From a virus (Duplodnaviria; Heunggongvirae; Uroviricota; Caudoviricetes): 64,000 bases of DNA. Every line of letters starts with the position of its first letter. Within the stretch, counting starts at the first letter, position 1. This document shows, piece after piece, positions 1 through 64,000 of the stretch. The stretch lies in IMG/VR virus record IMGVR_UViG_3300029641_000003. The stretch is one strand, 5' to 3'. The notes beneath the pieces were generated by a model, which saw nothing but the letters and a program-made list of their open reading frames with translations, was not told where the DNA came from and did not search any database. The position numbers were made by a program, and so were the translations under genes.

Positions 1-1049
1 TGCAATGCTGCCAGTTCGAGTCCGTGTTCACGGCTCAGGTCAGATGCAGCCATAACCGTATGTTCGGATGCGATCACGTACTCCGACGGGCGCAGGGCGT
101 AATTGCGCATGGACTGGTTAATGACAGGTATCAGGTTCGGATTGCGTTCAATGTTGATTTCAACCTGAACAGCGATTTCTGTGCCTTCTGCTGGTGCTTC
201 ATTAAAGGTGATATCGATAACGCCGGTATCGTATCGAACCTTTGCCGTCACAGAGAAAGAGTTGCCGTTGACGTCTTTGTCGTTGAAATACAGGTTGCCG
301 TCACCATCATCTACTTTGGACGGTTTGCGGTTAATCAGCAGTTTGTTGTAGCCCTGGCGCAGTGGGCAGGCCTGGCCTTCGAAGTTCTGGATATCAAACT
401 GGAAGGTGGTTTTGCTGCCATCGCCTTTTTCGGTCAGGATGTACAGGCGTTTCATCTGCGAATACACTCCAGCAGACTGCATGTTCAGTTCCTCGCCCTG
501 CTCGAATGTACCGAATTTTGTACCAGCAACGTTGGTCAGCTCGTAAATATTGGTTTCATCACGATCACAAGGGATAAACGTACATGCGTCGCTGGTGGCT
601 GCGCCGAGAGAAGCAGGCAGGATCAGTGCGGCATATTGTGCAACCTTCATTACACCATCGGAGGTGCGCATGTCCTTGGCTACTGATTCAAACATGGCTT
701 TGCCAGCGCCTTCATGCGTCTCTTTAGCGGACTCCATCATCAGGCGCTCAAGTGCTACATGGGCGTTGGCTAATACATCGCTTGCCGGATAATGCCCATA
801 CTGGCGTTTGTATTCATGAATAGACATGGCCCAGCTACCAATGATCTGGCGAGCTGCTTCTGGTTCAACGCCTTCAAACATAGGCTCTTTCTGGATAGCT
901 TTTTCCAGGTTAGCCATCATCACTTCGTTGTCGGCAATCATGTTACCGGCAGCATCAGTGGTTGGATCGACGGTCATAGCCATGACGCTTGCCGCCCGAT
1001 TCATAATCTCGCGCTCGCGCTTACGAGCTGGCTCAATGTTCTTGTTCAC
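1..1049 (-). CDS. hypothetical protein, 3' end lies beyond window start (possible virion or early protein)
   Basis: Continuous minus-strand frame with no stop from GTG at 1049 (AGGG 9 nt upstream) to position 1, normal amino-acid composition; absent from ORF track because it runs off the window; the plus-strand ORFs here are antisense to it. Confidence 0.5.
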   Translation of the reverse strand, partial: MNKNIEPARKREREIMNRAASVMAMTVDPTTDAAGNMIADNEVMMANLEKAIQKEPMFEGVEPEAARQIIGSWAMSIHEYKRQYGHYPASDVLANAHVALERLMMESAKETHEGAGKAMFESVAKDMRTSDGVMKVAQYAALILPASLGAATSDACTFIPCDRDETNIYELTNVAGTKFGTFEQGEELNMQSAGVYSQMKRLYILTEKGDGSKTTFQFDIQNFEGQACPLRQGYNKLLINRKPSKVDDGDGNLYFNDKDVNGNSFSVTAKVRYDTGVIDITFNEAPAEGTEIAVQVEINIERNPNLIPVINQSMRNYALRPSEYVIASEHTVMAASDLSREHGLELAAL

Positions 1050-1129
1050 GGTTAAACCCTAAATTCGGGCGCGGCGTGAAGATTCTTTTGACGAGGTGAC
1101 AATACTCACTTTGTTATTTAGTCAATAGC

Positions 1130-1193
1130 ATTAGAAAAATAATTTTCTTTAACAAAATCGTCATGTTGTGTTTTAATCTTAATTTTCTAACAC
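1130..1193. promoter_or_regulatory. operator-like half-sites ATTAGAAAAAT and ATTTTCTAACAC in divergent intergenic region
   Basis: Members of the TGTTAGAAAAT motif family, in inverted orientation, in AT-rich spacer between two divergent genes. Confidence 0.4.
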
Positions 1194-1208
1194 ATAACAT
1201 TAGAACAA

Positions 1209-1601
1209 ATGGCGTACAAGATCTTCGTTTCATACAAAAATGGTGCTAAAAGCCATTCTCTGAACACAAGCAGCAGATGCCTTGTAGAAGCTCAACTGTC
1301 ATCAATTCTTACCGAAAGAGATATTCTTTCCCTGGCTGAACGAATCGTGATTCTGCATTCAGGAAAGGCTATTCTTGATGTTCCCGCGCTTACCTCGCCT
1401 TCTGACGTTTTGGCATCTGTTAAGTGGCCTCAAATGGGCACACCTGTAAGAGTGGAAGATCCTGTAACGACCACTCTTTATATGCCGAAGTCAGTAAGGG
1501 ATTGGCTTGCTGCGGTTGGTAATGGGAAGGTCAGCGCGGGGCTTCGGAAGCTGGTTGAAATGGCTGATATTCCGGAGCTGAAAAATGCATGGAGACAGTG
1601 A
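1209..1601 (+). CDS. hypothetical protein (130 aa)
   Basis: ATG-initiated ORF downstream of operator-like sites; no recognised domain. Confidence 0.4.
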   Translation: MAYKIFVSYKNGAKSHSLNTSSRCLVEAQLSSILTERDILSLAERIVILHSGKAILDVPALTSPSDVLASVKWPQMGTPVRVEDPVTTTLYMPKSVRDWLAAVGNGKVSAGLRKLVEMADIPELKNAWRQ

Positions 1602-1659
1602 GTATAGGAAACATGAGTAACGCGAACCCATCGAAAACACAATATCGTTTAATGCTGGC

Positions 1660-3050
1660 TATCCCTCTATCGTTGATGATTGTTTTCAGCAAACAACCGC
1701 CTTTCCTCCGCGCCCAATGCGGGCTGGAAGGAAAGGCGGAAAAGCCCACAAGGCTTTAAAAAAATCATTACGGTGTTAGCATAAAAAACCTGTATCAATG
1801 AGCCGTGACTATGTTAAGAGCAACAAAAGTACGCATCTATCCAACCACTGAACAGGCTGAGTATCTCAATGCTCAGTTCGGTGCAGTGCGTTTTGCGTAC
1901 AACAAAGCTCTTCACATCAAAAAACACGCTTACCAGCGACACGGAGTGAATTTAAGTCCGCGTAAAGATTTAAAGCCGTTGTTGTCTGTGGCGAAGAAGT
2001 CCCGCAGATATGCCTGGCTTAAAGAATTTGATTCAATGGCATTGCAACAGGCGGTAATCAATCTTGATGTGGCGTTTTCCAACTTTTTTAATCCGAAGCT
2101 GAAAGCGCGGTTCCCGACGTTTAAACGTAAACATGGGAAGCAATCGAGCTACCATTGTGTCGGGATTAAAGTACTGGAGAATGCCATCAAAATTCCTAAG
2201 CTGGCACCGATAGAAGCGCGTATACACCGTGTAATGACGGGAAAAGTGACGAGCATAACAATCACTCGCAGTGCCACCGGGAAATACTACGCATCCATCC
2301 TTTGTGAAGACGGTATTCCCACACCAGCGAAACCTGCGTATCTGGAGGAAGAAAAGATTACTGGTGTGGATATGGGACTTGAGCACTATGCCATCACTTC
2401 TGATGCTGTAAAAGTTCCGAATCCTCGCCATCTCATCAATGCCAGCCGTAATCTGCGACGCAAACAAAAAACGCTATCCCGCAAACAAAAGGGAAGCGCG
2501 AACCGTAAAAAGGCCAGAATCCGTCTTGCGGCCTTACACGAACGGGTGGCGAATGCCCGTGCTGATTTTCAACACAAGCTCTCTCGTACAATTGTTGACG
2601 AAAACCAAGCGGTAATTGTGGAGACGCTGAAAACAGCCAACATGATGAAAAGCCACAATCTGGCAAGAGCGATAGGTGATGCTGGCTGGCACAGCTTCAT
2701 CACAAAGCTGGAGTACAAGGCAGCGACAAAAGGCGTTCACCTGGTAAAACTCGACCAGTGGTTTGCCAGTTCGAAAACGTGCCATTGTTGTGGTTACAAA
2801 ATGCCGGAAATGCCACTTCATAAACGCATCTGGCGATGCCCTGAGTGTGGAGCAGAGCACGACCGCGATATCAATGCGGCACTCAACATCCGGCAAAAAG
2901 GAATACTGGAACTAAAGGCGGCGGGACTCGTCGTCTCTGCCCATGGAGGCCAGCGTAAATCCGTCGCACAGACGGTTGCGGCCTGAGAAGTGGGAATCCT
3001 CGTCCGACCGGGCGGGGAGCAGTCACGAGCCTTGATCCCCCTTCCCTTCC
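1660..3050 (+). mobile_element. IS200/IS605-family insertion element carrying tnpB only (IS1341-like); ends approximate
   Basis: Subterminal hairpin CCGCCTTTCCT...AGGAAAGGCGG at 1696-1738 upstream of tnpB; no tnpA seen; structured sequence after tnpB stop. Confidence 0.5.
1805..2986 (+). CDS. tnpB: TnpB (IS200/IS605 OrfB, RuvC-like nuclease with C-terminal zinc finger)
   Basis: 393 aa; N-terminal RIYPTTEQAEYLNAQFGAVRFAYNKAL typical of OrfB_IS605; C-terminal CHCCGYKMP...CPECGAEHDRDINAALNI zinc ribbon. Confidence 0.85.
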   Translation: MTMLRATKVRIYPTTEQAEYLNAQFGAVRFAYNKALHIKKHAYQRHGVNLSPRKDLKPLLSVAKKSRRYAWLKEFDSMALQQAVINLDVAFSNFFNPKLKARFPTFKRKHGKQSSYHCVGIKVLENAIKIPKLAPIEARIHRVMTGKVTSITITRSATGKYYASILCEDGIPTPAKPAYLEEEKITGVDMGLEHYAITSDAVKVPNPRHLINASRNLRRKQKTLSRKQKGSANRKKARIRLAALHERVANARADFQHKLSRTIVDENQAVIVETLKTANMMKSHNLARAIGDAGWHSFITKLEYKAATKGVHLVKLDQWFASSKTCHCCGYKMPEMPLHKRIWRCPECGAEHDRDINAALNIRQKGILELKAAGLVVSAHGGQRKSVAQTVAA

Positions 3051-3322
3051 CAAATCTCCCTGTTTCTTTGGTTATTCAGTGCGTTTCTTTGGTTGCATTC
3101 ATCGATAGTGCTGAATAACTGTTCAGTGTATGCCGGATACTTGTTTAACAGCACAGGCGTGTCCTCTGGCACTATGCAAGGGGTATAATCAATCAGATTT
3201 CCCTGCGGTTTGCTGGTGGCTTCTACGGTAATTTGCATTGGCACGCTGATTGATTTCTTTTGCCCGTTCCCGCTGCATCCTGATAACGTCATCAGGCACA
3301 CGCACATCATTAACCCCGGCAT
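3023..3322 (-). CDS. o-spanin (Rz1-like lipoprotein) embedded out of frame in i-spanin gene
   Basis: Internal start gives MPGLMMCVCLMTLSGC with lipobox LSGC; lies inside 3189-3647 in another frame, the classic Rz/Rz1 arrangement. Confidence 0.55.
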   Translation of the reverse strand: MPGLMMCVCLMTLSGCSGNGQKKSISVPMQITVEATSKPQGNLIDYTPCIVPEDTPVLLNKYPAYTEQLFSTIDECNQRNALNNQRNREIWEGKGDQGS

Positions 3323-3647
3323 TGCGTAACGCAGTTTCAAGACGATTGATTTCATTCTGGCTTTCCTCCCGTTGTTTGATCAGGCTGGTATTCAGTTCTG
3401 CTGTTTTGCGCTGGTACTCCTTCTCCAGTGTTTTAATTCTTTCGTTTTCAGCCATCATGGCAGATCGCGATTTTTCACTTAACTGCAATGCGGTAGAAAG
3501 CGTGTTGTTCTCGCTTTCAAGTTGTGATTTTGAGTCTTCCAGGGAACGGATATACCTGATGTGATCGATAACTGCCGCCGTAGTACGGTAAATTCCATAA
3601 ATGGCTAAAAGCGCAACTACTATCAAAATTATCTTTTTCAAAACCAT
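3189..3647 (-). CDS. i-spanin (Rz-like): N-terminal transmembrane helix plus coiled coil
   Basis: Start taken at MVLKKIILIVVALLAIYGIY (TM helix) followed by charged coiled-coil region; overlaps o-spanin ORF. Confidence 0.55.
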   Translation of the reverse strand: MVLKKIILIVVALLAIYGIYRTTAAVIDHIRYIRSLEDSKSQLESENNTLSTALQLSEKSRSAMMAENERIKTLEKEYQRKTAELNTSLIKQREESQNEINRLETALRNAGVNDVRVPDDVIRMQRERAKEINQRANANYRRSHQQTAGKSD

Positions 3648-3718
3648 CCTCTTCAGATTTTTTTGTTGGTGTGATATGTGTACCAATTTGTAACCATTTA
3701 TGGGCTTAAATGGTGTGG

Positions 3719-4513
3719 TTATGGTTCCTTTTTAGTGTTGCTTTGGAGCGCATCGATTACACCTTGTGGCATGATCAAACTGATTGCGGGACTCATTACT
3801 TCATCGCCCAGTAGAGAACCGGTTAACGTAATAGCTACAGCATTCTCCAGTCCCTGTTTGGCTTTTCCGGTAGAGTCCTTAACTTGCTGTGCAAGTGTTG
3901 AGAGACTACTGCTCGTGTTGTTTATTGCATTTATTTGTTCTGTTGCTGCTTCCACAGCGTCTTTTAGTGCTTTGATCTCTTCTTCTGTTAGTGCTGGTTG
4001 CTGTGTTGTTCCGGTGGAACTTCCGTTGCCTGAAGCCTCCCCGCTTGACGCCTGAACTTTTGCATTTATAGCGGTCATGGCTGAAGTGATTGGCTCCAGT
4101 TCAAATGCTGCCAACGCGTCAATAAGCGATTGCGGATGCAGGGTATCTCCCATAACTGTTACGAGAGCAAATTCTGGCGCAGGAGATAACTCATTACCTT
4201 TGACGTAACATTCCCAGCCAATTTTCATCTGAAGTAATTCAGTTGGCGAAGCATACGGAGACAGCGAGTCGGCTAAATTGGTTGCTTCTGCACTGACAGT
4301 TTTCAGTTGTTCTGAAAAGACAGAAAGCTGATTGACCCATGAAACCACCGACGCCGGGTATGCTTTATCCTTCAGGATAAGAGCCTGGATATTCTCTTCC
4401 AGAGAACTGGCATTGGATGACGCTGTTTTACTTAGCGTGATAGATGCAGGCGTAGTTGTACCTGATGCATTTAGAATTTTGAATGCGTTAACTTCAGCGA
4501 TTGAATCAAGCAT
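3719..4513 (-). CDS. hypothetical Ala/Ser/Thr-rich protein (264 aa)
   Basis: Start overlaps stop of upstream PAAR gene (ATGA), so co-transcribed; no recognised motif. Confidence 0.45.
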   Translation of the reverse strand: MLDSIAEVNAFKILNASGTTTPASITLSKTASSNASSLEENIQALILKDKAYPASVVSWVNQLSVFSEQLKTVSAEATNLADSLSPYASPTELLQMKIGWECYVKGNELSPAPEFALVTVMGDTLHPQSLIDALAAFELEPITSAMTAINAKVQASSGEASGNGSSTGTTQQPALTEEEIKALKDAVEAATEQINAINNTSSSLSTLAQQVKDSTGKAKQGLENAVAITLTGSLLGDEVMSPAISLIMPQGVIDALQSNTKKEP

Positions 4514-4797
4514 TATGACACCTGAAAAATTGCCTCACCATTGGCGATGACTGAGCCACAAGAAAGGGGATCTCCCACACAAACAACTCCTTTCCCGCCT
4601 ATTGCAAACCATGAGCGCGTCGATACGGCTGATCCGGGGTGCGCGCTATTTCCGTCTGTATGGCTGGGGAACGCTCCCCCATCTACAACTACTGGCTTTC
4701 CATTTACGGTAAACCAGGAAACTGTTTCTGCTACAGGTCGCGGAGGGAATCCTCCATGACCAGAACAAACTGTGTCACTGGTCGCTATTGCACTCAT
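4513..4797 (-). CDS. PAAR-domain spike-tip protein
   Basis: 94 aa with PAAR-like repeats: DTVCSGHGG, VNGKPVVVDGG, AIGGKGVVCVGDPLSCGS. Confidence 0.6.
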   Translation of the reverse strand: MSAIATSDTVCSGHGGFPPRPVAETVSWFTVNGKPVVVDGGAFPSHTDGNSAHPGSAVSTRSWFAIGGKGVVCVGDPLSCGSVIANGEAIFQVS

Positions 4798-4859
4798 CTA
4801 ACACCTCCTTTTTCTTAAATCTTCTCCACTTTGTGATTTTCACTCTTCAGATTTCTTAC

Positions 4860-4965
4860 TTCTCATATTTGTCTCTGATTTGTCTCAAAAGGGTATCATG
4901 GGTACATCATGTATCATCTAAGTCTCTTTTGTGTCTCTTTTACGTCTCTAGTTTGATGCTTTTTA
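4860..4965. repeat. parC-like centromere iterons upstream of parM
   Basis: TGTCTC-containing units at about 11-bp spacing (TTGTCTCTGATTTGTCTCA; AAGTCTCTTTTGTGTCTCTTTTACGTCTCT), resembling R1 parC organisation. Confidence 0.45.
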
Positions 4966-5046
4966 CGCTATCTAACTTCTGGTCTTATTTTGTTTTCTCA
5001 TATAAAATTCAATTCTTTCTCAAATGTGTCTCAGAAGTGGAGCAAT

Positions 5047-6006
5047 ATGATGCGCATTTTTATCGACGATGGTTCTACCAATATCAAAATGCTGTGGGAA
5101 CAAGACGGGGAAACTCGAACCCATATCTGTCCGAACAGTTTTAAACGTGGATGGTCCGCCACATTTGGCGCAGGAAAGCCGTTTAACTACATCATTGATG
5201 ACGAAAAATATTCATATGACTTGATTTCGCCGGATGTGCTGCCGACGAATAATGTGGAATGGCAATACAGCCCGCTTAATGTGCTTGCTGTTCATCATGC
5301 CCTGCTTACAAGTGGCATTGAGCCTCAAGAAGTGGAAATAGTTGTCACGTTGCCACTGGCAGAGTTTTATGACGACGACGCACAATACAACATGAAAAAT
5401 ATTGAGCGGAAAAAGGCCAGCCTGATGCGACCAGTCACCCTTAACAAAGGTCAGGTTTTTACTATCAAAAAAGTGACTGTGCGCCCGGAGTCAATACCCG
5501 CAGGGATCGGTCTGTGCGACAGCCTTGTGCCAGCGCATTCTGTGCTTATTGTTGATCTTGGTGGGACTACTCTGGATGTGTCGATGGTCGCCGGGCAAAT
5601 GACCGCCGTTTCTCGCGTATTTGGCGATTCTAATCTCGGCGTTTCGCTGGTAACTAAAGAGGTCAGACAGGCACTTGCAAAAGCGAATACCGAAACCTCT
5701 AATTATAATGTCGATCAATTAATCATTAATCGTGATGATGAGGATTATTTGACCGACAATATTAACGATCCGTCTGCTATTGATGATGTTAAGAAAGCCA
5801 TTTCGTCAAGCATAGAACGACTCCGTACACGCGTACTGGATGTGATCAGTGATTTCAAAGGATACACGCATGTTATGGTCATTGGTGGCGGCGCGCCGCT
5901 TGTTGCTGATGCTATCCGTGAGCAGGTAAACATTCGTGACGATAGGTTTTTTGTTGCTGATGATCCACAACTTGCTCTTGTCTATGGTCTAAAATCTATC
6001 GGTTGA
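5047..6006 (+). CDS. parM: ParM/StbA actin-like plasmid segregation ATPase
   Basis: Start MMRIFIDDGSTNIK with GGAG upstream; recalled R1 ParM similarity along the length (SPNSFKR, WQYSPLNVLAVHHALLTSG, NIERKKA, GYTHVMVIGGGA). Confidence 0.85.
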   Translation: MMRIFIDDGSTNIKMLWEQDGETRTHICPNSFKRGWSATFGAGKPFNYIIDDEKYSYDLISPDVLPTNNVEWQYSPLNVLAVHHALLTSGIEPQEVEIVVTLPLAEFYDDDAQYNMKNIERKKASLMRPVTLNKGQVFTIKKVTVRPESIPAGIGLCDSLVPAHSVLIVDLGGTTLDVSMVAGQMTAVSRVFGDSNLGVSLVTKEVRQALAKANTETSNYNVDQLIINRDDEDYLTDNINDPSAIDDVKKAISSSIERLRTRVLDVISDFKGYTHVMVIGGGAPLVADAIREQVNIRDDRFFVADDPQLALVYGLKSIG

Positions 6007-6016
6007 TGAGGTTGCC

Positions 6017-6382
6017 ATGTCTCAGGAACGTCGAAAAGTATTGTTTTATCTTCGTCCTGGTCTTAACGCCAGTGAGCAATATGCTGATGCAAAACTTGAG
6101 GGCCATCCATTAAGAGATCGCAATGATATGGCGCGCACAGCGATGCTTGCAGGTATCGCTCTTGGCGAGGTTGATAGCAGATTACCTCCCATGTTGGCAT
6201 CGCTTTTATCCGGTGATAATAGCCCTGAAGTGATCAGAAAAATGCTGGTTTCATTTCTTGAAATTTCGCCTGAAGTTCGGGAAAACCCTGAAGGAAACCC
6301 CTCTGCCTCAGCGGATGTTAAAAAACCTGGCGTTTCGAAAAGCCGCTCTGCACAGAATTTGGCAAACTCACTCCCTGATTAA
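6017..6382 (+). CDS. parR: ParR/StbB-like centromere-binding adaptor
   Basis: 121-aa ORF immediately after parM; N-terminal RKVLFYLRPGLNASEQ...RTAMLAGIALG resembles R1 ParR. Confidence 0.6.
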   Translation: MSQERRKVLFYLRPGLNASEQYADAKLEGHPLRDRNDMARTAMLAGIALGEVDSRLPPMLASLLSGDNSPEVIRKMLVSFLEISPEVRENPEGNPSASADVKKPGVSKSRSAQNLANSLPD

Positions 6383-6399
6383 CAAATCTACATCTTCAA

Positions 6400-6424
6400 A
6401 GGCTGCAATTTGCAGCCTTTTTTA
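6400..6424 (+). terminator. intrinsic terminator after parR
   Basis: AGGCTGCA-ATT-TGCAGCCT hairpin followed by TTTTT. Confidence 0.6.
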
Positions 6425-6439
6425 TACTGTTATGGTTCT

Positions 6440-6660
6440 AATTTGGTGCTCTTTTAGTACCAAAATGGTGTTGTTGTGGTGCTGTTTTGTGTCTGGTTCC
6501 ACTTTGAGGCTGATTTCGTGTTAAACAGGATGCAACAGAGGGCAAATTTCGAGTGTTTAGTGTTATACTTTTGCAAAGCATAGTGACTCCACTATAGAGC
6601 CAAAACCGCATCAATAAGGCTTCTGTTTGGAACCATTTTGATACCAAAATAACACCGAGG
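6440..6660. repeat. centromere-like repeat cluster upstream of parA
   Basis: TTTTAGTACCAAAATGGTGTTGTT and GGTTCCA...TTTGAGGCT motifs, repeated again downstream of parG at 7595-7665. Confidence 0.4.
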
Positions 6661-6667
6661 GACGGAT

Positions 6668-7309
6668 ATGATTATATTGGTAGCCAGCCAAAAAGGTGGC
6701 TGTGGCAAATCAACCACCAGCGTAAACATTTGTGCGGAGCTTGCCCGCGCAAATAAGGACGTAGTTCTACTTGATGCAGATAAGCAAGGAACATCTGCCC
6801 GTTGGGCATCGGACCGTAATGCGGCAGAGGTTTCTCCAGTAATTCATTGCGTCCAGAAGTTTGGGAATATTCGTGAAACACTTCTTGATCTGGACAAGCG
6901 TTATGAATTTGTGGTTGTTGATACCGCTGGTCGTGATAGCAAAGAGATGCGCACCGGTATTACTGCGGCGGATGTTTTGCTTGTTCCATTCAGGCCATCT
7001 CAGCCAGATTTAGACACGCTGGCGCATTTTGTTGAAGTCTTTGAAGAGGCTTTGGATCTGATGCCTAATCCTAGCATTAAGGCGTGCGCAGTTTTAACAA
7101 TGGCCCCATCCAATCCGGTTGTGAATGAAGCCAATGAGGCCAAAGAGTACCTGGCTGAATATCCGCAACTGAAGTTGCTGAAAACCATCATTCGCGATCG
7201 CAAGGTTTACCGCGATTGTATGGCTGAAGGGAAGGGCGTTGTTGAGATGGACAACGGGAAAGCTAAAGGTGAAATCCAGATGTTGGTTAAGGAGTTATTA
7301 AGTGATTAA
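6668..7309 (+). CDS. parA: ParA/ParF-type small Walker ATPase (type Ib partition)
   Basis: 213 aa; deviant Walker A SQKGGCGKST at N-terminus, VVVDTAGR Walker B region. Confidence 0.85.
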   Translation: MIILVASQKGGCGKSTTSVNICAELARANKDVVLLDADKQGTSARWASDRNAAEVSPVIHCVQKFGNIRETLLDLDKRYEFVVVDTAGRDSKEMRTGITAADVLLVPFRPSQPDLDTLAHFVEVFEEALDLMPNPSIKACAVLTMAPSNPVVNEANEAKEYLAEYPQLKLLKTIIRDRKVYRDCMAEGKGVVEMDNGKAKGEIQMLVKELLSD

Positions 7310-7589
7310 GCCTCGTAAATCGGTAAAAGCCCCCGAAGTAAAAGACCTCGATCTTGAACGCCGAATTGAGGCTTTTGCCAGCAAAGCTGATTTGGTGCCG
7401 GGTGAGCAACCAGAAGACAACAAAGTGCTCGATAAGGACGCCCCACGTGATTTTAAATCCATTCGTGTTGGCTTCAATGAATACGAGTACCAGGTACTTG
7501 ATGCGTTAAGCAAAAAGCATAATCGCAGCAAATTGAATATGATCCGCCATGCTATCCTCATGCTTGCAGAGTCTGAGGATACAAAATGA
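7302..7589 (+). CDS. ParG-like ribbon-helix-helix centromere-binding protein
   Basis: 95-aa ORF with GTG start overlapping parA stop; C-terminal RHH-like segment IRVGFNEYEYQVLDALSKK...MIRHAILMLAE. Confidence 0.5.
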   Translation: MIKPRKSVKAPEVKDLDLERRIEAFASKADLVPGEQPEDNKVLDKDAPRDFKSIRVGFNEYEYQVLDALSKKHNRSKLNMIRHAILMLAESEDTK

Positions 7590-7594
7590 CGCTG

Positions 7595-7665
7595 GAATGA
7601 CACCGTTTTGGTTCCATGTGTTATTTTGAGGCTACTTTGATTCCTTTTTAGTACCAGAATGGTGT
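7595..7665. repeat. second copy of centromere-like repeats flanking parA-parG
   Basis: GGTTCCATGTGTTATTTTGAGGCT and TTTTAGTACCAGAATGGTGTTGTT match motifs at 6440-6660. Confidence 0.4.
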
Positions 7666-7700
7666 TGTTAGTGTACCGTAACGGTGCTTGTTTGATGTTA

Positions 7701-7724
7701 TAAAAGCCCCATATGGGGCTTTTC
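7701..7724. terminator. bidirectional intrinsic terminator between convergent par and methyltransferase operons
   Basis: AAAA-AGCCCC-ATAT-GGGGCT-TTTT palindrome flanked by A-run and T-run. Confidence 0.55.
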
Positions 7725-8759
7725 TTAATTAAGTGTGGCTATAATGTCGTTAGCTATCATTCGCGTTGATGCTTTACAGGATACAGAGCGACGGGATGGC
7801 ATAGGATACACCTTGAAGCCATTGCCAACGTAAAGTTCGCGAATGTTAGGCGCACCACTGTTTGTTATCACAATTTTCGCTCCGCGTCTGTGGGCATCCA
7901 CCAGCAGTGACACCAGCCGTTGTTGATCTTCAAACCTAAAGCTATGCCCTGAGTAATTTGTAAATCCGGTAGTGTCGGGCAATGGTTCATAGGGGGGATC
8001 GCAGAAAATCACATCATCATTCCCGGCAGCCTCAATTACACCAGCAAAATCGCCGGACACAAATTCCGAATACTTTGAAATATCGTCAGCCAGGAACGCC
8101 TCCATTTCCGCGAGAGGGAAGTGGGGTGATTTCTGCTTTCCATATCCGACGTTGAACTCTCCTTTACGGTTATAGCGAGTGACGCCATTAAAACAATGAC
8201 GATTGAGATACAGGAACGCCGCTGCATGGTGAAGGGAATCATAAGCACCATTGTTGAATGCATTGCGAACATTCAAAAATGCATCAGCAGAGTTGTAATC
8301 CTGAAAAAAACGATATGCCAGTGTGATAAGAGAATGCCCTTCACGCTGCAATGTCTGATAGAAGTTAATCAGGTCATTATTGATATCGTTCAGCAGGTTG
8401 CTTTTAAATCCGGCATTAGTGAAAACAGCGCCACCTCCAACGAAAGGTTCTATCAACCGTTTTCCGTGGGGCAGGTGTTCGAAGATAATGGGCAGTGCAG
8501 AAAATTTGCCGCCGACCCACTTAAAGACTGGGCGATCAAATTCGTCCTCCGAGCGAATACGTCGCATATGGCTGATAGTGGCTTCCGCCGCAGGACGATG
8601 ATTGTCGCTATAAGAAATAAATTTAGCACCAATATCAGCCACGGATTCCCTCCTTATTTGCTTCAAATACAGCTCTTGCAAAACCGTAAGGTGTCGCGCT
8701 ACGAAAATTCGCTCTTTCAGGCCCTGGCGGTGCCTTGTGTATTCGGTTATCTGGATCAC
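7725..8759 (-). CDS. Dam-like N6-adenine DNA methyltransferase (start uncertain, possibly ATG at 8567)
   Basis: KWVGGKF, FVGGGAV (SAM motif), NRHCFNGVTRYN, DPPY catalytic motif; recalled E. coli Dam similarity begins at about residue 75 of the ORF. Confidence 0.8.
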   Translation of the reverse strand: MIQITEYTRHRQGLKERIFVARHLTVLQELYLKQIRRESVADIGAKFISYSDNHRPAAEATISHMRRIRSEDEFDRPVFKWVGGKFSALPIIFEHLPHGKRLIEPFVGGGAVFTNAGFKSNLLNDINNDLINFYQTLQREGHSLITLAYRFFQDYNSADAFLNVRNAFNNGAYDSLHHAAAFLYLNRHCFNGVTRYNRKGEFNVGYGKQKSPHFPLAEMEAFLADDISKYSEFVSGDFAGVIEAAGNDDVIFCDPPYEPLPDTTGFTNYSGHSFRFEDQQRLVSLLVDAHRRGAKIVITNSGAPNIRELYVGNGFKVYPMPSRRSVSCKASTRMIANDIIATLN

Positions 8760-9441
8760 CTAACGACTTGTCGATTCGCGGAGTTGGCATGATGAATCCT
8801 TGCCCGCTCCACAGGCATGTTTTTTTGGTGTAATTGTCTTCCTTGCAATATGCAGTGAAGTGATAAGGATGGAATATGTGATCAGGTTTACGCCAGAATG
8901 TCGATATTTGGCTGACCGGGTTTTCAATCATGTACGGGCAACCAATCATCTTTGCAATGTCGTAACACTGCCAGACAACCTGCATTGCTTTGAACTGGAA
9001 AACCGGATCTTTTTTTGCTTTATCTGCGAACCAGCGTGCGCCAGATACAGCCAGGTCAGTACATGGAGGGAAACCGGCTAAAAATACAACTCTGTGCAAA
9101 TTTTTCCGAAGGAAATTGTAGACCTCATCACTGTCAATAATTGCGCTGATACGTGTGAGTACAGCACCTGACTCCATCAATTGGCTGCCGGACTCCTGGT
9201 GTTGCGGATCGACAATGACTGCATCAATGCCGTGTTCCAGCCAGGGGGAAACCATATTCCCTGTATAATCACAAAGACTCACCGCCAGCGGTCGGTTATT
9301 AATGCTCTGCTTCACCGCCAATGGCCTCCACCAGCGAGCTAAACATCGCGGATAATTCGCTTGTGAACAGAATGAAGTCAGCATCAAATCGCTGGGCAAC
9401 ATCTTCACGGTCGATGTCATCGTTCTGGTCATAGAGATCAT
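8635..9441 (-). CDS. divergent C5-cytosine methyltransferase-like protein
   Basis: Motif IV-like GFPPCTDLAVSG and motif VI-like ENP; motif I degenerate (LCDYTGNM); overlaps the Dam-like ORF by 125 nt and rdgC by 143 nt in other frames. Confidence 0.4.
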   Translation of the reverse strand: MISMTRTMTSTVKMLPSDLMLTSFCSQANYPRCLARWWRPLAVKQSINNRPLAVSLCDYTGNMVSPWLEHGIDAVIVDPQHQESGSQLMESGAVLTRISAIIDSDEVYNFLRKNLHRVVFLAGFPPCTDLAVSGARWFADKAKKDPVFQFKAMQVVWQCYDIAKMIGCPYMIENPVSQISTFWRKPDHIFHPYHFTAYCKEDNYTKKTCLWSGQGFIMPTPRIDKSLGDPDNRIHKAPPGPERANFRSATPYGFARAVFEANKEGIRG

Positions 9442-10213
9442 CGCAAAACGTCAGTGCTTTGATGCTCATGTCATCGTTTAACCTGAAGGTCGCGCGGTCC
9501 TGCCAGTTGATTGCAACCGTTGTTGCAACTTTTCCGGCTTCAATATGAGTCATTATTTCCTCTGACTGTAGGTCTACTTTCTTGCAACGAACTGCGCCGC
9601 CGTCATCGAACAGAGATTTCAATATGGCTTCTTCGCCTGCTTTAAAGCCTTGAGGAAATGTTGACTTGAACCATTCGGTCATAGTCATTTCGAGCGGTTC
9701 TATCGGCGTGAATGGAATCACTGGCAGGCTGCCAAGTGATTTACGTAAGAGCGCCAGCATTTCTTCTGCTTTTCTGGCGCTGGAAGCTTCTACGAAGACC
9801 AGATAGTTGTCGCGATCAATAAGGATTCGCGACAATGATTTGCGAGTGAATGCGCGAGGCAACAAAGAGTGGAGAACTTCATCCTTCAGGGTGTTTTTTT
9901 CCGACTTCTTCAGCTTACGAGATTGCTCATTTTCGAGCTTTTCCACTTTTTTCTGCACTTCCTCCTTAATGACATGAGAGGGCAGGAGCTTAATTTCTCG
10001 CTGTTGCTGGAGAAGTAGAAAACCGTGGTATTCATGGATCAGGTTGTCAGCCAGCACCGGCACCCATCCGACTTTTGCCATTTCTTGTGATGCGCATGGA
10101 GTGAATGTGAATTGGCTTAAGGCATCACTAACGGTGGTTGAGTCCAGTTTTATTTCGCGGGCAAGGCGATAGACGTATATGTTTTTAAAGGCGACTAATC
10201 TCATGTTTCGCAA
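9299..10213 (-). CDS. rdgC: RdgC recombination-associated protein (ATG probably at 10204)
   Basis: FTPC, KDEVLHSLLPRAF, ALLRKSLGSLPV, DIDREDVAQRFDADFIL, GGEA match recalled E. coli RdgC along the full length. Confidence 0.85.
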   Translation of the reverse strand: MRNMRLVAFKNIYVYRLAREIKLDSTTVSDALSQFTFTPCASQEMAKVGWVPVLADNLIHEYHGFLLLQQQREIKLLPSHVIKEEVQKKVEKLENEQSRKLKKSEKNTLKDEVLHSLLPRAFTRKSLSRILIDRDNYLVFVEASSARKAEEMLALLRKSLGSLPVIPFTPIEPLEMTMTEWFKSTFPQGFKAGEEAILKSLFDDGGAVRCKKVDLQSEEIMTHIEAGKVATTVAINWQDRATFRLNDDMSIKALTFCDDLYDQNDDIDREDVAQRFDADFILFTSELSAMFSSLVEAIGGEAEH

Positions 10214-10216
10214 AAT

Positions 10217-10250
10217 TGTGTTAGAAAATAAAACTCAATTATCTAACACA
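10217..10250. promoter_or_regulatory. operator: inverted pair TGTGTTAGA(N16)TCTAACACA
   Basis: 9-bp perfect inverted repeat of the dispersed TGTGTTAGAAAAT motif, just upstream of the rdgC start. Confidence 0.5.
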
Positions 10251-10263
10251 GTTTTGCATTTTG

Positions 10264-10941
10264 CTATCCCTTCACAAAGGAGAAATTGCTCGCTGTTGCT
10301 TTTAGCGCGCCACCAGCTTTCAGGGCTATATCACCATCAGCGGCGACGGTTACATTGCTGCCTTTTACATTAACGTCTCCATCTGAGGATACATTGGTTT
10401 TGCTGCTTGATTTGACGTTAACCTCACCTCCAGCATTAAGCACTATATTCGCCGGGCCGATTATGTAAATCTGGCCGGATTCGTTCATCCCTATCCTTGA
10501 TCCTGCGGCGGTGTTTGCTATTTCATAGCCACCGCCAGCCGTTCTGACCTCAAGGATATTGTTTCGGTGAATAACAAAATCTTCAGTCGCCGAAAACTGG
10601 GGGCGGGCAGGAGCACCATCAACTTCTTCTGGTGACCATCCACTTCCTTGTCCGGAGGCTTCCGGAGGCACATTTGGTACGCCTCCTGGGGCATCCTGCG
10701 CCGCGCCAACGATTAAAGGTCGGCGCGTGTCTATCCTGCCTTTAGCATCCAGATAAGGAAATTCGACCCAGACTAAATCGCCGCTGACTGTAGGTGTAAA
10801 GGCGTTACCGATAGGCATTTGATACTCTGCCCATGGGAGGTCTTCATCCGGTACACCGTTCCAGTCAGGCAGTATGCGGACCTGCGCTCGCATAAGTCCG
10901 GCAGGGTGTTTGGTCCCTACGATTTGCGCTCTGCGTTTCAC
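10264..10941 (-). CDS. baseplate central spike protein (gpV/gp5-like)
   Basis: 225 aa; N-terminal OB-like region then Gly-rich beta-helix-like repeats (NVKSSSKTNVSSDGDVNVKGSNVTVAADGDIALKAGG); first gene of a 4-gene overlapping cluster. Confidence 0.5.
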   Translation of the reverse strand: MKRRAQIVGTKHPAGLMRAQVRILPDWNGVPDEDLPWAEYQMPIGNAFTPTVSGDLVWVEFPYLDAKGRIDTRRPLIVGAAQDAPGGVPNVPPEASGQGSGWSPEEVDGAPARPQFSATEDFVIHRNNILEVRTAGGGYEIANTAAGSRIGMNESGQIYIIGPANIVLNAGGEVNVKSSSKTNVSSDGDVNVKGSNVTVAADGDIALKAGGALKATASNFSFVKG

Positions 10942-11918
10942 TGGTTGGGTACTCCTAATATTATTCGTGTTGTATAGCCGATCCGGTCCTCAAAATGGGC
11001 TACGTTTTTCACCAACAGCTTACGAGGCAACGATTCGTCCAGCTTATTTTCCTGGTCGTAACGATACACGAGGATCTCAATAACCATTCCCGGCGTGATG
11101 TCGGGATTACCCGCGACCTCAATATCCATTTTGGGTACGAGCGACAATTGCATATTGCGCAGAGTTTCCATATCCGGATCGGATATATAGCGTATTGGAA
11201 GTGAGCTATCGCCATATTCGACATAGCCTTCAGTCATTGAATAGCCGGTAAATCGATACTGAGTATTTGCCGTAACGGCATACTCTTGCTGTATAAGCCT
11301 CATTTTTGAAATCGTGTATTCCGCCCTGGGGTTGTTCCCTTCATAGGTGAATGATGGTTTAGCTTTCATAAGGTCAGCTAATGTATAAAAGTTAAACTGA
11401 CCACGGCAGGCCCAGCATAAAGCGCCTTTGTCGCGGGCCATTTCAGATAGCATTTTGGAGGGTTTTTCCCCGGCGGAAAGATGGTACGTACAGCTTCGTT
11501 TCAATGCGCTGGAGGCGATTTTCAGTGTACCGGTATACGTCTTGAAAATGGTATCAGGCGTTTTATTTGTATGCAGGTTAGCCCGTATAGCGGGGATCTT
11601 AAATATCCGAACGTCTTCACTGACTGCAATGACCGTGATGACATCACCAGCCAGCACCGCAGATGTTACGAAAAAAGTTGTTTTAAACGTGCCTGAATTG
11701 CCTTGTGGATCTCCCATCTCTGCAACCAGTGATGCGCCGTATTTTGTTTTCCATTCATCAATTATGGTGCCGGTAATATCGTGAATTTCCAGTTTCAGCA
11801 ATGGTGCACGCAGGTTTGCCTTTTCCACATATATGGCAGTGAATATCCACTCCCTGGGTACTTTGTTTTCGTTGATGGTAACGGACTGTAGAAAGTATTG
11901 CTGTAGCTCCTGGGACAT
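10938..11918 (-). CDS. baseplate structural protein (by context)
   Basis: 326-aa ORF translationally coupled within the baseplate cluster. Confidence 0.4.
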   Translation of the reverse strand: MSQELQQYFLQSVTINENKVPREWIFTAIYVEKANLRAPLLKLEIHDITGTIIDEWKTKYGASLVAEMGDPQGNSGTFKTTFFVTSAVLAGDVITVIAVSEDVRIFKIPAIRANLHTNKTPDTIFKTYTGTLKIASSALKRSCTYHLSAGEKPSKMLSEMARDKGALCWACRGQFNFYTLADLMKAKPSFTYEGNNPRAEYTISKMRLIQQEYAVTANTQYRFTGYSMTEGYVEYGDSSLPIRYISDPDMETLRNMQLSLVPKMDIEVAGNPDITPGMVIEILVYRYDQENKLDESLPRKLLVKNVAHFEDRIGYTTRIILGVPNQ

Positions 11919-11921
11919 GGC

Positions 11922-12689
11922 TTACCCCATTCTCAGAGAGGTTTCAGTGATAATTCGTTTCGCGTCCAGCTCCCAGGCCGTGATCACGTCTGCTATAACA
12001 CTAATTGCCGTTTGTGCAGCATAAATACGCTCTTCCCCAATTGGGGCTGAAACATCAGTAAAACTGATATCTTTAGCATCCTGAATCGCGCAAATTAGCG
12101 GAACGGGTACTCGTACCAGCGGGGTTGTTGCTTCAAACTGCGTTCCTGCCATCAAGCGAAGACGTGCTCCTAGCGAATTACACATCAGACTCATGGTCGC
12201 CTTATCCGTCGCCATTAACGTAACGTCATACGTCAGATTTGCTTGGGTGTATTCCAGGGCTACTAAAGGCATACCGCTGCCAGGTTCGCAGAAGTGATCA
12301 CAGCTTTTGCGGTCTATCTGCTGGTCATTGTTGATATAGCTGATATCCATTGAGCGCGAGATATTAATCAGAGGGAGCGCATCGCGATTAATGTTCGGAT
12401 TCTCTGGCTTTCTCCCTTGCCCGGCATTAGCACGGCGAACCGCTTTAAGGAACTCGACCGCGTTATCAAAACGGGCAACATAAACACGCTCCGCTGGTGG
12501 GCGACTCAGGAATGATGCAAAGCGCCTTTCTTCTTTTGCTGGTTCCACCAGCGTTACGTCAGAAAAAATGTCGCTGATTAGCGTAGCAAAAGCGTTATCC
12601 ACTCTTTCCAGACCAGTTGTCTGGAATTTTCCAGTACGCGTTGTCTGCCACTCGCCAATGCGGGACAGGAGAGTTTTGTTGGATGTCAT
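11922..12689 (-). CDS. baseplate/tail structural protein (by context)
   Basis: 255-aa ORF coupled to its neighbours. Confidence 0.4.
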   Translation of the reverse strand: MTSNKTLLSRIGEWQTTRTGKFQTTGLERVDNAFATLISDIFSDVTLVEPAKEERRFASFLSRPPAERVYVARFDNAVEFLKAVRRANAGQGRKPENPNINRDALPLINISRSMDISYINNDQQIDRKSCDHFCEPGSGMPLVALEYTQANLTYDVTLMATDKATMSLMCNSLGARLRLMAGTQFEATTPLVRVPVPLICAIQDAKDISFTDVSAPIGEERIYAAQTAISVIADVITAWELDAKRIITETSLRMG

Positions 12690-13558
12690 TCGATCACTCC
12701 GTTTTGAGTGGTATCAAAGTTCCTGGCCGGGATGCAGTAATAAAGGGAGCCGACGTGTTGTGTTCCGTAGCTGAAGATTCGGTGCACGTACCACCAGCGG
12801 CGGGCGAGGCCATTCGCCATTTCTTCGTTCCATTCCAGGATTGAACCAACAGGTACGTTGTTTGCAGCAATACGCAGGATTAGCACTTCATCAGCAAGAC
12901 CATCCTGTTCTCCATCGGCATCAATGGCATGAAACGAATCCCTTCCGTCCGGGTTGTCCAGGACGTATACGATTTCCGGTTCCAGATAGGTAAGCTCACG
13001 CTGGTTGTTGTCCAGTTGCGTGAAAGACTCTTCACCTGTTTCATCGTTTACGACGCCATAGGTGCCATCAGCCGGGCGATATAAAAGCGCCTCGAATGCG
13101 TCAGGGCTTGATTCAATAATGAGCATCCAATCGGCGCGGATCTGGTCGTTGAACGCTTTGTGTCCGTTATATCGGGTTTTAAGCTTCTGGTTTGGTTCTC
13201 TGTTAGCGAGCGATGCCGGTAGGGGGGCGATGTCAGGTTCAATCACTTCCGTAACAGAGTCACCAGCATTATCAGGCCAATTATCATGGCGGCTATCAGC
13301 TTCGGTGGCCGCGTGTTCTTCCAGAATACTGAATGGCCCTGTACTGACCTTCCCATTTTCCGTTGTGCTTCCTTCATTCGCTTCAACCGTCGTTGTCTCT
13401 TCTCTCTGCGTGCTGTCATGTTCTGTTCCCTTTCTCATCAGGCTTGCATCATCAGCAAACCATTCATCAAAACGGCCCATAAGCGTCCTCAAAGGTCGAT
13501 TTATCAGGTATCGAGGGGCATTGTCAGGAGATTGTGATTTCAATTCATATCCCAGCAT
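12686..13558 (-). CDS. acidic baseplate/tail protein (by context)
   Basis: 290-aa Asp/Glu-rich ORF, first of the coupled cluster. Confidence 0.4.
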   Translation of the reverse strand: MLGYELKSQSPDNAPRYLINRPLRTLMGRFDEWFADDASLMRKGTEHDSTQREETTTVEANEGSTTENGKVSTGPFSILEEHAATEADSRHDNWPDNAGDSVTEVIEPDIAPLPASLANREPNQKLKTRYNGHKAFNDQIRADWMLIIESSPDAFEALLYRPADGTYGVVNDETGEESFTQLDNNQRELTYLEPEIVYVLDNPDGRDSFHAIDADGEQDGLADEVLILRIAANNVPVGSILEWNEEMANGLARRWWYVHRIFSYGTQHVGSLYYCIPARNFDTTQNGVIE

Positions 13559-13624
13559 GGGACTAAAGTGCTTTACATTGTCCCATATTGGGACTACTAT
13601 ACTTTCAGAGAGAAGGAATCTGTG

Positions 13625-13927
13625 ATGAAAATAATTTCGGTAAAAACACTAAGGGATTTCTGGGCGAAGAATCCCGATGCAGAACAGCCATTAAAGGCAT
13701 GGGTTGATGAAGCAACAAAGGCTGACTGGAAAAATCCGGCTGAGATCAAAGAACAGTACCGGACAGCCAGCATCCTTAAAAACAGGCGCGTGGTGTTCAA
13801 TATTAAGGGAAATGATTACAGGTTAATTGTCGCAATTGCTTATCAGCGAGGATGGATGTTCGTTAAGTTTATTGGAACACATAAGGAATACGATGCCATT
13901 GACGCGGATACAATAGAACTGGAGTAA
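13625..13927 (+). CDS. higB: HigB-like mRNA interferase toxin (RelE/ParE superfamily)
   Basis: Start MKIISVK after AAGGAA; KGNDYRLIVAIAYQRGWMFVKFIGTHKEYD resembles HigB; followed by HTH antitoxin. Confidence 0.7.
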   Translation: MKIISVKTLRDFWAKNPDAEQPLKAWVDEATKADWKNPAEIKEQYRTASILKNRRVVFNIKGNDYRLIVAIAYQRGWMFVKFIGTHKEYDAIDADTIELE

Positions 13928-13930
13928 ATC

Positions 13931-14290
13931 ATGAACATTAAACCTATCCGTACAGAACAAGATTATGAGGCCGCACTGCGTGCGGTCGAACCGATGTTCG
14001 ATAACGAACCGGAAATGAACACCCCGGAAGGTGATTTCTTTGAGGTCATGTGTCTTCTCATTGAGGAGTACGAGAAAAAACATTACCCAATTGAGCCACC
14101 ATCACCTATTGAGGCCATTAAATTCCGTATGGAACAGCAAGGGCTGACCGTGAAGGATCTGGAACCGGCGATTGGTAAGTCAAATCGTGTTTACGAAGTG
14201 CTAAATGGAACACGAAATTTAACGTTACCTATGATTCGTCGTTTACATTCCCAGTTTGGCATTCCTCTTGAAAGCCTGGTTGGTGTATGA
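13931..14290 (+). CDS. higA: HigA-like antitoxin (XRE-family HTH)
   Basis: 119 aa directly after toxin; C-terminal HTH LTVKDLEPAIGKSNRVYEVLNGTRNLTLPMIRRL. Confidence 0.7.
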   Translation: MNIKPIRTEQDYEAALRAVEPMFDNEPEMNTPEGDFFEVMCLLIEEYEKKHYPIEPPSPIEAIKFRMEQQGLTVKDLEPAIGKSNRVYEVLNGTRNLTLPMIRRLHSQFGIPLESLVGV

Positions 14291-14324
14291 GTTCGGCGGT
14301 CTGTATGACCGCCTTTGTTGTCAA

Positions 14325-15521
14325 TCAAGAACCTTTCTTCACGTACTCCATAAACATTTTTTCAGCTTGCCCAGGTGACGTTCCTGCCATGACCAGCGCA
14401 TCAATGAACGCCTGCTTCTTCAGTGCGAACTGATCGGCAAGGCGTTGCTGAAGCTCCTTGTTTTTCTGTTTCTCACGTTGCAAGGCTGCTTCTTTTGCTG
14501 CTGCCCGTTTTTTCTGTGCATCGGACAACTTTCTGGCCCTGGTCAGCTGGTCACGTAGCTTGTCAATCTTGCCGTTGTCCTTTGCCAGTTTTGTGCTTAA
14601 AGCGGCCTGGCGTTTCTGATAGAGCTTCCATTCACGTTTAGCTGCCTCAACATTCGTTTTGCTGCTACGGTTTCGATTGAACGCCTTCTCGTCTTCTTTT
14701 GTGAAGTGTTTTGTCGTGCGGCGGCGATCGTCACCAAAGGCAACTTGCGTTGCAGCTTTTTGCAGGGCGCGAGCAATACTCATCTGCCAACTGGCAGACT
14801 GTAGTCGTGTCATTGAGTGGATCACATGTTTACAGGCGACGCCTTGCAGCTTAGGGTTGCGAACTTTTGGATAGGCGTATTCTTTTGGCGGGGCCAGGGC
14901 AAAGTTACCCGCAGTGGCGATGTAGCGATACCAGTATTGATGGCGACCGCAGTCACAGTCGAAAGACACTCGCCCGGCACACAGTGATTTTGTGACTTTC
15001 AGGGCTGATTTGTCGTCTTCTGCGATGTCATCGACCATCTGATCCCATTCTTCAAAACGTACCCGGACAATGTGGTGCTGGTGAACGGATATATCGGACG
15101 CTTCCACGCGGATATTAATCACATTGTGACGAAGAGATACGGGCGTAGCTCTTTTGATACCAGAACCGTCGTCTACGGCGTTATTTGCTCGCTTAATATC
15201 GATAGCCTGGCTGGACGCTACCAGTTGTGCGTATGTAATGCCAGCCGTCTTGCTGTCATATTTTTCGCGTGCTTTGCTTCGCAGCTTTTCGAAGCCTTTC
15301 AGATCGTCACGCGTAAAGAACGTGCCACCTTTCTTTTTCCCCAGCTTAAGAATGTCTTCGGCTGATTTATTCCTAAGCCTGCCCGGCGTGAGTGTCCTGT
15401 GCGCCTGGCGGCGTTTGCGGTTTTGCTCTTTCCTGATGAGTTCAAATACGCGTGTGAAATCCTTAGAGGACAGACCGTCAGTGATATATCGCCCGTCCTG
15501 ATTTTTCAGGAAGTCAGGCAT
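14325..15521 (-). CDS. SWIM zinc-finger protein with Lys/Ala/Gln-rich coiled-coil C-terminus
   Basis: CDCGRHQ...(38 aa)...CKHV fits SWIM CxCxnCxH; C-terminal 120 aa predicted coiled coil; overlaps upstream gene by 8 nt. Confidence 0.5.
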   Translation of the reverse strand: MPDFLKNQDGRYITDGLSSKDFTRVFELIRKEQNRKRRQAHRTLTPGRLRNKSAEDILKLGKKKGGTFFTRDDLKGFEKLRSKAREKYDSKTAGITYAQLVASSQAIDIKRANNAVDDGSGIKRATPVSLRHNVINIRVEASDISVHQHHIVRVRFEEWDQMVDDIAEDDKSALKVTKSLCAGRVSFDCDCGRHQYWYRYIATAGNFALAPPKEYAYPKVRNPKLQGVACKHVIHSMTRLQSASWQMSIARALQKAATQVAFGDDRRRTTKHFTKEDEKAFNRNRSSKTNVEAAKREWKLYQKRQAALSTKLAKDNGKIDKLRDQLTRARKLSDAQKKRAAAKEAALQREKQKNKELQQRLADQFALKKQAFIDALVMAGTSPGQAEKMFMEYVKKGS

Positions 15522-15843
15522 TTTCTATCTCCGGTGCCGAGCCAGCGTAATCGCGAATCTTGTTTCTTAGCCATGCTGCGTCAGGAAGAGTTAACGTTGT
15601 CCCTACCGGCATTTCTTCCATTTCTGACTCATGGCCCACCAGCACGCGAAATACCCAGCGCAAATCAGCGTTGCCATAGGCGCGATAGGCCGCCAGGTCT
15701 GAGCGATAAACCTCATCAATTTTTATCGTGTACTGGAAATTATCGGAGTGATACTCCGATACCCGCTTGATCATCTCCTGATGGAATAGTGCGCGTAGCA
15801 CATCGTCTTCAATGCATCGATCGTCGAGTCTGCTGTAACTCAT
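15514..15843 (-). CDS. hypothetical protein (109 aa), first gene of the SWIM operon
   Basis: ATG ORF coupled to 14325-15521. Confidence 0.4.
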   Translation of the reverse strand: MSYSRLDDRCIEDDVLRALFHQEMIKRVSEYHSDNFQYTIKIDEVYRSDLAAYRAYGNADLRWVFRVLVGHESEMEEMPVGTTLTLPDAAWLRNKIRDYAGSAPEIENA

Positions 15844-15892
15844 AACAGTTCCTCACAGTCATAACCTGGGGGGAACTGTATGCAGGGTGTGA

Positions 15893-15930
15893 AATGCGAG
15901 AAAGCAGCGTCACCTTGCCTGGTGACGCTG
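15893..15930 (-). terminator. intrinsic terminator after toxin-antitoxin triple cassette
   Basis: CAGCGTCACC-TTGCCT-GGTGACGCTG hairpin followed on minus strand by CTTTCTC. Confidence 0.4.
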
Positions 15931-15935
15931 TGAAA

Positions 15936-16217
15936 TTATGCGTGTGAAAATAATGGACGGATGTTTGGGCGAGCGGTTTGCGAAGCAACCCAAAGCTCAT
16001 ACTGGGATTGCATACCGGTCCACATTTCGGCACTGGTTCCAAGAGCGGACTCCAGACGAAGTGCCATATCAGCGGAAATACCTGTTTTTTCGTTCAAAAT
16101 TCGGGAAAGTGCCGTGCGAGTAATGGCTAATGCAGCGGCGGTGTCTGTGACTGATATGTCTCCCAAATATTCACGAAGAACCGCGCCTGGATGCGGGGGA
16201 TTATGCATACGACTCAT
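15936..16217 (-). CDS. HigA/VapI-like HTH antidote protein
   Basis: [18 protein letters not shown]...[19 protein letters not shown] typical of HigA antidote proteins. Confidence 0.65.
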
Positions 16218-16513
16218 ATGTGGAAAGCAACCCGTTTACCGGTTGGCAATTCAACGTCCAGACTCAACTTTCCACCCATAGCCTCAACGTAACGTTTAAG
16301 CGTTGCTACTTTCAAGTCATTGCCTCGTTGTTCTAGTTTTGTGATGGCTGGTTGACTAATTCCCATCGCATCGGCAACTGTTTTTTGTGATAACTGAAGC
16401 TCCTCTCTCAACATCTGCAATCCGACTTCCAGAATCATTTCATCAGCCTGCTCTTTGATACGAGCTTGGCTTTCAGGGGATTGCGCAGCAATAACTTCTC
16501 TTAGAGTTCTCAT
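16214..16513 (-). CDS. XRE-family HTH antitoxin
   Basis: [22 protein letters not shown] helix-turn-helix; overlaps toxin stop by 1 nt and next gene by 4 nt. Confidence 0.6.
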
Positions 16514-16860
16514 TATTTTTTCTCAAGTTCTGCAAGATGGTTGGAAAATTCGTCGTCTGCAATCCGTATCATTCTTTCGTAGAACTTTTTATCGTTACTT
16601 TTATCTCCGGCGCACAGGATTATGGCTTGCCTTACCGGATCAAATGCGAAGAATGCTCTGATAGGGCGACCAGCGTACTGAATCCGTAACTCCTTCATGT
16701 TTTTATGGCGTGAGCCTTTAACTGTGTCGGCATATGGCCTTGATAATGAAGGGCCATATGTTTCCAGATTGATCAGGTCAACCAGGATTTTTTCTTTTAA
16801 TGCAGGTTCCTGTTCCTGGAACCATTCATCAAAAATTTTTCCAAAATAAATTTGCCACAT
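16513..16860 (-). CDS. RelE/ParE-superfamily toxin (phage Gp49-like)
   Basis: 115 aa; KELRIQYAGRPIRAFFAFDPVRQAIILCAGDKSNDKKFYE resembles Gp49/RelE toxins. Confidence 0.65.
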   Translation of the reverse strand: MWQIYFGKIFDEWFQEQEPALKEKILVDLINLETYGPSLSRPYADTVKGSRHKNMKELRIQYAGRPIRAFFAFDPVRQAIILCAGDKSNDKKFYERMIRIADDEFSNHLAELEKK

Positions 16861-16897
16861 AGTTATTCAAAATCCTTTTTAATAAACTACATGTTAT

Positions 16898-16930
16898 AAA
16901 CTACAGGTTATAGCATATAACCTGTAGTTT
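16898..16930. promoter_or_regulatory. 15-bp perfect inverted repeat (candidate toxin-antitoxin operator)
   Basis: AAACTACAGGTTATA-GCA-TATAACCTGTAGTTT located 38 bp upstream of toxin start. Confidence 0.5.
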
Positions 16931-16965
16931 ATATTTTCAAGACCGTTTTTTATTCGATTTAGCAT

Positions 16966-17619
16966 TTAAAGTATCACGGTATCCTCATCAACTTCTGTCC
17001 CTGCCAGTGACTTTGGCTGGGAGGCGGCTGCTTTAACCTTCTCATGCCCAATAATGGACAGGAACGAGGCCATTATCCCTGCTTTGTTTTCTTTCTCTAC
17101 CGCTCCTGTCATTTGTTTCAGGTAATCCGCGCTGGCAACATTGTGGTATACCGTTGCATAGCAGCACAGAATCATCAGGATGTGCTCTGGTCGGATATCT
17201 TGCCAGTTAACTCGATAAACCTCTTCACCGTTGCCGTTGTATTCGGTATCGACGATAGAGTCGGGGATCTCGAATGCCCCTTTGTTCTTGTCAGGCAGGG
17301 ATAGCAGTCTTTGTAGTTTCAGCTCTCGGTATCTCTCCATGCCGACAATGATCGCCGCTCTGCCGTCGGCGTGCCGTGTTTTTAATGTTACCTGGCTGGC
17401 ACCTGTACCGGCTGAAATGGTTGGCGTGATTTCGTCAACCAGCACCTTAAATTCGCTTTTACGCAGCTCGGCAATTGCTGGTGGAATTTTTCGTTTTTGT
17501 TCAATAGCAGATGCTGGGAGGGGCTTTACTTTGTCAATTACAAGCGCACCGTCTTTCAGGACTGCCGTAGCCATCAGCGGCTTGTTAGTCGAAAGGCTGA
17601 ATATTGCGATCTTTTGCAT
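16966..17619 (-). CDS. hypothetical protein (217 aa)
   Basis: ATG ORF with strong intrinsic terminator just upstream of its start. Confidence 0.45.
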   Translation of the reverse strand: MQKIAIFSLSTNKPLMATAVLKDGALVIDKVKPLPASAIEQKRKIPPAIAELRKSEFKVLVDEITPTISAGTGASQVTLKTRHADGRAAIIVGMERYRELKLQRLLSLPDKNKGAFEIPDSIVDTEYNGNGEEVYRVNWQDIRPEHILMILCCYATVYHNVASADYLKQMTGAVEKENKAGIMASFLSIIGHEKVKAAASQPKSLAGTEVDEDTVIL

Positions 17620-17643
17620 GGCTTTTGCTCCACGATAGCAGGC

Positions 17644-17670
17644 ACAAAAAAAGGCCGCACATGGCGGCCT
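17644..17670 (-). terminator. intrinsic terminator (minus-strand sense)
   Basis: GGCCGC-ACATG-GCGGCC hairpin followed on minus strand by a run of 7 T. Confidence 0.55.
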
Positions 17671-17884
17671 GCTTTGGCGTTATGACTCCCTACCGCGCAT
17701 CGGCTGAAAGTTAGTCGTCAAAAGAACCTTCAACGGGAGCCGTTTGCGCAATGGATTTTGTCCAGATTGTGATTTCCAGAATAGTGTCAACAATTTTTTT
17801 GAATTTTTTATTCGCGCTGAATTTGGCCTAAGTCATTTTGGCGTAGATGTTTGCTTTTGTAACATAAAACTTCAGTTTGTTTAC

Positions 17885-18505
17885 ATGAAGGATGGTTTTG
17901 TGAAGTTAAGGGTTTTGGGAGCAGTGCTCGCGGTTATATTGGGGGGAGTTTCTCTTAATGCTGCCTATGCAGGCGCGTTACCTGCAAAGTATGAGGCTGG
18001 ACTGAAGGTATTGCGGAACTATAAAACCGATAGACCTGATGAATTTATAGACTTTTGCGAAAAAGAAAATATCACGCTGCAACCGGTTGAACCGGGGTTT
18101 ACAGGGAAGGGCGATTTCTGTTTGTTTGCGTATTCAGCAGACCGATTAGACAAGGCTATACGCAAGGCTGGCTATTCCACCAAAGACACTATGACAGCGT
18201 TAAGTAAAAGCTGGATGCAGTTTCAAGTTTATAGCCGGGAAGGTATGGGGGAGCTGTTGCAGCCGTTGTATGCTCTAGCATTGGTGCCGGAAGGTCAGCA
18301 GTTTCTGATCAAGAAAGGGTTCATGAGGGAGGAAGATGTAGCTGGTTTCGATGCCATCGTTGCCTATGAAAAACAACTCAAGGAACAGCGCAATAAAAAA
18401 CCATCTGCCTCATGCGTGCAAAGCAAAACAGCAGAATACAGCGCAGTGGCTGGGCCTTTAGCCCCACAAATGGCAGAGCAATGGTGTAAACAATACGGGC
18501 AATAA
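17885..18505 (+). CDS. secreted hypothetical protein
   Basis: Start taken at MKDGFVKLRVLGAVLAVILGGVSLNAAYA (signal peptide). Confidence 0.5.
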   Translation: MKDGFVKLRVLGAVLAVILGGVSLNAAYAGALPAKYEAGLKVLRNYKTDRPDEFIDFCEKENITLQPVEPGFTGKGDFCLFAYSADRLDKAIRKAGYSTKDTMTALSKSWMQFQVYSREGMGELLQPLYALALVPEGQQFLIKKGFMREEDVAGFDAIVAYEKQLKEQRNKKPSASCVQSKTAEYSAVAGPLAPQMAEQWCKQYGQ

Positions 18506-18525
18506 GTTACACAGCGGAGGCAGAA

Positions 18526-18918
18526 TTGAAAAGATTAGCTATTGCTTTATTGGCAGCTTTCCCTTTGATCGCTCACGCCGGGAATTTACAAGTGAAGTGC
18601 GGTAGGTTTGATATAAAAATCTATCCGAACGCCATATTTCTGAATGGGAATAAGGTCGATAACGCGCACCGGAAAACTGAATCTGACGTAATGAGCTATG
18701 TGTTCCAGGAGTATGCCGAGATGGGGGGAACTTACACGTTGTACTCGCTGGATGTTCCTTCTCGCGGTGATATGACGTTATCTCATCAATGGCAGAACGC
18801 CGATGGCGAAGCTCTGCGCGAGGTTAAAACAGAAAAATGTGGCACTTTCCATTCTTTTAAAGGGAAAGCGCCCAATGTTAAATCTACGCTTGAAAAACAG
18901 CGTGCTGGTGAGCTTTAA
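18526..18918 (+). CDS. secreted hypothetical protein
   Basis: MKRLAIALLAAFPLIAHA signal peptide; 130 aa. Confidence 0.5.
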   Translation: MKRLAIALLAAFPLIAHAGNLQVKCGRFDIKIYPNAIFLNGNKVDNAHRKTESDVMSYVFQEYAEMGGTYTLYSLDVPSRGDMTLSHQWQNADGEALREVKTEKCGTFHSFKGKAPNVKSTLEKQRAGEL

Positions 18919-19253
18919 GCCCCTTTAATCACGGAGATTTCGTTTCCCGCACGATAGCGGCGGGGAACGGAACTCTCCATCAGGTCACGAATTACTCCCG
19001 CTTCACGCAGTTTCTCTGTCTCCCAGTATCTGTTTGTCACCAGGTCAAGGCTGGCAATGACTTTATGCCGGTCATTCGGCATTGCTTCTTTTTCAGCCAT
19101 TATCATCAGTGAGAACTCTTCATCCAGTAGAATTTGATACCAGACTTTTGACAGTTCCAACTCTCTAATGAGGGTGAAGCGCCGCTCAATTGTGGCGGAA
19201 GAATAAGTGAAATCAATTTTTTTCGTGGCATACATTTTGCTGTGTCCGGTCAC
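18915..19253 (-). CDS. hypothetical protein (112 aa)
   Basis: ATG ORF convergent with secreted-protein genes. Confidence 0.4.
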   Translation of the reverse strand: MTGHSKMYATKKIDFTYSSATIERRFTLIRELELSKVWYQILLDEEFSLMIMAEKEAMPNDRHKVIASLDLVTNRYWETEKLREAGVIRDLMESSVPRRYRAGNEISVIKGA

Positions 19254-19291
19254 TTAGTAGTTAAAGCCCCGGCATGACCGGGGCAAATCTA

Positions 19292-20233
19292 TTAACTAAC
19301 AATCCAGTCAGTCGCTGCTACATCTTCTGGCTGTAAATCAATCGCACAGATCTTGCCGTCGCGAATGGTGCGCCAGTTTTTCCGTGAGCCTCTTTCGGGC
19401 CATACCCAGACACTTTCAGGCCAGGATGCTCGACGGCATACGGTTGCATACCCTGTTTTAATCTTCTCTCTGGCGGTATGCAACGACAGGTTTGCCTTTG
19501 GACTTTCAGGCACAGGATGGTGAATGGCCTGAAATAGCCCCATCCTGGGATGATACCAGCGTTTGTTGCGTGGTTCAGCCTCCGACATAACCTGCTTAAA
19601 GGCTTTCCGGAAGGGGGCCAGGGCCACAATGGAACGTCGCGCAAGCAAACCATCGGGAGTTAAAAACTCATGCGTATCAGTGGGTATCCGGTAAGCGTTG
19701 ACCAGGTTACGGCATTTGGCTTCAGTCAGGCCGCATTTTGCCGCCAACTGGCGGTAGCCAATGTAGCCTTCCGGAATATTGCCTTTCTTTATTTGCTCGA
19801 CGGTTTCAGCGACTTTGGACACTTGTGCCGATACTTCGGCTACCTGGGCATTAACGGCGTTGATCCGGCGTTCATGCTCAAGATGCATTTGCGCCATTTC
19901 GGCCAGGATTTCGGCTTTTGATTTTAACGGTCCCCTGGCATTCTCCAGTTCGCGCCAGCGGTCCACCAGCCGGGCGGTGAATTCCGGAGAGAGCTGCGCG
20001 ACGACAATGATGCTGTCTCGTTTTCCTTGTTCTCCTTCAAAGATGTAAGCCTTGGAAAATCGACGAGGGCCAACTGATTGTTTATTTTCAATTTCCTCAA
20101 TTTGAGGAAATTGAATGACACCACCTTTAGTTAATACTTCAATGGTTCGCTTCACATTATCATGACGCTTACCTACCAGTTCCGCGATCTCAATGCTGGT
20201 CATTGTCGCTTTTTGAGAGATGGACAGATTCAT
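19292..20233 (-). CDS. antirepressor-like protein (Rha/Ant family), immI-like copy 1
   Basis: N-terminal TMTSIEIAELVGKRHDNVKRTIEVL Rha-type domain; start overlaps stop of upstream small gene (ATGA); paralog at 55936-56643. Confidence 0.6.
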   Translation of the reverse strand: MNLSISQKATMTSIEIAELVGKRHDNVKRTIEVLTKGGVIQFPQIEEIENKQSVGPRRFSKAYIFEGEQGKRDSIIVVAQLSPEFTARLVDRWRELENARGPLKSKAEILAEMAQMHLEHERRINAVNAQVAEVSAQVSKVAETVEQIKKGNIPEGYIGYRQLAAKCGLTEAKCRNLVNAYRIPTDTHEFLTPDGLLARRSIVALAPFRKAFKQVMSEAEPRNKRWYHPRMGLFQAIHHPVPESPKANLSLHTAREKIKTGYATVCRRASWPESVWVWPERGSRKNWRTIRDGKICAIDLQPEDVAATDWIVS

Positions 20234-20448
20234 CAGTGCACCTCCACGCAGTTCATTGGCAGATTCCAGTAATTGAGGATCTCCATCGCATCAAGAGTGA
20301 AGCGTGCGGCAAAAATGCAGGGGTCTTCGGGAAGGTATGAGCGCGCCTCTGCTTCGGTAGCAGCCATTACGCAGATATAGAGGTGTTTTTGGCAGGAATA
20401 GAAACGCCAGATAAATTCAGAATGAGTTGGGGTAGGGATAGTAGCCAT
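20233..20448 (-). CDS. Icd-like small protein, copy 1
   Basis: 71 aa with EFIWRF...AATEAEAR, motifs I recall from Icd-like proteins; AGGAGG RBS; paralog at 56643-56867. Confidence 0.5.
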   Translation of the reverse strand: MATIPTPTHSEFIWRFYSCQKHLYICVMAATEAEARSYLPEDPCIFAARFTLDAMEILNYWNLPMNCVEVH

Positions 20449-21249
20449 ATTGGCAGCCTCCTTTGACTAAGTTAAGGAGCTACCGCGTGAGGTTCCAATC
20501 TCAATGGCGGTAGCACTGACTGGGTTGGAACTACCGGCGTCAAAGGGAACCGGCCTGCCTTTCGGCAGCCCAGCCAGCACTACCATTGATCTCTGAGCTA
20601 AACGCTACGTATGGCTGTGCGATGGCATGACACAAAAAAAGACGCTTTCGGCGTCTGTGTCGCCTTTGACATTATCCGGGGTTCCAATCCCGGCACCCGT
20701 TTTTCTAAGGTGCCGTAGAAATATACCCCACGATAATGCCAGGGCGCAACAGTCAGTATTTTATGCTTTGGCAGATTTCTTTCGGGCTTGCTTGCAGGCG
20801 TAGGCCATTGCTTTAGCTTTCACTTCATCCAGCTTTCCGGTGATCACTTCTTTTCCGAGAGTGACAAACCAGTCATAGCAACCGCCAGTGATGTTCTGGA
20901 TTTGAAAGTTGAGATAGCGAACGGTCATTTTGACACCCCCAGCGCGAGTAAAGAATGCAGATTATCGCGTGAGTGGCGGACAACGAGTGATGGGAAAAGA
21001 CAGTAGCTGTTCATAGTGTAGTGACTCCTTGCTTTCGGAGCCGCCATCGACTGTTCCACGGTCTGGTGGCGGCGCAATAAAGGTTGGAACACCGTGAGTC
21101 AACGGGGGCTTTTCAGCCACCTATATTGCACCGCCATTGGTATGGCGGCGGCAATCATACGAAAAACCAAACGGTTTGTCTCAAAAAGTTGACCGGTGTA
21201 CCAATCGGTTGTGAATGTACAACGGCGAATTTCACAATTCAACTTAAAA
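20449..21249 (-). other. structured untranslated leader between operator and icd-like gene; candidate c4-like antisense RNA region
   Basis: About 800 bp with no credible ORF, several hairpins (GCTACCGC...GCGGTAGC; CTGCC-TTTC-GGCAG) and an internal intrinsic terminator (GACGCCGAAAGCGTC plus T7) at 20630-20665. Confidence 0.3.
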
Positions 21250-21260
21250 TGTTAGAAAAT
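21250..21260. promoter_or_regulatory. operator half-site TGTTAGAAAAT
   Basis: Exact core motif at the head of the immI-like leader. Confidence 0.4.
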
Positions 21261-21835
21261 TAATTTATTAATTCAGTCACCATCTGATACAACGTCATTT
21301 CATCAGCATTGTGCCGCCTGAAATCTGCTTTGCCGCCTATTTTTCCATCAGCATGAACAGGGACCAACCAAGGGTATTGCTCGCGGATCTCTGCTGGCGC
21401 TGCGTGTTGATGGTGCCATTTACACAAAGGGAGGACGTATTTATGCGCGTTCTCTGCTGTTCTCCCGAAGATGTGGTGCAGGGATACCACAGGGCTATGC
21501 TGTCCGTGCATATGGCAGGCAATGCAGGGGAGAGCACCGATGGCAGTTTGTATCCGGCGCTCATCTGCTGTGAGTGTTCTGCCTTTCAGGCCGCGTGACG
21601 CGCGAGTTTTTTTGACAGGAGCAGAAGCGGCCTTCTCTTTTCTTCGCTGTTCATATTGCTTCGCTTTTTCAATTTTCTTTTGCCGATATTCAGGCGATGC
21701 GGCTTTTTCTCGCGCACGCTGCTGCTGGCGTTGAGCTTGCTGAAGACGCTTTGCCCTTTGTTCCTCCCGCCATTTCGGATCAGCCAGTTTTTGCAGGGCT
21801 TTTTGTGTCTGTTTCTCCCAATAGCTTTGCTTCAT
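21260..21835 (-). CDS. ref: Ref-like HNH endonuclease (track ORF extends to TTG at 21877)
   Basis: LPCIACHMHGQHSPVVSLHHIFGRTAENAHKYVLPLCKWHHQ HNH motif; Lys/Arg/Gln-rich N-terminus; start taken at ATG 21835. Confidence 0.7.
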   Translation of the reverse strand: MKQSYWEKQTQKALQKLADPKWREEQRAKRLQQAQRQQQRAREKAASPEYRQKKIEKAKQYEQRRKEKAASAPVKKTRASRGLKGRTLTADERRIQTAIGALPCIACHMHGQHSPVVSLHHIFGRTAENAHKYVLPLCKWHHQHAAPAEIREQYPWLVPVHADGKIGGKADFRRHNADEMTLYQMVTELIN

Positions 21836-21879
21836 AGAAATACCCGGTTTGTCTACATCGCCGCTATGGTTGATCAAAA

Positions 21880-21913
21880 TGTGTTAGAAAATCAAAATTG
21901 ATTTTCTAACACA
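21880..21913. promoter_or_regulatory. 34-bp near-perfect palindromic operator TGTGTTAGAAAATCAA-AA-TTGATTTTCTAACACA
   Basis: 16-bp arms are exact reverse complements; sits between ref and a divergent plus-strand operon. Confidence 0.55.
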
Positions 21914-21952
21914 AAATGAAGATACTTTTTTCAGACGCTATATCAGGAGGTC

Positions 21953-22108
21953 ATGATGCTTGTCGCAATAAGTGCAATCCACCAGCAATCCGGTACAGAA
22001 ATTGGGTTGCTATATGCCCTGTTTTTCACTGTCCTGGCGTTGTTTGAGCTGGGCATTGAACTCTTTGCTCTCATCAACTTTTGCGTAACGTTCCTGGGGA
22101 AACTTTGA
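21953..22108 (+). CDS. small hydrophobic protein (51 aa)
   Basis: AGGAGG 6 nt upstream of ATG; stop overlaps next start (TGATG); below ORF-track length cutoff. Confidence 0.4.
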   Translation: MMLVAISAIHQQSGTEIGLLYALFFTVLALFELGIELFALINFCVTFLGKL

Positions 22109-22269
22109 TGTCAAAACGCATTATGAAAATTTACATCGCGGGTCCGATGACTGGTTATCCCGACTACAACCGCACAGCGTTTTTTTCGAAAGCAAAAGAG
22201 CTGATGGAGGAAGGGCATATTGTTCTGAATCCGGCGCTGTTACCTGCTGGCCTCTGCCAGAGCGAATAA
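22108..22269 (+). CDS. DUF4406-like protein, N-terminal half
   Basis: MSKRIMKIYIAGPMTGYPDYN Rossmann-like N-terminus; ends at TAA overlapping next ATG; domain appears to continue in next ORF. Confidence 0.45.
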   Translation: MSKRIMKIYIAGPMTGYPDYNRTAFFSKAKELMEEGHIVLNPALLPAGLCQSE

Positions 22270-22718
22270 TGGATATTTGCCTTGCAATGGTGCGTTCGGC
22301 TAATGCGGTCTATTTGCTCAAGGGGTGGGAGGAATCAGTTGGCGCTCGTGCAGAGCACGAGCTGGCTCAAAAGCTGGGGCTGAATGTAATTTATGAGTCA
22401 CCAACCAACATTGAATGCCAGGTTGCTCCGCATATTTACCGGGAACTGGTCAATGCACTGCGTGATATCGCTGCTGTATATCACGGCACAGAACAGCTTC
22501 GTGAGCGTTTAGCCCATACCATTTCCTATTACCTGTCTGCATCTCATGAGCACAAGCTCCGTCAGAAGGTAATGATCAAATTTATCATGAGGTTATCGAA
22601 ATCCCTGGCAAGCGCCGATCCAAAGAATCCATTACCGAAAGAGGCAATGAATTACCTGAAGTCCTGCAACGTTGTTTCTGAAGATGGCGTTCTTTTGGTT
22701 AGAAGGAGTTCTGCGTGA
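22269..22718 (+). CDS. DUF4406-like C-terminal half plus about 100-aa extension
   Basis: MDICLAMVRSANAVYLLKGWEESVGARAEHELAQKLGL matches the C-terminal part of the same domain family as I recall it, in a different frame from the previous ORF. Confidence 0.45.
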   Translation: MDICLAMVRSANAVYLLKGWEESVGARAEHELAQKLGLNVIYESPTNIECQVAPHIYRELVNALRDIAAVYHGTEQLRERLAHTISYYLSASHEHKLRQKVMIKFIMRLSKSLASADPKNPLPKEAMNYLKSCNVVSEDGVLLVRRSSA

Positions 22719-23032
22719 GCTGGCGGGGATGGGGAAGGGCAGAAATCATGATACTCCGCCAGTGCGCCGGGACTATGACAGTCGAGGGTATTGGGAGACT
22801 GATCGGGCGTACCGGTGGTGCTGTCAGGACTAAAGCGCGGCAACTGCGGATCAGCATGATTCTGAAAGGAGACTTTCACCAGTCAGCCAAATACCGGCAG
22901 AGCGATATAGAACTGGCGCGGCAGCTTCATCAGTGTGGTGTTCCCCGCCGTGAGATCGCAGAAAAACTCGAAATGCCCCTGGGAATGATTAATCAGTACG
23001 TTTATTTCGAAAGGAGAGTACATGAAGTCTGA
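22715..23032 (+). CDS. small DNA-binding protein with two HTH-like segments
   Basis: MTVEGIGRLIGRTGGAVRTKARQL and GVPRREIAEKLEMPLGMINQYV. Confidence 0.45.
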   Translation: MSWRGWGRAEIMILRQCAGTMTVEGIGRLIGRTGGAVRTKARQLRISMILKGDFHQSAKYRQSDIELARQLHQCGVPRREIAEKLEMPLGMINQYVYFERRVHEV

Positions 23033-23525
23033 AGGTTTAACGCCAGAGCAACTGGCGGAGCGTAACGCTGAGTATGTAACGGAAATTTCCCGACTTGAGA
23101 AAGAGCGCGCGGCGCTGGCGGCGGAGAATGCACTTGCTCGTAAAGCTGTTCAGGCATTCTGTGAGGTTGTTGGCGACAACACTGAGATTATCTCCGAGTT
23201 GGTTGGGCAAGATGACGTTCTGGTTATTTTGAAGGCCATGAAGGCAACAGGAAATATGTCAGCCACCGATGCTTTCCTGGCTGAAATACGTGCGGAGGCA
23301 CGCAACGAGGGGATTAACTACACCGCAAGCCGTCTTGCTGCTGCGTTCAATCACGGATTTATCAATAAGTCTTTGCGTGAAGTTTTCGACGTTACACGCA
23401 TGATTTTGTCAGCGAAAGAAGAGTTGGCTAATGAACCGCATCCGATTGATGGCCTGTCTGGTGAATATGCGGAGAAATCCCTTGAAGAATGGGCGGAACA
23501 GCTTCGTAAAGGAGTCATCCAGTGA
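23022..23525 (+). CDS. hypothetical protein (167 aa)
   Basis: Coupled ORF in long plus-strand accessory operon. Confidence 0.4.
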   Translation: MKSEGLTPEQLAERNAEYVTEISRLEKERAALAAENALARKAVQAFCEVVGDNTEIISELVGQDDVLVILKAMKATGNMSATDAFLAEIRAEARNEGINYTASRLAAAFNHGFINKSLREVFDVTRMILSAKEELANEPHPIDGLSGEYAEKSLEEWAEQLRKGVIQ

Positions 23526-24352
23526 GCAAGATTGACTATCAGGCACTGCGTGAGGCGGCAGAGCGTGCAATTCCGGCAATGGAACGCCTGTTAATGTTGC
23601 CAGTTGATGATGATCTGATAAGCGAGCAGGAACTTAAAGATAGCGGTGTTGATATTGATGCGCTCAACGCCTTCAAAATTCTGGCCGGACCAGAAACCGT
23701 GATGGCGCTACTGGATGAACGGGAAAGAAACCAGCAATACATCAAATCTCGCGACCAGGAGAACGAGGATATTGCGCTAACGGTAGGGAAGCTGTTAATC
23801 GAAAACGGTCAGCTTGTTGCCGATACGCTACGCCACTTAGCTGATAACGAAATCGACTCTGATTATTTTGCTATCACCTCAACTAATGAGAACGGTACTG
23901 AAATTGATCATGAGATGTCTATTACCGATTACGCACTGCAAGCTGCCGGAACTGTAGACGAATTGGTTGCGGCGCTGGAAGCCGCAAAATCAAAACTCAA
24001 CGAGCAGCGTGAGTATTACGAGGGCGTTATCTCGGATGGAAGTAAGCGCATTGCAGAACTGGAAGCACGGGAAATAAAACCAGCCAAAGGTGAAGTTCTG
24101 GTCGTTGTATCTGGTTTTACTGGTTGCGGAAAAAGCGCCATTGCCGGGGAAATAGAAATCGCGATGAAGGCTATTGGTGTACCGGTTCAGTGGACTAATG
24201 GCGATGCGGAAAAGCGCATGACAGGAGCTGACTGGCTGACAGCGATTGAGATGTACAAACCAACAGTGCGCATCGTGGAAGTTAATGTGCCACGCGCCCC
24301 TGGCATTCGCATCAAAGGAGACGCAGGAGAACAAAACGATGAAAAACCGTAA
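23522..24352 (+). CDS. hypothetical protein with C-terminal P-loop-like motif
   Basis: GFTGCGKS Walker-A-like motif near C-terminus; 276 aa. Confidence 0.45.
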   Translation: MSKIDYQALREAAERAIPAMERLLMLPVDDDLISEQELKDSGVDIDALNAFKILAGPETVMALLDERERNQQYIKSRDQENEDIALTVGKLLIENGQLVADTLRHLADNEIDSDYFAITSTNENGTEIDHEMSITDYALQAAGTVDELVAALEAAKSKLNEQREYYEGVISDGSKRIAELEAREIKPAKGEVLVVVSGFTGCGKSAIAGEIEIAMKAIGVPVQWTNGDAEKRMTGADWLTAIEMYKPTVRIVEVNVPRAPGIRIKGDAGEQNDEKP

Positions 24353-24578
24353 AGCAAAATTACTTCTTTTATCGCGTTCGACGGGGTACGAGAAGCTACC
24401 AATCAGCAATCACAAACGGGCGGTGATCGGCATGTTTGGTAGGGTGGTATTCGCATTTAACTATAAACCCACCGCGTCGCGGAACAGACGAGAGAAGGGG
24501 TACGCAGTGCGATGAAAAACCGTAAGGCAAAGATGCTGATAGCAAAGCCCGGGCAGCGTATCCGTATCTCAAATCGGC

Positions 24579-25160
24579 TTGTTATTTACTATAGATATCT
24601 GGGTTTTAGGGGGTGTTCCTCTATTCGTTTTTACGGTGTCTGGCGGAGCAGAAGCGCGGCGCAAAACCGCTGGAAAAACCACTTGCGCACTAAAGGAGAG
24701 TGAGGTGCCTACACTATTCAGGAAAAACTATCCGCGAAAGAGTAGAGCAATAGAATTGCTGTTTATCATTCTGTTTTTCGTGTTGCTGATACCAATAGCC
24801 TCAATATTAGTGACTGTTCTAATGGGGAGAGTATTTGAACCGTTAGTTGAACTGTATATCGATATAGTGTGGACCCCATTCAGGAAGCTACACAATAAAA
24901 TTAACCCACATAAGGAAACAGATATGGCAACTTTGACAAAAGAAGATCGTTTTACCAAAAAACAAATCGCCGAGGCAAAAATCCTCGATAACAACGGAAC
25001 CTACTTCATCAACGGCTCCATTCTTCCAGTTTATATCAATGAAGATGGAGACACTTACCTTATTGAAGAGTACGAAAAAGGCGAGCCGAGCGAACACCTC
25101 ATTAAAGATTTGTTCGCGGATGGCGTTATTGTTGCTGTTAATCCGATTGGCTACAACTAA
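24579..25160 (+). CDS. hypothetical protein (start uncertain: GTG about 24705 or ATG 24924)
   Basis: Frame contains a hydrophobic helix LLFIILFFVLLIPIASILVTVLM and C-terminal soluble domain. Confidence 0.35.
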   Translation: MLFTIDIWVLGGVPLFVFTVSGGAEARRKTAGKTTCALKESEVPTLFRKNYPRKSRAIELLFIILFFVLLIPIASILVTVLMGRVFEPLVELYIDIVWTPFRKLHNKINPHKETDMATLTKEDRFTKKQIAEAKILDNNGTYFINGSILPVYINEDGDTYLIEEYEKGEPSEHLIKDLFADGVIVAVNPIGYN

Positions 25161-25170
25161 AGCATAAATT

Positions 25171-25683
25171 ATGACCAGTATTACCAGAGAACAGGCCAAG
25201 AAAATTATTGAAGCTGCCGATGAGGTTATTAGTGCGCTTGCCGGAACTAACGAGGATGTTCACCCTGGTAGCGATAACATGCTACGTCTGTGGGATGACC
25301 TGAATGACCGTTACGCGCCGCCGGAAGTTGTGCGTGAGCTGGCGCGTATCGTGCTGGCATCGCTGGAAGCGGAGCCTGTAGCGTGGCGATATCGCTACGT
25401 GAAAAAAGGCGTTACGGACTCTCAGGGGGAGCCGTGGGTTGGTGACTGGAAATATGTACCGACAAAAGAGGATTGCAACGACAGGCCGAGCTATGAGATT
25501 CAGGCCTTATTCACTGCCCCGCCAGTCCCGGTGACATCAGAAGGACTGGTTAAAGCCGTGCGTTTCTATGAACAAGTTAAGCGTGAAAATCCGCCAGTCG
25601 AAACCGGAGCATGGAAAGACGCGGTTGACTGGGTGCTCAAAGAGGCCTGCCAGGTTGTAAACACTGGCATCAAAGGAGACTGA
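25171..25683 (+). CDS. hypothetical protein (170 aa)
   Basis: Shares ASLEAEPV motif with 25891-26856. Confidence 0.45.
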   Translation: MTSITREQAKKIIEAADEVISALAGTNEDVHPGSDNMLRLWDDLNDRYAPPEVVRELARIVLASLEAEPVAWRYRYVKKGVTDSQGEPWVGDWKYVPTKEDCNDRPSYEIQALFTAPPVPVTSEGLVKAVRFYEQVKRENPPVETGAWKDAVDWVLKEACQVVNTGIKGD

Positions 25684-25684
25684 T

Positions 25685-25894
25685 ATGGCTATTGCCGCAA
25701 GTTACACCATGCATCTCTATTGTGATTGCCTCCAGTGTACAGATGGCAAATATAAGTCGCCAGACTTCGGTGAGTATATCGGTACGTCATGGGCTGGCTG
25801 TGCAAAAGAGGCGCGCAAGGATGGCTGGCGAATAAGCAAAGACAAAACGCGTGCTTTTGCGCCCGGGCATAAAGTTTTGAGGATTAACAAATGA
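25685..25894 (+). CDS. small Cys-rich hypothetical protein
   Basis: 69 aa, CDCLQC...C motif, coupled to neighbours. Confidence 0.4.
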   Translation: MAIAASYTMHLYCDCLQCTDGKYKSPDFGEYIGTSWAGCAKEARKDGWRISKDKTRAFAPGHKVLRINK

Positions 25895-26856
25895 CCACTT
25901 TAACCGACAAAGAACTGATTAAAGAAATCAAAGAGCGCATAGGCAGTCTGGACGTGCGAGACAATATTGAGCGCCGTGCTTATGAAATTGCTCTGGCATC
26001 GCTGGAGGCAGAGCCTGTTCTGTATCAGTCCTGCACTCGCCCCACCTGGAATAGCGGTGTTCCGTGGACGGAATGGAAAGAACGAAGTCGTGAGTGCTAC
26101 GAAGACGATTTGCGCTTTACAGACACGCCTGACCATGCCGGTTGGATATACAAATGTCGAAAACTATATACCACTCCGCCAGCGCCGATAGCGTTAGAGG
26201 CCATTGAAAACGCAATTGAATACATCCGCAGTATCGCTTTTCACATCAATGAAGACGATTACCACGGCAAGCATATTGCGTATTTCATGCGACAAGCATT
26301 GGCCTGGCTGGAAGGGCATTCATGCAGCGACGACAGACTGGGTAAAGCCGAGAATCAAACAGTACACGGCAACCAGGCTGCCGAATCCAATCGCGGTAAT
26401 GAGTGGACCGGCAATCCTGATATTGATAACGCCATCATCATGCTCGATCGCATAGATACGCTGGAAAGTTGCGATGATGACCGTATTGAGGCGGTTAAGA
26501 CTGTTTTGCGTAGACTGGCAGGCAACTCTCCGGTAATTCCGGATGGTTTATCCACGGTATGCGCTGAGGCTTATCAGGTTGTAGGAGTTATGGCAGATGC
26601 GCTTGGTGTATTCGGTGATGCAGCAGTACAGAAAGTTCTGGATAACCTGTCACAGCAAAAACTTGTTCACAGAGATGTGCTGCCGTTCTCGCTTCCGGTA
26701 ACTCCGGATGGTTGGGTTATGGTTCCTAAACAGGTAACGCCGGAAATCAGCAACGCGATAAACGTTGTGGGTCAACGCTGTACATGCGGAAATTGCTCTC
26801 AGCGGTTGTGGGATTTATTACTCGACGCCACACAGCAAGGAGTTAACCGTGGCTAA
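25891..26856 (+). CDS. hypothetical protein (321 aa)
   Basis: Coupled ORF; shared N-terminal motif with 25171-25683. Confidence 0.45.
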   Translation: MTTLTDKELIKEIKERIGSLDVRDNIERRAYEIALASLEAEPVLYQSCTRPTWNSGVPWTEWKERSRECYEDDLRFTDTPDHAGWIYKCRKLYTTPPAPIALEAIENAIEYIRSIAFHINEDDYHGKHIAYFMRQALAWLEGHSCSDDRLGKAENQTVHGNQAAESNRGNEWTGNPDIDNAIIMLDRIDTLESCDDDRIEAVKTVLRRLAGNSPVIPDGLSTVCAEAYQVVGVMADALGVFGDAAVQKVLDNLSQQKLVHRDVLPFSLPVTPDGWVMVPKQVTPEISNAINVVGQRCTCGNCSQRLWDLLLDATQQGVNRG

Positions 26857-27032
26857 CCTGCAACTTATCCTCAAAGGTGAAAAGATTTGAGGATTCGCAT
26901 CATTAATAACACCGACAAACATCCGGATGATTATTTGGATTGCTCGTTAGCAGAGCGCGTGGAATTGATATAAGAGAATCTCCGCGCATCGGCAACACAC
27001 AGCTAAATATGTTCGCAATAAAGGGTAAATCA

Positions 27033-27434
27033 ATGGCTAAATTTCGGAGAACTATTATTTTTCTGGCAATGTTATCTGCCTGCCATTTATCACATGCATC
27101 GGTTATTGTTGCAACCGCCGCAACAACGGCAGCAATTAGCGCCTCAGCCGCAAGCGAGCAGGAGCAACGCACTGCAATCAATGCATCCGCAAATACTACC
27201 ACTGTAGCAGTCACGCAAGATAAGCCAAATATAGGCTTTGTTACTTGCGGAAAACGGTATGGAGAGACGGTCGGTTCTCTTGGTTGCGCAGTGTGGCATG
27301 ACGAACGAGCAGAAATTCCGTGGAAATCATGGCCTGGTTACATTCTTGGCGAAAAGATACCCACCAGCTATGAAGTAAATGCTATTTCGTTCGATCAATA
27401 TAACAGAGTCGCAACGGTCTACTTTTCTTATTAA
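27033..27434 (+). CDS. secreted hypothetical protein
   Basis: MAKFRRTIIFLAMLSACHLSHA signal peptide. Confidence 0.45.
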   Translation: MAKFRRTIIFLAMLSACHLSHASVIVATAATTAAISASAASEQEQRTAINASANTTTVAVTQDKPNIGFVTCGKRYGETVGSLGCAVWHDERAEIPWKSWPGYILGEKIPTSYEVNAISFDQYNRVATVYFSY

Positions 27435-27440
27435 CACGGA

Positions 27441-27740
27441 GTGATTATGTGGCGCGGTAATAATCATGGCAGAAGCCATATGATACTTACCGAATATAAG
27501 CTAGACCACAAAACCAATAAATCGCGCTCAGTATATTTGCTCCGGCACAATAGCCGCGTAAGGAATACCGTGCTGGAGCAAAATCTGACCGTTGAAATGG
27601 ATAATTTCGGGAATTTCAAGCCAACAATATCGCTTGATGATTTCCCTCGTGGTTTAAGCGAAAGAGAAGCAATGCTGAAGTTAGCAGAATGGCTACAAAG
27701 ATTGAGCATTGTTATTGAAGATAACTGGAGTCAACCATAA
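27441..27740 (+). CDS. hypothetical protein (99 aa)
   Basis: ATG ORF, stop overlaps next start (TAATG). Confidence 0.4.
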   Translation: MIMWRGNNHGRSHMILTEYKLDHKTNKSRSVYLLRHNSRVRNTVLEQNLTVEMDNFGNFKPTISLDDFPRGLSEREAMLKLAEWLQRLSIVIEDNWSQP

Positions 27741-27916
27741 TGAAAAACAGAAAGAAATTTTGGATTACTTTTTTGTTTGTATGCCTTTGCGGTTTATTTG
27801 TTTTATTAGCTGGTGGTGTTAAATGGGGTACGGTGGGGTGTGGTTTTTGGAGTGGGCTTACTCTTTTCGCAGCTTGGCTTATCGCCAACTTTGAGTCAGG
27901 CGGAGGGTATTGGTAA
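27740..27916 (+). CDS. small membrane protein (58 aa)
   Basis: MKNRKKFWITFLFVCLCGLFVLLAGG with two predicted transmembrane helices; below ORF-track cutoff. Confidence 0.3.
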   Translation: MKNRKKFWITFLFVCLCGLFVLLAGGVKWGTVGCGFWSGLTLFAAWLIANFESGGGYW

Positions 27917-27995
27917 GTGGTCTTATTCCCCACTTCATAACGGATATCACGCTCGTGATAACGGATATTCCAATTTTGATAACGGATAAGGCCAA

Positions 27996-28205
27996 ATGAA
28001 GCATTTTTTAAGGTTGGCATTTGTTCTGGCGCTATTTGCTCCTCAGGCTGCAATGGCTGGAGAACAGCAACATTGCACAAAAGAGAATGAACACCCTTTC
28101 ATCGTTATTCAATGTGATGACGGAACGGTGACAGTGGTTAATGTAAGAAATGACCGTGTAGCTGTATGCCGTAAAGGCGAACCATGCAAGGAAATAAAAC
28201 TATGA
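27996..28205 (+). CDS. small secreted Cys-containing protein
   Basis: MKHFLRLAFVLALFAPQAAMA signal peptide, four Cys in mature part. Confidence 0.45.
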   Translation: MKHFLRLAFVLALFAPQAAMAGEQQHCTKENEHPFIVIQCDDGTVTVVNVRNDRVAVCRKGEPCKEIKL

Positions 28206-28999
28206 CTAAAATCACTAAATTCCGCATATCAGAGATTATTGCACGCATCGAAATGTATGGACACGGCGCTGGATACACGGCAGATGAGGTATTGGAGCTT
28301 GCCCAAATAGCGTTAGCAACCTGCAAAGACGGTGAGAGTATAAAGCTGATTGACTTGTTGGTGCAGGAGCTGCCAAAGCGTGGAGGGTGGCCTGATGATA
28401 TGCTCGATTGTCGCATGGTTAGAGAGGACTGCTGTGAACCATCATATGGTTTCTTTGCTTTTGGCTCTGATCCAGCGAAAAGCCCGTGTGGGCGCAATTT
28501 TTGCCTTGAGGTCAGGCTTCCGATAAGTAACCTTTATCGCGAGGAATACACGGAAATAATTTCGCGCAAACAATACGAAGAGGCTCTTGAAGCATCCAAT
28601 AAGTTAAATTTTGAGCAATGGCTGGGGCAACAACACGAAAAAATCGACCTGGACTGCGGTTGTGTGTCTACTGAAACATTCATGCACTGGCTGCGGGTAG
28701 CCTATGAATCTGGCAACCGTCTGGATACTCATCCACAAGAGGTGCCGAAGCCAAGAGTAAGCACAACTCTGGAAAGGAGCTATCTTGAAACTGCATTAAA
28801 GATTAAGGCAGGCCATACGCTAGGCGTCATTGATGCCATGTTGGTTCATGAAATGGCGAAGGCTTTACTACCAGAAATTCCCGCGAATACGCCTACGCAA
28901 GTATTGGCGCTAATGAACAAACACAATCTGCCCAGGGAAGCATTCTGGTGCTTTGATCATGAACAGTGGAGATACTCATGCTATGAATGCCGGTATTAA
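28202..28999 (+). CDS. hypothetical protein
   Basis: Start MTKITKF overlaps previous stop (ATGA); last gene of the plus-strand accessory operon. Confidence 0.45.
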   Translation: MTKITKFRISEIIARIEMYGHGAGYTADEVLELAQIALATCKDGESIKLIDLLVQELPKRGGWPDDMLDCRMVREDCCEPSYGFFAFGSDPAKSPCGRNFCLEVRLPISNLYREEYTEIISRKQYEEALEASNKLNFEQWLGQQHEKIDLDCGCVSTETFMHWLRVAYESGNRLDTHPQEVPKPRVSTTLERSYLETALKIKAGHTLGVIDAMLVHEMAKALLPEIPANTPTQVLALMNKHNLPREAFWCFDHEQWRYSCYECRY

Positions 29000-29055
29000 T
29001 GATGACTGGTGATCTTGTAGTTCTGGCTACCCGCAGTACCCCTGGTTACTACAAA

Positions 29056-29406
29056 TCATTGTAGTGGGTGGCATTTAACGAAATCGATCACCCTATTCTG
29101 AACTTCGGAAAGAAGGTCTTTTTCACGCGCCAGGACGTCAGGATATTGACGTTCTGGCCTTACCAGATGCCGGAGCTTCCCATTAAGCAGAATGGCCTCA
29201 GAAAACACTTTTACGCTGTGCTTTATCCCCTCTGTTTCACTTTTCAGCGTCAAAATAAAGCGCAATTGCTTATTAGCCTGATTCAGATTCAATACACGAA
29301 TTTGCAGTTCGTCTATGCTGTTTCGCAATGGGATTGATGCCACCACACTGGTGCAGTCTCTGATTGTCTGAATTGAACGGCTAACATTGAGAACGTTATT
29401 GTGCAT
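29056..29406 (-). CDS. hypothetical protein, paralog of lxr-like gene
   Basis: Shares N..RS.QTIR...VV.S.P and F.VTxKS pattern with 29715-30065. Confidence 0.4.
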   Translation of the reverse strand: MHNNVLNVSRSIQTIRDCTSVVASIPLRNSIDELQIRVLNLNQANKQLRFILTLKSETEGIKHSVKVFSEAILLNGKLRHLVRPERQYPDVLAREKDLLSEVQNRVIDFVKCHPLQ

Positions 29407-29438
29407 GTGCCTGATCCACTAACTCCGGGAGGTTTCTT

Positions 29439-29690
29439 GTGTCAGATCGAAATATAGCAGCTAAAAGCCAGGAAGAGCGAGACAATGTGAACGTAGACCT
29501 TGCCGCCAGCGGCGTTGCTTACAAAGAACGGCTGAATATACCTGTGATTGCAGAGCAGGTGGCCCGTGAGCAACCGGAAAACCTGCGCGCCTATTTCATG
29601 GAACGGCTACGGCACTACCGGCAGTTAAGTCTCCAGTTGCCAAAAGGGAGCGATCCGGTGTATCAGAACGAGGATGCGCAAAAAAAATAA
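29439..29690 (+). CDS. hot: Hot, homolog of DNA polymerase III theta subunit
   Basis: [41 protein letters not shown] closely matches recalled HolE; GTG start after GGAGG. Confidence 0.75.
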
Positions 29691-29714
29691 CGGCAAGATG
29701 GGGGAGACTTAAAC

Positions 29715-30065
29715 ATGCTTAACTATCACGACAACACGCGTTCTATGCAGACAATCCGCACCAATACAGCGGTGGTCGATAGCTTTCCTGTACATACTCA
29801 AGGCCGTGAAGATACCGTGGAAGTGCGACGCATGTTGTGTCGCCGGTCACCAGGCCACCAGCACTTCATCGTAACGTTTAAAAGCGATGTAGAGCGCGCC
29901 GAGAAAATCTCTAACTCCACATCTCTGGTTAAGCCATTGGCGGAGGTTATTGTGCGCAACAATAAGGCGCGCTTTGTCCTTGAGGAGCATCATTCTGATT
30001 TTAATGAAAAAATCGAGTCAAGCATTTTGCAATATATGAATGGCAAGTTCACGCCACCAATGTGA
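29715..30065 (+). CDS. Lxr-like protein (by position between hot and humD)
   Basis: 116 aa, positional equivalent of P1 lxr; paralog on opposite strand at 29056-29406. Confidence 0.4.
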   Translation: MLNYHDNTRSMQTIRTNTAVVDSFPVHTQGREDTVEVRRMLCRRSPGHQHFIVTFKSDVERAEKISNSTSLVKPLAEVIVRNNKARFVLEEHHSDFNEKIESSILQYMNGKFTPPM

Positions 30066-30126
30066 TTAGCCCCCAGCGTGGCGCGCGTACAAACCCCGCT
30101 TTCACAAACTATGCCTTTTCAATGTA

Positions 30127-30146
30127 TACTGTATAAATAAACAGCA
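30127..30146. promoter_or_regulatory. LexA box upstream of humD
   Basis: TACTGTATAAATAAACAGCA fits CTGT-N8-ACAG SOS box consensus, 19 bp before humD start. Confidence 0.7.
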
Positions 30147-30164
30147 TCATTGAGGTAAAACGCT

Positions 30165-30554
30165 ATGGGCTTCCCTTCTCCTGCGGCGGATTATGCAGAG
30201 AGCCGTATTTCTCTTGATCAGCAACTAATCAGACATCCTTCTGCGACCTACTTCATGCGAGCGGCAGACAGTCATCACCGTGAGGGAATATTGCAAGGTG
30301 CTTTGCTGGTGGTTGATTCCTCACTTACTCCGGTTGATGGTTCACTGCTTATATGCGCTATGGAGGGTGAATATCGCATAAAGAGATACAGGAAGTATCC
30401 GCGCCAGCACCTGGAGGATTTAAGCACCGGGAAGAAAGAGGCGCTACCAGTGGATGACGATGGATACACGGGCAGTAATGCTGTTTTTGGTGTGATCACT
30501 CATGTCATCAATGATGCCCGAAGTGGGGAGTTTGATGATTGTCCGGTCATTTAA
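30165..30554 (+). CDS. humD: HumD, UmuD'-like protein
   Basis: FPSPAADYAESRISLDQQLIRHPSATYFMRA and downstream segments match recalled UmuD. Confidence 0.8.
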   Translation: MGFPSPAADYAESRISLDQQLIRHPSATYFMRAADSHHREGILQGALLVVDSSLTPVDGSLLICAMEGEYRIKRYRKYPRQHLEDLSTGKKEALPVDDDGYTGSNAVFGVITHVINDARSGEFDDCPVI

Positions 30555-30588
30555 GCTGCAAAGTGCTGGTGCTTTATGCCTGTGAAGT

Positions 30589-30617
30589 TTATAATTGTGT
30601 ACACATAACGAGTACAC
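30589..30617. promoter_or_regulatory. phd-doc promoter with palindromic Phd operator sites
   Basis: TATAAT at 30589-30594 followed by TGTGTACACA and GAGTACAC palindromes immediately upstream of phd. Confidence 0.55.
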
Positions 30618-30626
30618 GAGGTGTTT

Positions 30627-30848
30627 ATGCAATCCATTAACTTCCGTACCGCGCGTGGCAACCTTTCTGAAGTGCTCAACAATGTTGAAGCCGGGGAAGA
30701 GGTTGAAATCACCCGCAGAGGCCGTGAGCCAGCAGTAATTGTCAGCAAGGCTACTTTCGAAGCCTACAAAAAAGCGGCGCTGGATGCTGAATTTGCATCC
30801 CTGTTTGACACCCTGGACTCCACCAACAAGGAACTGGTTAACCGATAA
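30627..30848 (+). CDS. phd: Phd antitoxin
   Basis: [73 protein letters not shown] matches P1 Phd as recalled. Confidence 0.9.
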
Positions 30849-31228
30849 TGAGGCATATATCACCGGAAGAACTTATTGCGCTTCATGATGCGAATATAAA
30901 CCGCTACGGCGGCCTGCCGGGAATGTCTGATCCGGGCAGGGCAGAGGCCATTATCGGGAGAGTCCAGGCCAGAGTTGTGTACGAAGAGATCACCGACCTT
31001 TTCGAAGTCTCCGCCACCTACCTGGTGGCAACGGCGAGAGGGCATATATTCAATGATGCCAATAAGCGTACCGCGCTAAACAGTGCGCTGCTATTTCTAC
31101 GCCGTAACGGTATACAGGTATATGATTCTCCCGTGCTGGTGGAACTTGCGGTGGGGGCTGCAACTGGTGAAATCCCCGTATCTTCAGTAGCGGAAAAACT
31201 ACGTGAACTATATGGTTCCAATATTTGA
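30848..31228 (+). CDS. doc: Doc toxin (Fic-fold kinase)
   Basis: 126 aa, start overlaps phd stop; [19 protein letters not shown]ic-like motif. Confidence 0.9.
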
Positions 31229-31257
31229 AAAGAAGCCCGCTCAACCAGGCGGGCTTC
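31227..31257. terminator. hairpin terminator between convergent doc and terminase-paralog operon
   Basis: GAAGCCCGC-TCAACCAG-GCGGGCTTC, A-run on plus side gives U-run for minus-strand transcripts. Confidence 0.45.
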
Positions 31258-31263
31258 CTACTA

Positions 31264-32370
31264 TCACTCAATGATTTTTTCTGCTGTCAGCCAGCTAATT
31301 TCTTGCCTGTCTTTCGGCGGTTTTAGCATGTGGGCGTATTCAGCGACATTCTCCCACGGAATTGTTTTTGCCCACTCAACGATAGCATTGTGATCTGCAG
31401 TGAAGAGTGGAATGGTGTGCGATTTCAACCACTCTAATGTTGTAACGCCATGTTTTTTGGCGTGGTGCTGTGCATGATGCCGGGCTATCACTAGTAATGG
31501 CATTGTCCATTCACTACCATCATGCATCGTAAAGCGCATTGTTTTCGGCATATCTGATTCAAGAACAGCCTCCCGAATACCCGGGAACTCACCAAGAACC
31601 ATGCGACGGTAATCATCGCCGCTTTTACCACCATACATTTCTGCGATCCCATCAAGATAATCTTGAGTAAGCAGAGGTGATTCTTCTGCGTTCAGCTTGA
31701 TGGCAGTATAAATACCACATGGATTTTCTTCAGTTTTTGCACGACCATGATGGGAATCGTAAAAGTGTCCATGTTCCTCCTCTGGAGGAGCAGACGTCAA
31801 AAGTATACGTGAGTCGCCACTAACTAAAGATGCTCTTAACATCCCGAATAGCCGATAGCTTACCAGAGCCGCGTCCATAACAATGATCAAAAGATGTTCA
31901 GCATAATATCCGGCTACATCTTCCTCATAATTTAGGCGATATGGTTTAATTTCGCAGCCCCAAGATTTTTGGTAACGATGATTGAGGCCATTTTGGTCGA
32001 TTTGAAAATACTCTCCCAGTAATGGCGCTTTTGTATTAGCTTTCTCCCAATACATATTCATGAGTGAGAGAGTTACCATTCCATTACGCTCAAAGTCTGG
32101 AGCGACCATGACCGTTTTAGACTCAGGCATCAGGATCGTATAAAGGATACAAATGATAGCCATAGCAGACTTATGCCCTATCCCAGTCGGTGTGGTAACG
32201 CTGACTGCTGAACCTTTTTGTTGAATCGCCTCAACAATTAATTTTTGCTGGTGGGTTAACTTAACCCCCATCAACTCTTCTGCTGCTAATGCCCAGTCAT
32301 GGCTATATTTGCTTACCAGCTCTCTCCACTCTGGTAATTCGGTGATGTTTTTAGGCGTCAGCATCAGCAT
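31264..32370 (-). CDS. terminase large-subunit ATPase-domain paralog lacking nuclease domain
   Basis: Aligns by eye with N-terminal half of PacB (37719-39227): SVTTPTGIGHKS vs TVTSGHGTGKSS, LLTSAPPEEEHGHFYDSHHGRAKTEENP vs [27 protein letters not shown]; only 368 aa. Confidence 0.5.
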   Translation of the reverse strand: MLMLTPKNITELPEWRELVSKYSHDWALAAEELMGVKLTHQQKLIVEAIQQKGSAVSVTTPTGIGHKSAMAIICILYTILMPESKTVMVAPDFERNGMVTLSLMNMYWEKANTKAPLLGEYFQIDQNGLNHRYQKSWGCEIKPYRLNYEEDVAGYYAEHLLIIVMDAALVSYRLFGMLRASLVSGDSRILLTSAPPEEEHGHFYDSHHGRAKTEENPCGIYTAIKLNAEESPLLTQDYLDGIAEMYGGKSGDDYRRMVLGEFPGIREAVLESDMPKTMRFTMHDGSEWTMPLLVIARHHAQHHAKKHGVTTLEWLKSHTIPLFTADHNAIVEWAKTIPWENVAEYAHMLKPPKDRQEISWLTAEKIIE

Positions 32371-33157
32371 CCTCCGCTACCTCTGCTTCCACATCTGCCG
32401 CGACTTCATCGGACTGTTCTTCTTTGGCCTGTTCTGCAATCGCCGCACGGCATTTCGCCCTGGCTGTAGCGATAGCCTCAACTTTCACGTCATTAGGAAT
32501 ACTTGAGGTGACATACATATCCAGTTCTTCAGCACGGAATACTGTTTTGCCCAGGAATTCATCAAGCATCCAGGTTAAGGAAAAGTCGCAGGAAATCAGG
32601 TCTACTTCGCCTTCCGCGCCGTTTGGGAAATGGATAAATATCTGTTTGCCCAGGCCAAGCACGCGACAAGCAGCCATCATTACTGCAAGTTCCAGGTCTT
32701 TGTTTTCACCTGCTACTGGTTGATCCACACCAGTAATAGTGCCGTTCAAATGGATATTATATGGCTGATATTTAGAGATACGTTCTACACGCCATGTGCC
32801 GGTTAAGGTTCCCTGGCGGAAGATTATTGGCGTGACCGAAAGCGACAGCTCTCGAATGAGTTGTTGCGCTATGGCTGGGTCATACAGCGGATCTAACGCG
32901 ATGCATCCATAAGACTGCGCCAGTTCAAACAATTCTTCCTGTGTGCACTGAATGCCTCTTGCCGTAATAAAACGTCTGACTCCCGTTTTCCCATCACGCC
33001 AGATAGCAATGCCATTCTCACTATCTAACTCTTCGTCTAAGCCCAGGTATGTAAGGATGGTTCGCTCAATGGTGGCAAAGGGCAGGGACATATCATCGTT
33101 TACATCCACCAGCAGGCCATTACGCAGGCGATATTGAATGTTTTTGGTATTTTCCAC
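32351..33157 (-). CDS. hypothetical protein with acidic C-terminal tail
   Basis: 268 aa; overlaps next gene by 20 nt. Confidence 0.4.
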   Translation of the reverse strand: MENTKNIQYRLRNGLLVDVNDDMSLPFATIERTILTYLGLDEELDSENGIAIWRDGKTGVRRFITARGIQCTQEELFELAQSYGCIALDPLYDPAIAQQLIRELSLSVTPIIFRQGTLTGTWRVERISKYQPYNIHLNGTITGVDQPVAGENKDLELAVMMAACRVLGLGKQIFIHFPNGAEGEVDLISCDFSLTWMLDEFLGKTVFRAEELDMYVTSSIPNDVKVEAIATARAKCRAAIAEQAKEEQSDEVAADVEAEVAEDADADA

Positions 33158-33163
33158 GTTAAA

Positions 33164-33826
33164 TCACTCCACAACAAACCAGTCACAGGCCAGCAGGTCG
33201 CCAACTGAAGGCACCCACGGAACAACTACACCTTGTGCATTTTTTAAGGCGAAATAAGCACCATACGGAACGAGGTCGCCGGGGAAATATCCCTTAATGG
33301 CTTCCATTCGTGCCGGGTACTGTCCTTCAGGAACCAGCCAGCAGAATTGGTTTTCGCCGTTCCACCCACGTCGGGCAACTTTCTTGCCATCCTTCAGCCA
33401 CATCAGCGCGTCAGAAAAGTCGGCTGCTTCAAGGTCGATTTCTTCTTGTAGAGTAACGATACCGCCAGCAGAAATAGTTACGTCCCTGGCTGTAATGAAT
33501 GTCACCCCATTGTGACCTTCAATGCTGAGCGATACCCCATTTTCGGAGGCGTCGTTAACCCGGCTATAGCATTTTTCAAATGCTTTCTCTGGCACATAGA
33601 CCAGATAGCCATTTTCAGCAGTGACGAGATATCCTCCTATTTGCGGTCGGAATTTTTCCAAGAACACACCATCAACACGAAGCGTCATTCCTTTTGGCTC
33701 AACGACTTCGATACTGCCAAAAATGGGCGCATAAGCTTCGCCGACAATAACAATATCTTTGATTTTCGATGCCCGAATGATGCTGTGGCATTTGTATTTG
33801 GGGAACACCTGAAAAGTGCTGACCAT
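33164..33826 (-). CDS. two-domain protein with C-terminal DUF2829 (Tad2-like) domain
   Basis: C-terminal ALMWLKDGKKVARRGWNGENQF...VPWVPSVGDLLACDWFVV fits DUF2829 signature as recalled; N-terminal 130 aa unassigned. Confidence 0.5.
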   Translation of the reverse strand: MVSTFQVFPKYKCHSIIRASKIKDIVIVGEAYAPIFGSIEVVEPKGMTLRVDGVFLEKFRPQIGGYLVTAENGYLVYVPEKAFEKCYSRVNDASENGVSLSIEGHNGVTFITARDVTISAGGIVTLQEEIDLEAADFSDALMWLKDGKKVARRGWNGENQFCWLVPEGQYPARMEAIKGYFPGDLVPYGAYFALKNAQGVVVPWVPSVGDLLACDWFVVE

Positions 33827-33840
33827 AATCCTTCCTCTAC

Positions 33841-34335
33841 TTAAAACTTTGCGTACTGAAGCGGTGTACGCTTGATTTCAACGCGGCCTTCCGATGTGCT
33901 ACCAAAGCCACCAGCACCTCGCTCTGTTTCATCGAGTTCATCAACTTCTACCAGCGATACCGGTTCAACACGCTCAAAAATGCCTTGCATGACCGCCATT
34001 CCTGGCTTAAGGCAAACGCCTTCACCACCGGGATCTGTAATCAGTTTTGCCATGATTTCACCGCGATAATCGGAGTCGATAATTCCTACGCAGTTAGCCA
34101 GGCGCGTATGCTTTTTGCAGCCCAATCCGGAACGAGGATAAAGTTTCAGACACCAGCCAGGAGGGATCGCCATAGCGAGGCCGGTATGCACCCACCAGCT
34201 TGAGGAAATAGCGCCGTTGCTATCGATACCCGGCGTTATTTCAACAGCAACAAAATCCATCGCCGCCGATCCGGCGGTGGCGTAAACGGGGAGTTTTGCC
34301 GCCGGATGAAGGCGTTTCACTTTCACGTTAATCAT
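33841..34335 (-). CDS. dut: dUTPase
   Basis: AGSAAMDF, PRSGLG, GIIDSDYRGEI, GGFGSTS motifs of trimeric dUTPase. Confidence 0.85.
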   Translation of the reverse strand: MINVKVKRLHPAAKLPVYATAGSAAMDFVAVEITPGIDSNGAISSSWWVHTGLAMAIPPGWCLKLYPRSGLGCKKHTRLANCVGIIDSDYRGEIMAKLITDPGGEGVCLKPGMAVMQGIFERVEPVSLVEVDELDETERGAGGFGSTSEGRVEIKRTPLQYAKF

Positions 34336-34820
34336 TGCTTTTTAGCTCTCCGGGTAAATGTATAAATCCGGCGTTTGATATGCGGAGCGGTCGGAACGGA
34401 GACGCAGGTATTCTCGATAACACCTTGTTCCTCCAGCGATCGCACAGCACGCAAGAACTGTGATGCATCACCACCGCCAGACAGCCAGAATTTGCGGGCA
34501 TAGACGCTGCCATTACGGATAATTTCTGCGATCACCCGCGCTTGCGTCTGGCTTTCTCGATAGCCAAAGAGTTCTCTTGCCTCTCCTTGTGGGATAGCCA
34601 ACTGATAGCCTTTCCCGCTACGGTGACGAACAAAACCGTGAGCAATGAGGTTCTTCAGCTCATTTCTGGTGCGGATACACCCGTACTCAGGGAACTGTAT
34701 GTTGATATCACCAGGCTTATGCCATTCATCAGGACTATCAGCCAGGAGGGACAGAAGTTTCCCTGACAGCTCAGGATTAGTGGTTGGATAACAGTTCAGG
34801 GATGGGTAGTAAGTTTTCAT
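34332..34820 (-). CDS. hypothetical protein (162 aa)
   Basis: Coupled ORF in operon downstream of cre. Confidence 0.4.
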   Translation of the reverse strand: MKTYYPSLNCYPTTNPELSGKLLSLLADSPDEWHKPGDINIQFPEYGCIRTRNELKNLIAHGFVRHRSGKGYQLAIPQGEARELFGYRESQTQARVIAEIIRNGSVYARKFWLSGGGDASQFLRAVRSLEEQGVIENTCVSVPTAPHIKRRIYTFTRRAKKQ

Positions 34821-35161
34821 TTGCGCCCCCTTGCCGGATAGCGCCCGGCATTCGCATCAGGGGCAATGAAGCCGCTGGTGGGGCGAGTGAAAACATGGTT
34901 AATTTTCTCGGTCATAGCGCGATAATTTTCCTGATAGTGGGCCAGGAGTTTTTCAGCAGCAATGACGGTTACTTTCCGGACGTAGCGTTCAGCTTCCTCC
35001 AGATTTCGCCAGTTTTTTTCGAGGGTAAATACGGGAACGGCATCAAGTCCGGTCATAACACCGAACACCACGACCGCCTGGTCGCGCTTAACGCCCGCAG
35101 TGAAGGTTATGGTGTAACCGTCAACAGTGAAGCGTTTTGATTCCGTAATACGATTGTGCAA
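34817..35161 (-). CDS. hypothetical protein (114 aa)
   Basis: First gene of operon, behind operator half-site at 35219. Confidence 0.4.
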   Translation of the reverse strand: MHNRITESKRFTVDGYTITFTAGVKRDQAVVVFGVMTGLDAVPVFTLEKNWRNLEEAERYVRKVTVIAAEKLLAHYQENYRAMTEKINHVFTRPTSGFIAPDANAGRYPARGRK

Positions 35162-35218
35162 AGTACCCTCCGCAATAGGCGAGGGTACTTTACATTAAAA
35201 TGCACTGTCTAAAAAGAT

Positions 35219-35229
35219 TGTTAGAAAAT
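35219..35229. promoter_or_regulatory. operator half-site TGTTAGAAAAT
   Basis: Exact core motif between cre stop and start of downstream operon. Confidence 0.4.
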
Positions 35230-35233
35230 TAAT

Positions 35234-36262
35234 TTATGAATCCATCAGGCGACTATTTGCACCAACGGATGCCCCGCTACGGCGCAAATATCGCATAAGT
35301 GTTTCGGGCTTTTTCCATGTGCCTTCCTGCATGATCTCGACCATTGACACCTGTTTCTCAGCCATATCAATTGCCGCACCAACACGCGCACTATGGCCTG
35401 TCCACGTCCGGTATCTTCCTTTGTTCGGCGTGGCATCTCGTTTGTTCAGCAACCCCCAGGCATCGCTGAATATTTTCTCCATTGCAGGTGCAGTAAGGGG
35501 CGTTGTCGTGATTCTGGCCTTATTACTGCGGTGTATTGGCGGGAATAGCACCGCGTCCGGATGTTCTCGAAGTCCGGACACCTCCAGCCAGTCGTTCAGT
35601 ACGGCGGTAGTGTAACGAGAAAGCACCTTATCAAGTCCGGCGGCGGTCGTGATGGTCTTCGTGTGTGAAATATGCAGCGTTACAGTGTCACCTGTTTGGT
35701 CCAGATCTCCGACGCGGATGCGCGAGATTTCTGACATACGCATCAGGGTATTGTATGCCACGAAGAGAAACGCCCGATTGCGCAGGTCCACCAGCCGCTC
35801 GGAACGGGACAGCAACACGTCGAGCAATTTCAGATCATCCCACCGCAACGGTATAGCCTGGCCTGTTCGCTCGCCTTTTTCCGTTGCCGCTTCGCGCCGG
35901 ATGCGCCGCATGGCCAGAGACACACTTTTATCGTCCGACAGCGGCGGGAGGCCACATTGCGAAAGCAGCATGTTAAGCATGGCATAGTGCTTATCAATGG
36001 TGGTCGAAGCCAGATCGGCCTCATGCAACTGGAGAAGATACTCGCGGGCCATTTCCGGCGTAATCGGGAACCAGGGGCGCTGGCGCGAGTTACACCACCG
36101 CGCCCAGGAATGAAACACCAGACGGAGATCACGAAGTGTATTTGGGGCATAAGCTCCCTGGTCGTTCATGAACTGCATAAAGTTTTTTGCAGCTTCCTGG
36201 TATTCGGTGCCAATATCGCGCAGAAAACCACCAGAACCGCCGGAGATAACTAGTTCACCCAT
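35234..36262 (-). CDS. cre: Cre-like tyrosine site-specific recombinase
   Basis: 342 aa; aligns by eye with recalled P1 Cre along the length (WFPITPE, NTLMRMSEISRIRVGDL, HSARVGAAIDMA, MQEGTWKKPETLMRYLR) at roughly 40 percent identity. Confidence 0.85.
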   Translation of the reverse strand: MGELVISGGSGGFLRDIGTEYQEAAKNFMQFMNDQGAYAPNTLRDLRLVFHSWARWCNSRQRPWFPITPEMAREYLLQLHEADLASTTIDKHYAMLNMLLSQCGLPPLSDDKSVSLAMRRIRREAATEKGERTGQAIPLRWDDLKLLDVLLSRSERLVDLRNRAFLFVAYNTLMRMSEISRIRVGDLDQTGDTVTLHISHTKTITTAAGLDKVLSRYTTAVLNDWLEVSGLREHPDAVLFPPIHRSNKARITTTPLTAPAMEKIFSDAWGLLNKRDATPNKGRYRTWTGHSARVGAAIDMAEKQVSMVEIMQEGTWKKPETLMRYLRRSGASVGANSRLMDS

Positions 36263-36413
36263 GAAACTATTAAACCTCTATATACAGATAACGCTACGTG
36301 AAAAATAGAAAACTGACAGGGTAGTTATAAGTTAATTTTCAAAATTCAAGCCTTTGATTCGAGGCATGATTTTTCATCCTTGTCAATACTGCCTGTTTAC
36401 TGGTGATTATAGC

Positions 36414-36447
36414 CTAACTTTAAATAATGCCAATTATTTAAAGTTAG
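36414..36447. other. lox-like recombination site (34 bp)
   Basis: CTAACTTTAAATA-ATGCCAAT-TATTTAAAGTTAG: perfect 13-bp inverted arms, 8-bp asymmetric spacer, 150 bp upstream of cre; 9 of 13 arm positions equal to loxP. Confidence 0.65.
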
Positions 36448-36530
36448 AAATCGGGGCTTTTTTCCCAAAAAAAACACCGACCAGATCACTTCGCAAATCC
36501 GTCAGCCATGCGGTAGCCGCTCCTGGTTAC

Positions 36531-36626
36531 ATTTTCTAATAGGAACAATCAAAAAAAAGCGGTTTTATCCTTTACTCACCTTGTTATTCAGCATAAATTT
36601 GTCACAGGACTTTTATGTTAGAAAAC
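36531..36626. promoter_or_regulatory. operator pair flanking promoter of the c1-position gene
   Basis: ATTTTCTAATA (36531-36541) and TGTTAGAAAAC (36616-36626) in inverted orientation. Confidence 0.45.
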
Positions 36627-36643
36627 TAAATCGAGTAGGAATA

Positions 36644-37681
36644 ATGAGTAAGAAGTCGATCGAGAATGAGTACAAACGGTTCCTGCAAACCGCTGAACGG
36701 TGGAAAGAGCTGGTGGTCGCAAACTCTGTTTTCCATGATACCAGTTATGTTGGCGAGGAATTTCGCCATGTTGCATTAACACATGATCCGGCTGTATTAG
36801 AAGAAGCTGAAAAATGCATAGCCGAATGGAAAGCCTTTGTTGATCTGTGTCGCAAGGATGATGACAAAGCCTCAAACATTGTTGAGTCGGTTTATTTACC
36901 GATCCCATTCATTGTTGAGGATACTAATCAGAGTACGCATATCGTTATGCAAAGCGCAACCACAACGAGAACATTTACGCGCGAAGACCTGTTGAAAAAA
37001 TACGATAAAACTATAAAGAAAAGCATGAAAAACAGGATATTTTCACAGGTTGTCGGTGCGCTTGAAGAAGAACGCAGATTCTTCGCCGCTGAACGTGAGG
37101 GCGAGGTATACCGCGCAAGAAAAGAAGGTTATACCGATGTGGTGATTACCACCAATATCGAGGGCAACAATGGACTTTCACGCTTCAGAGTGGGTACGCA
37201 CGGTGCGCTGATCTTTGCCAGAAAAGCAAACACAGAGATTCCCGTTGTTAACAACGTTGGTGAGCGCCGCACCCTTACCATTTACACTGGCATTAAACCG
37301 CTTCCGTGCGGACTTCTCGGCGAATTTGACCTTTATCGGGTTCGTGATCTGGAAAAGCAGCAGCCAAGCTATGTCGTGAAGTCATATATCCTGAGAAACA
37401 TTGATATCCGCAATCAGAGTTTAAAAAACAAATCAGATAAAATGCTGGCCGAAGCCGATCCAGCCATACACCAGATCGTTAGCCGGAAAATTCAAGAGGC
37501 TAAAGATGCAATGGCAAGGCTGGATAAAATGGACCTGGAACTACTGGAAGTTATGATTGCCTCCGGCGATGACCTGACAGGCATCCGCCTTACTGAAGCC
37601 AGGAAAAAATACGGTAAAAGCGTTGAAGAACGCTATGGGTACACATTCACACAAACGATGTACGCGGCAAAACTCTGGTAA
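36644..37681 (+). CDS. candidate primary repressor (occupies the c1 position between lox and pacB)
   Basis: 345 aa, AGGA RBS; convergent with pacB and divergent from cre as c1 is in P1; homology to C1 not verified. Confidence 0.35.
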   Translation: MSKKSIENEYKRFLQTAERWKELVVANSVFHDTSYVGEEFRHVALTHDPAVLEEAEKCIAEWKAFVDLCRKDDDKASNIVESVYLPIPFIVEDTNQSTHIVMQSATTTRTFTREDLLKKYDKTIKKSMKNRIFSQVVGALEEERRFFAAEREGEVYRARKEGYTDVVITTNIEGNNGLSRFRVGTHGALIFARKANTEIPVVNNVGERRTLTIYTGIKPLPCGLLGEFDLYRVRDLEKQQPSYVVKSYILRNIDIRNQSLKNKSDKMLAEADPAIHQIVSRKIQEAKDAMARLDKMDLELLEVMIASGDDLTGIRLTEARKKYGKSVEERYGYTFTQTMYAAKLW

Positions 37682-37697
37682 TCGCAAACCACCCACA

Positions 37698-37721
37698 AGC
37701 CCCGAATCGCCGGGGCTTTTA
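37698..37721 (+). terminator. intrinsic terminator after c1-position gene
   Basis: AGCCCCG-AATCGC-CGGGGCT followed by TTTT. Confidence 0.55.
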
Positions 37722-39227
37722 AATGTCAATATCAGGAATATCCACTTCTGCCAACACCTGATCGCGGAATGTTGCGAGTTCTGCGCCAATGTCTTCATTA
37801 GCAGGCACGTAATCCACCAGCATAGTGAAGCAGTAGGTATCCCATCTGTCCGGCGACTTGATGTTTAACTTCTGCCGCATGTGCTCCTTGCGCATCATCG
37901 CTACCTTCCCTTCTTCGTTAAGCATATACGGGATTTTTGATGCCTGATCTGCGGTTTTGGGGTCACTATCGATACGCATACGCCCGGATTTAATGGCATC
38001 CCCTGCCATAATATTGGCGTAAGCACGCTGATTGACAAAGCGTTCTCTGTCTCTTAGCGCAAACATAGGCTTACCCCAACGGATGCGAACGGGATTAGCA
38101 CCACGGCGGACAAGCTGCGCACACGTATCTGAACCAAAGCCATCAGCATCCACAGCAATGGTGATGTTCGGGTATTTATCAGGAGTGCATTCGTTATAGA
38201 TAAAGTCGGCAAAAGCCAACGGGTCCATAGTGCCTGGCATCTCCAGTATCTTAAAGTTCACAACGCGTCGTTTCTCACGATAACCGGATACTTTGCATAT
38301 ATTGAGCACCGATTTGTCGCGACCATTACCGACGTCAGCGGTCGCTACCCAGCCCCAATCTTTCTCCAGCAACACTTTACGCCGTGCGGCGCGGTCGCAC
38401 TCATCACGACCAAGCAAATACCCGTTAATTGCACGCGGGAACTGGCCCAGCACCTTAACCATGTACTCCAGCGAATCCCTGCCGCCGTACTCAAGCAATT
38501 TCTCACGAATAAAGCTCGGTTCAACGAATGGTGATTCTTCAGAGTTAAGGACTATTGCCGTCCAGACACCTTCCGGATTGCCTTCTGCCTTTGCCCTTGA
38601 ATGGTGAGATTCATAAAAGTAACCGCTTGGACGCGTAGGCTGGGAAAGCATGAGCATACGGTTATCTTTCTGCGTTAACGCCCCCGTCATGACGTTAATC
38701 GCCTTATCGGATATGCCCGATGCTTCATCAAGGATTAGCAGTAAATGCTCCGCGTGCTCCCCCGCCAGTGCCTCTTCGTTACCGAGTCGATAACCTTTAC
38801 AGAGCACTTCCCATATCCCTTTACGGGAACGCTCATAAAACATGGTGTCAGACAGGACAAAATAGGTCTGTAACCAGCCGTGGCGCTTAACAGCATTCGC
38901 CCAAAACTGTTTCACGTATTTGAATACGCCTGTTTTTACCTGGCCTATTTTGTTCGCAACAATAATGACGCGGGCGTCGGGGAACAGGATCATAAAAATT
39001 AGTAGCAACATCGCGGTAAGGGACGACTTACCCGTTCCGTGTCCGGACGTAACGGTCGTCCTGCTCCCCGTCTCCTGCACTGACTGAATGATCTGCTGCT
39101 GCTGGTGGGAGGGGAACATCCCAAAAATATCGACAACCGCCTGGGTAAAGTTGTATCGATACCTGATAACCATATCGCGCCAACGTGGATCACTGGTGAC
39201 GCACTTAATCTTACGACCACCAGCCAT
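37719..39227 (-). CDS. pacB: PacB terminase large subunit
   Basis: 502 aa; Walker A GHGTGKSS, LLLILDEASGI Walker B, C-terminal nuclease-like region with acidic residues. Confidence 0.85.
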   Translation of the reverse strand: MAGGRKIKCVTSDPRWRDMVIRYRYNFTQAVVDIFGMFPSHQQQQIIQSVQETGSRTTVTSGHGTGKSSLTAMLLLIFMILFPDARVIIVANKIGQVKTGVFKYVKQFWANAVKRHGWLQTYFVLSDTMFYERSRKGIWEVLCKGYRLGNEEALAGEHAEHLLLILDEASGISDKAINVMTGALTQKDNRMLMLSQPTRPSGYFYESHHSRAKAEGNPEGVWTAIVLNSEESPFVEPSFIREKLLEYGGRDSLEYMVKVLGQFPRAINGYLLGRDECDRAARRKVLLEKDWGWVATADVGNGRDKSVLNICKVSGYREKRRVVNFKILEMPGTMDPLAFADFIYNECTPDKYPNITIAVDADGFGSDTCAQLVRRGANPVRIRWGKPMFALRDRERFVNQRAYANIMAGDAIKSGRMRIDSDPKTADQASKIPYMLNEEGKVAMMRKEHMRQKLNIKSPDRWDTYCFTMLVDYVPANEDIGAELATFRDQVLAEVDIPDIDI

Positions 39228-40591
39228 TAGTCATCCTCCGGCTGGTCTATCGCAATCTCGTCATCTACAGCATCAAAACCGGTATCCCCCGCGTCATAAT
39301 CACCGTAGATATCAGCCGTGGCGGAAGGGTCTATATTCAGGTCTTCATCATTGGCCTCAAATTCACCGGCTTTACGTTCTCCGTTCCGGTCGTAATCCCC
39401 CATCCCAAGCCTATCAACGATTTTCGCTACTTCAGCCCGGCGTTGTGCAAGCCATTGTGGGAGTCCAGCTTGTTGCTCGGCAAACTGCTTCGCCTCTTTA
39501 TCCAGTTGCTCATCATCAACATCGTTAACGTCAGAAACCGGAGGCTCCAGAAGTGAGATCGCTTTTGCCGCTCGTGCCGCCAGGATAGCCGGGACACTGA
39601 CGCCCTGCCGCTCGATATATTCAGCAACACCTATATCATCCAGCTCCTCGCGCTCACGCATACGTATAGCGGCGGCGATAACTCTGGCGGCGCGTGCGTC
39701 AGCGCCAATGCGATACTCAATCTCCTTGCCACGCTGCTCGGCTTGTAGGCGGGCAATCGCCAGTTTTTCTCTGGCCTCAGCCTCCCTGAATGCCTGCTGA
39801 CGCGCGCCCTGCGCAAGTTTTTCATCCCCCTGGCGTAGCTTCTGCTCGTTCTGATAGATGGCTGCCAGCCTGGTGATAAAGTCATTCATGTAGTAGGCAG
39901 CATCGCTGATCAGTCCGAGAAGACGTTGCCCTGGATGCATCCCCTCTGGCTGTGTATCACCGAGGGCATCAATCTCTTCCTGTAGTCGCTCCGCTTCCTG
40001 GTCAACGATAGCCTGATACTGAATTGCTCGTTCCTGCGCCATCTGTATCGCAAGTCGTAAATGTTCAGTCGCGCCGTTCTTCATCATCTCGCGGGCGACG
40101 TTGGTGGCAGGCAAAGTGGCGCTTTGAGCTGATGAATCAGGGATCATTTGCAATGATCCCTTGTTTCGTTGGGCTTTTTCGCTGCTTTTAGGGATCATTT
40201 CTCCCATTTCATCACAAAATGATCCCTTTACATCCTTGTGTATCTTGTTGTTATTATTTGGCTTTTCTTTGTGATCCGCATTTTGTTTTTGCGGCATGGC
40301 GCGGAACCGTCCACCAGCTAACGGTTTGTCAGTTTTTGTAAATTCTGTGCTTTTATCAGCCTTTTTTTGCTCTTTTTTTGAGCCGGTGGCGCTGCTTTTT
40401 GCGCGCTGTTTTGTACTTTTCCCGGCAGCCTTAGCTTTCGCCTTAACCTCATTTTTTTTCATATTGAGATGCTTTCTGGCGGTGTTAAAGCTGAGGTCAT
40501 GCTGCTCGCAATATTCTTTTATGGTGATCCCGGTTTCTTCTCTTAACTCCAGGAACTTAGCTCGATGCGCTTCCCAGTTAATTAACGTCAT
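39227..40591 (-). CDS. pacA: PacA terminase small subunit
   Basis: N-terminal HTH (ITIKEYCEQHDLSFNTARKHL), start overlaps lpa-like stop, stop overlaps pacB start; pac-like GATC cluster inside 5' third. Confidence 0.7.
   Translation of the reverse strand: MTLINWEAHRAKFLELREETGITIKEYCEQHDLSFNTARKHLNMKKNEVKAKAKAAGKSTKQRAKSSATGSKKEQKKADKSTEFTKTDKPLAGGRFRAMPQKQNADHKEKPNNNNKIHKDVKGSFCDEMGEMIPKSSEKAQRNKGSLQMIPDSSAQSATLPATNVAREMMKNGATEHLRLAIQMAQERAIQYQAIVDQEAERLQEEIDALGDTQPEGMHPGQRLLGLISDAAYYMNDFITRLAAIYQNEQKLRQGDEKLAQGARQQAFREAEAREKLAIARLQAEQRGKEIEYRIGADARAARVIAAAIRMREREELDDIGVAEYIERQGVSVPAILAARAAKAISLLEPPVSDVNDVDDEQLDKEAKQFAEQQAGLPQWLAQRRAEVAKIVDRLGMGDYDRNGERKAGEFEANDEDLNIDPSATADIYGDYDAGDTGFDAVDDEIAIDQPEDD
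40139..40226. other. candidate pac packaging site with four GATC heptamers
   Basis: GGGATCATT-TGC-AATGATCCC palindrome (40140-40160) and GGGATCATTT...AAATGATCCC (40190-40227), two pairs flanking a 30-bp core inside pacA. Confidence 0.5.
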
Positions 40592-40980
40592 AGGGAAGCC
40601 TCACGTTTTTTCACAGCGGCGTTCCATAGCTGGTTAGTCATCGCCACCAACTGACGCTGCTCCTTTCGTAATTGAGCTTCTATCTTTCGGTTGGTGTTTT
40701 TCACCAACAGCCGACCGAATTCAGGAGTGCGCCCGCGCACCTTGAACTGGTATCCATTCAGGCCATGTAACCAATATTTCCGGGGGTATACGCGGTCGTC
40801 TATTTCGCAAATGGCACGACTGGAACGAACAAAAAAACGTATGATGTTATTTACGTTTACGCGCGACACATGAAGGTGAGGATATTGTGCTTTTGCACGG
40901 CTGGTGATTTCGGTGACCGTCAGATAGCAGTCAGCCCTGATCATGATATCCGCTATTTCGGCGCTACTGATTTGCTCCAT
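40588..40980 (-). CDS. Lpa-like late promoter activator (by position upstream of pacA)
   Basis: 130-aa ORF overlapping pacA start; operator pair 70 bp upstream. Confidence 0.4.
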   Translation of the reverse strand: MEQISSAEIADIMIRADCYLTVTEITSRAKAQYPHLHVSRVNVNNIIRFFVRSSRAICEIDDRVYPRKYWLHGLNGYQFKVRGRTPEFGRLLVKNTNRKIEAQLRKEQRQLVAMTNQLWNAAVKKREASL

Positions 40981-41047
40981 TTATCCCCCGGATAGAAAAA
41001 GACCGAGGGGATGATAATCAGCTTGTTAATACTGAGAAGACTGTCAA

Positions 41048-41078
41048 AAACATGATGTATTAGAAAATTAATATTAAT
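41048..41078. promoter_or_regulatory. operator pair TATTAGAAAAT ... AATTTACTAACAC
   Basis: Inverted motif-family half-sites upstream of lpa-like gene. Confidence 0.45.
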
Positions 41079-41087
41079 TTACTAACA

Positions 41088-41471
41088 CTACCAGCGGGAT
41101 AAACGAACAACATGCTTAACTTTTGCCTCCCACTTCCCTTTATGTTTGTTGATCACCGCCTGGGCCATCTTCAGACTGGCTTCAAAATCGGCTTTTCGAC
41201 CACTATTACCCACCAGCAACGCTCCGTCTATTTCAGGTAAGCATAAGTAATCCTGCTCGACGGTAAGCGGCATTGATGATGTAACCTGGCAGGCTTTCCA
41301 TCTGAAGCGTATGCGCACACTCCTGACTGACATCACGACATAACCTGATATTGTGCTCTTGTGTCCGGCGTCTGTGCGTGTAGCCTTGCATGATGTTATC
41401 TTGCAGGTGATAATGTCCCAACCAATGTGCATCGCATCCTCAATGCGTAATTTAGTAGCCTCGTACATCAA
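41088..41471 (-). CDS. hypothetical protein (127 aa)
   Basis: ATG ORF overlapping next gene by 4 nt. Confidence 0.4.
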   Translation of the reverse strand: MMYEATKLRIEDAMHIGWDIITCKITSCKATRTDAGHKSTISGYVVMSVRSVRIRFRWKACQVTSSMPLTVEQDYLCLPEIDGALLVGNSGRKADFEASLKMAQAVINKHKGKWEAKVKHVVRLSRW

Positions 41472-42043
41472 AAAACCTCCCAGTCAGTAGCGATAATATC
41501 AACACCAGTTGCAAACCAGTCTGTCTGTGCCTGTAAATCCCCATTCATCATTACCAGGCGAGGCATAACCATCACATCACAACCTTCAACAATATCGAAT
41601 GCCTCTTCCGGCAGGAATTCGACGAGCTTTTCTTTGCTGCCAACACTGCCACGGAGCATCGATATATAGCTCCCTTTAGGCCATGATGTTCGCCGGGCAT
41701 CAAGCCCCTTCATCATCCAGTAAAAGGCCGATGAGAACGGGATGTTCTTTTTGGCGATGAGCACGTTATTCGCTTCTGTGTACTTCAGGAACTTAATTAA
41801 CCTTACCATTGACTCGGATAACGCAATGTACGGCTCATGATTGATTGCTGACACGCTTACGCCGTGCAGTCCAACACTTACCACAGTCATATCACCGTTC
41901 TGTGCGGTTTCGATGTTGACGCCTTTACGAACTAACGCTGCATAAAGCTCCTCGCGCTTTTGCGTCCAGCATTCTCGTCGCCCTATAAAGTCACTCAAAA
42001 CGAGATCATCTTCTGAATACGCGTTATCGTTCGCCGTTAACAT
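41468..42043 (-). CDS. hypothetical protein (191 aa)
   Basis: ATG ORF; no recognised motif. Confidence 0.4.
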   Translation of the reverse strand: MLTANDNAYSEDDLVLSDFIGRRECWTQKREELYAALVRKGVNIETAQNGDMTVVSVGLHGVSVSAINHEPYIALSESMVRLIKFLKYTEANNVLIAKKNIPFSSAFYWMMKGLDARRTSWPKGSYISMLRGSVGSKEKLVEFLPEEAFDIVEGCDVMVMPRLVMMNGDLQAQTDWFATGVDIIATDWEVF

Positions 42044-42497
42044 AACGTCTCCTTTTTTACACGCGCGACTATCCCCCGGCTGAACCGGTAGTGACGTCGT
42101 AACTTCGTATTAATTAAGGGTTACAGCCTGAGCGGCTATATGATGAATTGAAAGGAGTTGTGGCGGTGGTGCCTCCACCTGCCAGGTTAGCCACGCCCGG
42201 CGACGACACTTATCAGAACGTAGTGAATGAAAATGGCTTCGTCACGAGCGCATAGCCGCAATTACCACAACGGAGAAGGCGCTCGTATTAATTAAACACC
42301 TTTTCCTGTTGTACGCCGTGCTATTCCGGCTGTCACACCGAATCGCCAGGATGGTGAGTCCCTGAGTCCGCTATCCCTCCAACGGTGACTTGCACATTCC
42401 GGCTACCTGGTGTGCCCATGCAGTGTTAGTAAGGCACCTAACAGCTACACCAGACCGCTAACGACGCATGTGCCATACGCCGTGTTACAACCAAATG

Positions 42498-42573
42498 TGG
42501 TGGCCCCTACCGGACTTGAACCGGTGACCGTGCGATTATGAGTCGCCCGCTCTAACCACTGAGCTAAAGGGCC
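42498..42573 (-). tRNA. tRNA-Ile (anticodon CAU, ileX-like)
   Basis: 76 nt GGCCCTTTAGCTCAGTGGTTAGAGCGGGCGACTCATAATCGC...GGTTCAAGTCCGGTAGGGGCCACCA; cloverleaf with CAU anticodon and encoded CCA; near-identical to E. coli ileX as recalled. Confidence 0.8.
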
Positions 42574-42710
42574 AGATTACTGTTAATTACGCTTACGCTT
42601 TTTGCCAGAACCGCGTAAGGCTTTTGCCGCTTGCTCTACCCCGTATGCAACCACCAGCAGAAACAATAATGTCCACTCCGGGTTTTTATCGGCAAACGCC
42701 CAAAAATTCA

Positions 42711-42944
42711 TCACTTACAGCCACCTTGCATTTCCTCGGATAATTCATTGACTTTAGTGCTCAATAAGTAATCAAAGTAAAGATAAAACACAAAAGTAAC
42801 GATAGTGCTTAAAGTGTCTGAAATTGCGTATTTCAGCTCAGGAAGCATGACAAAGCAGACAAATAGCGGAAGAAATAACTGCACTATGCACAGACTCTCC
42901 TTCCACAACCATCTATATCTGAAGTCTGACAACAAAAACTCCAT
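42711..42944 (-). CDS. small membrane protein (77 aa)
   Basis: Hydrophobic segments; stop overlaps start (TGATG) of a further 41-aa hydrophobic ORF at 42583-42711. Confidence 0.35.
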   Translation of the reverse strand: MEFLLSDFRYRWLWKESLCIVQLFLPLFVCFVMLPELKYAISDTLSTIVTFVFYLYFDYLLSTKVNELSEEMQGGCK

Positions 42945-43194
42945 TGCTTGAAACTTTATTAGATTGCGGTGCCTGGTGCCTCCAGGTGACGTTAACCAGT
43001 TAACAATTAACGCCGGGATGTTTGACTTAACTATTAAGGAAAATTGTTTTAACTGTTCCGCGTGCGCTTAGCCGCATTCACCGCAATGGTAAGAGCATTT
43101 GGCTGGCTGGGCGGCGATGACGCCTGTACGCATTTGGTGATCCGGTTCTGCTTCCGGCATTCGCTTAATTAGCCAAATACTCTTAACGTTGCGC

Positions 43195-43281
43195 TGGCGG
43201 AGAGTAATGGAATCGAACCATCATCGCTTGCGCAATGGGACGGTTTTCAAGACCGCTTGAGCACCATGCTCCCTACTCTCC
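43195..43281 (-). tRNA. tRNA-like gene, type II (long variable arm), possible tRNA-Ser(UGA)
   Basis: GGAGAGT/ACTCTCC 7-bp acceptor stem, discriminator G plus CCA, T-arm GATGG-TTCGATT-CCATT, anticodon loop CTTGAAA; D-arm atypical. Confidence 0.4.
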
Positions 43282-43529
43282 AGTGATTGTGGTGGTCGGT
43301 ACTGATCTCCGACTGCGCCTCTTTTTTTCATAGCCCATAAGGCCGGTCAGTGCGCTTGATGACTGAGGCATCGATATTTACTACGCCGCCTCGTTGCCAT
43401 AGGGCGGACTTGCGCGCCAGCAACGCGCATTCACCACAACGGAAAGAGCATTTATGGCTCGCATCGCGGGAAGCGGGAAAAAACCCACGGTAGAGAGTCG
43501 AACTCTACAAATGCTCTTACCTGTTGTGT

Positions 43530-43605
43530 TGGTGCCGGTTAACGGACTCGAACCGCTGACATCCTGCTTACAAGGCAGGCGCTCTACCAACTGAGCTAAA
43601 CCGGC
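43530..43605 (-). tRNA. tRNA-Thr (anticodon UGU)
   Basis: GCCGGTTTAGCTCAGTTGGTAGAGC...CTTGTAA...GGTTCGAGTCCGTTAACCGGCACCA canonical cloverleaf. Confidence 0.85.
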
Positions 43606-43607
43606 AT

Positions 43608-43682
43608 TGGCGATGGTGGATGGATTCGAACCACCGACCAGTTGGTTAACAGCCAACTGCTCTACCACTGAGCTACACCATC
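43608..43682 (-). tRNA. tRNA-Asn (anticodon GUU)
   Basis: GATGGTGTAGCTCAGTGGTAGAGC...CTGTTAA...GGTTCGAATCCATCCACCATCGCCA; 2 nt from tRNA-Thr. Confidence 0.85.
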
Positions 43683-44995
43683 ACTTGCCGGGTACGTCTC
43701 CGGCGAGGGCTTCCACCTCCGTATGCTTTTCGGCGCACCGCGCCCTGGCTGCAATTCGGTAACAGGGGATGCACAACCCTGGCTTCCAGCGTGATTAGCG
43801 CCTTCAGCATGACGGGATATACCCGTTACAAGACATTATTCCAGAAAGCCATTAACCAATGGCTGTTACGCGGAAAGGACGTAACAGGTAAGGGCGCTGA
43901 CCAGAAAGACCTGACCCTTCTCATTCATCTGGTTAATCACACCAGCGCCCTTGCCTGTTATGCCTCCCCGTTCCCTAATACACAGACGGGGACACTCTGC
44001 GGTCGATTTTTTGACGGGGGACGACTCATACCCCGTGGTGTCAGGCTTCTTAGGCCGCTACCATCATCAGATCATCGTTTGCATTTACTTTAATGGTCGG
44101 GTTCTAAACCGCCGCAAAGTCGCTAACCATGACGAAAACACTGAAAAAACACCCACCCGAAGGTGGGCAAATATCCCACTCGCGGTATTGCCACTTAGGC
44201 GTATGGTCAACCTGGCAACTCGGTGTCCTCAACGGGGAAGGAATAACCCCGCCATACTTACCGCCGCGCCTGTCGCGGTTATCGCTACGTATCAACATAA
44301 AAGCCGACTGCCTGAGCAAGATTCACTTTCAAAGGCCCGCAGAAAGGAATCCATAGTCGGCTTTTATCTTGAAGCGGCTCTCTCTCCGCCCGTCACCGCT
44401 CTGTCTCGGTTGTCACGTTTGCCACGCCAGCCGTAACGAGGTTTAAAGTCTTTGCACGTTTCCATCACTCGACTGCCGTCTGTGGCTGTTCGTTGCAGCG
44501 GGGGTGCCTCCCCCTGGGGATATCCCCGGCCTTACCCCATTCTTTCAAGACACAATGCAAGGCCACATCCGCATAGGTGCATTACCGCAACGTTAAGGAG
44601 ACTCAGAGTCAGCAAAATAAGAGGAAAACCCAACTCTGCGCCTCCTTAACGTTGAGGATGTGCACTGATGATGACCCGATGCAGCCTGGCCCACTTAACA
44701 TACTCACTGCCAGATCATCATCAATGAACACCATAAAAAGACCTTCCGTGGCTCAAGTCACTGTCGTTTACTCCGTAAAATGCTCTCGCTGAAACCACTT
44801 TACGCACTAAACCTGCCGGGCATGTATTTGCACGGTGCCGGAGCTTTCCCTTACCTTAAAATTTACTTTCTAACACTTAAATTTGTTTGATGCTGGTGGG
44901 GAAAGACAATGAAGTGACTATCAAACCCGCAAGCGACATGGGAAGCTCCCCACCAGCACGAAAAATTCTATGTTAAGTTAACCCCATAATCAATA

Positions 44996-45027
44996 TGTTA
45001 GAAAAACAATTTTAATTTTCTAACATA
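44996..45027. promoter_or_regulatory. operator: inverted pair ATGTTAGAAAA(N10)TTTTCTAACAT
   Basis: 11-bp perfect inverted repeat; another half-site TTTCTAACAC at 44867-44876. Confidence 0.5.
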
Positions 45028-46236
45028 TTATTTCCCGTAAAGATTTTCAACTCCACCGTTCTTCTTATCCCACTCGTTCGCCCATACCCGGCAAGCATCA
45101 ATTATTTCCTGACGGCGATCGCCCTGCATGAACGGAATGCTTTCATGAAAGCTGCTTGGAATGCAGGCCACACTGAACACTGTATCAAACTCAGTCTGCT
45201 TGATTGCCTCCAACGTCTCTGGACGCATTTTCAATTCGTCGATCGGTGCATCCTTAGAGTCCATAATCCGGCGATGCAAGCGTGGAAAATCCGTTTCAAG
45301 GTACGCCATAATTTTATCTGCCAGGCATTCGTCTATGTCGGTATTCCAGTCAGTTTCGAAGCCAGGAATTCGGTAGTAAAGCGGCGTTCCCCATACTGAC
45401 GGGATCACATCCATCGTCAGCAGGCGGCTGGTTCTGATTTGCTGATGGTAATTTGCCGTCAGCAACGCTTCGCCACGTTGCCCAGTCTCCGCGACCAGAC
45501 CATGCGGAAACTCATGGATATAGGCAATAGCTTCTCTTCCGTCATACATTAGCGGGAATGTCTCTGGCCTTTGCCCCATGCCACAGGCGCGATTCAGATC
45601 ATGACCAAGCTCTGAGCACTCTCGTTTCAATGTTTCAATAATGCTCTGCGCCGCTGCTAACTTTTTACGCAGTGTGACGAGTTCGCCTTGATACTCAACG
45701 CATTGCTGATTTAGCTTGGTTAAACGCTCTTTTAGTTCCCGACGCTCTCTTTTCAGCGTGCGGTTATCTTTCTCCGCAACATCCAGTCGTTTTGTCAGGC
45801 TTGGCGGATAGTCTTTTTTGTAACGACTCAAATCGACTTCAGCAGATTTGCGCAGTGTATTTGCCTGCTCAAGACGCGCCTCCAGATTGCCGATCTCATT
45901 ACGCATATTCGCGGCAAATTGATTAACTGCATCCCCCAGGCTTTCAACTGTCGCTGATACACCAGTGACTTGAGAAAAACGGATCAAGCCATCATTAACG
46001 GCTTGCTGATATTCCTCAAACTGATCCACCAGCTTATTGTAATCAACTGCCCCATCATCAAGGAGCTGGTTGATTTCCGCCACCAGGTTATCTGTAGTGG
46101 CAATGACGCTCTCATGCAGTCGCTTTGACAGGTCATCGCCCGGATTTCGTTTCTGTATAAGCGCGATTTGTGTCCGCAGCGTTTCAATTGCGGTTGAGAT
46201 GATCTCCAGGCTTGATGATTCTACTTGCTGACTCAT
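45028..46236 (-). CDS. hypothetical protein, N-terminal coiled coil plus C-terminal globular domain (402 aa)
   Basis: Single gene bracketed by operator sites and an intrinsic terminator upstream. Confidence 0.5.
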   Translation of the reverse strand: MSQQVESSSLEIISTAIETLRTQIALIQKRNPGDDLSKRLHESVIATTDNLVAEINQLLDDGAVDYNKLVDQFEEYQQAVNDGLIRFSQVTGVSATVESLGDAVNQFAANMRNEIGNLEARLEQANTLRKSAEVDLSRYKKDYPPSLTKRLDVAEKDNRTLKRERRELKERLTKLNQQCVEYQGELVTLRKKLAAAQSIIETLKRECSELGHDLNRACGMGQRPETFPLMYDGREAIAYIHEFPHGLVAETGQRGEALLTANYHQQIRTSRLLTMDVIPSVWGTPLYYRIPGFETDWNTDIDECLADKIMAYLETDFPRLHRRIMDSKDAPIDELKMRPETLEAIKQTEFDTVFSVACIPSSFHESIPFMQGDRRQEIIDACRVWANEWDKKNGGVENLYGK

Positions 46237-46260
46237 GTTTGTTCCCTTTCTTGAAATTAG

Positions 46261-46270
46261 TTTTCTAACA
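46261..46270. promoter_or_regulatory. operator half-site TTTTCTAACA
   Basis: 25 bp upstream of start of 45028-46236. Confidence 0.4.
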
Positions 46271-46311
46271 TATTTTATTAGTATGCAATTTCAATAAAAA
46301 GACTCAGGCAA

Positions 46312-46335
46312 CAAAAAACCCGCCAACTGGCGGGT
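46312..46335 (-). terminator. intrinsic terminator ending the darB operon
   Basis: CCCGCC-AACT-GGCGGG hairpin followed on minus strand by a run of 6 T. Confidence 0.55.
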
Positions 46336-46345
46336 TTATGACCGT

Positions 46346-46672
46346 TTAGACGTGTTGGAGTAGCATGTATGCCATATAAATCAAAGCTATCAGTACGACA
46401 ACTACCTCTGAAATTCTAAACGCGCGCTTTACTATCTGCCGCTCACCGTGGGGTATACCATCCGAGTATTCCTGATCCGTCATTTTCCCCAGCCAGCTTA
46501 CCGATAACAGAGCTGCATTCTCACTCATATCAAGTTCACTTACGGCCTCTCGTATAAGTGGAGCGGTTACTTTCCTGGAAGCAACTTTCATGGTTATGCT
46601 TCTGGTTCTTCCGGCGTCATCAGCAAACGTCAGATTTACGTGGTGTTTTCTGCTCAATGAACAAACTCCCAA
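46346..46672 (-). CDS. hypothetical protein with C-terminal membrane anchor
   Basis: 108 aa ending VVVVLIALIYMAYMLL. Confidence 0.4.
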   Translation of the reverse strand: MGVCSLSRKHHVNLTFADDAGRTRSITMKVASRKVTAPLIREAVSELDMSENAALLSVSWLGKMTDQEYSDGIPHGERQIVKRAFRISEVVVVLIALIYMAYMLLQHV

Positions 46673-46854
46673 TCATTGGCTTTCGCGCTTTCCGGGGTAA
46701 TGCATACCTTGTCGCCGGTAACTATGTTTCGGGCTTCTAATGCCCCATCATCCATCTTTTTAAGCTCTATACAGAAAGAATGAGGCCATGAGCAGCGACG
46801 AGCAACAACGTTAGCACCGGCAGGGATAAGTTCAGCCACGTTAAGTAAACGCAA
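46654..46854 (-). CDS. small hypothetical protein (66 aa)
   Basis: ATG ORF overlapping neighbour by 19 nt. Confidence 0.3.
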   Translation of the reverse strand: MRLLNVAELIPAGANVVARRCSWPHSFCIELKKMDDGALEARNIVTGDKVCITPESAKANDWEFVH

Positions 46855-46868
46855 AACGATTTCTCCGT

Positions 46869-47315
46869 TTAATCAAGATTTACATATTCCGTGATAGCTT
46901 TTATGGCTTCATCGGCACTGCGCGCCTCAAAGCAGTAATAGCCTGCTTCCGTGAGGCGAGTCATCCAGACGAGCTGTTCGGGAGTCAGACGGTTTCTCCC
47001 GTGCTTCATCTCAATGCGCATTCCGTGATACCCACCACGAGCAAGGTCAATAGAAAGGTCCGGATAGCCCTTCTTCTGACCTTCTGCCACCATCTTAATG
47101 GCTGTCCTTTTGCCTCTCAGGCCGCCGTTCGGTGTTGAGTGTGTGTGCTCATACACGTATCGCATGTTGCGATACAGCCAATCCAGAACGCGAACCTGTT
47201 CGTAATGTTCGTAATTCCGTTTTAATAAGTCAGGTTTTCTTTCTAACTCTCTCAGTGCAGCAGCGTGCGGGGATATTTCAGAATACGCACTATGATGCCT
47301 GCGTCTTCGCATCAA
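46869..47315 (-). CDS. VRR-NUC domain nuclease (start uncertain)
   Basis: GYPDLSIDL...RIEMKHG fits PD-(D/E)xK core of VRR-NUC. Confidence 0.55.
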   Translation of the reverse strand: MMRRRRHHSAYSEISPHAAALRELERKPDLLKRNYEHYEQVRVLDWLYRNMRYVYEHTHSTPNGGLRGKRTAIKMVAEGQKKGYPDLSIDLARGGYHGMRIEMKHGRNRLTPEQLVWMTRLTEAGYYCFEARSADEAIKAITEYVNLD

Positions 47316-47316
47316 A

Positions 47317-47327
47317 TTTCTAACACA
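47317..47327. promoter_or_regulatory. operator half-site TTTCTAACACA
   Basis: Motif-family member abutting the VRR-NUC ORF start. Confidence 0.4.
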
Positions 47328-47501
47328 AACCTCCTTAATTCATAATCACGATAATAACAAGAGCGTTAGTTTTATCAAAACCGGGGGGAATACTACTAAA
47401 GAGATAGGTGGATGCAACAGGTCGGATTTGTTTTTAGAGCAAATGGTGATAAGGGTCAACAAGCCGGGTAAATTGTATGTCATTTACCCAACTTGTTATT
47501 T

Positions 47502-47762
47502 TTAATGGTTTATTTTATCCGGTTCGTTAATTTCCGTAACCGCCTTGTCGATAGCGATCATCCATCCTTCATAGGATAAATCATCAACAAGCCCCACCAG
47601 CTTATCGTCAGTGTGCGGAAAATAAATCCATCCCCATTTCGAAGGGTTTTCTATATGCCGCAGGGTAAATACCCGCTTATAACGGTGGTATTCAAGGGCG
47701 TATCCCTTCCCTTGTGAGTACGCTTTTAAGTCGTCGATCGTAAACCTACGATTCTTTCGCAT
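47502..47762 (-). CDS. hypothetical protein (86 aa)
   Basis: ATG ORF in darB operon. Confidence 0.4.
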   Translation of the reverse strand: MRKNRRFTIDDLKAYSQGKGYALEYHRYKRVFTLRHIENPSKWGWIYFPHTDDKLVGLVDDLSYEGWMIAIDKAVTEINEPDKINH

Positions 47763-47764
47763 GG

Positions 47765-48199
47765 CTACCCCACGATTCGATATTTCTCTATAGACTCGTC
47801 GTAACTTGTGTATACGTATGGCTCTGTATCATCAGCATAAGGCGCGACTTCCAGAGCATGAACGGGATTGTATACCGCGTCATTTTCCAGGCGATCGCTC
47901 GAATACAGATGCCCGGCTAAAACCGTAAGCGCCGGGCGACTCATTTTGTAGATCTCTGCCACATCACTATCTACAACTTGTCCAAATGATATGTCGCCGC
48001 GCTCCAGCAATAACGTTTTAAGCGCAGGCCACCACGGCCCATAAAGGTGATAAAGCTGTGGATCTCTTTTCAGCCTTTCCACCATGCCATCCAGATATGC
48101 ATCCAGAAACGCCTCTTCACTCCTGCCATTGAGCGCCTGCGGCAAAATGTCCTCAAGGTAGGATTCCGTCGGTTTTACAGTGTCAATTAATGTCGTCAT
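47765..48199 (-). CDS. hypothetical protein (144 aa)
   Basis: ATG ORF immediately downstream of darB. Confidence 0.4.
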   Translation of the reverse strand: MTTLIDTVKPTESYLEDILPQALNGRSEEAFLDAYLDGMVERLKRDPQLYHLYGPWWPALKTLLLERGDISFGQVVDSDVAEIYKMSRPALTVLAGHLYSSDRLENDAVYNPVHALEVAPYADDTEPYVYTSYDESIEKYRIVG

Positions 48200-48235
48200 T
48201 CAAATTCGGCCCCGGATGGGGCCGCTCCTTATCTG

Positions 48236-51200
48236 TTAGGCCGCATCGGCGATTATTTTACGCAGTTCATCTACCGAGTAACGCGTAGATACCATCCATG
48301 CCGGACGGTCAAAGTTCACATCAGCAACCGGGTTTGCTTCAAAATTCCAGAAACGCCCGCCAATCTTCTTAATCGCGTCTTTGGCGTTTCGTATTGTCGA
48401 GGAACCAGGTTGGTCGGCAATGAGATAAACCGCGCCAACGTCCTCGCTGACGCTCCACCAGCGCCCGCGAACACGCGCCTTAGCGCGAATCGGCTTATCA
48501 TTAACCACAATGATATAGTCATCATTCGCCGCTTCATCAGCTCTGGCTTCAGCCACTGCCGCCTGCTCTTCTCTTTTGCTTTCAGCCTGTTCAAGCCTTT
48601 CCGCGATCTCTGATTCGGTGGCCCCGCCGTTTTTCAGCGATACATAGTCTTGCCACGTAGCTGATTTGAGCGCATCCGGCAACTCATTCACATAGTCACC
48701 GTCTTTCAACTCACGGGCGCGGCGGGTAGCCATTTCTACCAGGCGATTAACAGAAACAGCATCAGCAAAATCGTCCTTACTAATTTTTTCATCAAATGCA
48801 TTGATGACAGCCCCCACCTTAATCCACTGTGCTGCCGGTGATTCCAGGGGGTTATCAGCCTGGACTATGGCGAGTTTCGCTCCATCTACCCCATTATTCG
48901 CCAGCTGTTCCAGTGCCGCCCATCCATCTGCATCACTGAGTGATTTATATTGCTCAAACAATGCATCGCGCCAGGCCACCAGCGCAGAACGTGTTTTTTC
49001 GATCTTCGTCTTAATTTTCGCGATCTTGACCTGATTAAACATCCGTTCAATATCATCGATATTGCTAAAGGCTTTCATCCTGCCCTGGAATAAACGGTAT
49101 GCCAGCACGGTCCTCCAGAATGATTCCAGACCTTCTCCGGACGGTTTGCGGAACAAGCTAAGAATATCTTCAGAAGTGACTTTATTAAGCGAACGACCTG
49201 ACAGACCACGCCCAGCCATCCAGTTTTCGAACTCCTGGGCAACATCATCCATCGTTGCCTGTGCGCCCCATGCCTGCATTCCCTGGATGTAATCATACCC
49301 ATACAATGCCTGGAGGAATCCCTCACCGTCCACGATATTCAGCGGGTTATCACTGGCTTGTATTTTTGCCACTTCACGCTTCAGCGCCTCATCGTTGCCA
49401 TCTGGATATATCCATCGTTCAGGTGCTATATCCGATGCTCGCCCGATTTTTTGGCCTATCACGCCATCATAGGCCGATGACAGCGCGATCTGACCATCAT
49501 CTGTGCGATATGCCCAGTATTTAATAGCTGACCCACCGCCCCATGCATTACCAGGTTTACCAGCAATAACATTCATTACCCCATTGCGAATAGCATCATA
49601 GAACTGATCGCGAGTAAGTATTGTTGATAGCTGGTGGCACTGAACACCACGCGCAGCCGTTGCGCGCGATTCAGCTACCCCCTCTTCAAAAGTTACCGCT
49701 TCAATCACAGAGTCAAACGGCAATGTAACGATTGACCCCGGTGATCGAGCGTAACGACTTGCTCTATCCAGCCAGGCGATACGGCAGAGGTATTGTGCTT
49801 TTTCACCGTCAATTTTTTCCACCCGGACAATCGCTGTTGTTTCGCGATCATCAATGACTGCACGGTAATAACTACCTTTATGCAACAGGATATTCTTGTC
49901 AGTGCGCATATATTCCTGTGGGTTCTGAATAACATCGATACTGATATCCAGCACACCAGACTTAATAGCGCGCTCCACATCACCACGAGAGCGTTTCATT
50001 ATGGTATCCGCGTCTTTTGCCCTGGTGATCGCAAACCGCAGCACCCGCGCACGTTTTCTGTAGCTACTCAACTGCTCAAGCGCGAATTTTTGCCCATTCC
50101 TGTTCGTACCCGCTTTTATCAGGTCGTCAAGATTTCGCTGGTAATACTCTATCTGTTCCATCGCGCTTTTCAGTTCTGTCTCCATCATGCCGATATCTTT
50201 TCCAGCGGCGTTTGCCGCTTTCAGGTAGATATCGAGAGCATTGTTGGCCTCGCGCTGTGCTTTCAGTTTCAGACGTTCTTCACGCTCTTGCGCCTGGCGA
50301 GCCATGATTGCGCGGCGTTCTTCCGGGTTTGCCGCCAGCATAATGGCGCGTTCATCAGCATCATCCGCATCACCATTGGCGATCTCTGACATGTCGGAGG
50401 TCATCACCATCTTGATCCAGTCTTTCTTACGTTTCAGCGTATCCAGACGGAAGTCGTCGAATGTGCCTTTGCCACAATAGTAGTGAACATTGACCTTCTC
50501 TTGCGGTGAACCTACGCGCGCACCGCGCCCATTTCGTTGGTCGATACTGGCTGGTGTCCAGGGTAGTGTCAGGTGGTGGATATCGGTTGTCCCGATATGC
50601 AGGTTAATACCTACTTCAGCCTTCTTGTTACAGATAATGATGCGCGTGCGCCCTTCGTTATAGTCGGCGGCAATGCCTTCCATACCCTCAAGGCCAGCAT
50701 CATTTTTAGCTGAGAGATAATCCTCATATTGGGCAAGTTTGCTGTAGTAGGTTTCCCATGCCCCTTCTTTGTATTCACCGTTTTTATTCGGAGTAGGTTC
50801 AGTCGGCTTATTCACCTTCTTCAGCTTGATGCCGCCAGCCTGGCTAACGGTCGTCGCATTGATAATGCCTATCTCCTGCTCCGGCATTTGCAGTGCACTG
50901 GCGATAATACGGCGCAGCTTCTGGTGCTGGGCTTTTTCATCAATGAAGACAATTTGTTTACCGTTCTTCAGACCTTCACGAAGGTTTTCGATCAGCGCGG
51001 CATACTTCGGCGGGATGGGGTGTGATACCTGCTGCAGATCAATCCCGGCGGCAGCAATGGCCTTCAGTATTTCAGCTTCCAGTTCAATGCTGGCGCGTAT
51101 TTCAACATGCACCGGATGTTCACTAAAGGTGGTCTTCACTACCTTGCTGGTACGTGTATTGACCAGTCCACCAGCGCCGTCTTCTTCGACCTCGTCTGCA

Positions 51201-54200
51201 TCATCTGCCACTTTACCGCCAGCTACTTTTGGCAGGGCATCAGCAATAGCTTTTACCTTGTCTGCAAGCTCAACGGGGAACTGGAATGTAATCGCACTGG
51301 CATACAGATCCGGATCTATAGCAACCTTATCCATGTCGCGGATGATGGAGAAGATGAAATCATCCGGTTTTTCGTTTGTGATATGCCCGTTTTCATCAAC
51401 CGTCAGCGCATCTTTACTACTTAACTCCTGTGCACGCTTACGAAGTTCTTCATAAGCAGCCTCCTGCTCCCCTGTCATCGGGATCTGCAAGGTATTCTCG
51501 ACAATATCAGGGATTTTAACCGTCGCCCCGACGTCCGCAGCAGTCTTCAGAGTAGTCCAGCGATGGAAAATACCACGCAGGCCATCAAGGTTCTGGAAGC
51601 CAACCAGCCCCTGCTTCTCTTCCACTTCCCCGGAAATTTTCTGGACCTGAACTGTGGCTGTTTTACCAAACACACGAACGAAATCATCAGGCGTAATGAT
51701 GCCCATGCGCATCCACTCTTCCTGCGGAATGACAGTAGACAGCATGTTGAAGGCATCAATCGGACTGTTCACCAGCGGTGTTGCCGTCAGCATGACTACA
51801 CCACGCCCGTTGTTGCGTTTCATCATGTACGCAGCTTTTACAGCCATGTCGCGGGCCATCTTGGATACTGCCGGGTTAGGCAAATATGCCAGTTGTCCCG
51901 CTTCACGCCCGGCATTAAAGGAGTTGCGGTAGTTATGCCCCTCGTCGGCAATCACGCTATCGAAGTTCATATCCTCAAAGTACGGGATATTCTGCTTCTT
52001 CGTTGTACCGGTATTCGCGGCCTGATCCTTAATCTTGTTCTTCTTCTGCGCATCACGGTGTTTACCAGACGCCAGGTCAAGACGCCCCATTTCCACAGCA
52101 TTAAAGACAGCTTGCTGTGAGTTCTCCTCGATGGTTTTTTCTCGTAGCGGGATAGACGCGAATTGTTCTTTTGTCATGATGACCGTTCGCCAATTTGACG
52201 ACGGGATCATGTTCATGCGCTGAACGATAACGGCGCTGGCGGACTCTTTCACAACATTTCTGGTAAGAGGCTGCCCGTTACTGTCGAGGCGGGGTTCGCC
52301 ATTTTCATCAAGCACCGGCGCGGTCAGAATATTGCCGTCTTCATCACGAACCTCATCCAGACCGATAAACATCATATTGGCGAAGGCATCAGCACTGTAG
52401 AAGCTCTGTGCCTCGTGATACCAGTTCTGATAAACCGCCTTCGGAACAACAATACACGTGCGTTTAGTGCGACCTGTTTCGAAGTTATACGCCTCAAGCG
52501 CAAGCGCAGTCGTGGTTTTACCCAGCCCGGTACCAAATCCCATGATGCCGCGCCCATCTTCTGACAAGCGACGAACTTCTTCATTCTGATAAGTCAGAGG
52601 AATGCGCTTTCCACTAATCCCTTCCAGGCCAAGCGGTGCGTTAGAGTGCGTAAACGGAATGAAGCCATTGAATGCGTCGTTATAGTCACGGGCTATCTGA
52701 TCCGCCTGCGGGTGGGTGCGTAACCAGTCGTTAAAACTAACTTCCAGTTGAGCAATTTTATCCAGGTACTCGTTAGCGTTCTGCCCACGCGGTTTAACAC
52801 CGTTCAGGTAGTTTTCTAACTGGTTCAGGAAGCCGTCTTTATTGTTGGCCTTCTTGAACTCATTCCCGTTTTTGCCGTTTACGGTTCGTAGTTGATAGCC
52901 GGTAAATACCCCGTCCTTACCTTCGTAATCGTCCGGAGATACCAGAATGCCATCGACGACCTTCAGATCAGGTTCAGTGTACTTAAACTCGTCATAGCCC
53001 TGCTCTGCCAGGAACTCTTTTATCAAGCGGCGATCCAGCCAGCGGGCGTTCAGATTAACGGTGACTTTATTTAGTGGCGTGAAAATGCGTTTCTCTTCGA
53101 TTTTCGCCAACTGACGCTCAAAGTTCGCTTTCTGCTCACCTGTTGACGCATCACGCCAACCCACCAGCAATGTTGTTTTGGTTGCAATATCGCCGCTGGT
53201 GGCGCGGTCCATCGGCAGCAGGCAGCCATACCCATCAATAGCGATATCATCAAATTTCGCCAGGTATTCAAGGGCCGCGTCGTCGTCCTCTGGCAGTTCA
53301 CCAGCAAACGCCTCACGAAAGTCGCCCAGCGTTATAGGATTAAGGGCTACATCACTGAAAAGATGTGCTATCACTTGTTCAGGACGTGTAAAGTCAATAC
53401 CGGCAGCACCATCCGTTACATCAAGTCGCCCTGCCAGAAGGTCAGAAGTGGAACCATCCTGTTTCACATTGCCAGTGAACGTCATCCAGTTTTTAGCGCC
53501 AGCTTCTGCAAGCCCATTCAGCTTAATCGCGTGCGGTGGTCCATACTTCGCAACTTCTGCTGCCGCCAGGCGGGATGCATCTGCCAGTTTGTCATCAACG
53601 TTCACCCCCAGGTTACGCAAATCAAGTGCCTTGTTGATCAACTGCCCTATCAACGCACCGCGCATAACGCGCTCCCTGTCTTTTTCTCGCTGTTTGCCAG
53701 CAAAGCGAATCATTGCTGCCACTTCATCACTGACAACCGATGGATAGTCGGACGCGATCGCCGATATCTGGTCCCATGACAAAGCCAGAATCCCGTTTGT
53801 TGACTGGAACGCGATCTGCAGATCGCCAAACGTCGAAACACCATATCGACTTACATCAAGCGCGGAGGATTTGGTTGTCGTGTCCTTAACCCATTTCAGA
53901 CCATCAAACTCATGCCAGATACCGCCTACAAGGCGTTTATCGCCCACTTTCGCGCCCTGCCATGCCTGAGTAGTTACGCCGAGCAAATCCCAATTGATGC
54001 GACTATCAAAGCGACGAGATAGCGCGGTTTTCATCGACTCATTGGATACACGACCGTCTTTTTTCACCACCAGGGTATTGCGGAAGCTGGTGCGTTCCAT
54101 GTCGCCGTAAACAAATCGCTTCCCTTCGGTTGTAAACCATTTCCCTTTGAGGAAGGTATCCCAAAGGACGTTTGCCGATTTGAGCGTTGCATCATCCGTG

Positions 54201-55084
54201 TCGGGGATCATCTCCAGGAAGGTTTCCGGGTGTTTACGCAATACCCATACGTCCACCACCGTATCTGTACCGGATTCGCTGAACGTACCAGAAGGCATAC
54301 GATGCGCGCCCAAAAATTCCGCTTTACGGCTGACTTTATCGCGCAATTTTTTGTATTTCGTACCATCGGTCATGCCATTCGGCACCACCAATACAATTAG
54401 TCCACCAGGCTTAACCTTGTCGATTGTGCGCAGCACAAAGTAATTGCCAACGTTCTTCTCGTTTGCATATGCCGGATCAAGCCCGGCGACACCGGAACGC
54501 CCTTCACCAAACGGTACGTTACCAACAGCGTGATCATACATTGCGTCTTTCGCCGCCAGCGCCTCAAACGCCCCGATATTCACATCGTCTTCCGGGTGCA
54601 AAAGCTGGTTTATTCGACCGGAAATCGGAGACAGTTCGGCGCTGGTCATTATCATGCCCTGCCGTTTTGTCTCCTGGAAAATACCTGTGCCCGCTGATGG
54701 TTCCAGTACGTGCCCGCCATCAATACCGTAGTCAGCAAACAGATCCCATATACCTTCAGCCATAAACTGTGGCGTGTAGTATTCGTATTGGCTGCCCTCA
54801 CCATCTGTCAGGCCGCCTTCACCGGTATACCCGGCAAGAATCTGACGTTGTTCGTCAGTTAATTTCGCCCCATCGAAGCCGGGCGGAAGGGAATTAAGAA
54901 GATTTACTGCGGCGTTGTTTGCTGCCCGGCGTGTTTTCTGAATACTGACGCCATCGACTTTCTTAACGCCAAAGGTCACTACAGCTCGCGGTTTATGCAA
55001 CCGACTAACAATTTCAATCAGCGCCCCAATGCTGGTGGCCTGGCTAATTGAATCAATTATTTTGTCCAAAGGAAGCCCCCTCAA
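48236..55084 (-). CDS. darB: DarB-like antirestriction protein (N6-adenine methyltransferase plus SF2 helicase, 2282 aa)
   Basis: Single 6.8-kb frame; SAM motif VLEPSAGTG in N-terminal region; helicase Walker A GFGTGLGKTT and DEGH box (SVIADEGHNYRNS); size matches P1 DarB. Confidence 0.85.
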   Translation of the reverse strand: MRGLPLDKIIDSISQATSIGALIEIVSRLHKPRAVVTFGVKKVDGVSIQKTRRAANNAAVNLLNSLPPGFDGAKLTDEQRQILAGYTGEGGLTDGEGSQYEYYTPQFMAEGIWDLFADYGIDGGHVLEPSAGTGIFQETKRQGMIMTSAELSPISGRINQLLHPEDDVNIGAFEALAAKDAMYDHAVGNVPFGEGRSGVAGLDPAYANEKNVGNYFVLRTIDKVKPGGLIVLVVPNGMTDGTKYKKLRDKVSRKAEFLGAHRMPSGTFSESGTDTVVDVWVLRKHPETFLEMIPDTDDATLKSANVLWDTFLKGKWFTTEGKRFVYGDMERTSFRNTLVVKKDGRVSNESMKTALSRRFDSRINWDLLGVTTQAWQGAKVGDKRLVGGIWHEFDGLKWVKDTTTKSSALDVSRYGVSTFGDLQIAFQSTNGILALSWDQISAIASDYPSVVSDEVAAMIRFAGKQREKDRERVMRGALIGQLINKALDLRNLGVNVDDKLADASRLAAAEVAKYGPPHAIKLNGLAEAGAKNWMTFTGNVKQDGSTSDLLAGRLDVTDGAAGIDFTRPEQVIAHLFSDVALNPITLGDFREAFAGELPEDDDAALEYLAKFDDIAIDGYGCLLPMDRATSGDIATKTTLLVGWRDASTGEQKANFERQLAKIEEKRIFTPLNKVTVNLNARWLDRRLIKEFLAEQGYDEFKYTEPDLKVVDGILVSPDDYEGKDGVFTGYQLRTVNGKNGNEFKKANNKDGFLNQLENYLNGVKPRGQNANEYLDKIAQLEVSFNDWLRTHPQADQIARDYNDAFNGFIPFTHSNAPLGLEGISGKRIPLTYQNEEVRRLSEDGRGIMGFGTGLGKTTTALALEAYNFETGRTKRTCIVVPKAVYQNWYHEAQSFYSADAFANMMFIGLDEVRDEDGNILTAPVLDENGEPRLDSNGQPLTRNVVKESASAVIVQRMNMIPSSNWRTVIMTKEQFASIPLREKTIEENSQQAVFNAVEMGRLDLASGKHRDAQKKNKIKDQAANTGTTKKQNIPYFEDMNFDSVIADEGHNYRNSFNAGREAGQLAYLPNPAVSKMARDMAVKAAYMMKRNNGRGVVMLTATPLVNSPIDAFNMLSTVIPQEEWMRMGIITPDDFVRVFGKTATVQVQKISGEVEEKQGLVGFQNLDGLRGIFHRWTTLKTAADVGATVKIPDIVENTLQIPMTGEQEAAYEELRKRAQELSSKDALTVDENGHITNEKPDDFIFSIIRDMDKVAIDPDLYASAITFQFPVELADKVKAIADALPKVAGGKVADDADEVEEDGAGGLVNTRTSKVVKTTFSEHPVHVEIRASIELEAEILKAIAAAGIDLQQVSHPIPPKYAALIENLREGLKNGKQIVFIDEKAQHQKLRRIIASALQMPEQEIGIINATTVSQAGGIKLKKVNKPTEPTPNKNGEYKEGAWETYYSKLAQYEDYLSAKNDAGLEGMEGIAADYNEGRTRIIICNKKAEVGINLHIGTTDIHHLTLPWTPASIDQRNGRGARVGSPQEKVNVHYYCGKGTFDDFRLDTLKRKKDWIKMVMTSDMSEIANGDADDADERAIMLAANPEERRAIMARQAQEREERLKLKAQREANNALDIYLKAANAAGKDIGMMETELKSAMEQIEYYQRNLDDLIKAGTNRNGQKFALEQLSSYRKRARVLRFAITRAKDADTIMKRSRGDVERAIKSGVLDISIDVIQNPQEYMRTDKNILLHKGSYYRAVIDDRETTAIVRVEKIDGEKAQYLCRIAWLDRASRYARSPGSIVTLPFDSVIEAVTFEEGVAESRATAARGVQCHQLSTILTRDQFYDAIRNGVMNVIAGKPGNAWGGGSAIKYWAYRTDDGQIALSSAYDGVIGQKIGRASDIAPERWIYPDGNDEALKREVAKIQASDNPLNIVDGEGFLQALYGYDYIQGMQAWGAQATMDDVAQEFENWMAGRGLSGRSLNKVTSEDILSLFRKPSGEGLESFWRTVLAYRLFQGRMKAFSNIDDIERMFNQVKIAKIKTKIEKTRSALVAWRDALFEQYKSLSDADGWAALEQLANNGVDGAKLAIVQADNPLESPAAQWIKVGAVINAFDEKISKDDFADAVSVNRLVEMATRRARELKDGDYVNELPDALKSATWQDYVSLKNGGATESEIAERLEQAESKREEQAAVAEARADEAANDDYIIVVNDKPIRAKARVRGRWWSVSEDVGAVYLIADQPGSSTIRNAKDAIKKIGGRFWNFEANPVADVNFDRPAWMVSTRYSVDELRKIIADAA

Positions 55085-55221
55085 AACCGTTAAATCCGCC
55101 TTAAGCGGTTCGGTTTGAGAGGGTATGGAGAATGTTATTTTCAGGGATGAACGACACTACCGTCAAAATCACATACTCACCATAGTTTGCCTACTTATTA
55201 ACCCATGAGCGGGAGAAATAT

Positions 55222-55707
55222 ATGGCAAACATTGAACCTCGCTGGCTTATTGAGGCCCGTAAAAATATTGGAGTCACCGAAATAAAAGGAGCGAAACACA
55301 ATCCAGAGATCGTTCAGTTCTGGCGGGATATTAAGCGCAGCGGAATTAAAGACGACGAAACGCCGTGGTGCGCTGCATTTGTTGGTGCAATGCTGGAACG
55401 TGTAGGTATCCGCTCAACAAGATTTGAGTCGGCAAAATCCTATCTGGATTGGGGCGAGAAATTAGATACACCGGCATACGGATGTATCGTTGTATTTACC
55501 CGCGTAGGCGGTGGGCACGTAGGCTTCGTTGTCGGACACCGCGCCAATGGCGATCTGCTTGTCTTGGGTGGGAACCAGGGGGATGCTGTTAATATTCGCG
55601 CATTCCCAACATCAAGAGTGTCTGGCTATCGCTGGCCTGCTGGCGAACCACGCAATACAGCTCTGTTACCAGTCGGAGACGCAGCAACCTCAACTAATGA
55701 GGCATAA
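55222..55707 (+). CDS. CHAP/NlpC-P60-like cysteine peptidase domain protein
   Basis: Candidate catalytic Cys in ETPWCAAFVG and His in GGGHVGFVVGH. Confidence 0.5.
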   Translation: MANIEPRWLIEARKNIGVTEIKGAKHNPEIVQFWRDIKRSGIKDDETPWCAAFVGAMLERVGIRSTRFESAKSYLDWGEKLDTPAYGCIVVFTRVGGGHVGFVVGHRANGDLLVLGGNQGDAVNIRAFPTSRVSGYRWPAGEPRNTALLPVGDAATSTNEA

Positions 55708-55731
55708 AAAAGCCCCGGCCAAGCCGGGGCA
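55704..55731 (-). terminator. intrinsic terminator after immI-like copy 2
   Basis: GCCCCGGC-CAA-GCCGGGGC hairpin followed on minus strand by a run of 6 T. Confidence 0.5.
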
Positions 55732-55738
55732 TCACACT

Positions 55739-55951
55739 TCAAGTTACGATCCAATCATTACCGACTGCATCCGCCGTCGATAAATCGACTTCCCGGATCT
55801 GGTATCCATTAATACAAAACCATCCAGTAGTAGAGCTATTATCAGGCCAGACCCATACACCAACACTCCATGCTTTACGGCGGCACACTTCAGCCTGTCC
55901 TTCCCTGATTTTTTTTACCGCCTGCATGATGTCCATCACTCGCCTCCCCAA
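55739..55951 (-). pseudogene. C-terminal segment of Ant-like protein in shifted frame
   Basis: Product aligns with the C-terminal tail of the copy-1 Ant (CRRKAWSVGVWVWPD vs CRRASWPESVWVWPE; DWIVT vs DWIVS) but is in another frame from 55936-56643. Confidence 0.4.
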
Positions 55952-56643
55952 CCGATTACCTGGAATTGCCCCATCCTTGGGTGATACCAGCGTTTTCCTC
56001 GGTGTTCAGCCTCCGACATCATCAGGGTAAAGGCATTCATGAAGGGAGATAAGGCCACAATAGTACGACGCGACAATACCCCCTCTGGCGTCAAAAACTC
56101 ATGCGTATCTGTGGGGATCCGGTAAGCGTTGACCAGGTTACGGCATTTGGCTTCAGTCAGGCCGCATTTCGCCGCCAGTTGGCGGTAGCCAATGTAGCCT
56201 TCTGGTATGTTGCCTTTCTTGATCTGCTCGACGGTTTCAGCGACCTGGCTAACCTTTGACTCAACAGCATGAAGCCGCTTTTGCTGCTGAACTGCATTCG
56301 CAGCCATTGCAGCGATCATCTCTATTTCGGTCAACGGCTGGCGTACTTGTTCTTCCAGTTCGCGCCAGCGGTCCACCAGCCGGGCGGTGAATTCGGGAGA
56401 GAGCTGCGCAACGACAATAATGCTGTCTCGTTTGCCTTGCTCGCCTTCGAAGACGTAAGCCTCAACGCCACGACGCAATCCTAAGTTATTGATTTTTTCG
56501 AAAACAGCCATTGGCGGTTTTCGGATAATGCTTCGAGCAACCATACGCTCAATACTACGTTTAACGTCAGAGTGTTGACTTCCCACCAGCTCCGCAATCT
56601 CAATGCTGGTCATTGATAGTTTTTCGAGAATGCAGATATCCAT
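55936..56643 (-). CDS. antirepressor-like protein (Rha/Ant family), immI-like copy 2, C-terminally truncated by frameshift
   Basis: Paralog of 19292-20233 with identical central block (VFEGEQGKRDSIIVVAQLSPEFTARLVDRWRELE); ends early at GWGGE. Confidence 0.6.
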   Translation of the reverse strand: MDICILEKLSMTSIEIAELVGSQHSDVKRSIERMVARSIIRKPPMAVFEKINNLGLRRGVEAYVFEGEQGKRDSIIVVAQLSPEFTARLVDRWRELEEQVRQPLTEIEMIAAMAANAVQQQKRLHAVESKVSQVAETVEQIKKGNIPEGYIGYRQLAAKCGLTEAKCRNLVNAYRIPTDTHEFLTPEGVLSRRTIVALSPFMNAFTLMMSEAEHRGKRWYHPRMGQFQVIGWGGE

Positions 56644-56867
56644 CAGTGAGCCTCCGCAATGCCGGGATTGGTAATATTGCGATACCAGGGATTAGTGTTT
56701 GGTTGTGGGGAAGTAGAGAAACGACCAGTGAGAACGCCATACTGATCAGGGATCAGAGAACGGGCTTCTTTTTCAGTTGCGGCAATTGCGAAGTGATCAC
56801 AATGTTTTTGCAGGGAGTGGAAACGCCAGATGAATTCTGGGCGTGAGCAATGATTGGCATTAACCAT
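56643..56867 (-). CDS. Icd-like small protein, copy 2
   Basis: EFIWRFHSLQKH...AATEKEARS, paralog of 20233-20448; start of ant overlaps its stop. Confidence 0.5.
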   Translation of the reverse strand: MVNANHCSRPEFIWRFHSLQKHCDHFAIAATEKEARSLIPDQYGVLTGRFSTSPQPNTNPWYRNITNPGIAEAH

Positions 56868-57196
56868 AGTTACGGCCTCGTAAGTTGATAAACAACCTGC
56901 GACCCGCTGTCAAACAGGTGGCAGGACGTGACAGGGTTGACAGACTGGCACTTACGAAACCAGCAGGCCGAAGCCTCCCCATCACGCCCCACCATAATTC
57001 GGGCGTAACGTGGTTTTACGGACACAAAAATACCGCAATATCGGAAATGTGCGGTTGTCCGCGTAAGTATTCAGGCTGTCAAACCTGGTCGCAGAATTTG
57101 CTACGACGGCATGAATATAAGCCTGAACATTAGAAAGATCAACAGAATTTTTATCAAATGCTGTTTTTTAGTGACAATGTAAATCATACATTCTTG
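56868..57196 (-). other. structured untranslated leader, copy 2 (candidate c4-like RNA region)
   Basis: No ORF; hairpin CCGCA...TGCGG followed by U-run ending TTTTTGTGTC, the same tail as in copy 1. Confidence 0.3.
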
Positions 57197-57226
57197 ATTA
57201 GAAACATCAATTTAATTTTCTAACAT
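57197..57226. promoter_or_regulatory. operator pair ATTAGAAACAT ... TTTTCTAACAT
   Basis: Inverted motif-family half-sites at head of immI-like copy 2. Confidence 0.45.
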
Positions 57227-57282
57227 AGATTTTCGAGCGATGAAATTCCCGCCGCACGGTTATTGTACAGTCAATCGCAACA

Positions 57283-58242
57283 TCATCCCCGAAAGCCCTC
57301 CGGAATTGACCAGTCTTCCCGGTCAAATTCAGACCGATAGCCACGCTGTATCATCAGGTCAAATGCTTCATTGATGGTTGCACATCCCTGGGAACCAGAA
57401 TAATCCATAGAGAAATCCAGGGCGCTGGATCGTTTGGGCTTATTCACTGTGGTAGCACTACGTAACCATGCAAATTTTTTTGCCAGTTTTTCAGCGGTAC
57501 GATACAGAGCCTGCCGTTTTGCGTACCCCTCGTCTGAACGACGCTTTGCAGCTCTCGCTTTTGCTGCCGCCAGGCAGTGGTTGGTATGTTCTTCCCTGAT
57601 TACTGTTTTTTTATCCAGCAAGCCATTATCCGCTTGAGAACTATCTGCTGGTGAAGCCTTTGGCTGAACCGCGCATGATCTTTCTCTTCTTTTGGCTATA
57701 GAGTGACTCTTATTTTCTATTGGCTGTTCATTTTGAACATGGGGGGGCTTGTTCAATTTGAACAGGGGGTTCCCAGTTTCAAAAAAATAACGAACCTTTG
57801 AAATCAACTGCTTAACCAGTTTTGTGGCGTTGGCAAATTTGATGCCCTGCTTACTCCCTATCTCCATTGCTACATGAATGAAGTGGAGAAATTGTGTTGT
57901 AAACCGGTACACGTTACACACCTGAGCATTGTTATTCGCTACCTGATGCTGCTTAACAAGCATTCCGCACTTCGTCGCTTCGGCAAATGCCCGGCGCACA
58001 GTAGAAATACTGCGTCCTGTAATCTCGGACATATCCGCATATGAGCGACGGATCATGTATTCATCGGTAGCTCCTGCCAGGTTGGCGAACTCGGCAATAA
58101 TGGCGCTATGTGAAGGGGAAAGAAAACCGCTATGACGAGCAAAAAAACTCAACTGATGACCTTTGATTTTTTTGTGGTATTCAGTGTTGTTTTTATACTC
58201 AGAAGTGTTGAAAGTAACTGAAACTGAATTTAAAATACTCAC
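57283..58242 (-). CDS. putative replication/regulatory protein with HTH (RepL-like by position)
   Basis: 319 aa; HTH MSEITGRSISTVRRAFAEATKCGML; operator 170 bp upstream; adjacent to immI-like module as kilA-repL is in P1. Confidence 0.3.
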   Translation of the reverse strand: MSILNSVSVTFNTSEYKNNTEYHKKIKGHQLSFFARHSGFLSPSHSAIIAEFANLAGATDEYMIRRSYADMSEITGRSISTVRRAFAEATKCGMLVKQHQVANNNAQVCNVYRFTTQFLHFIHVAMEIGSKQGIKFANATKLVKQLISKVRYFFETGNPLFKLNKPPHVQNEQPIENKSHSIAKRRERSCAVQPKASPADSSQADNGLLDKKTVIREEHTNHCLAAAKARAAKRRSDEGYAKRQALYRTAEKLAKKFAWLRSATTVNKPKRSSALDFSMDYSGSQGCATINEAFDLMIQRGYRSEFDREDWSIPEGFRG

Positions 58243-58412
58243 CAGATAGTTCCGTGAAAAATCTATCTACCGTATAAATCTATGCCAGTGGATTTATACA
58301 CCCAAAAGCCGCTACTCAGCGGCTTTTGCTTTTTTTGGCAGTCGCTACCGGAGCAGTGACCGCGATCCTACTCGATCACGTGCCGTCGGATCAACAGTGT
58401 ATAAAAACACAC

Positions 58413-58425
58413 TGTGTTAGAAAAT
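58413..58425. promoter_or_regulatory. operator half-site TGTGTTAGAAAAT
   Basis: Exact 13-bp motif between pro-like stop and RepL-like start. Confidence 0.45.
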
Positions 58426-58441
58426 TAAGCTATCTTTTAGC

Positions 58442-59440
58442 TCACATCCTCTTAGACACAAAGATCAGCGGAGTCACCGTCTTGTTCTCTTTCACCGGTA
58501 TTTCTTGTTGTTTATTGGCTGATATTGGCAGACCATAAGTGGCATTAGCCCCCAGGGATTCAAGCATCGCTGCAACAATGCGTGCATCATCCTCTGACTG
58601 CATACGGCAGAGCGCCCGGCGCTGTTCTGTGCTGATAAAAACAGGCATTTCCTGGATAGCATCACGCAAAATACGGCGGCATTTCTTCGCGTTCTCCCCC
58701 TGGCTTTCCATCATCGCGGCCTGGTCGCGTAGTTTGTCGCGAAGCTGCATATTTTCCACTTCAAGATGTATCAGTTCCGACTCCAGAACTTCACGTTGTG
58801 CTGATTCGAGTATGGCTTGCTGACTCTTCATTGCTGAAAAGTGGTGAACCAGATCCGTAGCAGCATTATCGGTAAAACCTTGTTCGATAAGTGCCGCATG
58901 AATCGCCGCGTCGCGTTCTTCTGCTGATTCAAGCATCAGGCTTTTCTTGTCGAGGCTGATATAGTTAGGCACAGTTACGTAATCAAAACCGTGAAAAGAC
59001 TTTACCAGGGATACAGAGTAATCTGGACCAGATGTAGCCCATGACCAACCACCTGCGCCAGAATTAATCATACCCTGAACAATACGTCCGGTGTCCGTAT
59101 CCAGTATTTCCTGTGTATGGGTAACAATGCCGTTGTCGTCAATTGAAATGTCGATAGTCCTGTTTGACGGCACGTTCTCCAATACAACAGGCTTCCCATC
59201 TACCATCACAACAGAGACTTCCGGCAAGTCCAGGCTTTTCGTTTTGTTATAGTGCATCGCCCGGCGACCATGACCGTAATAACCATACATCTCACCCAGT
59301 GCGATACGCTCTTTTGTTTCTGGCGAGTTGAATGTGTCTCGTACCGACTGGATAACGTAATTGCGATTGTTCTGAGGTGTGTGTTTGCGGATTTTCTCTA
59401 CCAGGGAGAAGCGATCCGTAACGGTATTCAGTGATTGCAT
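58442..59440 (-). CDS. hypothetical morphogenesis protein (possible prohead protease/scaffold by position)
   Basis: 332-aa ORF directly downstream of portal-like gene. Confidence 0.35.
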   Translation of the reverse strand: MQSLNTVTDRFSLVEKIRKHTPQNNRNYVIQSVRDTFNSPETKERIALGEMYGYYGHGRRAMHYNKTKSLDLPEVSVVMVDGKPVVLENVPSNRTIDISIDDNGIVTHTQEILDTDTGRIVQGMINSGAGGWSWATSGPDYSVSLVKSFHGFDYVTVPNYISLDKKSLMLESAEERDAAIHAALIEQGFTDNAATDLVHHFSAMKSQQAILESAQREVLESELIHLEVENMQLRDKLRDQAAMMESQGENAKKCRRILRDAIQEMPVFISTEQRRALCRMQSEDDARIVAAMLESLGANATYGLPISANKQQEIPVKENKTVTPLIFVSKRM

Positions 59441-59453
59441 TATTTCCCTCCGG

Positions 59454-61139
59454 TTAATTATTGCTCATCACAAATTTTGCAAAGTTGATTAATTGTTCTT
59501 GCGTCCAGTTTTCCGGATCGTCACCGGACGACAACGGCGCGGATTCGTACATACCATGCTCGTTGTTTTGCTCTGATTCATTCGCCTTAAACTCTTTGAT
59601 CATTACGTTGAGAGTGTCATCGTCGATACGAAGCTGTTCGGTGAACAGATAACGCATAAACGCGTCGCTACCCGCCAGTTTCGGGTTGTTCTGGATCTGG
59701 TCCATTATTTGCGAGATGACAGCTACGAAGTTGGCGCGCGCATCCAGCTCTCGGTTTTCCTCTTCCTGGATAGCTGTATTCATTGAGTTGAATTGCACGT
59801 CATAAGGACGGTTTTTTTCGGTGTAAACCTTCCCGTATTTATAAGCGAGGTGAATGTCATGAAGCCGATAAATAGTCCGCTGGGCGGCCTGTCTGATCCA
59901 GTTCGCGCGTAATGCGGCCTGGATAGCTGTTTGCTGCCAACCGCCTTCTCCAAGTCCACCACTCATCTGATCAGCCCAGCCAAGCATTGTTGCGTCAATA
60001 CCGAGGCTTGCCGCGAGCTGTCGGAGATGAAACATAACGTCTTCGATACCACTGATATCTGCGGGTATAGATTGCGTATCAATGGTGATCCCGTTCTTCC
60101 CATCCCCCATGACGGGTATCAGATGGTTAAGTACAGATGGGAGAGCATTAGAATTAATCGACCGTTGCGCTACGAGGTCGCTATGACGCTTCAGTGCCTG
60201 GCTGACCCCGCGCGTATAATTCGCCGCGTTTACCGGATCTATCGTGTTCGTTGTGAGTGCAATCAGGCGATCAATTTTTGCAGCGTTGTTTCGCGTTGCT
60301 TTCAGCGCAGCAAGCGCGGCACATAAATTCAGGTAGGGTTCATAACTGTATTCAAGAAACGACGTACCGTAGTTCTGCGTCTCCATTAACGGCTTGTCCT
60401 GCTGTTCACTAAGCAAGGAATAGCCTTTAGTGCCGTAAGTTACTGGCATTACTTTATGCTGAGGCGTCCAGTACGGGTTTTTCATGGAAACCAGATTCCA
60501 CGGTTCGGTTATAACTCTGCGCAAAGTATGCGTATCCAGAATGTAATCACCGCTGAATCCGACAAGTTGGCTACCGCGATAAAACTCCTGAACGAAATGA
60601 GGGAGCGTGTAATAGCTCGACTCAATTCCAGTTATCCCCTTCCCTTGCTCTGCATATGGACGGATATACGACACACCGAAAATAGCCATGATCATGGCCC
60701 ACGATGGAAGGCCATCATTAATCATTGAGCTTAAATCAGCGGTCAATTCCTCACATCGACTTACAGCCTCCTTATCCGCCCCATTTTTCGGCGCGAGAAT
60801 AAATGCGAGGCCTGTTTTTTTTGATGGAGCCAGAGAATGCGCAATGTGAATGTTTAATGCTGTGGAGATAGTCGGACTTTTCGCCATCGTCTCCAGTATG
60901 TTGTATTTTTGCAGGCGGTCACTCGGTAATTCTGCCGATATAGATACTGTATCCGCCGCGCTTGTCATGCCATCGCTATTGCTCCCCAGGATGCCAGGAC
61001 GCAAGGCGGACAGGCCAGAACGAGCAACGACGCTATGCCCGCTCGCAAATACGACCGGATCGGCAGGCGTAACATCACCACCGCTGAAGGCTTTCTTCAA
61101 TGCCGACAGAAAGCCCTTGTTTTTGTCTTTCGTTGCCAT
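59454..61139 (-). CDS. portal-like protein
   Basis: 561 aa, size and position typical of a portal (prt) gene; no motif verification possible. Confidence 0.4.
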   Translation of the reverse strand: MATKDKNKGFLSALKKAFSGGDVTPADPVVFASGHSVVARSGLSALRPGILGSNSDGMTSAADTVSISAELPSDRLQKYNILETMAKSPTISTALNIHIAHSLAPSKKTGLAFILAPKNGADKEAVSRCEELTADLSSMINDGLPSWAMIMAIFGVSYIRPYAEQGKGITGIESSYYTLPHFVQEFYRGSQLVGFSGDYILDTHTLRRVITEPWNLVSMKNPYWTPQHKVMPVTYGTKGYSLLSEQQDKPLMETQNYGTSFLEYSYEPYLNLCAALAALKATRNNAAKIDRLIALTTNTIDPVNAANYTRGVSQALKRHSDLVAQRSINSNALPSVLNHLIPVMGDGKNGITIDTQSIPADISGIEDVMFHLRQLAASLGIDATMLGWADQMSGGLGEGGWQQTAIQAALRANWIRQAAQRTIYRLHDIHLAYKYGKVYTEKNRPYDVQFNSMNTAIQEEENRELDARANFVAVISQIMDQIQNNPKLAGSDAFMRYLFTEQLRIDDDTLNVMIKEFKANESEQNNEHGMYESAPLSSGDDPENWTQEQLINFAKFVMSNN

Positions 61140-61371
61140 GATTCACCGCAAAAGGTTTCCGATTTCGTGGCAGCTTATCCAGTGTGTGATTTCATCAGTA
61201 ATTTTTCGTTGTTTTCACTATTTGCTGATGTTTTTTCATATGCGGAAATGCTTTTCCAAAAACGCAACCACTAAACAAAGAAGTTATGTTTATAAACATT
61301 TTTGTTGTGTTTTATATCTTTTGTGTTATTATCCTTGTCGCCCATGATGGATAAATTGCATAAGGAAACTT

Positions 61372-61554
61372 GTGAAGTATTCAGAGTTCAAACGCTGGTT
61401 AATCCAGCAAGGGGCAGAGTTCAGGAAAGCGCCAGGTGGCGGCAGTCATCAGAAAGTGAACCTGAACGGAAAGCGGTCGGTTTTCCCGGACCACGGTTCA
61501 AAGGAAATGCCTGAACCGCTACGCAAGAAAATAATGAAGGACCTGGGGCTTTAA
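61372..61554 (+). CDS. hicA: HicA mRNA interferase toxin
   Basis: 60 aa, GTG start after AAGGAA; FRKAPGGGSHQK...FPDHGSKEMPEPLRKKIMKDLGL fits HicA. Confidence 0.7.
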   Translation: MKYSEFKRWLIQQGAEFRKAPGGGSHQKVNLNGKRSVFPDHGSKEMPEPLRKKIMKDLGL

Positions 61555-61584
61555 GCCCCAGCCTTTTTCACTAGGAGCTTCTCT

Positions 61585-62016
61585 ATGTTTAACTATCCGG
61601 TAAAACTGGAGCGCGACGACAAAACCGGCGCGTATGTCGTATCATGCCGCGACCTACCATTGTTTAATTCCGTGGGTGACTCAGTTGAAGAAGCGTTGCT
61701 TGAGGCTGGTTATGGATTGGTCGCAGCGGTTGCGATTGAGATTGAAGAACGCCGACCTGTTCCCACTGGTAGCGAGCCAAAAGAAGGTGAGTACGTTGTC
61801 TCTTTGCCAGTGCTACCAGCAATGAAGGCTGCACTCCACAACGCGATGATAGAAACCGGCACACGCAAAGCAGAGTTGGCGCGCAAACTCGGCAAAAATG
61901 GAACACAGATTGATCGGCTTCTCGACGTCGAACATTCATCGAAAGTTGAAACTGTCGAGCTGGCACTGCATCAACTGAATAAAAATATCGCCGTATCTGT
62001 CACACCAATGCGGTGA
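61585..62016 (+). CDS. hicB: HicB antitoxin
   Basis: 143 aa; N-terminal MFNYPVKLERDDKTGAYVVSCRDLP HicB fold, C-terminal HTH-like TRKAELARKLGKNGTQIDRLL. Confidence 0.7.
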   Translation: MFNYPVKLERDDKTGAYVVSCRDLPLFNSVGDSVEEALLEAGYGLVAAVAIEIEERRPVPTGSEPKEGEYVVSLPVLPAMKAALHNAMIETGTRKAELARKLGKNGTQIDRLLDVEHSSKVETVELALHQLNKNIAVSVTPMR

Positions 62017-62128
62017 CTGCTCCCCGCCCTGGCTGGGCGAGGATTTACGGGGTATTTGTTAAAAACGCTCTATTCAAAGAAGAAATACCGAATCCCCCGG
62101 AGGTTATCCGGGGTGTCCGGTCGCCAGG

Positions 62129-63514
62129 TCAGGTTTCCAGCCCAAAATCGCTTTGTTCTGTTTTGGCTTCGAACATCGTGAAGTTAAGCCCTTTCCCCTC
62201 TCCATGTTCCAGTTCAATCTCATTAGAAACAGCGGTCAAAATACTACGTAGATCAACATCTCCACCGCCGAACATATCGCCCAACGCCTGCTGTTTATGA
62301 ATCAGTTCGTCGTTGATTTTTTGTGCCATTTTTTTGAATGCAGCCCCCATGCGCTTCGCGCTTCGATTATTTGCCACGATGAATAGCGCCAACGCCTCAG
62401 CTTCCGGCGTGCTATCACCGAAGAGTCCGCGCTGGGCTATCACCTCTTCCACTGCCTGACCGTTGTCTTTGGCTTCACGAACAAGGTTAATCGCGTCCTG
62501 GAGTGCTGCTATAGCCTGTTTATCCAGACCGTTCACCTGCTCTATACCATCAACCAGACCAGTTACAGCATCATGATGTGCATCGCCAGAAATCGACTGC
62601 ATTTGCGCAAAGTCACTGGCTGCTGTATTAAGCGCGGTCAGGATATTGCGCATTTCCGGATCCGGTTCTTCCGCCACAAGCCGAACAAGTCGCTCATCCT
62701 TATAGGCTTTGGCAAAAATCGCATTCTGAATGCGATCGATAAGCTGTTTCGTTGGACGTCCATCGGCTGTAAGCAAACCTGCCGTCGCGGTATCGCCTAT
62801 TTCGTGCAAAAACGCACGAATAAACGCATCATTGGACCGCGCCAGTAGATTTCCATCATCTGAAGGATTAAATAGCGCCATGACGCTCTCAGTGAGAAAT
62901 TGCGCATCCGCATACGCTTTCTCACTTGCAGCCATCTCTTGCAGATCGCTGATGTTTGAGTCGCGTGCAAATTGAGCACGATCAACGTCAGTGAGGCGCT
63001 CGCGAACCAGTACAGGCATCACCATTGCCCTGACGTCTTCGGGATTAAGGCCAAACTCTTTAGCGTGATCGATAAGATATTGTCGGTAATCTTCAGCCTG
63101 CCCTTGTTCATAAGCACGCCAGATTCCCATGCTTCGACCATTACCAGACTCAACGACATTATCCGGACCAACAATCGGGGAACCATGACTACTCATACCC
63201 GAATCAGTGAGTTGTGCCGGGCGTAAATTGGCGGCGATACGGTTAACCTGGAGCTTGCTTGACAGTCGGGTGCGATCGCGAGGCTGGAGTTCCTCCGGAA
63301 ATGACGGATTTATACTTCCGTCCAGGTTGTTAGAAATGATGAGCTTTTTGGCATCAATAACCTTGAACGCTGTTTTAACTTCGTCGCCTTTGCTGGTGAC
63401 GACATAGCTGCTACGCCCCAACTTCGTCTCTTGCTTTTCAAGAGATGACACCACAGCGATAACCCCCTCAATGTTCGCTGCGGCCAAAAGTGCTGATGTT
63501 ACGTTTTGAGTCAC
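62129..63514 (-). CDS. hypothetical protein (461 aa), possibly virion-associated
   Basis: Long ATG ORF convergent with hicAB; acidic, helix-rich. Confidence 0.45.
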   Translation of the reverse strand: MTQNVTSALLAAANIEGVIAVVSSLEKQETKLGRSSYVVTSKGDEVKTAFKVIDAKKLIISNNLDGSINPSFPEELQPRDRTRLSSKLQVNRIAANLRPAQLTDSGMSSHGSPIVGPDNVVESGNGRSMGIWRAYEQGQAEDYRQYLIDHAKEFGLNPEDVRAMVMPVLVRERLTDVDRAQFARDSNISDLQEMAASEKAYADAQFLTESVMALFNPSDDGNLLARSNDAFIRAFLHEIGDTATAGLLTADGRPTKQLIDRIQNAIFAKAYKDERLVRLVAEEPDPEMRNILTALNTAASDFAQMQSISGDAHHDAVTGLVDGIEQVNGLDKQAIAALQDAINLVREAKDNGQAVEEVIAQRGLFGDSTPEAEALALFIVANNRSAKRMGAAFKKMAQKINDELIHKQQALGDMFGGGDVDLRSILTAVSNEIELEHGEGKGLNFTMFEAKTEQSDFGLET

Positions 63515-63605
63515 AATTAACCACCTTTCTGTAAAAAAGGCAGTGTAAAAAGTGTGTTATTTCGGTGACTATTTTAAGAAGAAAGGGGCATTCTGCCCCT
63601 TTCTT

Positions 63606-63977
63606 TCACGCTGCATACCCGTTAGCTGAAACCCAGTTTACGGTCTGTTCTTTGGCCTGGTCGAGTGTCAAAAATTCACCAATATATTGAGATATGCCTC
63701 TCAAAGCATCGATGAACTCCATTTGTGATGATTTAGTAAATGCACCACTAAGGAAGTCAGCAACAATTTTAGGCGTTTCTTGTGCCGCCGGTTGCACTTC
63801 CTCTTCTTGCTGTTGTGCTGGATTATTCGATGAACCAAGCCCCAGCTTCATCATCACTTCAACTATCCGCACGCCAATAGTGACACGTTGTACCGCAGTC
63901 GCGCTTTTTTGCGCTGACATCAGCTCAGACAGTTCTTTGCCTAAGCTAAGGCGCTCCGTTACTGATATTTTCACCAC
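63606..63977 (-). CDS. hypothetical protein (123 aa)
   Basis: ATG ORF followed by hairpin AAAGGGGCA-TTC-TGCCCCTTT at 63582-63602. Confidence 0.4.
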   Translation of the reverse strand: MVKISVTERLSLGKELSELMSAQKSATAVQRVTIGVRIVEVMMKLGLGSSNNPAQQQEEEVQPAAQETPKIVADFLSGAFTKSSQMEFIDALRGISQYIGEFLTLDQAKEQTVNWVSANGYAA

Positions 63978-64000
63978 ACGCCCCCTTGTTGTATCTCTGC

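What the first reader, a model, noticed from the sequence alone, without database searches (positions are those of the whole stretch)
7725..9441. Dam-like and C5-like methyltransferase ORFs overlap in different frames
A divergent C5-methyltransferase-like ORF (PPC motif IV and ENP motif VI, degenerate motif I) overlaps the downstream Dam-like ORF by 125 nt and the upstream rdgC by 143 nt. P1 encodes a single bifunctional Dmt as I recall. This may be a fusion gene split by a frameshift, a programmed frameshift, or two genes with misassigned starts.
Basis: seen in the sequence. Interest (0 to 1): 0.45.

Follow-up and report, generated by a model that had tools for sequence, protein, structure and literature searches.

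The report
Three ordinary coupled genes: rdgC, small dcm-like, dam
The long overlaps come from extending each reading frame to its furthest possible start; the region really holds three separate, tightly packed genes of a D6-like plasmid prophage (RdgC, a small phage-type cytosine methylase, and a Dam adenine methylase), which is an ordinary arrangement.

Summary
The two maximal ORFs (7725-8759 and 8635-9441, minus strand) and the PPC and ENP motifs are real. The 125-nt and 143-nt overlaps are longest-ORF artefacts.

The window is a D6-like P1-type plasmid prophage of E. coli. The best-supported gene models are:
- rdgC, 10204-9299
- a 226-aa small Dcm-like gene, 9315-8635 (GTG start, GGAGG 9 nt upstream, 17-nt overlap with rdgC)
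- dam, 8642-7725 (GTG start, AAGGAGG 6 nt upstream, 8-nt GTGGCTGA overlap)

Phage D6 has the same junctions. Substitutions between the window and D6 follow the wobble pattern of rdgC and of the small gene across the supposed overlaps, so the extensions are not coding.

This is not a split P1 Dmt. The Dmt N-domain is a canonical PF00145 methylase with no detectable sequence similarity to the small protein. The small protein belongs to a large stand-alone family of about 220 aa (PHROG 757, more than 7,600 homologs). That family has a C5-methyltransferase fold and includes the Drexlerviridae Dcm shown to make 5mC and to trigger retron Ec86.

The RefSeq start (ATG 9255) removes 20 conserved residues.

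Verdict: ordinary, low interest.

The parts
9299..10204 (-). rdgC (the P1 hrdC homolog), first gene of the module. The ATG 10204 start is the RefSeq one; the maximal ORF starts at TTG 10213.
   Evidence: PF04381 RdgC 1.2e-100. RefSeq annotation of a 99.7%-identical plasmid. D6 orf65.
9325..9329 (-). GGAGG Shine-Dalgarno sequence, 9 nt upstream of GTG 9315, lying inside the 3' end of rdgC.
   Evidence: Read directly in the sequence. The same GGAGGCCATTGGCGGTG context is present in D6.
8635..9315 (-). Small Dcm-like DNA cytosine-C5 methyltransferase gene, 226 aa, GTG start, 17-nt overlap with rdgC. Motif I is LCDYTGNM (aa 14-21; Met21 is the ATG at 9255). Other landmarks: FPPC85 (codon 9063-9061), E131NP (8925-8917), K164K165 (8826-8821).
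8649..8655 (-). AAGGAGG Shine-Dalgarno sequence, 6 nt upstream of the dam GTG, inside the last codons of the dcm-like gene.
   Evidence: Read directly in the sequence.
7725..8642 (-). dam, a D12-class N6-adenine DNA methyltransferase of 305 aa. GTG start, 8-nt start/stop overlap (GTGGCTGA). Carries the FVGGGAV and DPPY motifs.
   Evidence: PF02086 and TIGR00571 above their cut-offs. RefSeq and D6 place the start at the same position. 69% identity to P1 Dmt aa 471-753 and 80% to D6 Dam, with conserved residues upstream of Met26, which is ATG 8567.
7702..7723 (.). Perfect hairpin AAAAGCCCC-ATAT-GGGGCTTTT directly after the dam stop codon. Probably a bidirectional intrinsic terminator between the dam operon and the convergent parA-like operon.
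   Evidence: Read directly in the sequence. The consensus scan did not flag it, because the T-run is part of the stem.
8820..8826 (-). A7 homopolymer run covering the Lys164-Lys165 codons of the dcm-like gene. It is the site of a frameshift in truncated relatives.
   Evidence: Sequence. P0009, a 179-aa D6-type variant that switches frame exactly after TKK (10 member sequences, 4 contigs).

Best explanation
The region is a three-gene operon, rdgC, dcm-like and dam, of a D6-like P1-type plasmid prophage. It is read from the minus strand and ends at a hairpin terminator.

Each downstream gene has its own Shine-Dalgarno sequence buried in the end of the gene before it. Each starts at a GTG that overlaps the preceding gene by only 17 nt or 8 nt. 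This is the usual geometry of translational coupling. The 143-nt and 125-nt overlaps arise only if each frame is extended to the first start codon after the previous stop.

The middle gene encodes a 226-aa stand-alone cytosine-C5 DNA methyltransferase of the small phage 'Dcm-like' family. By inference it uses AdoMet, with Cys85 (PPC) as the nucleophile and Glu131 (ENP) as the proton donor, to make 5-methylcytosine. The last gene encodes a Dam that by inference makes m6A at GATC.

Together the two enzymes probably pre-methylate phage or plasmid DNA against host restriction, and possibly serve P1-type packaging. That is the job done in P1 by the single fused Dmt protein, whose cytosine-methylase half belongs to a different sequence family.

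What is shown here: gene boundaries, family membership, fold, and conservation of the catalytic residues. What is inferred: enzymatic activity, target sequences and biological role.
For: Element identity:
- 74% nt identity to phage D6 and 99.7% to E. coli plasmid NZ_LR890273.

Gene starts:
- GGAGG lies 9 nt before GTG 9315 and AAGGAGG lies 6 nt before GTG 8642.
- The D6 annotation has identical 17-nt and 8-nt overlaps even though the junction sequence differs (ATGAGTAA).
- RefSeq also starts dam at 8642.
- All 30 aligned homologs start 6-10 residues before the invariant LCDxTG.
- Distant phage homologs align from query residues 9-20 of a query that began 7 codons upstream of GTG 9315. That is 8-19 residues upstream of Met21.

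The extensions are not coding:
- Codon-phase substitution counts.
- The D6 extension frame closes earlier and its translation diverges.
- Open runs of this length are common in +1 frames.

Separate genes are the norm:
- More than 7,600 homologs of about 215-255 aa with no Pfam domain.
- A P1-like relative, L011, has rdgC, then a 150-nt gap, then dcm-like, then dam with a 19-nt overlap.
- In Agrobacterium and Pseudomonas the homolog sits as a stand-alone gene among phage-type early genes; the Pseudomonas one is next to another MTase.

Function:
- PHROG 757 'DNA methyltransferase' at 3.5e-78.
- The only hhalign local match to the Dmt-N family is motif IV onto motif IV.
- The protein is 38% identical (E=2e-42) to KarlJaspers Bas06 Dcm. 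Its residues C82, E128, K175 and K176 align with C85, E131, K164 and K165 here.
- The K42 strain's Dcm raised 5mC in retron Ec86 msDNA, measured by LC-MS. The quadruple mutant of those four residues did not (bioRxiv 10.1101/2023.08.16.553469; published as Cell Rep 2024;43:114857, cited in PMC12916289).
- Dam.
Against: - Motif I in the D6 clade is C-D-x-T-G, not F-x-G-x-G as in KarlJaspers (LFDGSG). AdoMet binding is not guaranteed.
- The region that would act as target-recognition domain is only about 35 residues and differs from the K42 enzyme, so the target sequence is unknown.
- RefSeq annotators chose ATG 9255.
- The first 20 residues of Dam are poorly conserved between the window and D6, so 8642 versus 8567 is not settled by conservation alone.
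- No methylation data exist for this element.
Confidence: 0.88

Rival explanations
1. The two ORFs are the halves of a P1-Dmt-like bifunctional gene split by a frameshift mutation or sequencing error, or rejoined by programmed ribosomal frameshifting.
For: P1 has a fused C5-plus-Dam protein at the same position, directly after hrdC/rdgC. The Dam frame is open for 39 codons upstream of its start in both the window and D6.
Against: - The small protein is not homologous in sequence to the Dmt N-domain.
- It is full length relative to thousands of stand-alone homologs and ends at the family's normal C-terminus.
- The arrangement is the same in D6 at 74% nt identity, and in L011 at 62% and 45% protein identity.
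- The Dam frame is +1 relative to the upstream gene, and there is no X_XXY_YYZ site.
- Substitutions hit position 2 of the extension frame: 24 of 34.
- Dam has its own strong SD and start.
Confidence: 0.02
2. The RefSeq model is right: the middle gene starts at ATG 9255 (206 aa), does not overlap rdgC, and is a 'hypothetical protein'.
For: PGAP annotation of two near-identical plasmids. ATG is the commonest start codon. A JGI gene call for a 77%-identical homolog also starts at this Met (P0005).
Against: - Met21 is an invariant internal residue of the family.
- C15, D16 and G19, upstream of it, are also invariant. Residues 10-14 form the first strand of the Rossmann core, and residues 11-20 have a mean pLDDT of 92.
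- Homologs as distant as Vibrio and Drexlerviridae phages align upstream of it.
- No purine-rich SD precedes 9255 (tacagggaatATG), whereas GGAGG precedes 9315.
Confidence: 0.06
3. The small protein has the C5-MTase fold but is not a plain 5mC methyltransferase in this clade. It could transfer another group, act on another substrate, or be an inactive DNA-binding or regulatory partner of Dam.
For: Motif I is non-canonical (C-D-x-T-G) and clade-specific invariant residues are absent from the K42 enzyme (DPQH, WQC, PD(D/N)RIH). The second-best structural match is a C5-carboxymethyltransferase. A mini-TRD is present. The gene is recurrently adjacent to a second methyltransferase.
Against: The catalytic Cys, Glu and Lys-Lys are invariant across the clade and align with the residues needed for activity in K42 Dcm. 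Strong purifying selection acts over the whole protein (27/11/90 substitutions by codon position). The carboxymethyltransferase match is no better than those to ordinary C5 MTases.
Confidence: 0.1

Closest known systems
Phage D6 orf65-orf64-orf63 (MF356679: RdgC-family protein, 'putative DNA-cytosine methylase', 'site-specific DNA-adenine methylase')
   Same: Same three genes in the same order and strand, with the same 17-nt and 8-nt overlaps. Identity is 84% (small protein, tblastn over 228 aa) and 80% (Dam) at the protein level, and 74% at the nucleotide level.
   Different: D6 carries a glutaminyl-tRNA synthetase gene between the parA-like operon and dam; this window does not. The first roughly 20 Dam residues and the last 5 residues of the small protein differ.
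Drexlerviridae 'Dcm-like C5 cytosine methyltransferase' (KarlJaspers Bas06 bas06_0055 / phage K42 Dcm), the trigger of retron Ec86
   Same: Same family: 38% identity, E=2e-42, full length. It is a stand-alone protein of about 230 aa. The FPPC, IENP, KKTCLW and RSxTPxGFARAVFEAN blocks are conserved, and C82/E128/K175/K176 correspond to C85/E131/K164/K165. It is the experimentally supported 5mC-forming member.
   Different: Motif I is canonical there (LFDGSG) and is LCDYTGN here. A 14-aa insertion lies before KK, and the segment between KKTCLW and RSxTP is different, so specificity (CCWGG was inferred for K42) cannot be transferred. The genomic context also differs: there it is a lytic siphovirus early region and the gene is not next to dam.
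P1 Dmt (bifunctional C5-cytosine / N6-adenine methyltransferase, 754 aa)
   Same: Same locus, directly downstream of hrdC/rdgC. The Dam part is 69% identical. The presumed overall function is the same, cytosine plus adenine methylation.
   Different: P1 has one polypeptide. Its N-domain of about 470 aa is a canonical PF00145 enzyme with a large TRD and has no detectable sequence similarity to the 226-aa protein here. The cytosine-methylase module was replaced by a different family, not split.
Canonical C5 DNA methyltransferases (Pfam PF00145: M.HhaI, M.HaeIII, DNMT3 catalytic domain)
   Different: No HMM-level similarity. The protein is about 100 residues shorter than the smallest classical bacterial enzymes listed (327-388 aa) and has no recognisable large TRD. 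DNMT3, which also has a small TRD, is the best structural match.

Membership tests
Small phage Dcm-like C5-methyltransferase family (PHROG 757; K42/Bas06 Dcm) | Full-length significant sequence similarity to family members | tested here: met
   PHROG 757 at 3.5e-78, covering aa 3-223. E=2e-42 to KarlJaspers Dcm. 7,688 homologs with E<=1e-3.
Small phage Dcm-like C5-methyltransferase family (PHROG 757; K42/Bas06 Dcm) | Catalytic and substrate-binding residues (Cys of PPC, Glu of ENP, Lys-Lys) that were mutated together in the inactive K42 Dcm | tested here: met
   C85, E131 and K164-K165 align with C82, E128 and K175-K176. C85 and E131 are invariant in 30 homologs; K164 is invariant and K165 at least 90% conserved.
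Small phage Dcm-like C5-methyltransferase family (PHROG 757; K42/Bas06 Dcm) | Stand-alone protein of about 215-255 aa | tested here: met
   226 aa from GTG 9315. Most homolog lengths fall between 201 and 267 aa.
Small phage Dcm-like C5-methyltransferase family (PHROG 757; K42/Bas06 Dcm) | Forms 5-methylcytosine in DNA | not testable with these tools
   Shown only for the 38%-identical K42 enzyme, by LC-MS.
Canonical C5 DNA methyltransferases (Pfam PF00145) | Match to the family HMM or profile | tested here: not met
   No Pfam hit even at E<=10. No hit in the PDB profile search. hhalign probability of 0.1% against the Dmt-N alignment.
Canonical C5 DNA methyltransferases (Pfam PF00145) | C5-MTase catalytic-domain fold | tested here: met
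Canonical C5 DNA methyltransferases (Pfam PF00145) | Motif I F-x-G-x-G (AdoMet loop) | tested here: inconclusive
   The sequence here is L-C-D-Y-T-G-N. It is invariant as LCDxTG in the D6 clade, whereas KarlJaspers has LFDGSG. It is a conserved variant, not decay, but cofactor binding is untested.
Canonical C5 DNA methyltransferases (Pfam PF00145) | Motif IV P-C and motif VI E-N-V | tested here: met
   FPPC85T and E131-N-P-V are invariant. hhalign aligns FLAGFPPCTDLAVSGAR with LVGGTPCQAFSIAGLR.
Canonical C5 DNA methyltransferases (Pfam PF00145) | Large target-recognition domain between motifs VIII and IX | tested here: not met
   Only about 35 residues separate KKTCLW (aa 164-169) from RSATP (aa 205-209). 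This is also where homologs carry insertions, for example 28 aa in P0006 and P0008.
Dam family (D12-class N6-adenine DNA methyltransferase, PF02086 / TIGR00571) | HMM match above the curated cut-offs, with FxGxG and DPPY motifs | tested here: met
   PF02086 at 182 bits (cut-off 22) and TIGR00571 at 231.6 bits (cut-off 114.85). FVGGGAV and CDPPYEP are present in the translation.
Dam family (D12-class N6-adenine DNA methyltransferase, PF02086 / TIGR00571) | GATC specificity | not testable with these tools
   Inferred from 69% identity to the Dam half of P1 Dmt, which is annotated as methylating GATC.
P1 Dmt-type bifunctional fusion | Both methyltransferase domains in one reading frame, with a PF00145 N-domain | tested here: not met
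   There are two frames (+1 offset), each with its own SD and start. The N-domain is not homologous.
Programmed ribosomal frameshift site | Slippery heptamer, correct frame geometry, and conservation of the trans-frame | tested here: not met
   No X_XXY_YYZ heptamer in either overlap, and the downstream frame is +1. The trans-frame is not conserved. No Rfam element is present.

The most novel reading that the evidence does not exclude
The D6-clade enzyme, with its conserved C-D-x-T-G motif I and its own invariant mini-TRD (PD(D/N)RIH), may differ from the K42 Dcm in target sequence or in chemistry. Alternatively it may work only as a non-covalent complex with the co-translated Dam, as a 'split' functional analogue of P1 Dmt built from an unrelated cytosine-methylase family. 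As a relative of the retron Ec86 trigger, it could also limit which E. coli strains can carry D6-like plasmid prophages. Recurrent frameshifts in the A7 run could then be escape mutations.
Probability: 0.12. Interest if true: 0.4.

Novelty: new member of a known kind. Interest (0 to 1): 0.12.

Why it matters
The scientific weight is small. The result removes a false lead: there is no frameshift, no split gene and no long dual-coding region.

It has three practical consequences:
1. RefSeq models of this gene in D6-like plasmids (206 aa, labelled 'hypothetical protein') are probably truncated by 20 conserved residues and lack a functional name.
2. A very large phage and prophage family of minimal C5-methyltransferases has no Pfam or NCBIfam model, so it is routinely missed.
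3. P1 and D6-like phages fill the same genomic slot with cytosine methylases from unrelated sequence families. This suggests selection for carrying cytosine plus adenine methylation together.

Tried and rejected
- Sequence searches of the small protein against Pfam, NCBIfam and PDB, both single-sequence and with a 30-sequence profile, gave nothing.
- A profile-profile comparison with a 4-sequence alignment of P1 Dmt N-domain relatives gave probability 0.1%. Both alignments have low diversity (Neff about 2), so this is weak negative evidence for superfamily membership but adequate evidence against a recent split of Dmt.
- The promoter scan found no sigma-70-like site in 7500-10400, so the operon's promoter was not located. 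The terminator scan missed the obvious hairpin at 7702-7723.
- A literature search for the D6 genome paper did not find it in the held library. The DruSM1 preprint turned out to concern Gam, not Dcm.
- The 305-aa protein P0001, which looks like an RdgC-Dcm fusion, was examined. It is a single metagenomic contig with a one-base deletion (TT to T after ...FTSE) and is not evidence for frameshifting.
- The antisense 198-aa ORF at 8196-8792 (+) was considered and set aside. By frame arithmetic its first codon position coincides with the dam wobble position, where 167 of 237 window-versus-D6 substitutions fall.
Full report
**What is in the sequence**

On the minus strand, the ORF listing gives three maximal ORFs:
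- 10213..9299, 304 aa
- 9441..8635, 268 aa
- 8759..7725, 344 aa

Pfam identifies the first as RdgC (1.2e-100) and the third as a D12-class Dam (2.2e-53). The middle ORF has no Pfam hit.

**What element this is**

The 2.7-kb region is 74% identical to Escherichia phage D6. It is 99.7% identical to a 92.8-kb non-mobilizable E. coli plasmid, and 113 plasmid records match in all. The window is therefore a D6-like, P1-type plasmid prophage.

In D6 the same three genes are annotated as follows:
- orf65, an RdgC-family protein
- orf64, a 'putative DNA-cytosine methylase' of 226 aa
- orf63, a 'site-specific DNA-adenine methylase, similar to C-term half of P1 dmt only', 301 aa

The D6 overlaps are 17 nt and 8 nt.

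**Real gene boundaries**

*dam.* GTG 8642 is preceded by AAGGAGG at a spacing of 6 nt. It overlaps the upstream stop codon as GTGGCTGA. RefSeq uses this start in two near-identical plasmids. D6 has its ATG at the equivalent position, again with an 8-nt overlap but a different sequence, ATGAGTAA. Residues just upstream of Met26 (the ATG at 8567) are conserved with D6: ATISHM against AEISYM. The alignment to P1 Dmt also starts upstream of that Met, at residue 20 of the 305-aa protein.

*The middle gene.* GTG 9315 is preceded by GGAGG at a spacing of 9 nt. It corresponds exactly to the D6 start. RefSeq instead starts at ATG 9255. That Met is residue 21 and is invariant in an alignment of 30 homologs. 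The residues upstream of it, C15, D16 and G19, are also invariant, and every homolog starts 6-10 residues before the LCD motif. Distant phage homologs align upstream of Met21 as well. In the AlphaFold model, residues 10-14 form the first beta-strand of the core, and residues 11-20 have a mean pLDDT of 92. The RefSeq protein of 206 aa is therefore most likely truncated at the N-terminus.

**Are the long extensions coding?**

They are not.

| Region | Substitutions vs D6 by codon position, upstream gene's frame | Same substitutions in the extended ORF's frame |
|---|---|---|
| 9316-9441 | 4/1/14 (rdgC) | 1/14/4 |
| 8643-8759 | 6/4/24 (middle gene) | 4/24/6 (Dam) |

In each region the wobble pattern belongs to the upstream gene only.

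Further points:
- The D6 extension of the middle frame closes after 27 codons, against 45 here.
- The translated Dam-frame extensions of the two phages diverge.
- Stop-free runs of at least 39 or at least 45 codons occur at 17.8% and 13.5% of +1 off-frame positions inside long ORFs of this window. The extensions are what chance gives.
- Each downstream gene is in the +1 frame of its predecessor, and no X_XXY_YYZ heptamer lies in either overlap.
- No Rfam element is present.

**Not a split Dmt**

P1 Dmt (754 aa) lies directly after hrdC. It consists of a PF00145 C5-methyltransferase part (1.6e-35) followed by a Dam domain at residues 493-725. The window's Dam is 69% identical to Dmt residues 471-753.

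The middle protein has no similarity to the Dmt N-domain: BLASTP gives E=4, and hhalign of the two family alignments gives probability 0.1%. The single local match hhalign reports does put FLAGFPPCTDLAVSGAR onto LVGG-TPCQAFSIAGLR, that is, motif IV onto motif IV.

A more distant P1-like relative (85-kb contig, L011) also has three separate genes. Its RdgC is followed by a 150-nt gap, then a 254-aa homolog (62% identity), then a 270-aa Dam with a 19-nt overlap. The junction geometry drifts, but the genes stay separate.

**What the middle protein is**

It matches PHROG 757 'DNA methyltransferase' at 3.5e-78. It has 7,688 homologs at E<=1e-3 in the large protein collection. The 120 best homologs listed are mostly 201-267 aa, and none carries a precomputed Pfam domain apart from the chimeric P0001. 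Homologs occur in 1,588 phage records, mostly phages of Escherichia and Klebsiella, with others from Salmonella, Flavobacterium, Campylobacter and Vibrio.

- DNMT3A, DNMT1, M.HhaI, M.HaeIII and M.MpeI

**Experimental anchor**

A preprint on retron Ec86 (10.1101/2023.08.16.553469; published as Wang et al., Cell Rep 2024;43:114857, cited in PMC12916289) isolated escaper mutants of phage K42, a strain of KarlJaspers/Bas06. All escapers carried mutations in or just upstream of a 711-bp dcm gene, or deleted it. Expressing this Dcm raised 5mC in msDNA as measured by LC-MS. A C82A/E128A/K175A/K176A mutant did not. Changing the CCTGG motif in the msDNA abolished defence.

The 711-bp KarlJaspers gene bas06_0055 ('Dcm-like C5 cytosine methyltransferase') was fetched and translated. 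Its C82, E128, K175 and K176 are at exactly those positions. They align with C85, E131, K164 and K165 of the window protein, at 38% identity and E=2e-42. The window gene is therefore a member of an experimentally supported family of minimal phage C5-methyltransferases.

The two enzymes differ in three ways:
- Motif I is LCDYTGN here and LFDGSG in KarlJaspers.
- KarlJaspers has a 14-residue insertion before the Lys-Lys.
- The segment between KKTCLW and RSxTP differs. This is the only candidate for a target-recognition element, so target specificity cannot be transferred.

**Mechanism proposed**

*Shown:* three co-oriented genes with SD-plus-start signals embedded in the preceding gene, and a perfect hairpin, AAAAGCCCC-ATAT-GGGGCTTTT, at 7702-7723 right after the dam stop.

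*Inferred:*
- The genes are co-transcribed and translationally coupled.
- The 226-aa enzyme makes 5mC through Cys85 and Glu131.
- Dam makes m6A at GATC.
- Together they protect phage or plasmid DNA from restriction, as the fused Dmt is thought to do in P1.

The same slot is filled by a canonical PF00145 domain in P1 and by the small family in D6-like elements. Homologs elsewhere are again next to a second methyltransferase, for example PF01555 in a Pseudomonas contig, or sit among early-region genes such as RdgC, a recombination-dependent nuclease and a DnaC/IstB-like ATPase in Agrobacterium. This fits a modular anti-restriction role.

**Verdict**

The middle gene is a new, uncharacterised member of a known family. 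Interest is low.

Noticed in passing
window 9255-9315 (-): RefSeq/PGAP models of this gene in near-identical plasmids (WP_068981782.1, WP_064732924.1; 206 aa, 'hypothetical protein') start at the family-invariant Met21. They omit 20 conserved residues, including the first beta-strand and the invariant C15, D16 and G19. A JGI call for a 77%-identical homolog (P0005) makes the same choice.
   Followed up: yes
window 8820-8826 (-), the A7 run at Lys164-Lys165: A D6-type variant, P0009 (179 aa; 10 member sequences on 4 contigs up to 87 kb), switches frame exactly after TKK. This is an indel in the A7 run that truncates the enzyme at its Lys-Lys site. It could be recurrent inactivation (toxicity, or escape from a retron-type sensor) or a homopolymer sequencing error.
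   Followed up: partly
protein P0001 (ENA contig, 1053 bp), corresponding to about window 9360-9370: A 305-aa 'RdgC-Dcm fusion' protein in the database results from a single-base deletion (TT to T after ...DADFILFTSE) in one metagenomic contig. It has one member and one contig, so it is most likely an assembly or sequencing error.
   Followed up: yes
window 7590-7724, compared with L001 (D6) 1315-2976: D6 carries a glutaminyl-tRNA synthetase gene (orf62) between the parA-like operon and dam. This window has only a 135-bp intergenic region with the hairpin there, so the GlnRS gene is absent from this lineage.
   Followed up: partly
window 6668-7589 (+): A ParA-like AAA ATPase (213 aa) and an overlapping 95-aa ORF (the D6 orf60/orf61 homologs) run convergently towards dam. 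The hairpin at 7702-7723 could terminate both transcription units.
   Followed up: no
L011 4001-4765 and proteins P0006, P0008: A subclade of the small methyltransferase in another P1-like element carries a 28-residue insertion exactly in the short segment between KKTCLW and RSxTP. This fits that segment being a variable mini target-recognition element.
   Followed up: no
L008 / NC_019518.1 9921-11902 (Vibrio phage vB_VchM-138): A canonical C5 methyltransferase (gp12, 42% identical to the P1 Dmt N-domain) is followed, with a 4-nt overlap, by a second 'DNA methyltransferase' (gp13). This may be an unfused version of the Dmt arrangement. gp13 was not examined.
   Followed up: no
L010 2576-4678 (Pseudomonas abietaniphila contig): The 58%-identical homolog lies 289 nt downstream of a PF01555 N6/N4 methyltransferase gene. 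Pairing of the small C5-type enzyme with a second DNA methyltransferase recurs outside P1-like elements.
   Followed up: no
window 8196-8792 (+): A 198-aa ORF lies antisense to dam and the dcm-like gene. Its first codon position coincides with the dam wobble position, where most window-versus-D6 substitutions fall, so it is almost certainly not coding.
   Followed up: partly

Follow-up and report, generated by a model that had tools for sequence, protein, structure and literature searches.

The window analysed here, i.e., the whole stretch of 64 kb, is identified from its sequence as a D6-like (P1-related) phage-plasmid, and the locus of interest is a cassette situated between its P1 gene 26-like baseplate gene and its mat-like gene. 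The cassette is carried by the minus strand, as are both flanking genes, and is read in the order Gp49 toxin → XRE antitoxin → HigA-family antitoxin. The first gene (16513–16860) encodes a Gp49-domain (HigB2-type) RelE-fold toxin of 115 aa, assigned by Pfam PF05973, by PHROG 3445 and by AF2/Foldseek; the second (16214–16513) encodes a full-length XRE-HTH protein of 99 aa (HTH_3, PHROG 2339), the predicted cognate antitoxin; the third (15936–16217) encodes a HigA-family antitoxin of 93 aa, classified by TIGR02607 and, on the grounds of its position and of its DNA identity to the higA of sibling plasmids, regarded as retained without HigB. The stop codon of the toxin gene overlaps the XRE start by 1 nt (TAATG) and the XRE stop overlaps the higA start by 4 nt (ATGA), as stated in the sequence-only reading from which the analysis started. 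The genes on the two sides are a P1 mat-like gene (maturation control protein; 16966–17619), recognized from the annotation of siblings and of phage D6, and a P1 gene 26-like baseplate wedge gene (15514–15843), recognized by PHROG 1269 at 1e-35 and by the D6 annotation. Each of the three cassette genes is a routine member of its family, already named one by one by annotation pipelines, and the locus is a real feature made of known parts whose arrangement is unusual yet explicable.

The toxin–antitoxin pair and its predicted promoter

The toxin matches Pfam Gp49 (PF05973) over profile positions 1–89 of 90 with an E-value of 1.3e-21 and 76.9 bits (cut-off 23.9) and matches PHROG 3445, “toxin”, at 6e-30. 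Sequence searches of the PDB, made with the single sequence and with a 37-sequence profile, gave no useful match, so that the fold is taken from an AF2 model (pLDDT 92.1), for which the leading Foldseek matches are S. pneumoniae HigB (6af3/6af4; TM 0.73–0.78), V. cholerae HigB2 (5jaa) and RelE (2khe/1wmi/4fxe). Both the PF05973 match and the RelE-like fold of the model bear out the initial designation of this gene as a Gp49/RelE-like toxin, and 18 of the 18 columns invariant in the 37-sequence alignment are retained. By family, a Gp49-type toxin is a ribosome-dependent mRNA endonuclease. The XRE protein, likewise correctly recognized at the outset, matches HTH_3 at 2e-9, with the HTH occupying residues 32–83, and PHROG 2339 at 6e-30; its C-terminus AFHI is comparable to the AFNI and IFHI ends of homologues, indicating that the protein is complete, and its end-to-end identity to the antitoxins of two-gene modules amounts to 89% (L004) and 71% (L005). 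Weak sequence matches connect it to the M. tuberculosis HigA3/HigA2 structures and to S. pneumoniae HigA.

At 70–75% DNA identity the Gp49–XRE pair is present in 927 PLSDB plasmid records, where it constitutes a two-gene unit with unrelated genes on both sides and is annotated as a RelE/ParE-family toxin and an HTH protein. A survey of 80 loci, one per species and ranging from Pantoea and Yersinia to Planctomycetota and Acidobacteriota, found an XRE homologue directly 3′ of the toxin in 64 cases and a HigA-like gene after the XRE in none. One acidobacterial locus of the 80 has a HigA-like ORF placed 5′ of the toxin instead. No donor of the Gp49–XRE cassette turned up; beyond the cluster itself, the closest toxin is 83% identical. 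Judged by these comparisons, Gp49–XRE is an ordinary, self-sufficient two-gene module.

The features of this module fit the GP49-domain group of HigB/HigA systems, in which the antitoxin represses a toxin-first operon and the toxin serves as co-repressor (PMC5906591). As in HigBA2 of A. baumannii pAB120, HigBA2/HigBA3 of M. tuberculosis, HigBA of S. pneumoniae and HigBA2 of V. cholerae, a PF05973 toxin with a RelE fold is encoded first in the operon; as in this group at large, the downstream antitoxin is extended at its N-terminus and carries the XRE HTH at its C-terminus, and the operators overlap the promoter, autoregulation being here a prediction. The present locus differs in that its toxin is just 14–20% identical in sequence to the toxins of solved structure and in that a foreign antitoxin gene is added as a third cistron.

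A promoter scan predicts, on the minus strand, a −35 box TTGAAA (16935–16940) and a −10 box TATGCT (16912–16917), with a 9/12 match and a 17-nt spacer; the −10 box, which is TATGAT in most other copies of the cassette, consists of the 3-nt spacer of an inverted repeat together with the ends of the two sites that form it. This repeat, upstream of the toxin gene, had been described as perfect and with 15-bp arms around a 3-nt spacer; the perfect palindrome and the spacer are confirmed, while the arms are 18 nt long. Candidate operator site A (16916–16933; TATAAACTACAGGTTATA on the coding strand) occupies the spacer of the promoter and is a perfect inverted copy of candidate site B (16895–16912), which overlaps the −10 box at its end and takes in the likely transcription start, and an imperfect third site (16881–16898; TATAACATGTAGTTTATT on the coding strand), a direct and inverted repeat, overlaps site B by 4 nt. 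The motif TATAA-N8-TTATA occurs twice in the 64 kb, once in each arm of the palindrome, where shuffled sequences give an expectation of 0.06. Among 32 upstream regions compared, belonging to homologues that range from Pantoea to Haemophilus, 25 carry one or more exact TATAR-N8-YTATA sites and 13 carry two; as in the window, the first site directly follows the −35 box, TTGAAA or TTGACG standing at the matching place relative to it in the homologous cassettes. Since these sites are shared by Gp49–XRE homologues, the palindrome belongs to the Gp49–XRE module, and both this conservation and the overlap with the promoter favor its original interpretation as an operator. The “39-bp palindrome” is accordingly best described as two adjacent candidate operator sites that are, as it happens, exact reverse complements of each other. 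An Rfam scan of 15400–17400 returned a chance miRNA match on the palindrome alone (E 0.79) and no RNA element.

The third gene and its sibling counterparts

The 93-aa product of the third gene scores 94.6 bits against the NCBIfam equivalog TIGR02607 (antidote_HigA; cut-off 47.7), which agrees with its earlier designation as an HTH protein of the HigA/VapI type, and its sequence matches in the PDB are the HigA proteins of P. aeruginosa, E. coli CFT073 and P. vulgaris and the GraA of P. putida, with E-values from 1e-12 to 1e-8. The gene has 88–96% DNA identity to the higA of higBA-bearing siblings, in which it occupies the same position. By tblastn, a PF05015 HigB is absent from the 64-kb window (E ≥ 0.06); a pairing of this HigA with a HigB encoded elsewhere in the window was considered and rejected on the same search. 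Like the canonical HigB–HigA pairs (PF05015 + TIGR02607) of Rts1/P. vulgaris, of P. aeruginosa and of the sibling D6-like plasmids, the locus thus contains a genuine HigA-family antitoxin gene, and with the siblings it shares also the site and the hairpin downstream; unlike those pairs, it is devoid of their toxin, promoter, operator and ribosome-binding site. The third gene may therefore be called HigA, yet the locus is not a HigBA module. In the siblings the higBA promoter, read by eye, contains a different palindrome, TGTGTATACACA, as a candidate HigA operator, and a search for TGTGTATACACA across the window gave matches at chance level. The Shine-Dalgarno sequence of higA, GAGGAA in the siblings, has no counterpart in the cassette, so that translation of HigA would depend on ATGA coupling to the XRE gene.

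The hairpin (15905–15930, minus strand), which derives from the resident higBA and lies 3′ of higA, has a perfect 10-bp G+C-rich stem with a folding energy of −20.2 kcal/mol (z −4.4 vs shuffled sequences); among the higBA siblings the stem is invariant and the loop variable. Of the terminator that had been placed after the operon, the hairpin is strong, but the U-tract (CUUUCUCGCAUUUC) is weak and below the criterion of the terminator scan, by which the hairpin was not called.

Comparison with the E. coli plasmid pEC361_3, which bears higBA, indicates that 54 of the 64 kb are common to the two elements with 95–98% identity and that collinearity is broken at two places only, 13540–14335 and 16221–16966. 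Within the common stretch are found both the parMR genes, for partition, and the region of the c1 repressor. The window does not contain the RepB replicon, and shared incompatibility with the higBA siblings is deduced from the backbone, from parMR and from the c1 region only. All typed siblings belong to replicon cluster rep_cluster_1704. The site between mat and gene 26 is found in three states: it is empty, with an intergenic region of ~330 bp, in phage D6, in pMUB-MIN14-1 and in the closest backbone NZ_CP104667.1; it carries genes for a PF05015 HigB and, 8 nt further on, a HigA, both of 93 aa, in pEC361_3, in pAPEC201603 and in an E. fergusonii plasmid; and it carries the three-gene cassette as in the window.

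Aligned with three higBA siblings, the window is 88–96% identical to them across the baseplate gene, the hairpin and the whole of higA. The alignment places the left recombination junction at 16218/16219, where homology stops 1 nt 5′ of the higA ATG, and the right one at 16965/16966, where it resumes directly at the mat stop codon; in the whole-plasmid blast the homology breaks at 16221 and resumes at 16966. Between the junctions, the ~335-bp intergenic region of the siblings, the higBA promoter and higB are gone, and in their stead are found the promoter, the operators, the Gp49 toxin and the XRE gene. The XRE stop codon TGA comes from the ATGAGT of higA, the native XRE homologues ending in CAC ATC TAA or AAC ATT TAG.

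The exact toxin protein occurs in 251 contigs and the exact XRE protein in 266, named E. coli or Escherichia. Thirteen copies of the cassette were read as DNA (ten from assemblies, one each from an IMG/VR contig and a metagenome contig, and that of the window) and all 13 have three intact ORFs and one shared junction, while standing on at least three backbone variants of the neighboring TA locus. The chimera was found in draft assemblies only, with none among PLSDB plasmids or INPHARED phages; a megablast of the Gp49–XRE part against 5,426 complete E. coli genomes gave no match, and a scan of IMG/VR and JGI metagenomes for the junction sequence yielded two further loci with alleles already seen. 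Since all copies share one junction they point to a single origin, and the cassette is judged to have arisen once and persisted. Three HigA alleles are represented among the 13 copies. The common one, present in 246 contigs, encodes the same protein (100% identity) as the HigB-paired higA of pEC361_3, from which it differs by two synonymous changes; the allele of the window is rare (3 contigs) and differs from the common one by 4 synonymous and 4 amino-acid changes (A8P, M21I, A26T and G31A), of which A8P and G31A occur in none of the other alleles retrieved.

A comparable history can be read at the second TA locus of the window, 2 kb away, which consists of a canonical pair, a PF09907 HigB toxin (13625–13927) and its partner, a 119-aa HTH antitoxin (13931–14290). 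In phage D6 (orf70–72), pAPEC201603, NZ_CP104667.1 and L007 the PF09907 toxin is replaced by a PF05015 toxin and a 112-aa HigA; in these replacements the 119-aa antitoxin is kept at 98–100% protein identity and the break again falls at the antitoxin start. Decay is also seen there: in L009 the retained antitoxin is frameshifted and, among the 115 PLSDB records matching this locus, 21 have the full pair, another group retains the whole antitoxin gene and many have just its first ~190 nt, unannotated. This decay argues that keeping the antitoxin is not necessarily under selection over the long term.

A probable composite of two systems

With good confidence, the locus can be regarded as a composite of two type II TA systems in which HigA stands outside the Gp49–XRE circuit. 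The sequence-only reading had offered two possibilities, a fused remnant of two systems and a tripartite module; it is the former that is favored by the location of HigA at the higB–higA site of the siblings, by the identity of its common allele to a HigB-paired HigA and by the two-gene nature of Gp49–XRE elsewhere.

The best explanation envisages a cassette replacement at the variable mat/baseplate gene 26 site of a D6-like phage-plasmid. The imported unit would have comprised a sigma-70 promoter, two to three 18-bp operator sites, the Gp49 toxin and the XRE antitoxin, and would have displaced the promoter and the higB of a resident higB–higA pair, with a splice extending from the mat stop codon to 1 nt before the higA ATG, leaving higA as the third cistron, still before the old higBA hairpin. 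XRE, alone or with the toxin, would bind the sites in the promoter spacer and in the −10/+1 region, a condition that would render the operon autoregulated, and would neutralize the Gp49 toxin, the pair being presumably an active addiction or defence module for whose toxin HigA would be no second antidote. That the antitoxin and never the toxin remains could be explained because the loss of higB is viable and that of higA in the midst of HigB is not: a recombinant losing higB amid leftover HigB protein, or amid a sibling higBA, would survive only if endowed with higA. At present HigA is probably translated by coupling to XRE and it might either provide immunity to the HigB of competing siblings (anti-addiction) or be drifting to loss.

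That the three genes could form a true tripartite system, with HigA acting as a second antitoxin or as a dedicated regulator of the Gp49 operon as PaaR does in PaaR–PaaA–ParE, is suggested by the overlapping stop and start codons, by the single promoter and single hairpin and by an arrangement that is stable in about 250 contigs. PaaR–PaaA–ParE, HipBST, TAC (toxin–antitoxin–chaperone) and omega–epsilon–zeta similarly have three small genes in one operon and two potential DNA binders or antidotes, but there the third component accompanies the pair from homologue to homologue and performs a defined role (PMC7167474, PMC10627512, PMC5105189), whereas here HigA follows the pair in none of the 80 homologous loci and comes from another TA system. 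As, in addition, the two-gene module has conserved operator sites of its own, to which the palindrome belongs, HigA is the orthologue, with identity even at the protein level, of the antitoxin that partners a PF05015 HigB at the same site in siblings, and the one junction of all copies implies one origin, a tripartite module is very improbable. Somewhat less remote, albeit still unlikely, is a role of HigA in counter-defence, by which it would disarm the chromosomal or plasmid HigB of new hosts (abortive infection), or its co-option as a transcription factor acting on other genes. Members of the same 90% clusters of HigB and of HigA do occur in E. coli also on ~220-kb plasmids and on a 4.9-Mb contig, and phage-encoded orphan antitoxins that neutralize host TA defence, such as T4 Dmd and DarG-like enzymes, are documented (cited in PMC12548467; 10.1101/2024.07.11.602962); against this stand the lack of support here for a role of HigBA in phage defence, the number of HigA-operator-like sites in the window, not above chance, and the likely production of HigA from a prophage-state TA promoter and not from an early lytic one.

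A quite different matter is whether HigA, given the same composite origin, has any function left. A neutral remnant, poorly or not translated and destined to decay, would account for the lost Shine-Dalgarno sequence of higA, for the absence from the window of both HigB and the candidate HigA operator, for the equal numbers of amino-acid and synonymous changes (4 vs 4) in the window's rare HigA allele and for the fate of the antitoxin retained at the second locus, frameshifted in L009 and truncated in many plasmids. It is less easily reconciled with a higA that is intact in 13 of 13 copies, which represent no fewer than three backbone variants at the second locus, with a common allele unchanged in protein from the HigB-paired HigA and with an exact ATGA junction by which higA remains translatable. 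Because the sample is small (13 copies), the neutral remnant remains a strong rival, if somewhat short of a probable one. A present role of HigA in immunity against the HigB of siblings is, in our analysis, a tenable proposal to be held with comparable reserve; indirectly, it is favored by the identity of the common allele to a HigB-paired HigA and by the backbone, parMR and c1 that the siblings have in common with the window.

Possible competition between sibling phage-plasmids

Anti-addiction modules and orphan antitoxins are known from chromosomal TA homologues that neutralize plasmid toxins and from the orphan antitoxins of Klebsiella (PMC7167474, PMC7192599, PMC12548467), and compatible antitoxins are reported to be enriched among plasmids that attack TA-bearing ones (PMC12945316). 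As in those cases, an antitoxin has been kept without its toxin and could cancel the post-segregational killing by a related element; unlike in those cases, the orphan antitoxin is located on the competing mobile element itself, its function being predicted, and is embedded in the operon of a different, presumably active TA module. The cassette HigA without HigB also matches the toxin-minus, antitoxin-plus genotype that, in the model of Rankin et al. (PMC3415908), represents one step of a cycle.

These parallels invite the conjecture, which we put forward as speculative, that the layout is the footprint of a TA arms race between incompatible sibling phage-plasmids, in which a new addiction module is swapped in and the old antitoxin is kept as an operon-encoded immunity gene, an event that would have occurred twice or more in D6-like elements, at two loci, with the subsequent decay of the immunity gene being visible. 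If so, the plasmid could displace the higBA siblings, or survive their loss, while imposing a new addiction, and in the rock-paper-scissors cycle that has been predicted the cassette would occupy the toxin-minus, antitoxin-plus step.

The arrangement also warns that adjacent antitoxin-like genes need not mean a tripartite system, and the siblings in their three states (empty, higBA and chimera) offer a clean natural example of a TA cassette turnover that leaves orphan antitoxins behind. Should the leftover HigA protect from the HigB of the siblings, these near-isogenic natural phage-plasmids would permit a direct test of anti-addiction and of plasmid-competition theory.

Variation within the cassette and its promoter

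Comparison of the cassette copies indicates that higA is more variable than either of the two genes accompanying it, nine variable sites being found in its 282 nt as against one in the 348 nt of the toxin gene and four in the 300 nt of the XRE gene. The common HigA allele is present in 246 contigs; that of the window (15936-16217, minus strand), which is characterized by A8P, M21I, A26T and G31A, occurs in only three, which derive from JGI/IMG, Logan and ENA. Polymorphism among the copies also affects position 16913, i.e., the central base of the spacer of the operator palindrome: the -10 box reads TATGCT in the window vs. TATGAT, a sequence nearer to the consensus, in 9 of the 12 other copies.

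Contents and decay of the second toxin-antitoxin hotspot

At the second hotspot (13540-14335 of the window, compared with 34811-35685 of the sibling plasmid pEC361_3) the window carries, on the plus strand (13625-14290), a canonical pair consisting of a PF09907 HigB and a 119-aa HTH antitoxin. In D6-type plasmids the 119-aa antitoxin has been retained at this site and is accompanied by a PF05015 toxin and a 112-aa HigA. In pEC361_3 and in loci L013 and L015 the site is occupied by a gene for a YjaZ-like “stationary phase growth adaptation protein” and no toxin-antitoxin module is present. This site, too, has at least three alternative contents. The comparison also covers the loci L097 (75-1202), L002 (1-648), L098 (407-1535), L007 (8574-9699) and L009 (10146-11272). 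The retained antitoxin gene is frameshifted in L009 and, in many PLSDB plasmids, is cut to its first ~190 nt and left unannotated.

The nearby P1 gene 25-like tail protein (14325-15521, minus strand; 398 aa), for which a Pfam search yielded no family at E < 0.01, contains a CxC...CxH motif (FDCDCGRHQ...ACKHVIH) that is reminiscent of a SWIM zinc finger.

Relatives of the cassette components

Among 80 species loci, a HigA was found near a Gp49-XRE pair only in L093, a locus from an acidobacterial MAG (856-2041). Here a HigA-like ORF, with no adjoining HigB, lies ~170 nt upstream of the pair, a gene order unlike that of the window.

Within the PADLOC defence protein NsnC, positions 191-291 of 294, at the C-terminal end, are matched by the toxin (16513-16860, minus strand) with an E value of 4e-8, which indicates that this multidomain defence toxin has a Gp49/RelE-like domain.

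What the first reader, a model, noticed from the sequence alone, without database searches (positions are those of the whole stretch)
20233..21260. immI-like module: long structured leader with internal terminator ahead of icd-like and ant-like genes
An operator half-site (21250) is followed by about 800 nt without a credible ORF but with several stable hairpins and a strong intrinsic terminator (20630-20665). Only then come an Icd-like small ORF and a translationally coupled Rha/Ant-like gene. In P1 the equivalent locus encodes the c4 antisense RNA that controls icd-ant expression. This leader is a candidate for a cis-encoded regulatory RNA, but I could not identify the complementary segments by eye.
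Basis: partly seen in the sequence, partly recalled or inferred. Interest (0 to 1): 0.65.

Follow-up and report, generated by a model that had tools for sequence, protein, structure and literature searches.

The report
P1-type c4 antisense-RNA antirepressor switch

Summary
The guess is confirmed. On the minus strand, Rfam finds C4 antisense RNA at 20590-20503 (77 bits, threshold 45) and isrK at 20713-20635 (63 bits, threshold 50).

C4's a' (GUUCCAA) and b' (CCUUUGAC) match a2 and b2. b2 overlaps the Shine-Dalgarno sequence of the icd-like gene. They also match a1/b1 inside the isrK element. Sizes and spacing are as in P1.

Close relatives (D6, RCS47, another plasmid) carry all four combinations of two a alleles and two b alleles. 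In each, all three copies change together, which is strong evidence that the pairing is functional.

The "800-nt leader" is really two tandem cassettes:
- **Upstream cassette A:** a sub-threshold C4-like RNA, a truncated icd remnant and a real 55-aa gene, behind a repressor operator.
- **Cassette B:** its own promoter, then isrK, C4, icd and a Rha-type antirepressor.

The window is a D6-like plasmid prophage with another c4 module at about 57 kb. A second c4/icd region in D6-like prophages is already noted in the literature. This is a new member of a known kind, of low to moderate interest.

The parts
21250..21259 (-). Monovalent repressor operator-like site, TTTTCTAACA, just after the ref stop codon.
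   Evidence: The motif is dispersed across the window: 23 sites against 5.35 expected, 0 of 100 shuffles. It is conserved in relatives. P1 has an analogous C1 operator, Oc4/Op51, ahead of c4.
21214..21242 (-). Promoter-like site for cassette A: TTGAAT, 17 nt, TACATT.
   Evidence: Read from the sequence. The positions are conserved in relatives although the surrounding sequence has diverged. Inferred, not mapped.
21154..21182 (-). Second promoter-like site: GAGACA, 17 nt, TATGAT, immediately before C4-A.
   Evidence: Found by the consensus scan. Both hexamers are conserved in all relatives aligned. Inferred.
21062..21141 (-). C4-A, a C4-like RNA that scores below the family threshold and has a shortened b' hairpin.
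   Evidence: Rfam C4 gives 42.3 bits against a threshold of 45, E 2e-6, and 36-40 bits in six relatives. Fold z = -5.31. It is 88-91% conserved where the flanks drop to 56-74%. In L003/L006 it lies 44 nt before an intact Icd-like gene.
21052..21058 (-). a2-like target of C4-A: UGGAACA, pairing with UGUUCCA.
   Evidence: It is invariant in relatives.
21022..21027 (-). b2-like target of C4-A: GAGUCA, pairing with the whole 6-nt loop UGACUC. It overlaps the Shine-Dalgarno sequence AAGGAG at 21030-21025.
   Evidence: It is retained in L001, L003, L004 and L006.
20925..21014 (-). 29-aa leader ORF, a remnant of an Icd-like gene. Its stop overlaps the start of orf55 (ATGA).
   Evidence: The window and D6 lack about 140 nt that are present in L003/L006, where the ORF is a 61-aa Icd-like protein (NF033153, 47 bits). 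It stays open, at 29-31 aa, in 30 of the 31 IMG/VR copies; in the other it is fused in frame to orf55.
20761..20928 (-). orf55, a conserved 55-aa protein of unknown function.
   Evidence: phrog_7786 at 1.8e-43. Found only on D6-like contigs of about 90 kb. Synonymous changes dominate: 11 synonymous against 2 non-synonymous versus L003, and 5 against 0 versus D6.
20720..20749 (-). Promoter-like site for cassette B: TTGCGC, 18 nt, TATATT. The -10 hexamer ends 6 nt before the isrK 5' end at 20713.
   Evidence: The geometry matches Gifsy-1 isrK (TTGACA, 17 nt, TATATT, 6 nt) and the annotated P1 promoter P1c4/P51b relative to the isrK match. L007 is the same. Inferred by homology.
20635..20713 (-). 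isrK-type RNA. a1 (UUGGAAC, 20687-20681) sits in the loop of hairpin 2. b1 (GUCAAAGG, 20670-20663) is single-stranded. The terminator stem is 20656-20640, followed by U7.
   Evidence: Rfam isrK at 62.7 bits against a threshold of 50. It overlaps a c4-a1b1 match of 22 bits. Terminator. Complementarity.
20503..20590 (-). C4-B, the c4-type antisense RNA. b' (CCUUUGAC, 20546-20539) is in the loop of hairpin 2. a' (GUUCCAA, 20531-20525) is in the single-stranded junction.
   Evidence: Rfam C4 at 77.1 bits against a threshold of 45. The MFE equals the family architecture, z = -5.03.
20492..20498 (-). a2 target: UUGGAAC.
   Evidence: It covaries with a' and a1 in D6 and RCS47.
20460..20467 (-). b2 target: GUCAAAGG, overlapping the icd Shine-Dalgarno sequence AAGGAGG at 20464-20458.
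   Evidence: It covaries with b' and b1 in D6, L004 and L007.
20233..20448 (-). icd-like gene, 71 aa.
   Evidence: NF033153 at 49.3 bits. 63% identical to P1 Icd, E 5e-28.
19292..20233 (-). Rha-family antirepressor, 313 aa, translationally coupled to icd (UGAUG). It has an extra C-terminal domain of about 75 aa.
   Evidence: PF09669 at 37.5 bits and phrog_63 at 1.5e-60. 66% identical to the Ant of the second locus over residues 1-237. Not similar to P1 Ant1.

Best explanation
The region holds two tandem c4-type translational switches of a D6/P1-like plasmid prophage.

**Cassette B (20749-19292, minus strand)** is the one the finding is about.
1. Transcription starts at about 20713 from its own promoter.
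2. Most transcripts stop at the intrinsic terminator. This gives an isrK-type RNA of about 80 nt that carries the sites a1 and b1.
3. Read-through transcripts contain the C4 RNA, then a2 and b2, then icd and ant.
4. C4 is cut out of the precursor. In P1 and P7 the 5' cut is made by RNase P.
5. C4's two exposed segments, a' in the junction and b' in the hairpin loop, pair with a2 and b2. b2 overlaps the icd Shine-Dalgarno sequence.
6. Ribosomes are therefore kept off icd. Because ant starts on the icd stop codon, ant is not translated either. In P1 the untranslated mRNA is also terminated by Rho.
7. The a1/b1 copy on the short RNA, or in cis on the precursor, competes for C4 and so relieves repression. 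This is what was shown for IsrK in Gifsy-1.
8. The Rha-type Ant would then inactivate the prophage repressor.

The a/b sequences define an immunity specificity, as between P1 and P7.

**Cassette A (21259-20761)** is a repressor-controlled unit. It has a diverged C4-like RNA whose loops match the ribosome-binding region of a truncated icd remnant. That remnant is coupled to the 55-aa gene.

**What is shown here:** family membership, the exact complementarities, covariation, gene identities and synteny. **What is inferred from P1 and Gifsy-1:** promoter use, processing, repression and the decoy action.
For: - **Family hits.** Rfam C4 at 77.1 bits and isrK at 62.7 bits, both above threshold.
- **Complementarity.** There are exact 7-nt and 8-nt matches to both flanks. 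No run among 20,000 shuffles of the flanks reproduces all four.
- **Layout.** Sizes and spacing equal the annotated P1 a1/b1/c4/a2/b2/icd layout.
- **Covariation.** All three copies change together in each element:

| Element | a sites | b sites |
|---|---|---|
| window | UUGGAAC | GUCAAAGG |
| D6 | UUGAGAC | GCAAAAGG |
| L004 | UUGGAAC | GCAAAAGG |
| RCS47 | UUGAGAC | GUCAAAGG |
| L007 | UUGGAAC | CACUAAAG |

.
- **The experimental model has the same layout.** Gifsy-1 has isrK at 79 bits, c4-a1b1 at 48 bits, C4 at 69 bits, and b2 at the anrP ribosome-binding site. Published work there shows terminator read-through, a processed STnc1160 RNA, trans-activation of anrP translation by IsrK and translational coupling (PMC4825925).
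- **Predicted fold.** The MFE of the 284-nt UTR pairs a1/b1 with a'/b' in cis, like the published structure A.
- **Genes.** Icd is 63% identical to P1 Icd. Ant is Rha-family.
- **Published role.** The c4 function in P1/P7 and its role in heteroimmunity are summarised in PMC12197685 and PMC8546580.
- **Cassette A.**
Against: - No expression, processing or repression data exist for this element. All dynamic steps are taken over from P1 and Gifsy-1.
- RNAcofold does not predict that free C4 opens its targets: -64.6 kcal/mol for the complex against -63.5 for the separate RNAs. Loop-loop kissing is poorly modelled by this method.
- The Ant here is not homologous to P1 Ant1/2, so its target repressor is assumed.
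- The role of a1/b1 is only 'putative' in the P1 annotation. The Gifsy-1 authors interpret IsrK as acting on mRNA structure rather than on a free C4-like RNA.
- For cassette A the score is below the Rfam threshold. Pairing is only 7 + 6 nt. No double-sided compensatory change was seen. One relative (L007) has orf55 without any C4-A.
Confidence: 0.85

Rival explanations
1. P4-type mechanism. The C4-like RNA acts mainly on transcription. By pairing with a1/b1 and a2/b2 on the nascent transcript, it causes premature termination, as P4 CI RNA does with seqA and seqC. On this view it does not block the icd ribosome-binding site, and a1/b1 is a termination-control site rather than a decoy.
For: The region is 73% identical to the P4 immunity region over 187 nt (H82). 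The Gifsy-1 authors raise this analogy themselves. b1 lies only 6 nt upstream of the terminator stem.
Against: b2 overlaps the Shine-Dalgarno sequence, and icd-ant are coupled exactly as in P1, where translational repression is primary. In Gifsy-1, constitutive STnc1160 did not reduce IsrK-driven read-through toxicity. The isrK fold shows no evident antiterminator that b1 pairing would remove.
Confidence: 0.15
2. Gifsy-1 orf45-type mechanism. The 39-codon ORF that overlaps C4 (AUG at 20586, stop at 20467) is translated. It is the real upstream ORF whose translation opens the icd-ant ribosome-binding site. The short isrK RNA activates this ORF by remodelling the mRNA, and no free C4 repressor is needed.
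For: Gifsy-1 orf45 starts at the homologous AUG in the C4 5' stem (position +107), and its translation was shown to be needed for anrP expression. PGAP calls the same ORF an 'ash family protein' in relatives.
Against: The ORF has no NCBIfam hit here. A review reports that orf45 is conserved in nucleotide sequence but variable in amino acid sequence, as expected for an RNA gene. In the window this ORF ends 19 nt before a separate, well-conserved icd with its own Shine-Dalgarno sequence. Three-way covariation of short a/b segments fits RNA-RNA pairing, not a peptide.
Confidence: 0.1
3. Cassette A is a decaying duplicate with no RNA function. On this view the C4-like element at 21141-21062 is a relic. 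orf55 is simply expressed from the operator-controlled promoter.
For: The score is below the Rfam threshold in every copy, at 36-42 bits. The icd is truncated. No compensatory pair changes were found. L007 expresses orf55 without the element. The upstream a1/b1-like hairpin is not conserved in L003, L004 or L006.
Against: The element is 88-91% conserved where its flanks are 56-74%. The fold is very stable, z = -5.3. The loop and junction and their matches at the ribosome-binding site are invariant. The leader ORF is kept open and coupled in 30 of 31 copies, and in the other it is fused in frame to orf55.
Confidence: 0.35

Closest known systems
Phage P1/P7 immI operon (c4 antisense RNA, icd, ant1/ant2)
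   Same: - The order is the same: promoter, a1, b1, c4, a2, b2 at the icd ribosome-binding site, icd, then a coupled antirepressor.
- The complementary segments are 7 nt and 8 nt, with spacing within 1-3 nt of P1.
- C4 belongs to the same Rfam family.
- Icd is 63% identical to P1 Icd.
- A repressor operator lies upstream.
- Specificity alleles exist, like those behind P1/P7 heteroimmunity.
   Different: - The a/b sequences differ: UUGGAAC/GUCAAAGG here against UUGACAG/GUUAGUG in P1.
- The terminator after b1 is stronger and isrK-grade.
- The antirepressor is a Rha-family protein unrelated to Ant1/2.
- The module sits next to ref rather than at the canonical immI position. That position is occupied in this window by another c4 module at about 57 kb.
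- An extra C4-like cassette lies directly upstream.
Salmonella Gifsy-1 isrK / STnc1160 (orf45) / anrP locus
   Same: - An isrK-family RNA with a1 in a hairpin loop, b1 single-stranded, and a leaky intrinsic terminator.
- It is followed by a C4-family RNA and a b2 site at the ribosome-binding site of an antirepressor operon.
- The promoter-to-5'-end geometry is the same.
- The predicted cis pairing of the isrK middle part with the C4 region matches the published helix b-I.
   Different: - Gifsy-1 has no icd. b2 sits directly on the anrP ribosome-binding site, and the coupled upstream ORF is orf45, which overlaps C4.
- The a/b alleles differ (AUUGGCG/AUCACCG).
- The host element is a lambdoid prophage, and the output feeds AntQ.
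Satellite phage P4 immunity (CI RNA with seqA/seqC)
   Same: The RNA is homologous: 73% identity over 187 nt. The logic is the same, with a processed small RNA flanked by two complementary target copies.
   Different: P4 CI causes premature transcription termination of the replication operon. There is no icd or ant. This mechanism was not tested here.
Phage P22 sar RNA
   Same: It is also an antisense RNA that blocks translation of an antirepressor.
   Different: It is a true cis-antisense transcript from the opposite strand. It is unrelated in sequence and structure. This is a functional analogy only.

Membership tests
Rfam C4 antisense RNA (RF01695): element at 20590-20503 | The covariance-model score reaches the curated gathering threshold. 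| tested here: met
   77.1 bits against a threshold of 45, full-length match to model positions 1-87.
Rfam C4 antisense RNA (RF01695): element at 20590-20503 | Architecture: a long closing stem enclosing two hairpins, with b' in the second loop and a' in the single-stranded junction. | tested here: met
   The MFE and centroid folds reproduce it, z = -5.03. Alignment to the model consensus is shown.
P1-type immI (c4-icd-ant) | a' and b' are complementary to a2/b2, with b2 at the ribosome-binding site of the downstream ORF. | tested here: met
   The matches are 7 nt and 8 nt exact, and b2 overlaps AAGGAGG. Covariation is seen in D6, L004, RCS47 and L007.
P1-type immI (c4-icd-ant) | A second copy of the targets (a1/b1) lies upstream of c4 on the same transcript. 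| tested here: met
   a1 is at 20687-20681 and b1 at 20670-20663. Both covary with a' and b'.
P1-type immI (c4-icd-ant) | The downstream gene is Icd-like and is translationally coupled to an antirepressor. | tested here: met
   NF033153 at 49 bits and 63% identity to P1 Icd. There is a UGAUG overlap with a Rha-family Ant. The Ant itself is not a homolog of P1 Ant1.
P1-type immI (c4-icd-ant) | c4 is a processed RNA of about 77 nt (5' end made by RNase P) that represses ant in trans and sets immunity specificity. | not testable with these tools
   This needs RNA analysis and genetics. The P1 annotation and reviews are cited.
Rfam isrK (RF01394): element at 20713-20635 | The covariance-model score reaches the threshold, and the RNA ends in a rho-independent terminator. 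| tested here: met
   62.7 bits against a threshold of 50, model positions 1-77. The terminator has a 6-bp GC-rich stem followed by U7.
Rfam isrK (RF01394): element at 20713-20635 | It is a primary transcript from its own promoter, binds Hfq, and activates the downstream antirepressor in trans. | not testable with these tools
   Only a promoter-like site at the homologous distance was found. The activity is known for Gifsy-1 only.
Rfam C4 antisense RNA (RF01695): upstream element C4-A at 21141-21062 | The covariance-model score reaches the curated gathering threshold. | tested here: not met
   42.3 bits in the window and 36.5-40.2 bits in relatives, against a threshold of 45. The b' hairpin loop is 6 nt rather than about 12.
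Rfam C4 antisense RNA (RF01695): upstream element C4-A at 21141-21062 | The loops are complementary to the ribosome-binding site of a downstream Icd-like ORF, and the pairing is supported by covariation. | tested here: inconclusive
   UGUUCCA pairs with UGGAACA (7 nt) and UGACUC pairs with GAGUCA at the Shine-Dalgarno sequence (6 nt). The element lies before an intact Icd-like gene in L003/L006. All these segments are invariant, so there is no covariation, and the stems show only one-sided changes.

The most novel reading that the evidence does not exclude
The c4 cassette may be a portable, re-addressable translational switch that D6-like phages carry in three copies.

- The diverged upstream C4-A RNA would be a functional third antisense regulator. 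It would control the unknown 55-aa protein through a vestigial icd leader ORF.
- In this particular genome C4-A shares its a' with cassette B. It could therefore also pair with the icd-ant target of cassette B (7 + 6 nt), forming a hierarchy of antisense RNAs.
- The cargo of such switches may extend beyond antirepressors to anti-defence functions. The extra C-terminal domain of this Ant, which stands alone after icd in a metagenomic relative, marginally matches the Thoeris anti-defence Tad2-like family.
Probability: 0.25. Interest if true: 0.5.

Novelty: new member of a known kind. Interest (0 to 1): 0.3.

Why it matters
- **Annotation.** This gives a correct reading of a locus that public records cover with spurious 'hypothetical' and 'ash family' CDSs. 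It places the lytic-switch control of a common family of E. coli, Salmonella and Shigella phage-plasmids in a known framework.
- **Evidence on a1/b1.** The four-way allele mosaic (two a alleles by two b alleles, each with three matched copies) is compact natural evidence that both a1/b1 and a2/b2 pairings are under selection. The role of a1/b1 is still labelled 'putative' in P1.
- **Link between two literatures.** Side by side, P1 immI, the Gifsy-1 isrK locus and this module are one kind of switch, although isrK and c4 are usually described separately.
- **Limits.** None of this changes the known mechanism. Only cassette A and the Ant C-terminal domain might hold something new.

Tried and rejected
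1. **One 800-nt leader starting at the operator: rejected.** A real gene (orf55) and a separate promoter-like site lie in between. Many P1-like plasmids share only 20756-20266.
2. **Hairpin plus T-run at 21206-21185 as a conserved a1/b1 or terminator for cassette A: rejected.** It is not conserved in L003, L004 or L006.
3. **Conserved cross-regulation of cassette B by C4-A: rejected as a general feature.** D6 has a different a allele in cassette B but the same C4-A.
4. **Covariation support for C4-A: weak.** Zero of 25 pairs show double-sided changes. The IMG/VR scan found only near-identical D6-type copies.
5. **Tad2-like identity of the Ant C-terminal domain: unresolved.**
   - Pfam gives only 10 bits for the window fragment and 25.2 bits (threshold 25) for the L007 homolog.
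   - There is no PDB sequence match.
   - The homolog set is shallow.
   - The AlphaFold model is unusable at pLDDT 51, so no fold search was run.
6. **The 39-aa ORF over C4:** no NCBIfam hit.
7. **Papers not held in the library:** the D6 genome paper (PMC5800970), the primary P1 c4 papers (PMC312442, PMC196329) and the P1 genome paper. RNase P processing and Rho polarity therefore rest on my own knowledge of the P1 literature (Citron and Schuster 1990 and 1992; Biere et al. 1992; Hartmann et al. 1995).
8. **RNAcofold of free C4 with its targets:** it predicts essentially no net gain. I treat this as uninformative for loop-loop kissing complexes.
Full report
**What the window is.** The region 19200-21900 is 90.5% identical to the P1-like plasmid prophage D6. 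The finding's stretch, 20200-21300, is 95.6% identical to D6 and up to 97.9% identical to E. coli plasmids of about 90 kb. All genes of the locus are on the minus strand, in this order:
- a Ref-type RecA-dependent nuclease, 21877-21260 (PF16786, 123 bits);
- the 'leader';
- an Icd-like ORF, 20448-20233;
- a Rha-family antirepressor, 20233-19292.

**Checking the observation.**
- The operator-like decamer TTTTCTAACA lies at 21259-21250. It is one of 23 copies in the window against 5.35 expected, and no shuffle of 100 reaches 23. Some copies form inverted pairs. This is the pattern of the dispersed P1 C1 operators, and P1 has such an operator ahead of c4.
- The terminator is real: stem 20656-20640 followed by U7.
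- Icd is 63% identical to P1 Icd. The icd stop and the ant start overlap (UGAUG).
- The one point that does not hold is 'no credible ORF'. A 55-aa ORF at 20928-20761 belongs to phrog_7786 (1.8e-43). It is found only on D6-like replicons. Its changes are mostly synonymous: 11 against 2 versus L003, and 5 against 0 versus D6.

**The regulatory RNA.** A scan of the whole window against Rfam at curated thresholds gave two hits inside the leader:
- C4 antisense RNA at 20590-20503, 77.1 bits against a threshold of 45;
- isrK at 20713-20635, 62.7 bits against a threshold of 50.

The C4 element folds into the family architecture, a closing stem enclosing two hairpins with a single-stranded junction, at z = -5.03.

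- The loop of the second hairpin, b' CCUUUGAC (20546-20539), is exactly complementary to GUCAAAGG at 20467-20460. That site is b2 and overlaps the icd Shine-Dalgarno sequence AAGGAGG.
- The junction, a' GUUCCAA (20531-20525), is exactly complementary to UUGGAAC at 20498-20492, which is a2.
- Both targets occur a second time inside the isrK element. a1 at 20687-20681 lies in a hairpin loop, and b1 at 20670-20663 is single-stranded.
- The sizes, 7 nt and 8 nt, equal those annotated in P1. The spacings a-to-b and b2-to-AUG differ from P1 by only 1-3 nt.
- In 20,000 shuffles of the two flanks, none reproduced all four matches.

**Covariation.** Close relatives provide a natural experiment. Against a nearly identical background, all three copies of each segment change together:

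| Element | a1 = a2 | a' | b1 = b2 | b' |
|---|---|---|---|---|
| window | UUGGAAC | GUUCCAA | GUCAAAGG | CCUUUGAC |
| D6 | UUGAGAC | GUCUCAA | GCAAAAGG | CCUUUUGC |
| L004 (NZ_LT906557) | window type | window type | D6 type | D6 type |
| RCS47 | D6 type | D6 type | window type | window type |
| L007 (metagenomic) | window type | window type | CACUAAAG | CUUUAGUG |

In L007, b2 is kept through a single G-U pair. P1 (UUGACAG / GUUAGUG), the window's second locus (UUGACAG / ACUUACG) and Gifsy-1 (AUUGGCG / AUCACCG) add further matched sets. This is strong evidence that C4 pairs with both a2/b2 and a1/b1, and that these short segments are specificity determinants that recombine, as known for P1 and P7.

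**Relation to Gifsy-1 and P1.** Scanning Gifsy-1 itself shows isrK (79 bits) overlapped by the c4-a1b1 motif (48 bits). A C4-family RNA follows (69 bits), and b2 sits on the anrP ribosome-binding site. Conversely, the a1/b1 region of P1 matches isrK at 35 bits and is followed by a hairpin and U-run. So isrK is the a1/b1-bearing 5' part of a c4 module.

The -10 hexamer lies 6 nt from the isrK 5' end in Gifsy-1, P1 (annotated P1c4/P51b), L007 and the window. In the window the site is TTGCGC, 18 nt, TATATT at 20749-20720. Cassette B therefore very probably has its own promoter, and its 5' UTR is about 265 nt.

The published Gifsy-1 work shows four things (PMC4825925):
- partial read-through of the isrK terminator;
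- a processed downstream RNA, STnc1160;
- more than 100-fold trans-activation of anrP translation by short IsrK;
- a requirement for translational coupling.

The MFE of the window's 284-nt UTR pairs a1/b1 with a'/b' in cis, equivalent to that paper's inactive structure A.

**The upstream half is a second cassette.** A further C4-like element lies at 21141-21062.
- It scores 42.3 bits, just under the threshold (E 2e-6), with z = -5.31.
- It is present at 36-40 bits in all relatives examined that carry cassette A.
- It is 88-91% conserved where the neighbouring promoter region and ORF remnant fall to 56-74%.
- In E. fergusonii and S. dysenteriae plasmids (L003, L006) it sits 44 nt before an intact 61-aa Icd-like gene (NF033153, 47 bits). 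That gene is followed by orf55, and no isrK/C4/icd/ant comes after it.
- The window and D6 have lost about 140 nt of that icd. What remains is a 29-aa ORF whose stop overlaps the orf55 start.
- This leader ORF stays open in 30 of the 31 IMG/VR copies; in the other it is fused in frame to orf55.
- The element's 6-nt loop UGACUC matches GAGUCA at the Shine-Dalgarno sequence of the leader ORF. Its junction UGUUCCA matches UGGAACA at 21058-21052.
- These segments never vary, and the stems show only one-sided changes. The case for function therefore rests on conservation and context, not covariation. One relative (L007) has orf55 directly behind the operator and promoter with no C4-A.

**Most likely mechanism.** As in P1, processed C4 blocks the icd ribosome-binding site through a'/a2 and b'/b2. 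This silences icd and the coupled ant. The a1/b1-bearing short RNA, or the same sites in cis, titrates C4 and relieves repression, as in Gifsy-1. Ant then antagonises the prophage repressor.
- Shown here: family membership, complementarity, covariation and synteny.
- Inferred: transcription starts, processing, repression and decoy action.
- The rivals cannot be excluded by computation and are listed with their tests. They are P4-type termination control, translation of the ORF overlapping C4 as in Gifsy-1 orf45, and a relic cassette A.

**What is known already.** C4 and c4-a1b1 are published motifs (PMC2864571). [quoted passage not shown] At least one Stx-phage record annotates adjacent C4 and isrK. 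The D6 and PGAP annotations, however, list only CDSs here, some of which overlie the RNAs. I found no description of cassette A, of the four-way allele mosaic, or of the extra Ant domain, but the D6 genome paper was not available to me.

**Verdict.** This is a correct first-stage call on an element of a well-known kind. It is a new, uncharacterised member of the c4/isrK immunity-switch family. There are modest extras: a tandem diverged cassette, recombining specificity alleles and a variable cargo. Interest is low to moderate.

Noticed in passing
window 55936-57225 (-): A second complete c4 module lies at the position syntenic with P1 immI. It has operator-like sites, c4-a1b1 at 57120-57068 (55 bits), C4 at 56999-56914 (70 bits), icd at 56867-56643 and a 235-aa Ant at 56643-55936. 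Its a sites equal those of P1 (UUGACAG), but its b sites differ (ACUUACG against GUUAGUG in P1). It should therefore be orthogonal both to P1 and to the module in the finding.
   Followed up: partly
window 19295-19516 (-); L007 3153-3404: The Ant of the finding's locus equals the Ant of the second locus (66% identity over 237 aa) plus an extra C-terminal domain of about 75 aa. In a metagenomic D6-like contig, a stand-alone 84-aa homolog of that domain (32% identity, E 6e-9) replaces ant directly after icd. That homolog just reaches the Pfam Tad2-like (Thoeris anti-defence 2) threshold, at 25.2 bits against 25. The window fragment itself scores only 10 bits. The AlphaFold model was too poor to test the idea.
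   Followed up: partly
window 10219-10248, 21882-21911, 41058-41087, 44996-45025 and single sites elsewhere: The operator-like decamer TTTTCTAACA occurs 12 times exactly and 23 times with at most 1 mismatch. Four of these form inverted pairs 10 nt apart, one of them in front of ref. This probably marks the regulon of the C1-type repressor of this phage. The motif differs from the P1 operator consensus.
   Followed up: partly
window 20467-20586 (-); L001 4031-4330; L004 2680-2799: Public annotations place protein-coding genes over the RNA elements. D6 orf84 lies on the opposite strand across isrK and C4. PGAP's 'ash family protein' lies on C4 itself. The latter ORF starts at the same AUG in the C4 5' stem as Gifsy-1 orf45.
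   Followed up: partly
L011 (RCS47, NC_042128 103362-103819): In the P1-like phage RCS47, the cassette-B-type module (isrK, C4, icd and a different ant) sits between pacB and c1. This is in addition to a second matching place in that genome. Extra c4-icd-ant modules therefore seem to be mobile accessories inserted at different sites across the P1 supergroup.
   Followed up: partly
L008/L009 2672-4361: In two E. coli D6-like contigs, an IS200/IS605-type element (TnpB-like OrfB plus a Y1 transposase) is inserted at the 3' end of orf55. It changes the C-terminus of orf55 and takes the place of cassette B.
   Followed up: no
window 42498-43682 (-): A cluster of four tRNA genes: Met-type CAT, Ser-TGA, Thr-TGT and Asn-GTT. 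ARAGORN finds all four. Rfam at its threshold reports three and misses tRNA-Ser.
   Followed up: no
window 48236-55084 (-): A single ORF of 2282 aa lies just downstream of the second immI-like module. It was not examined.
   Followed up: no
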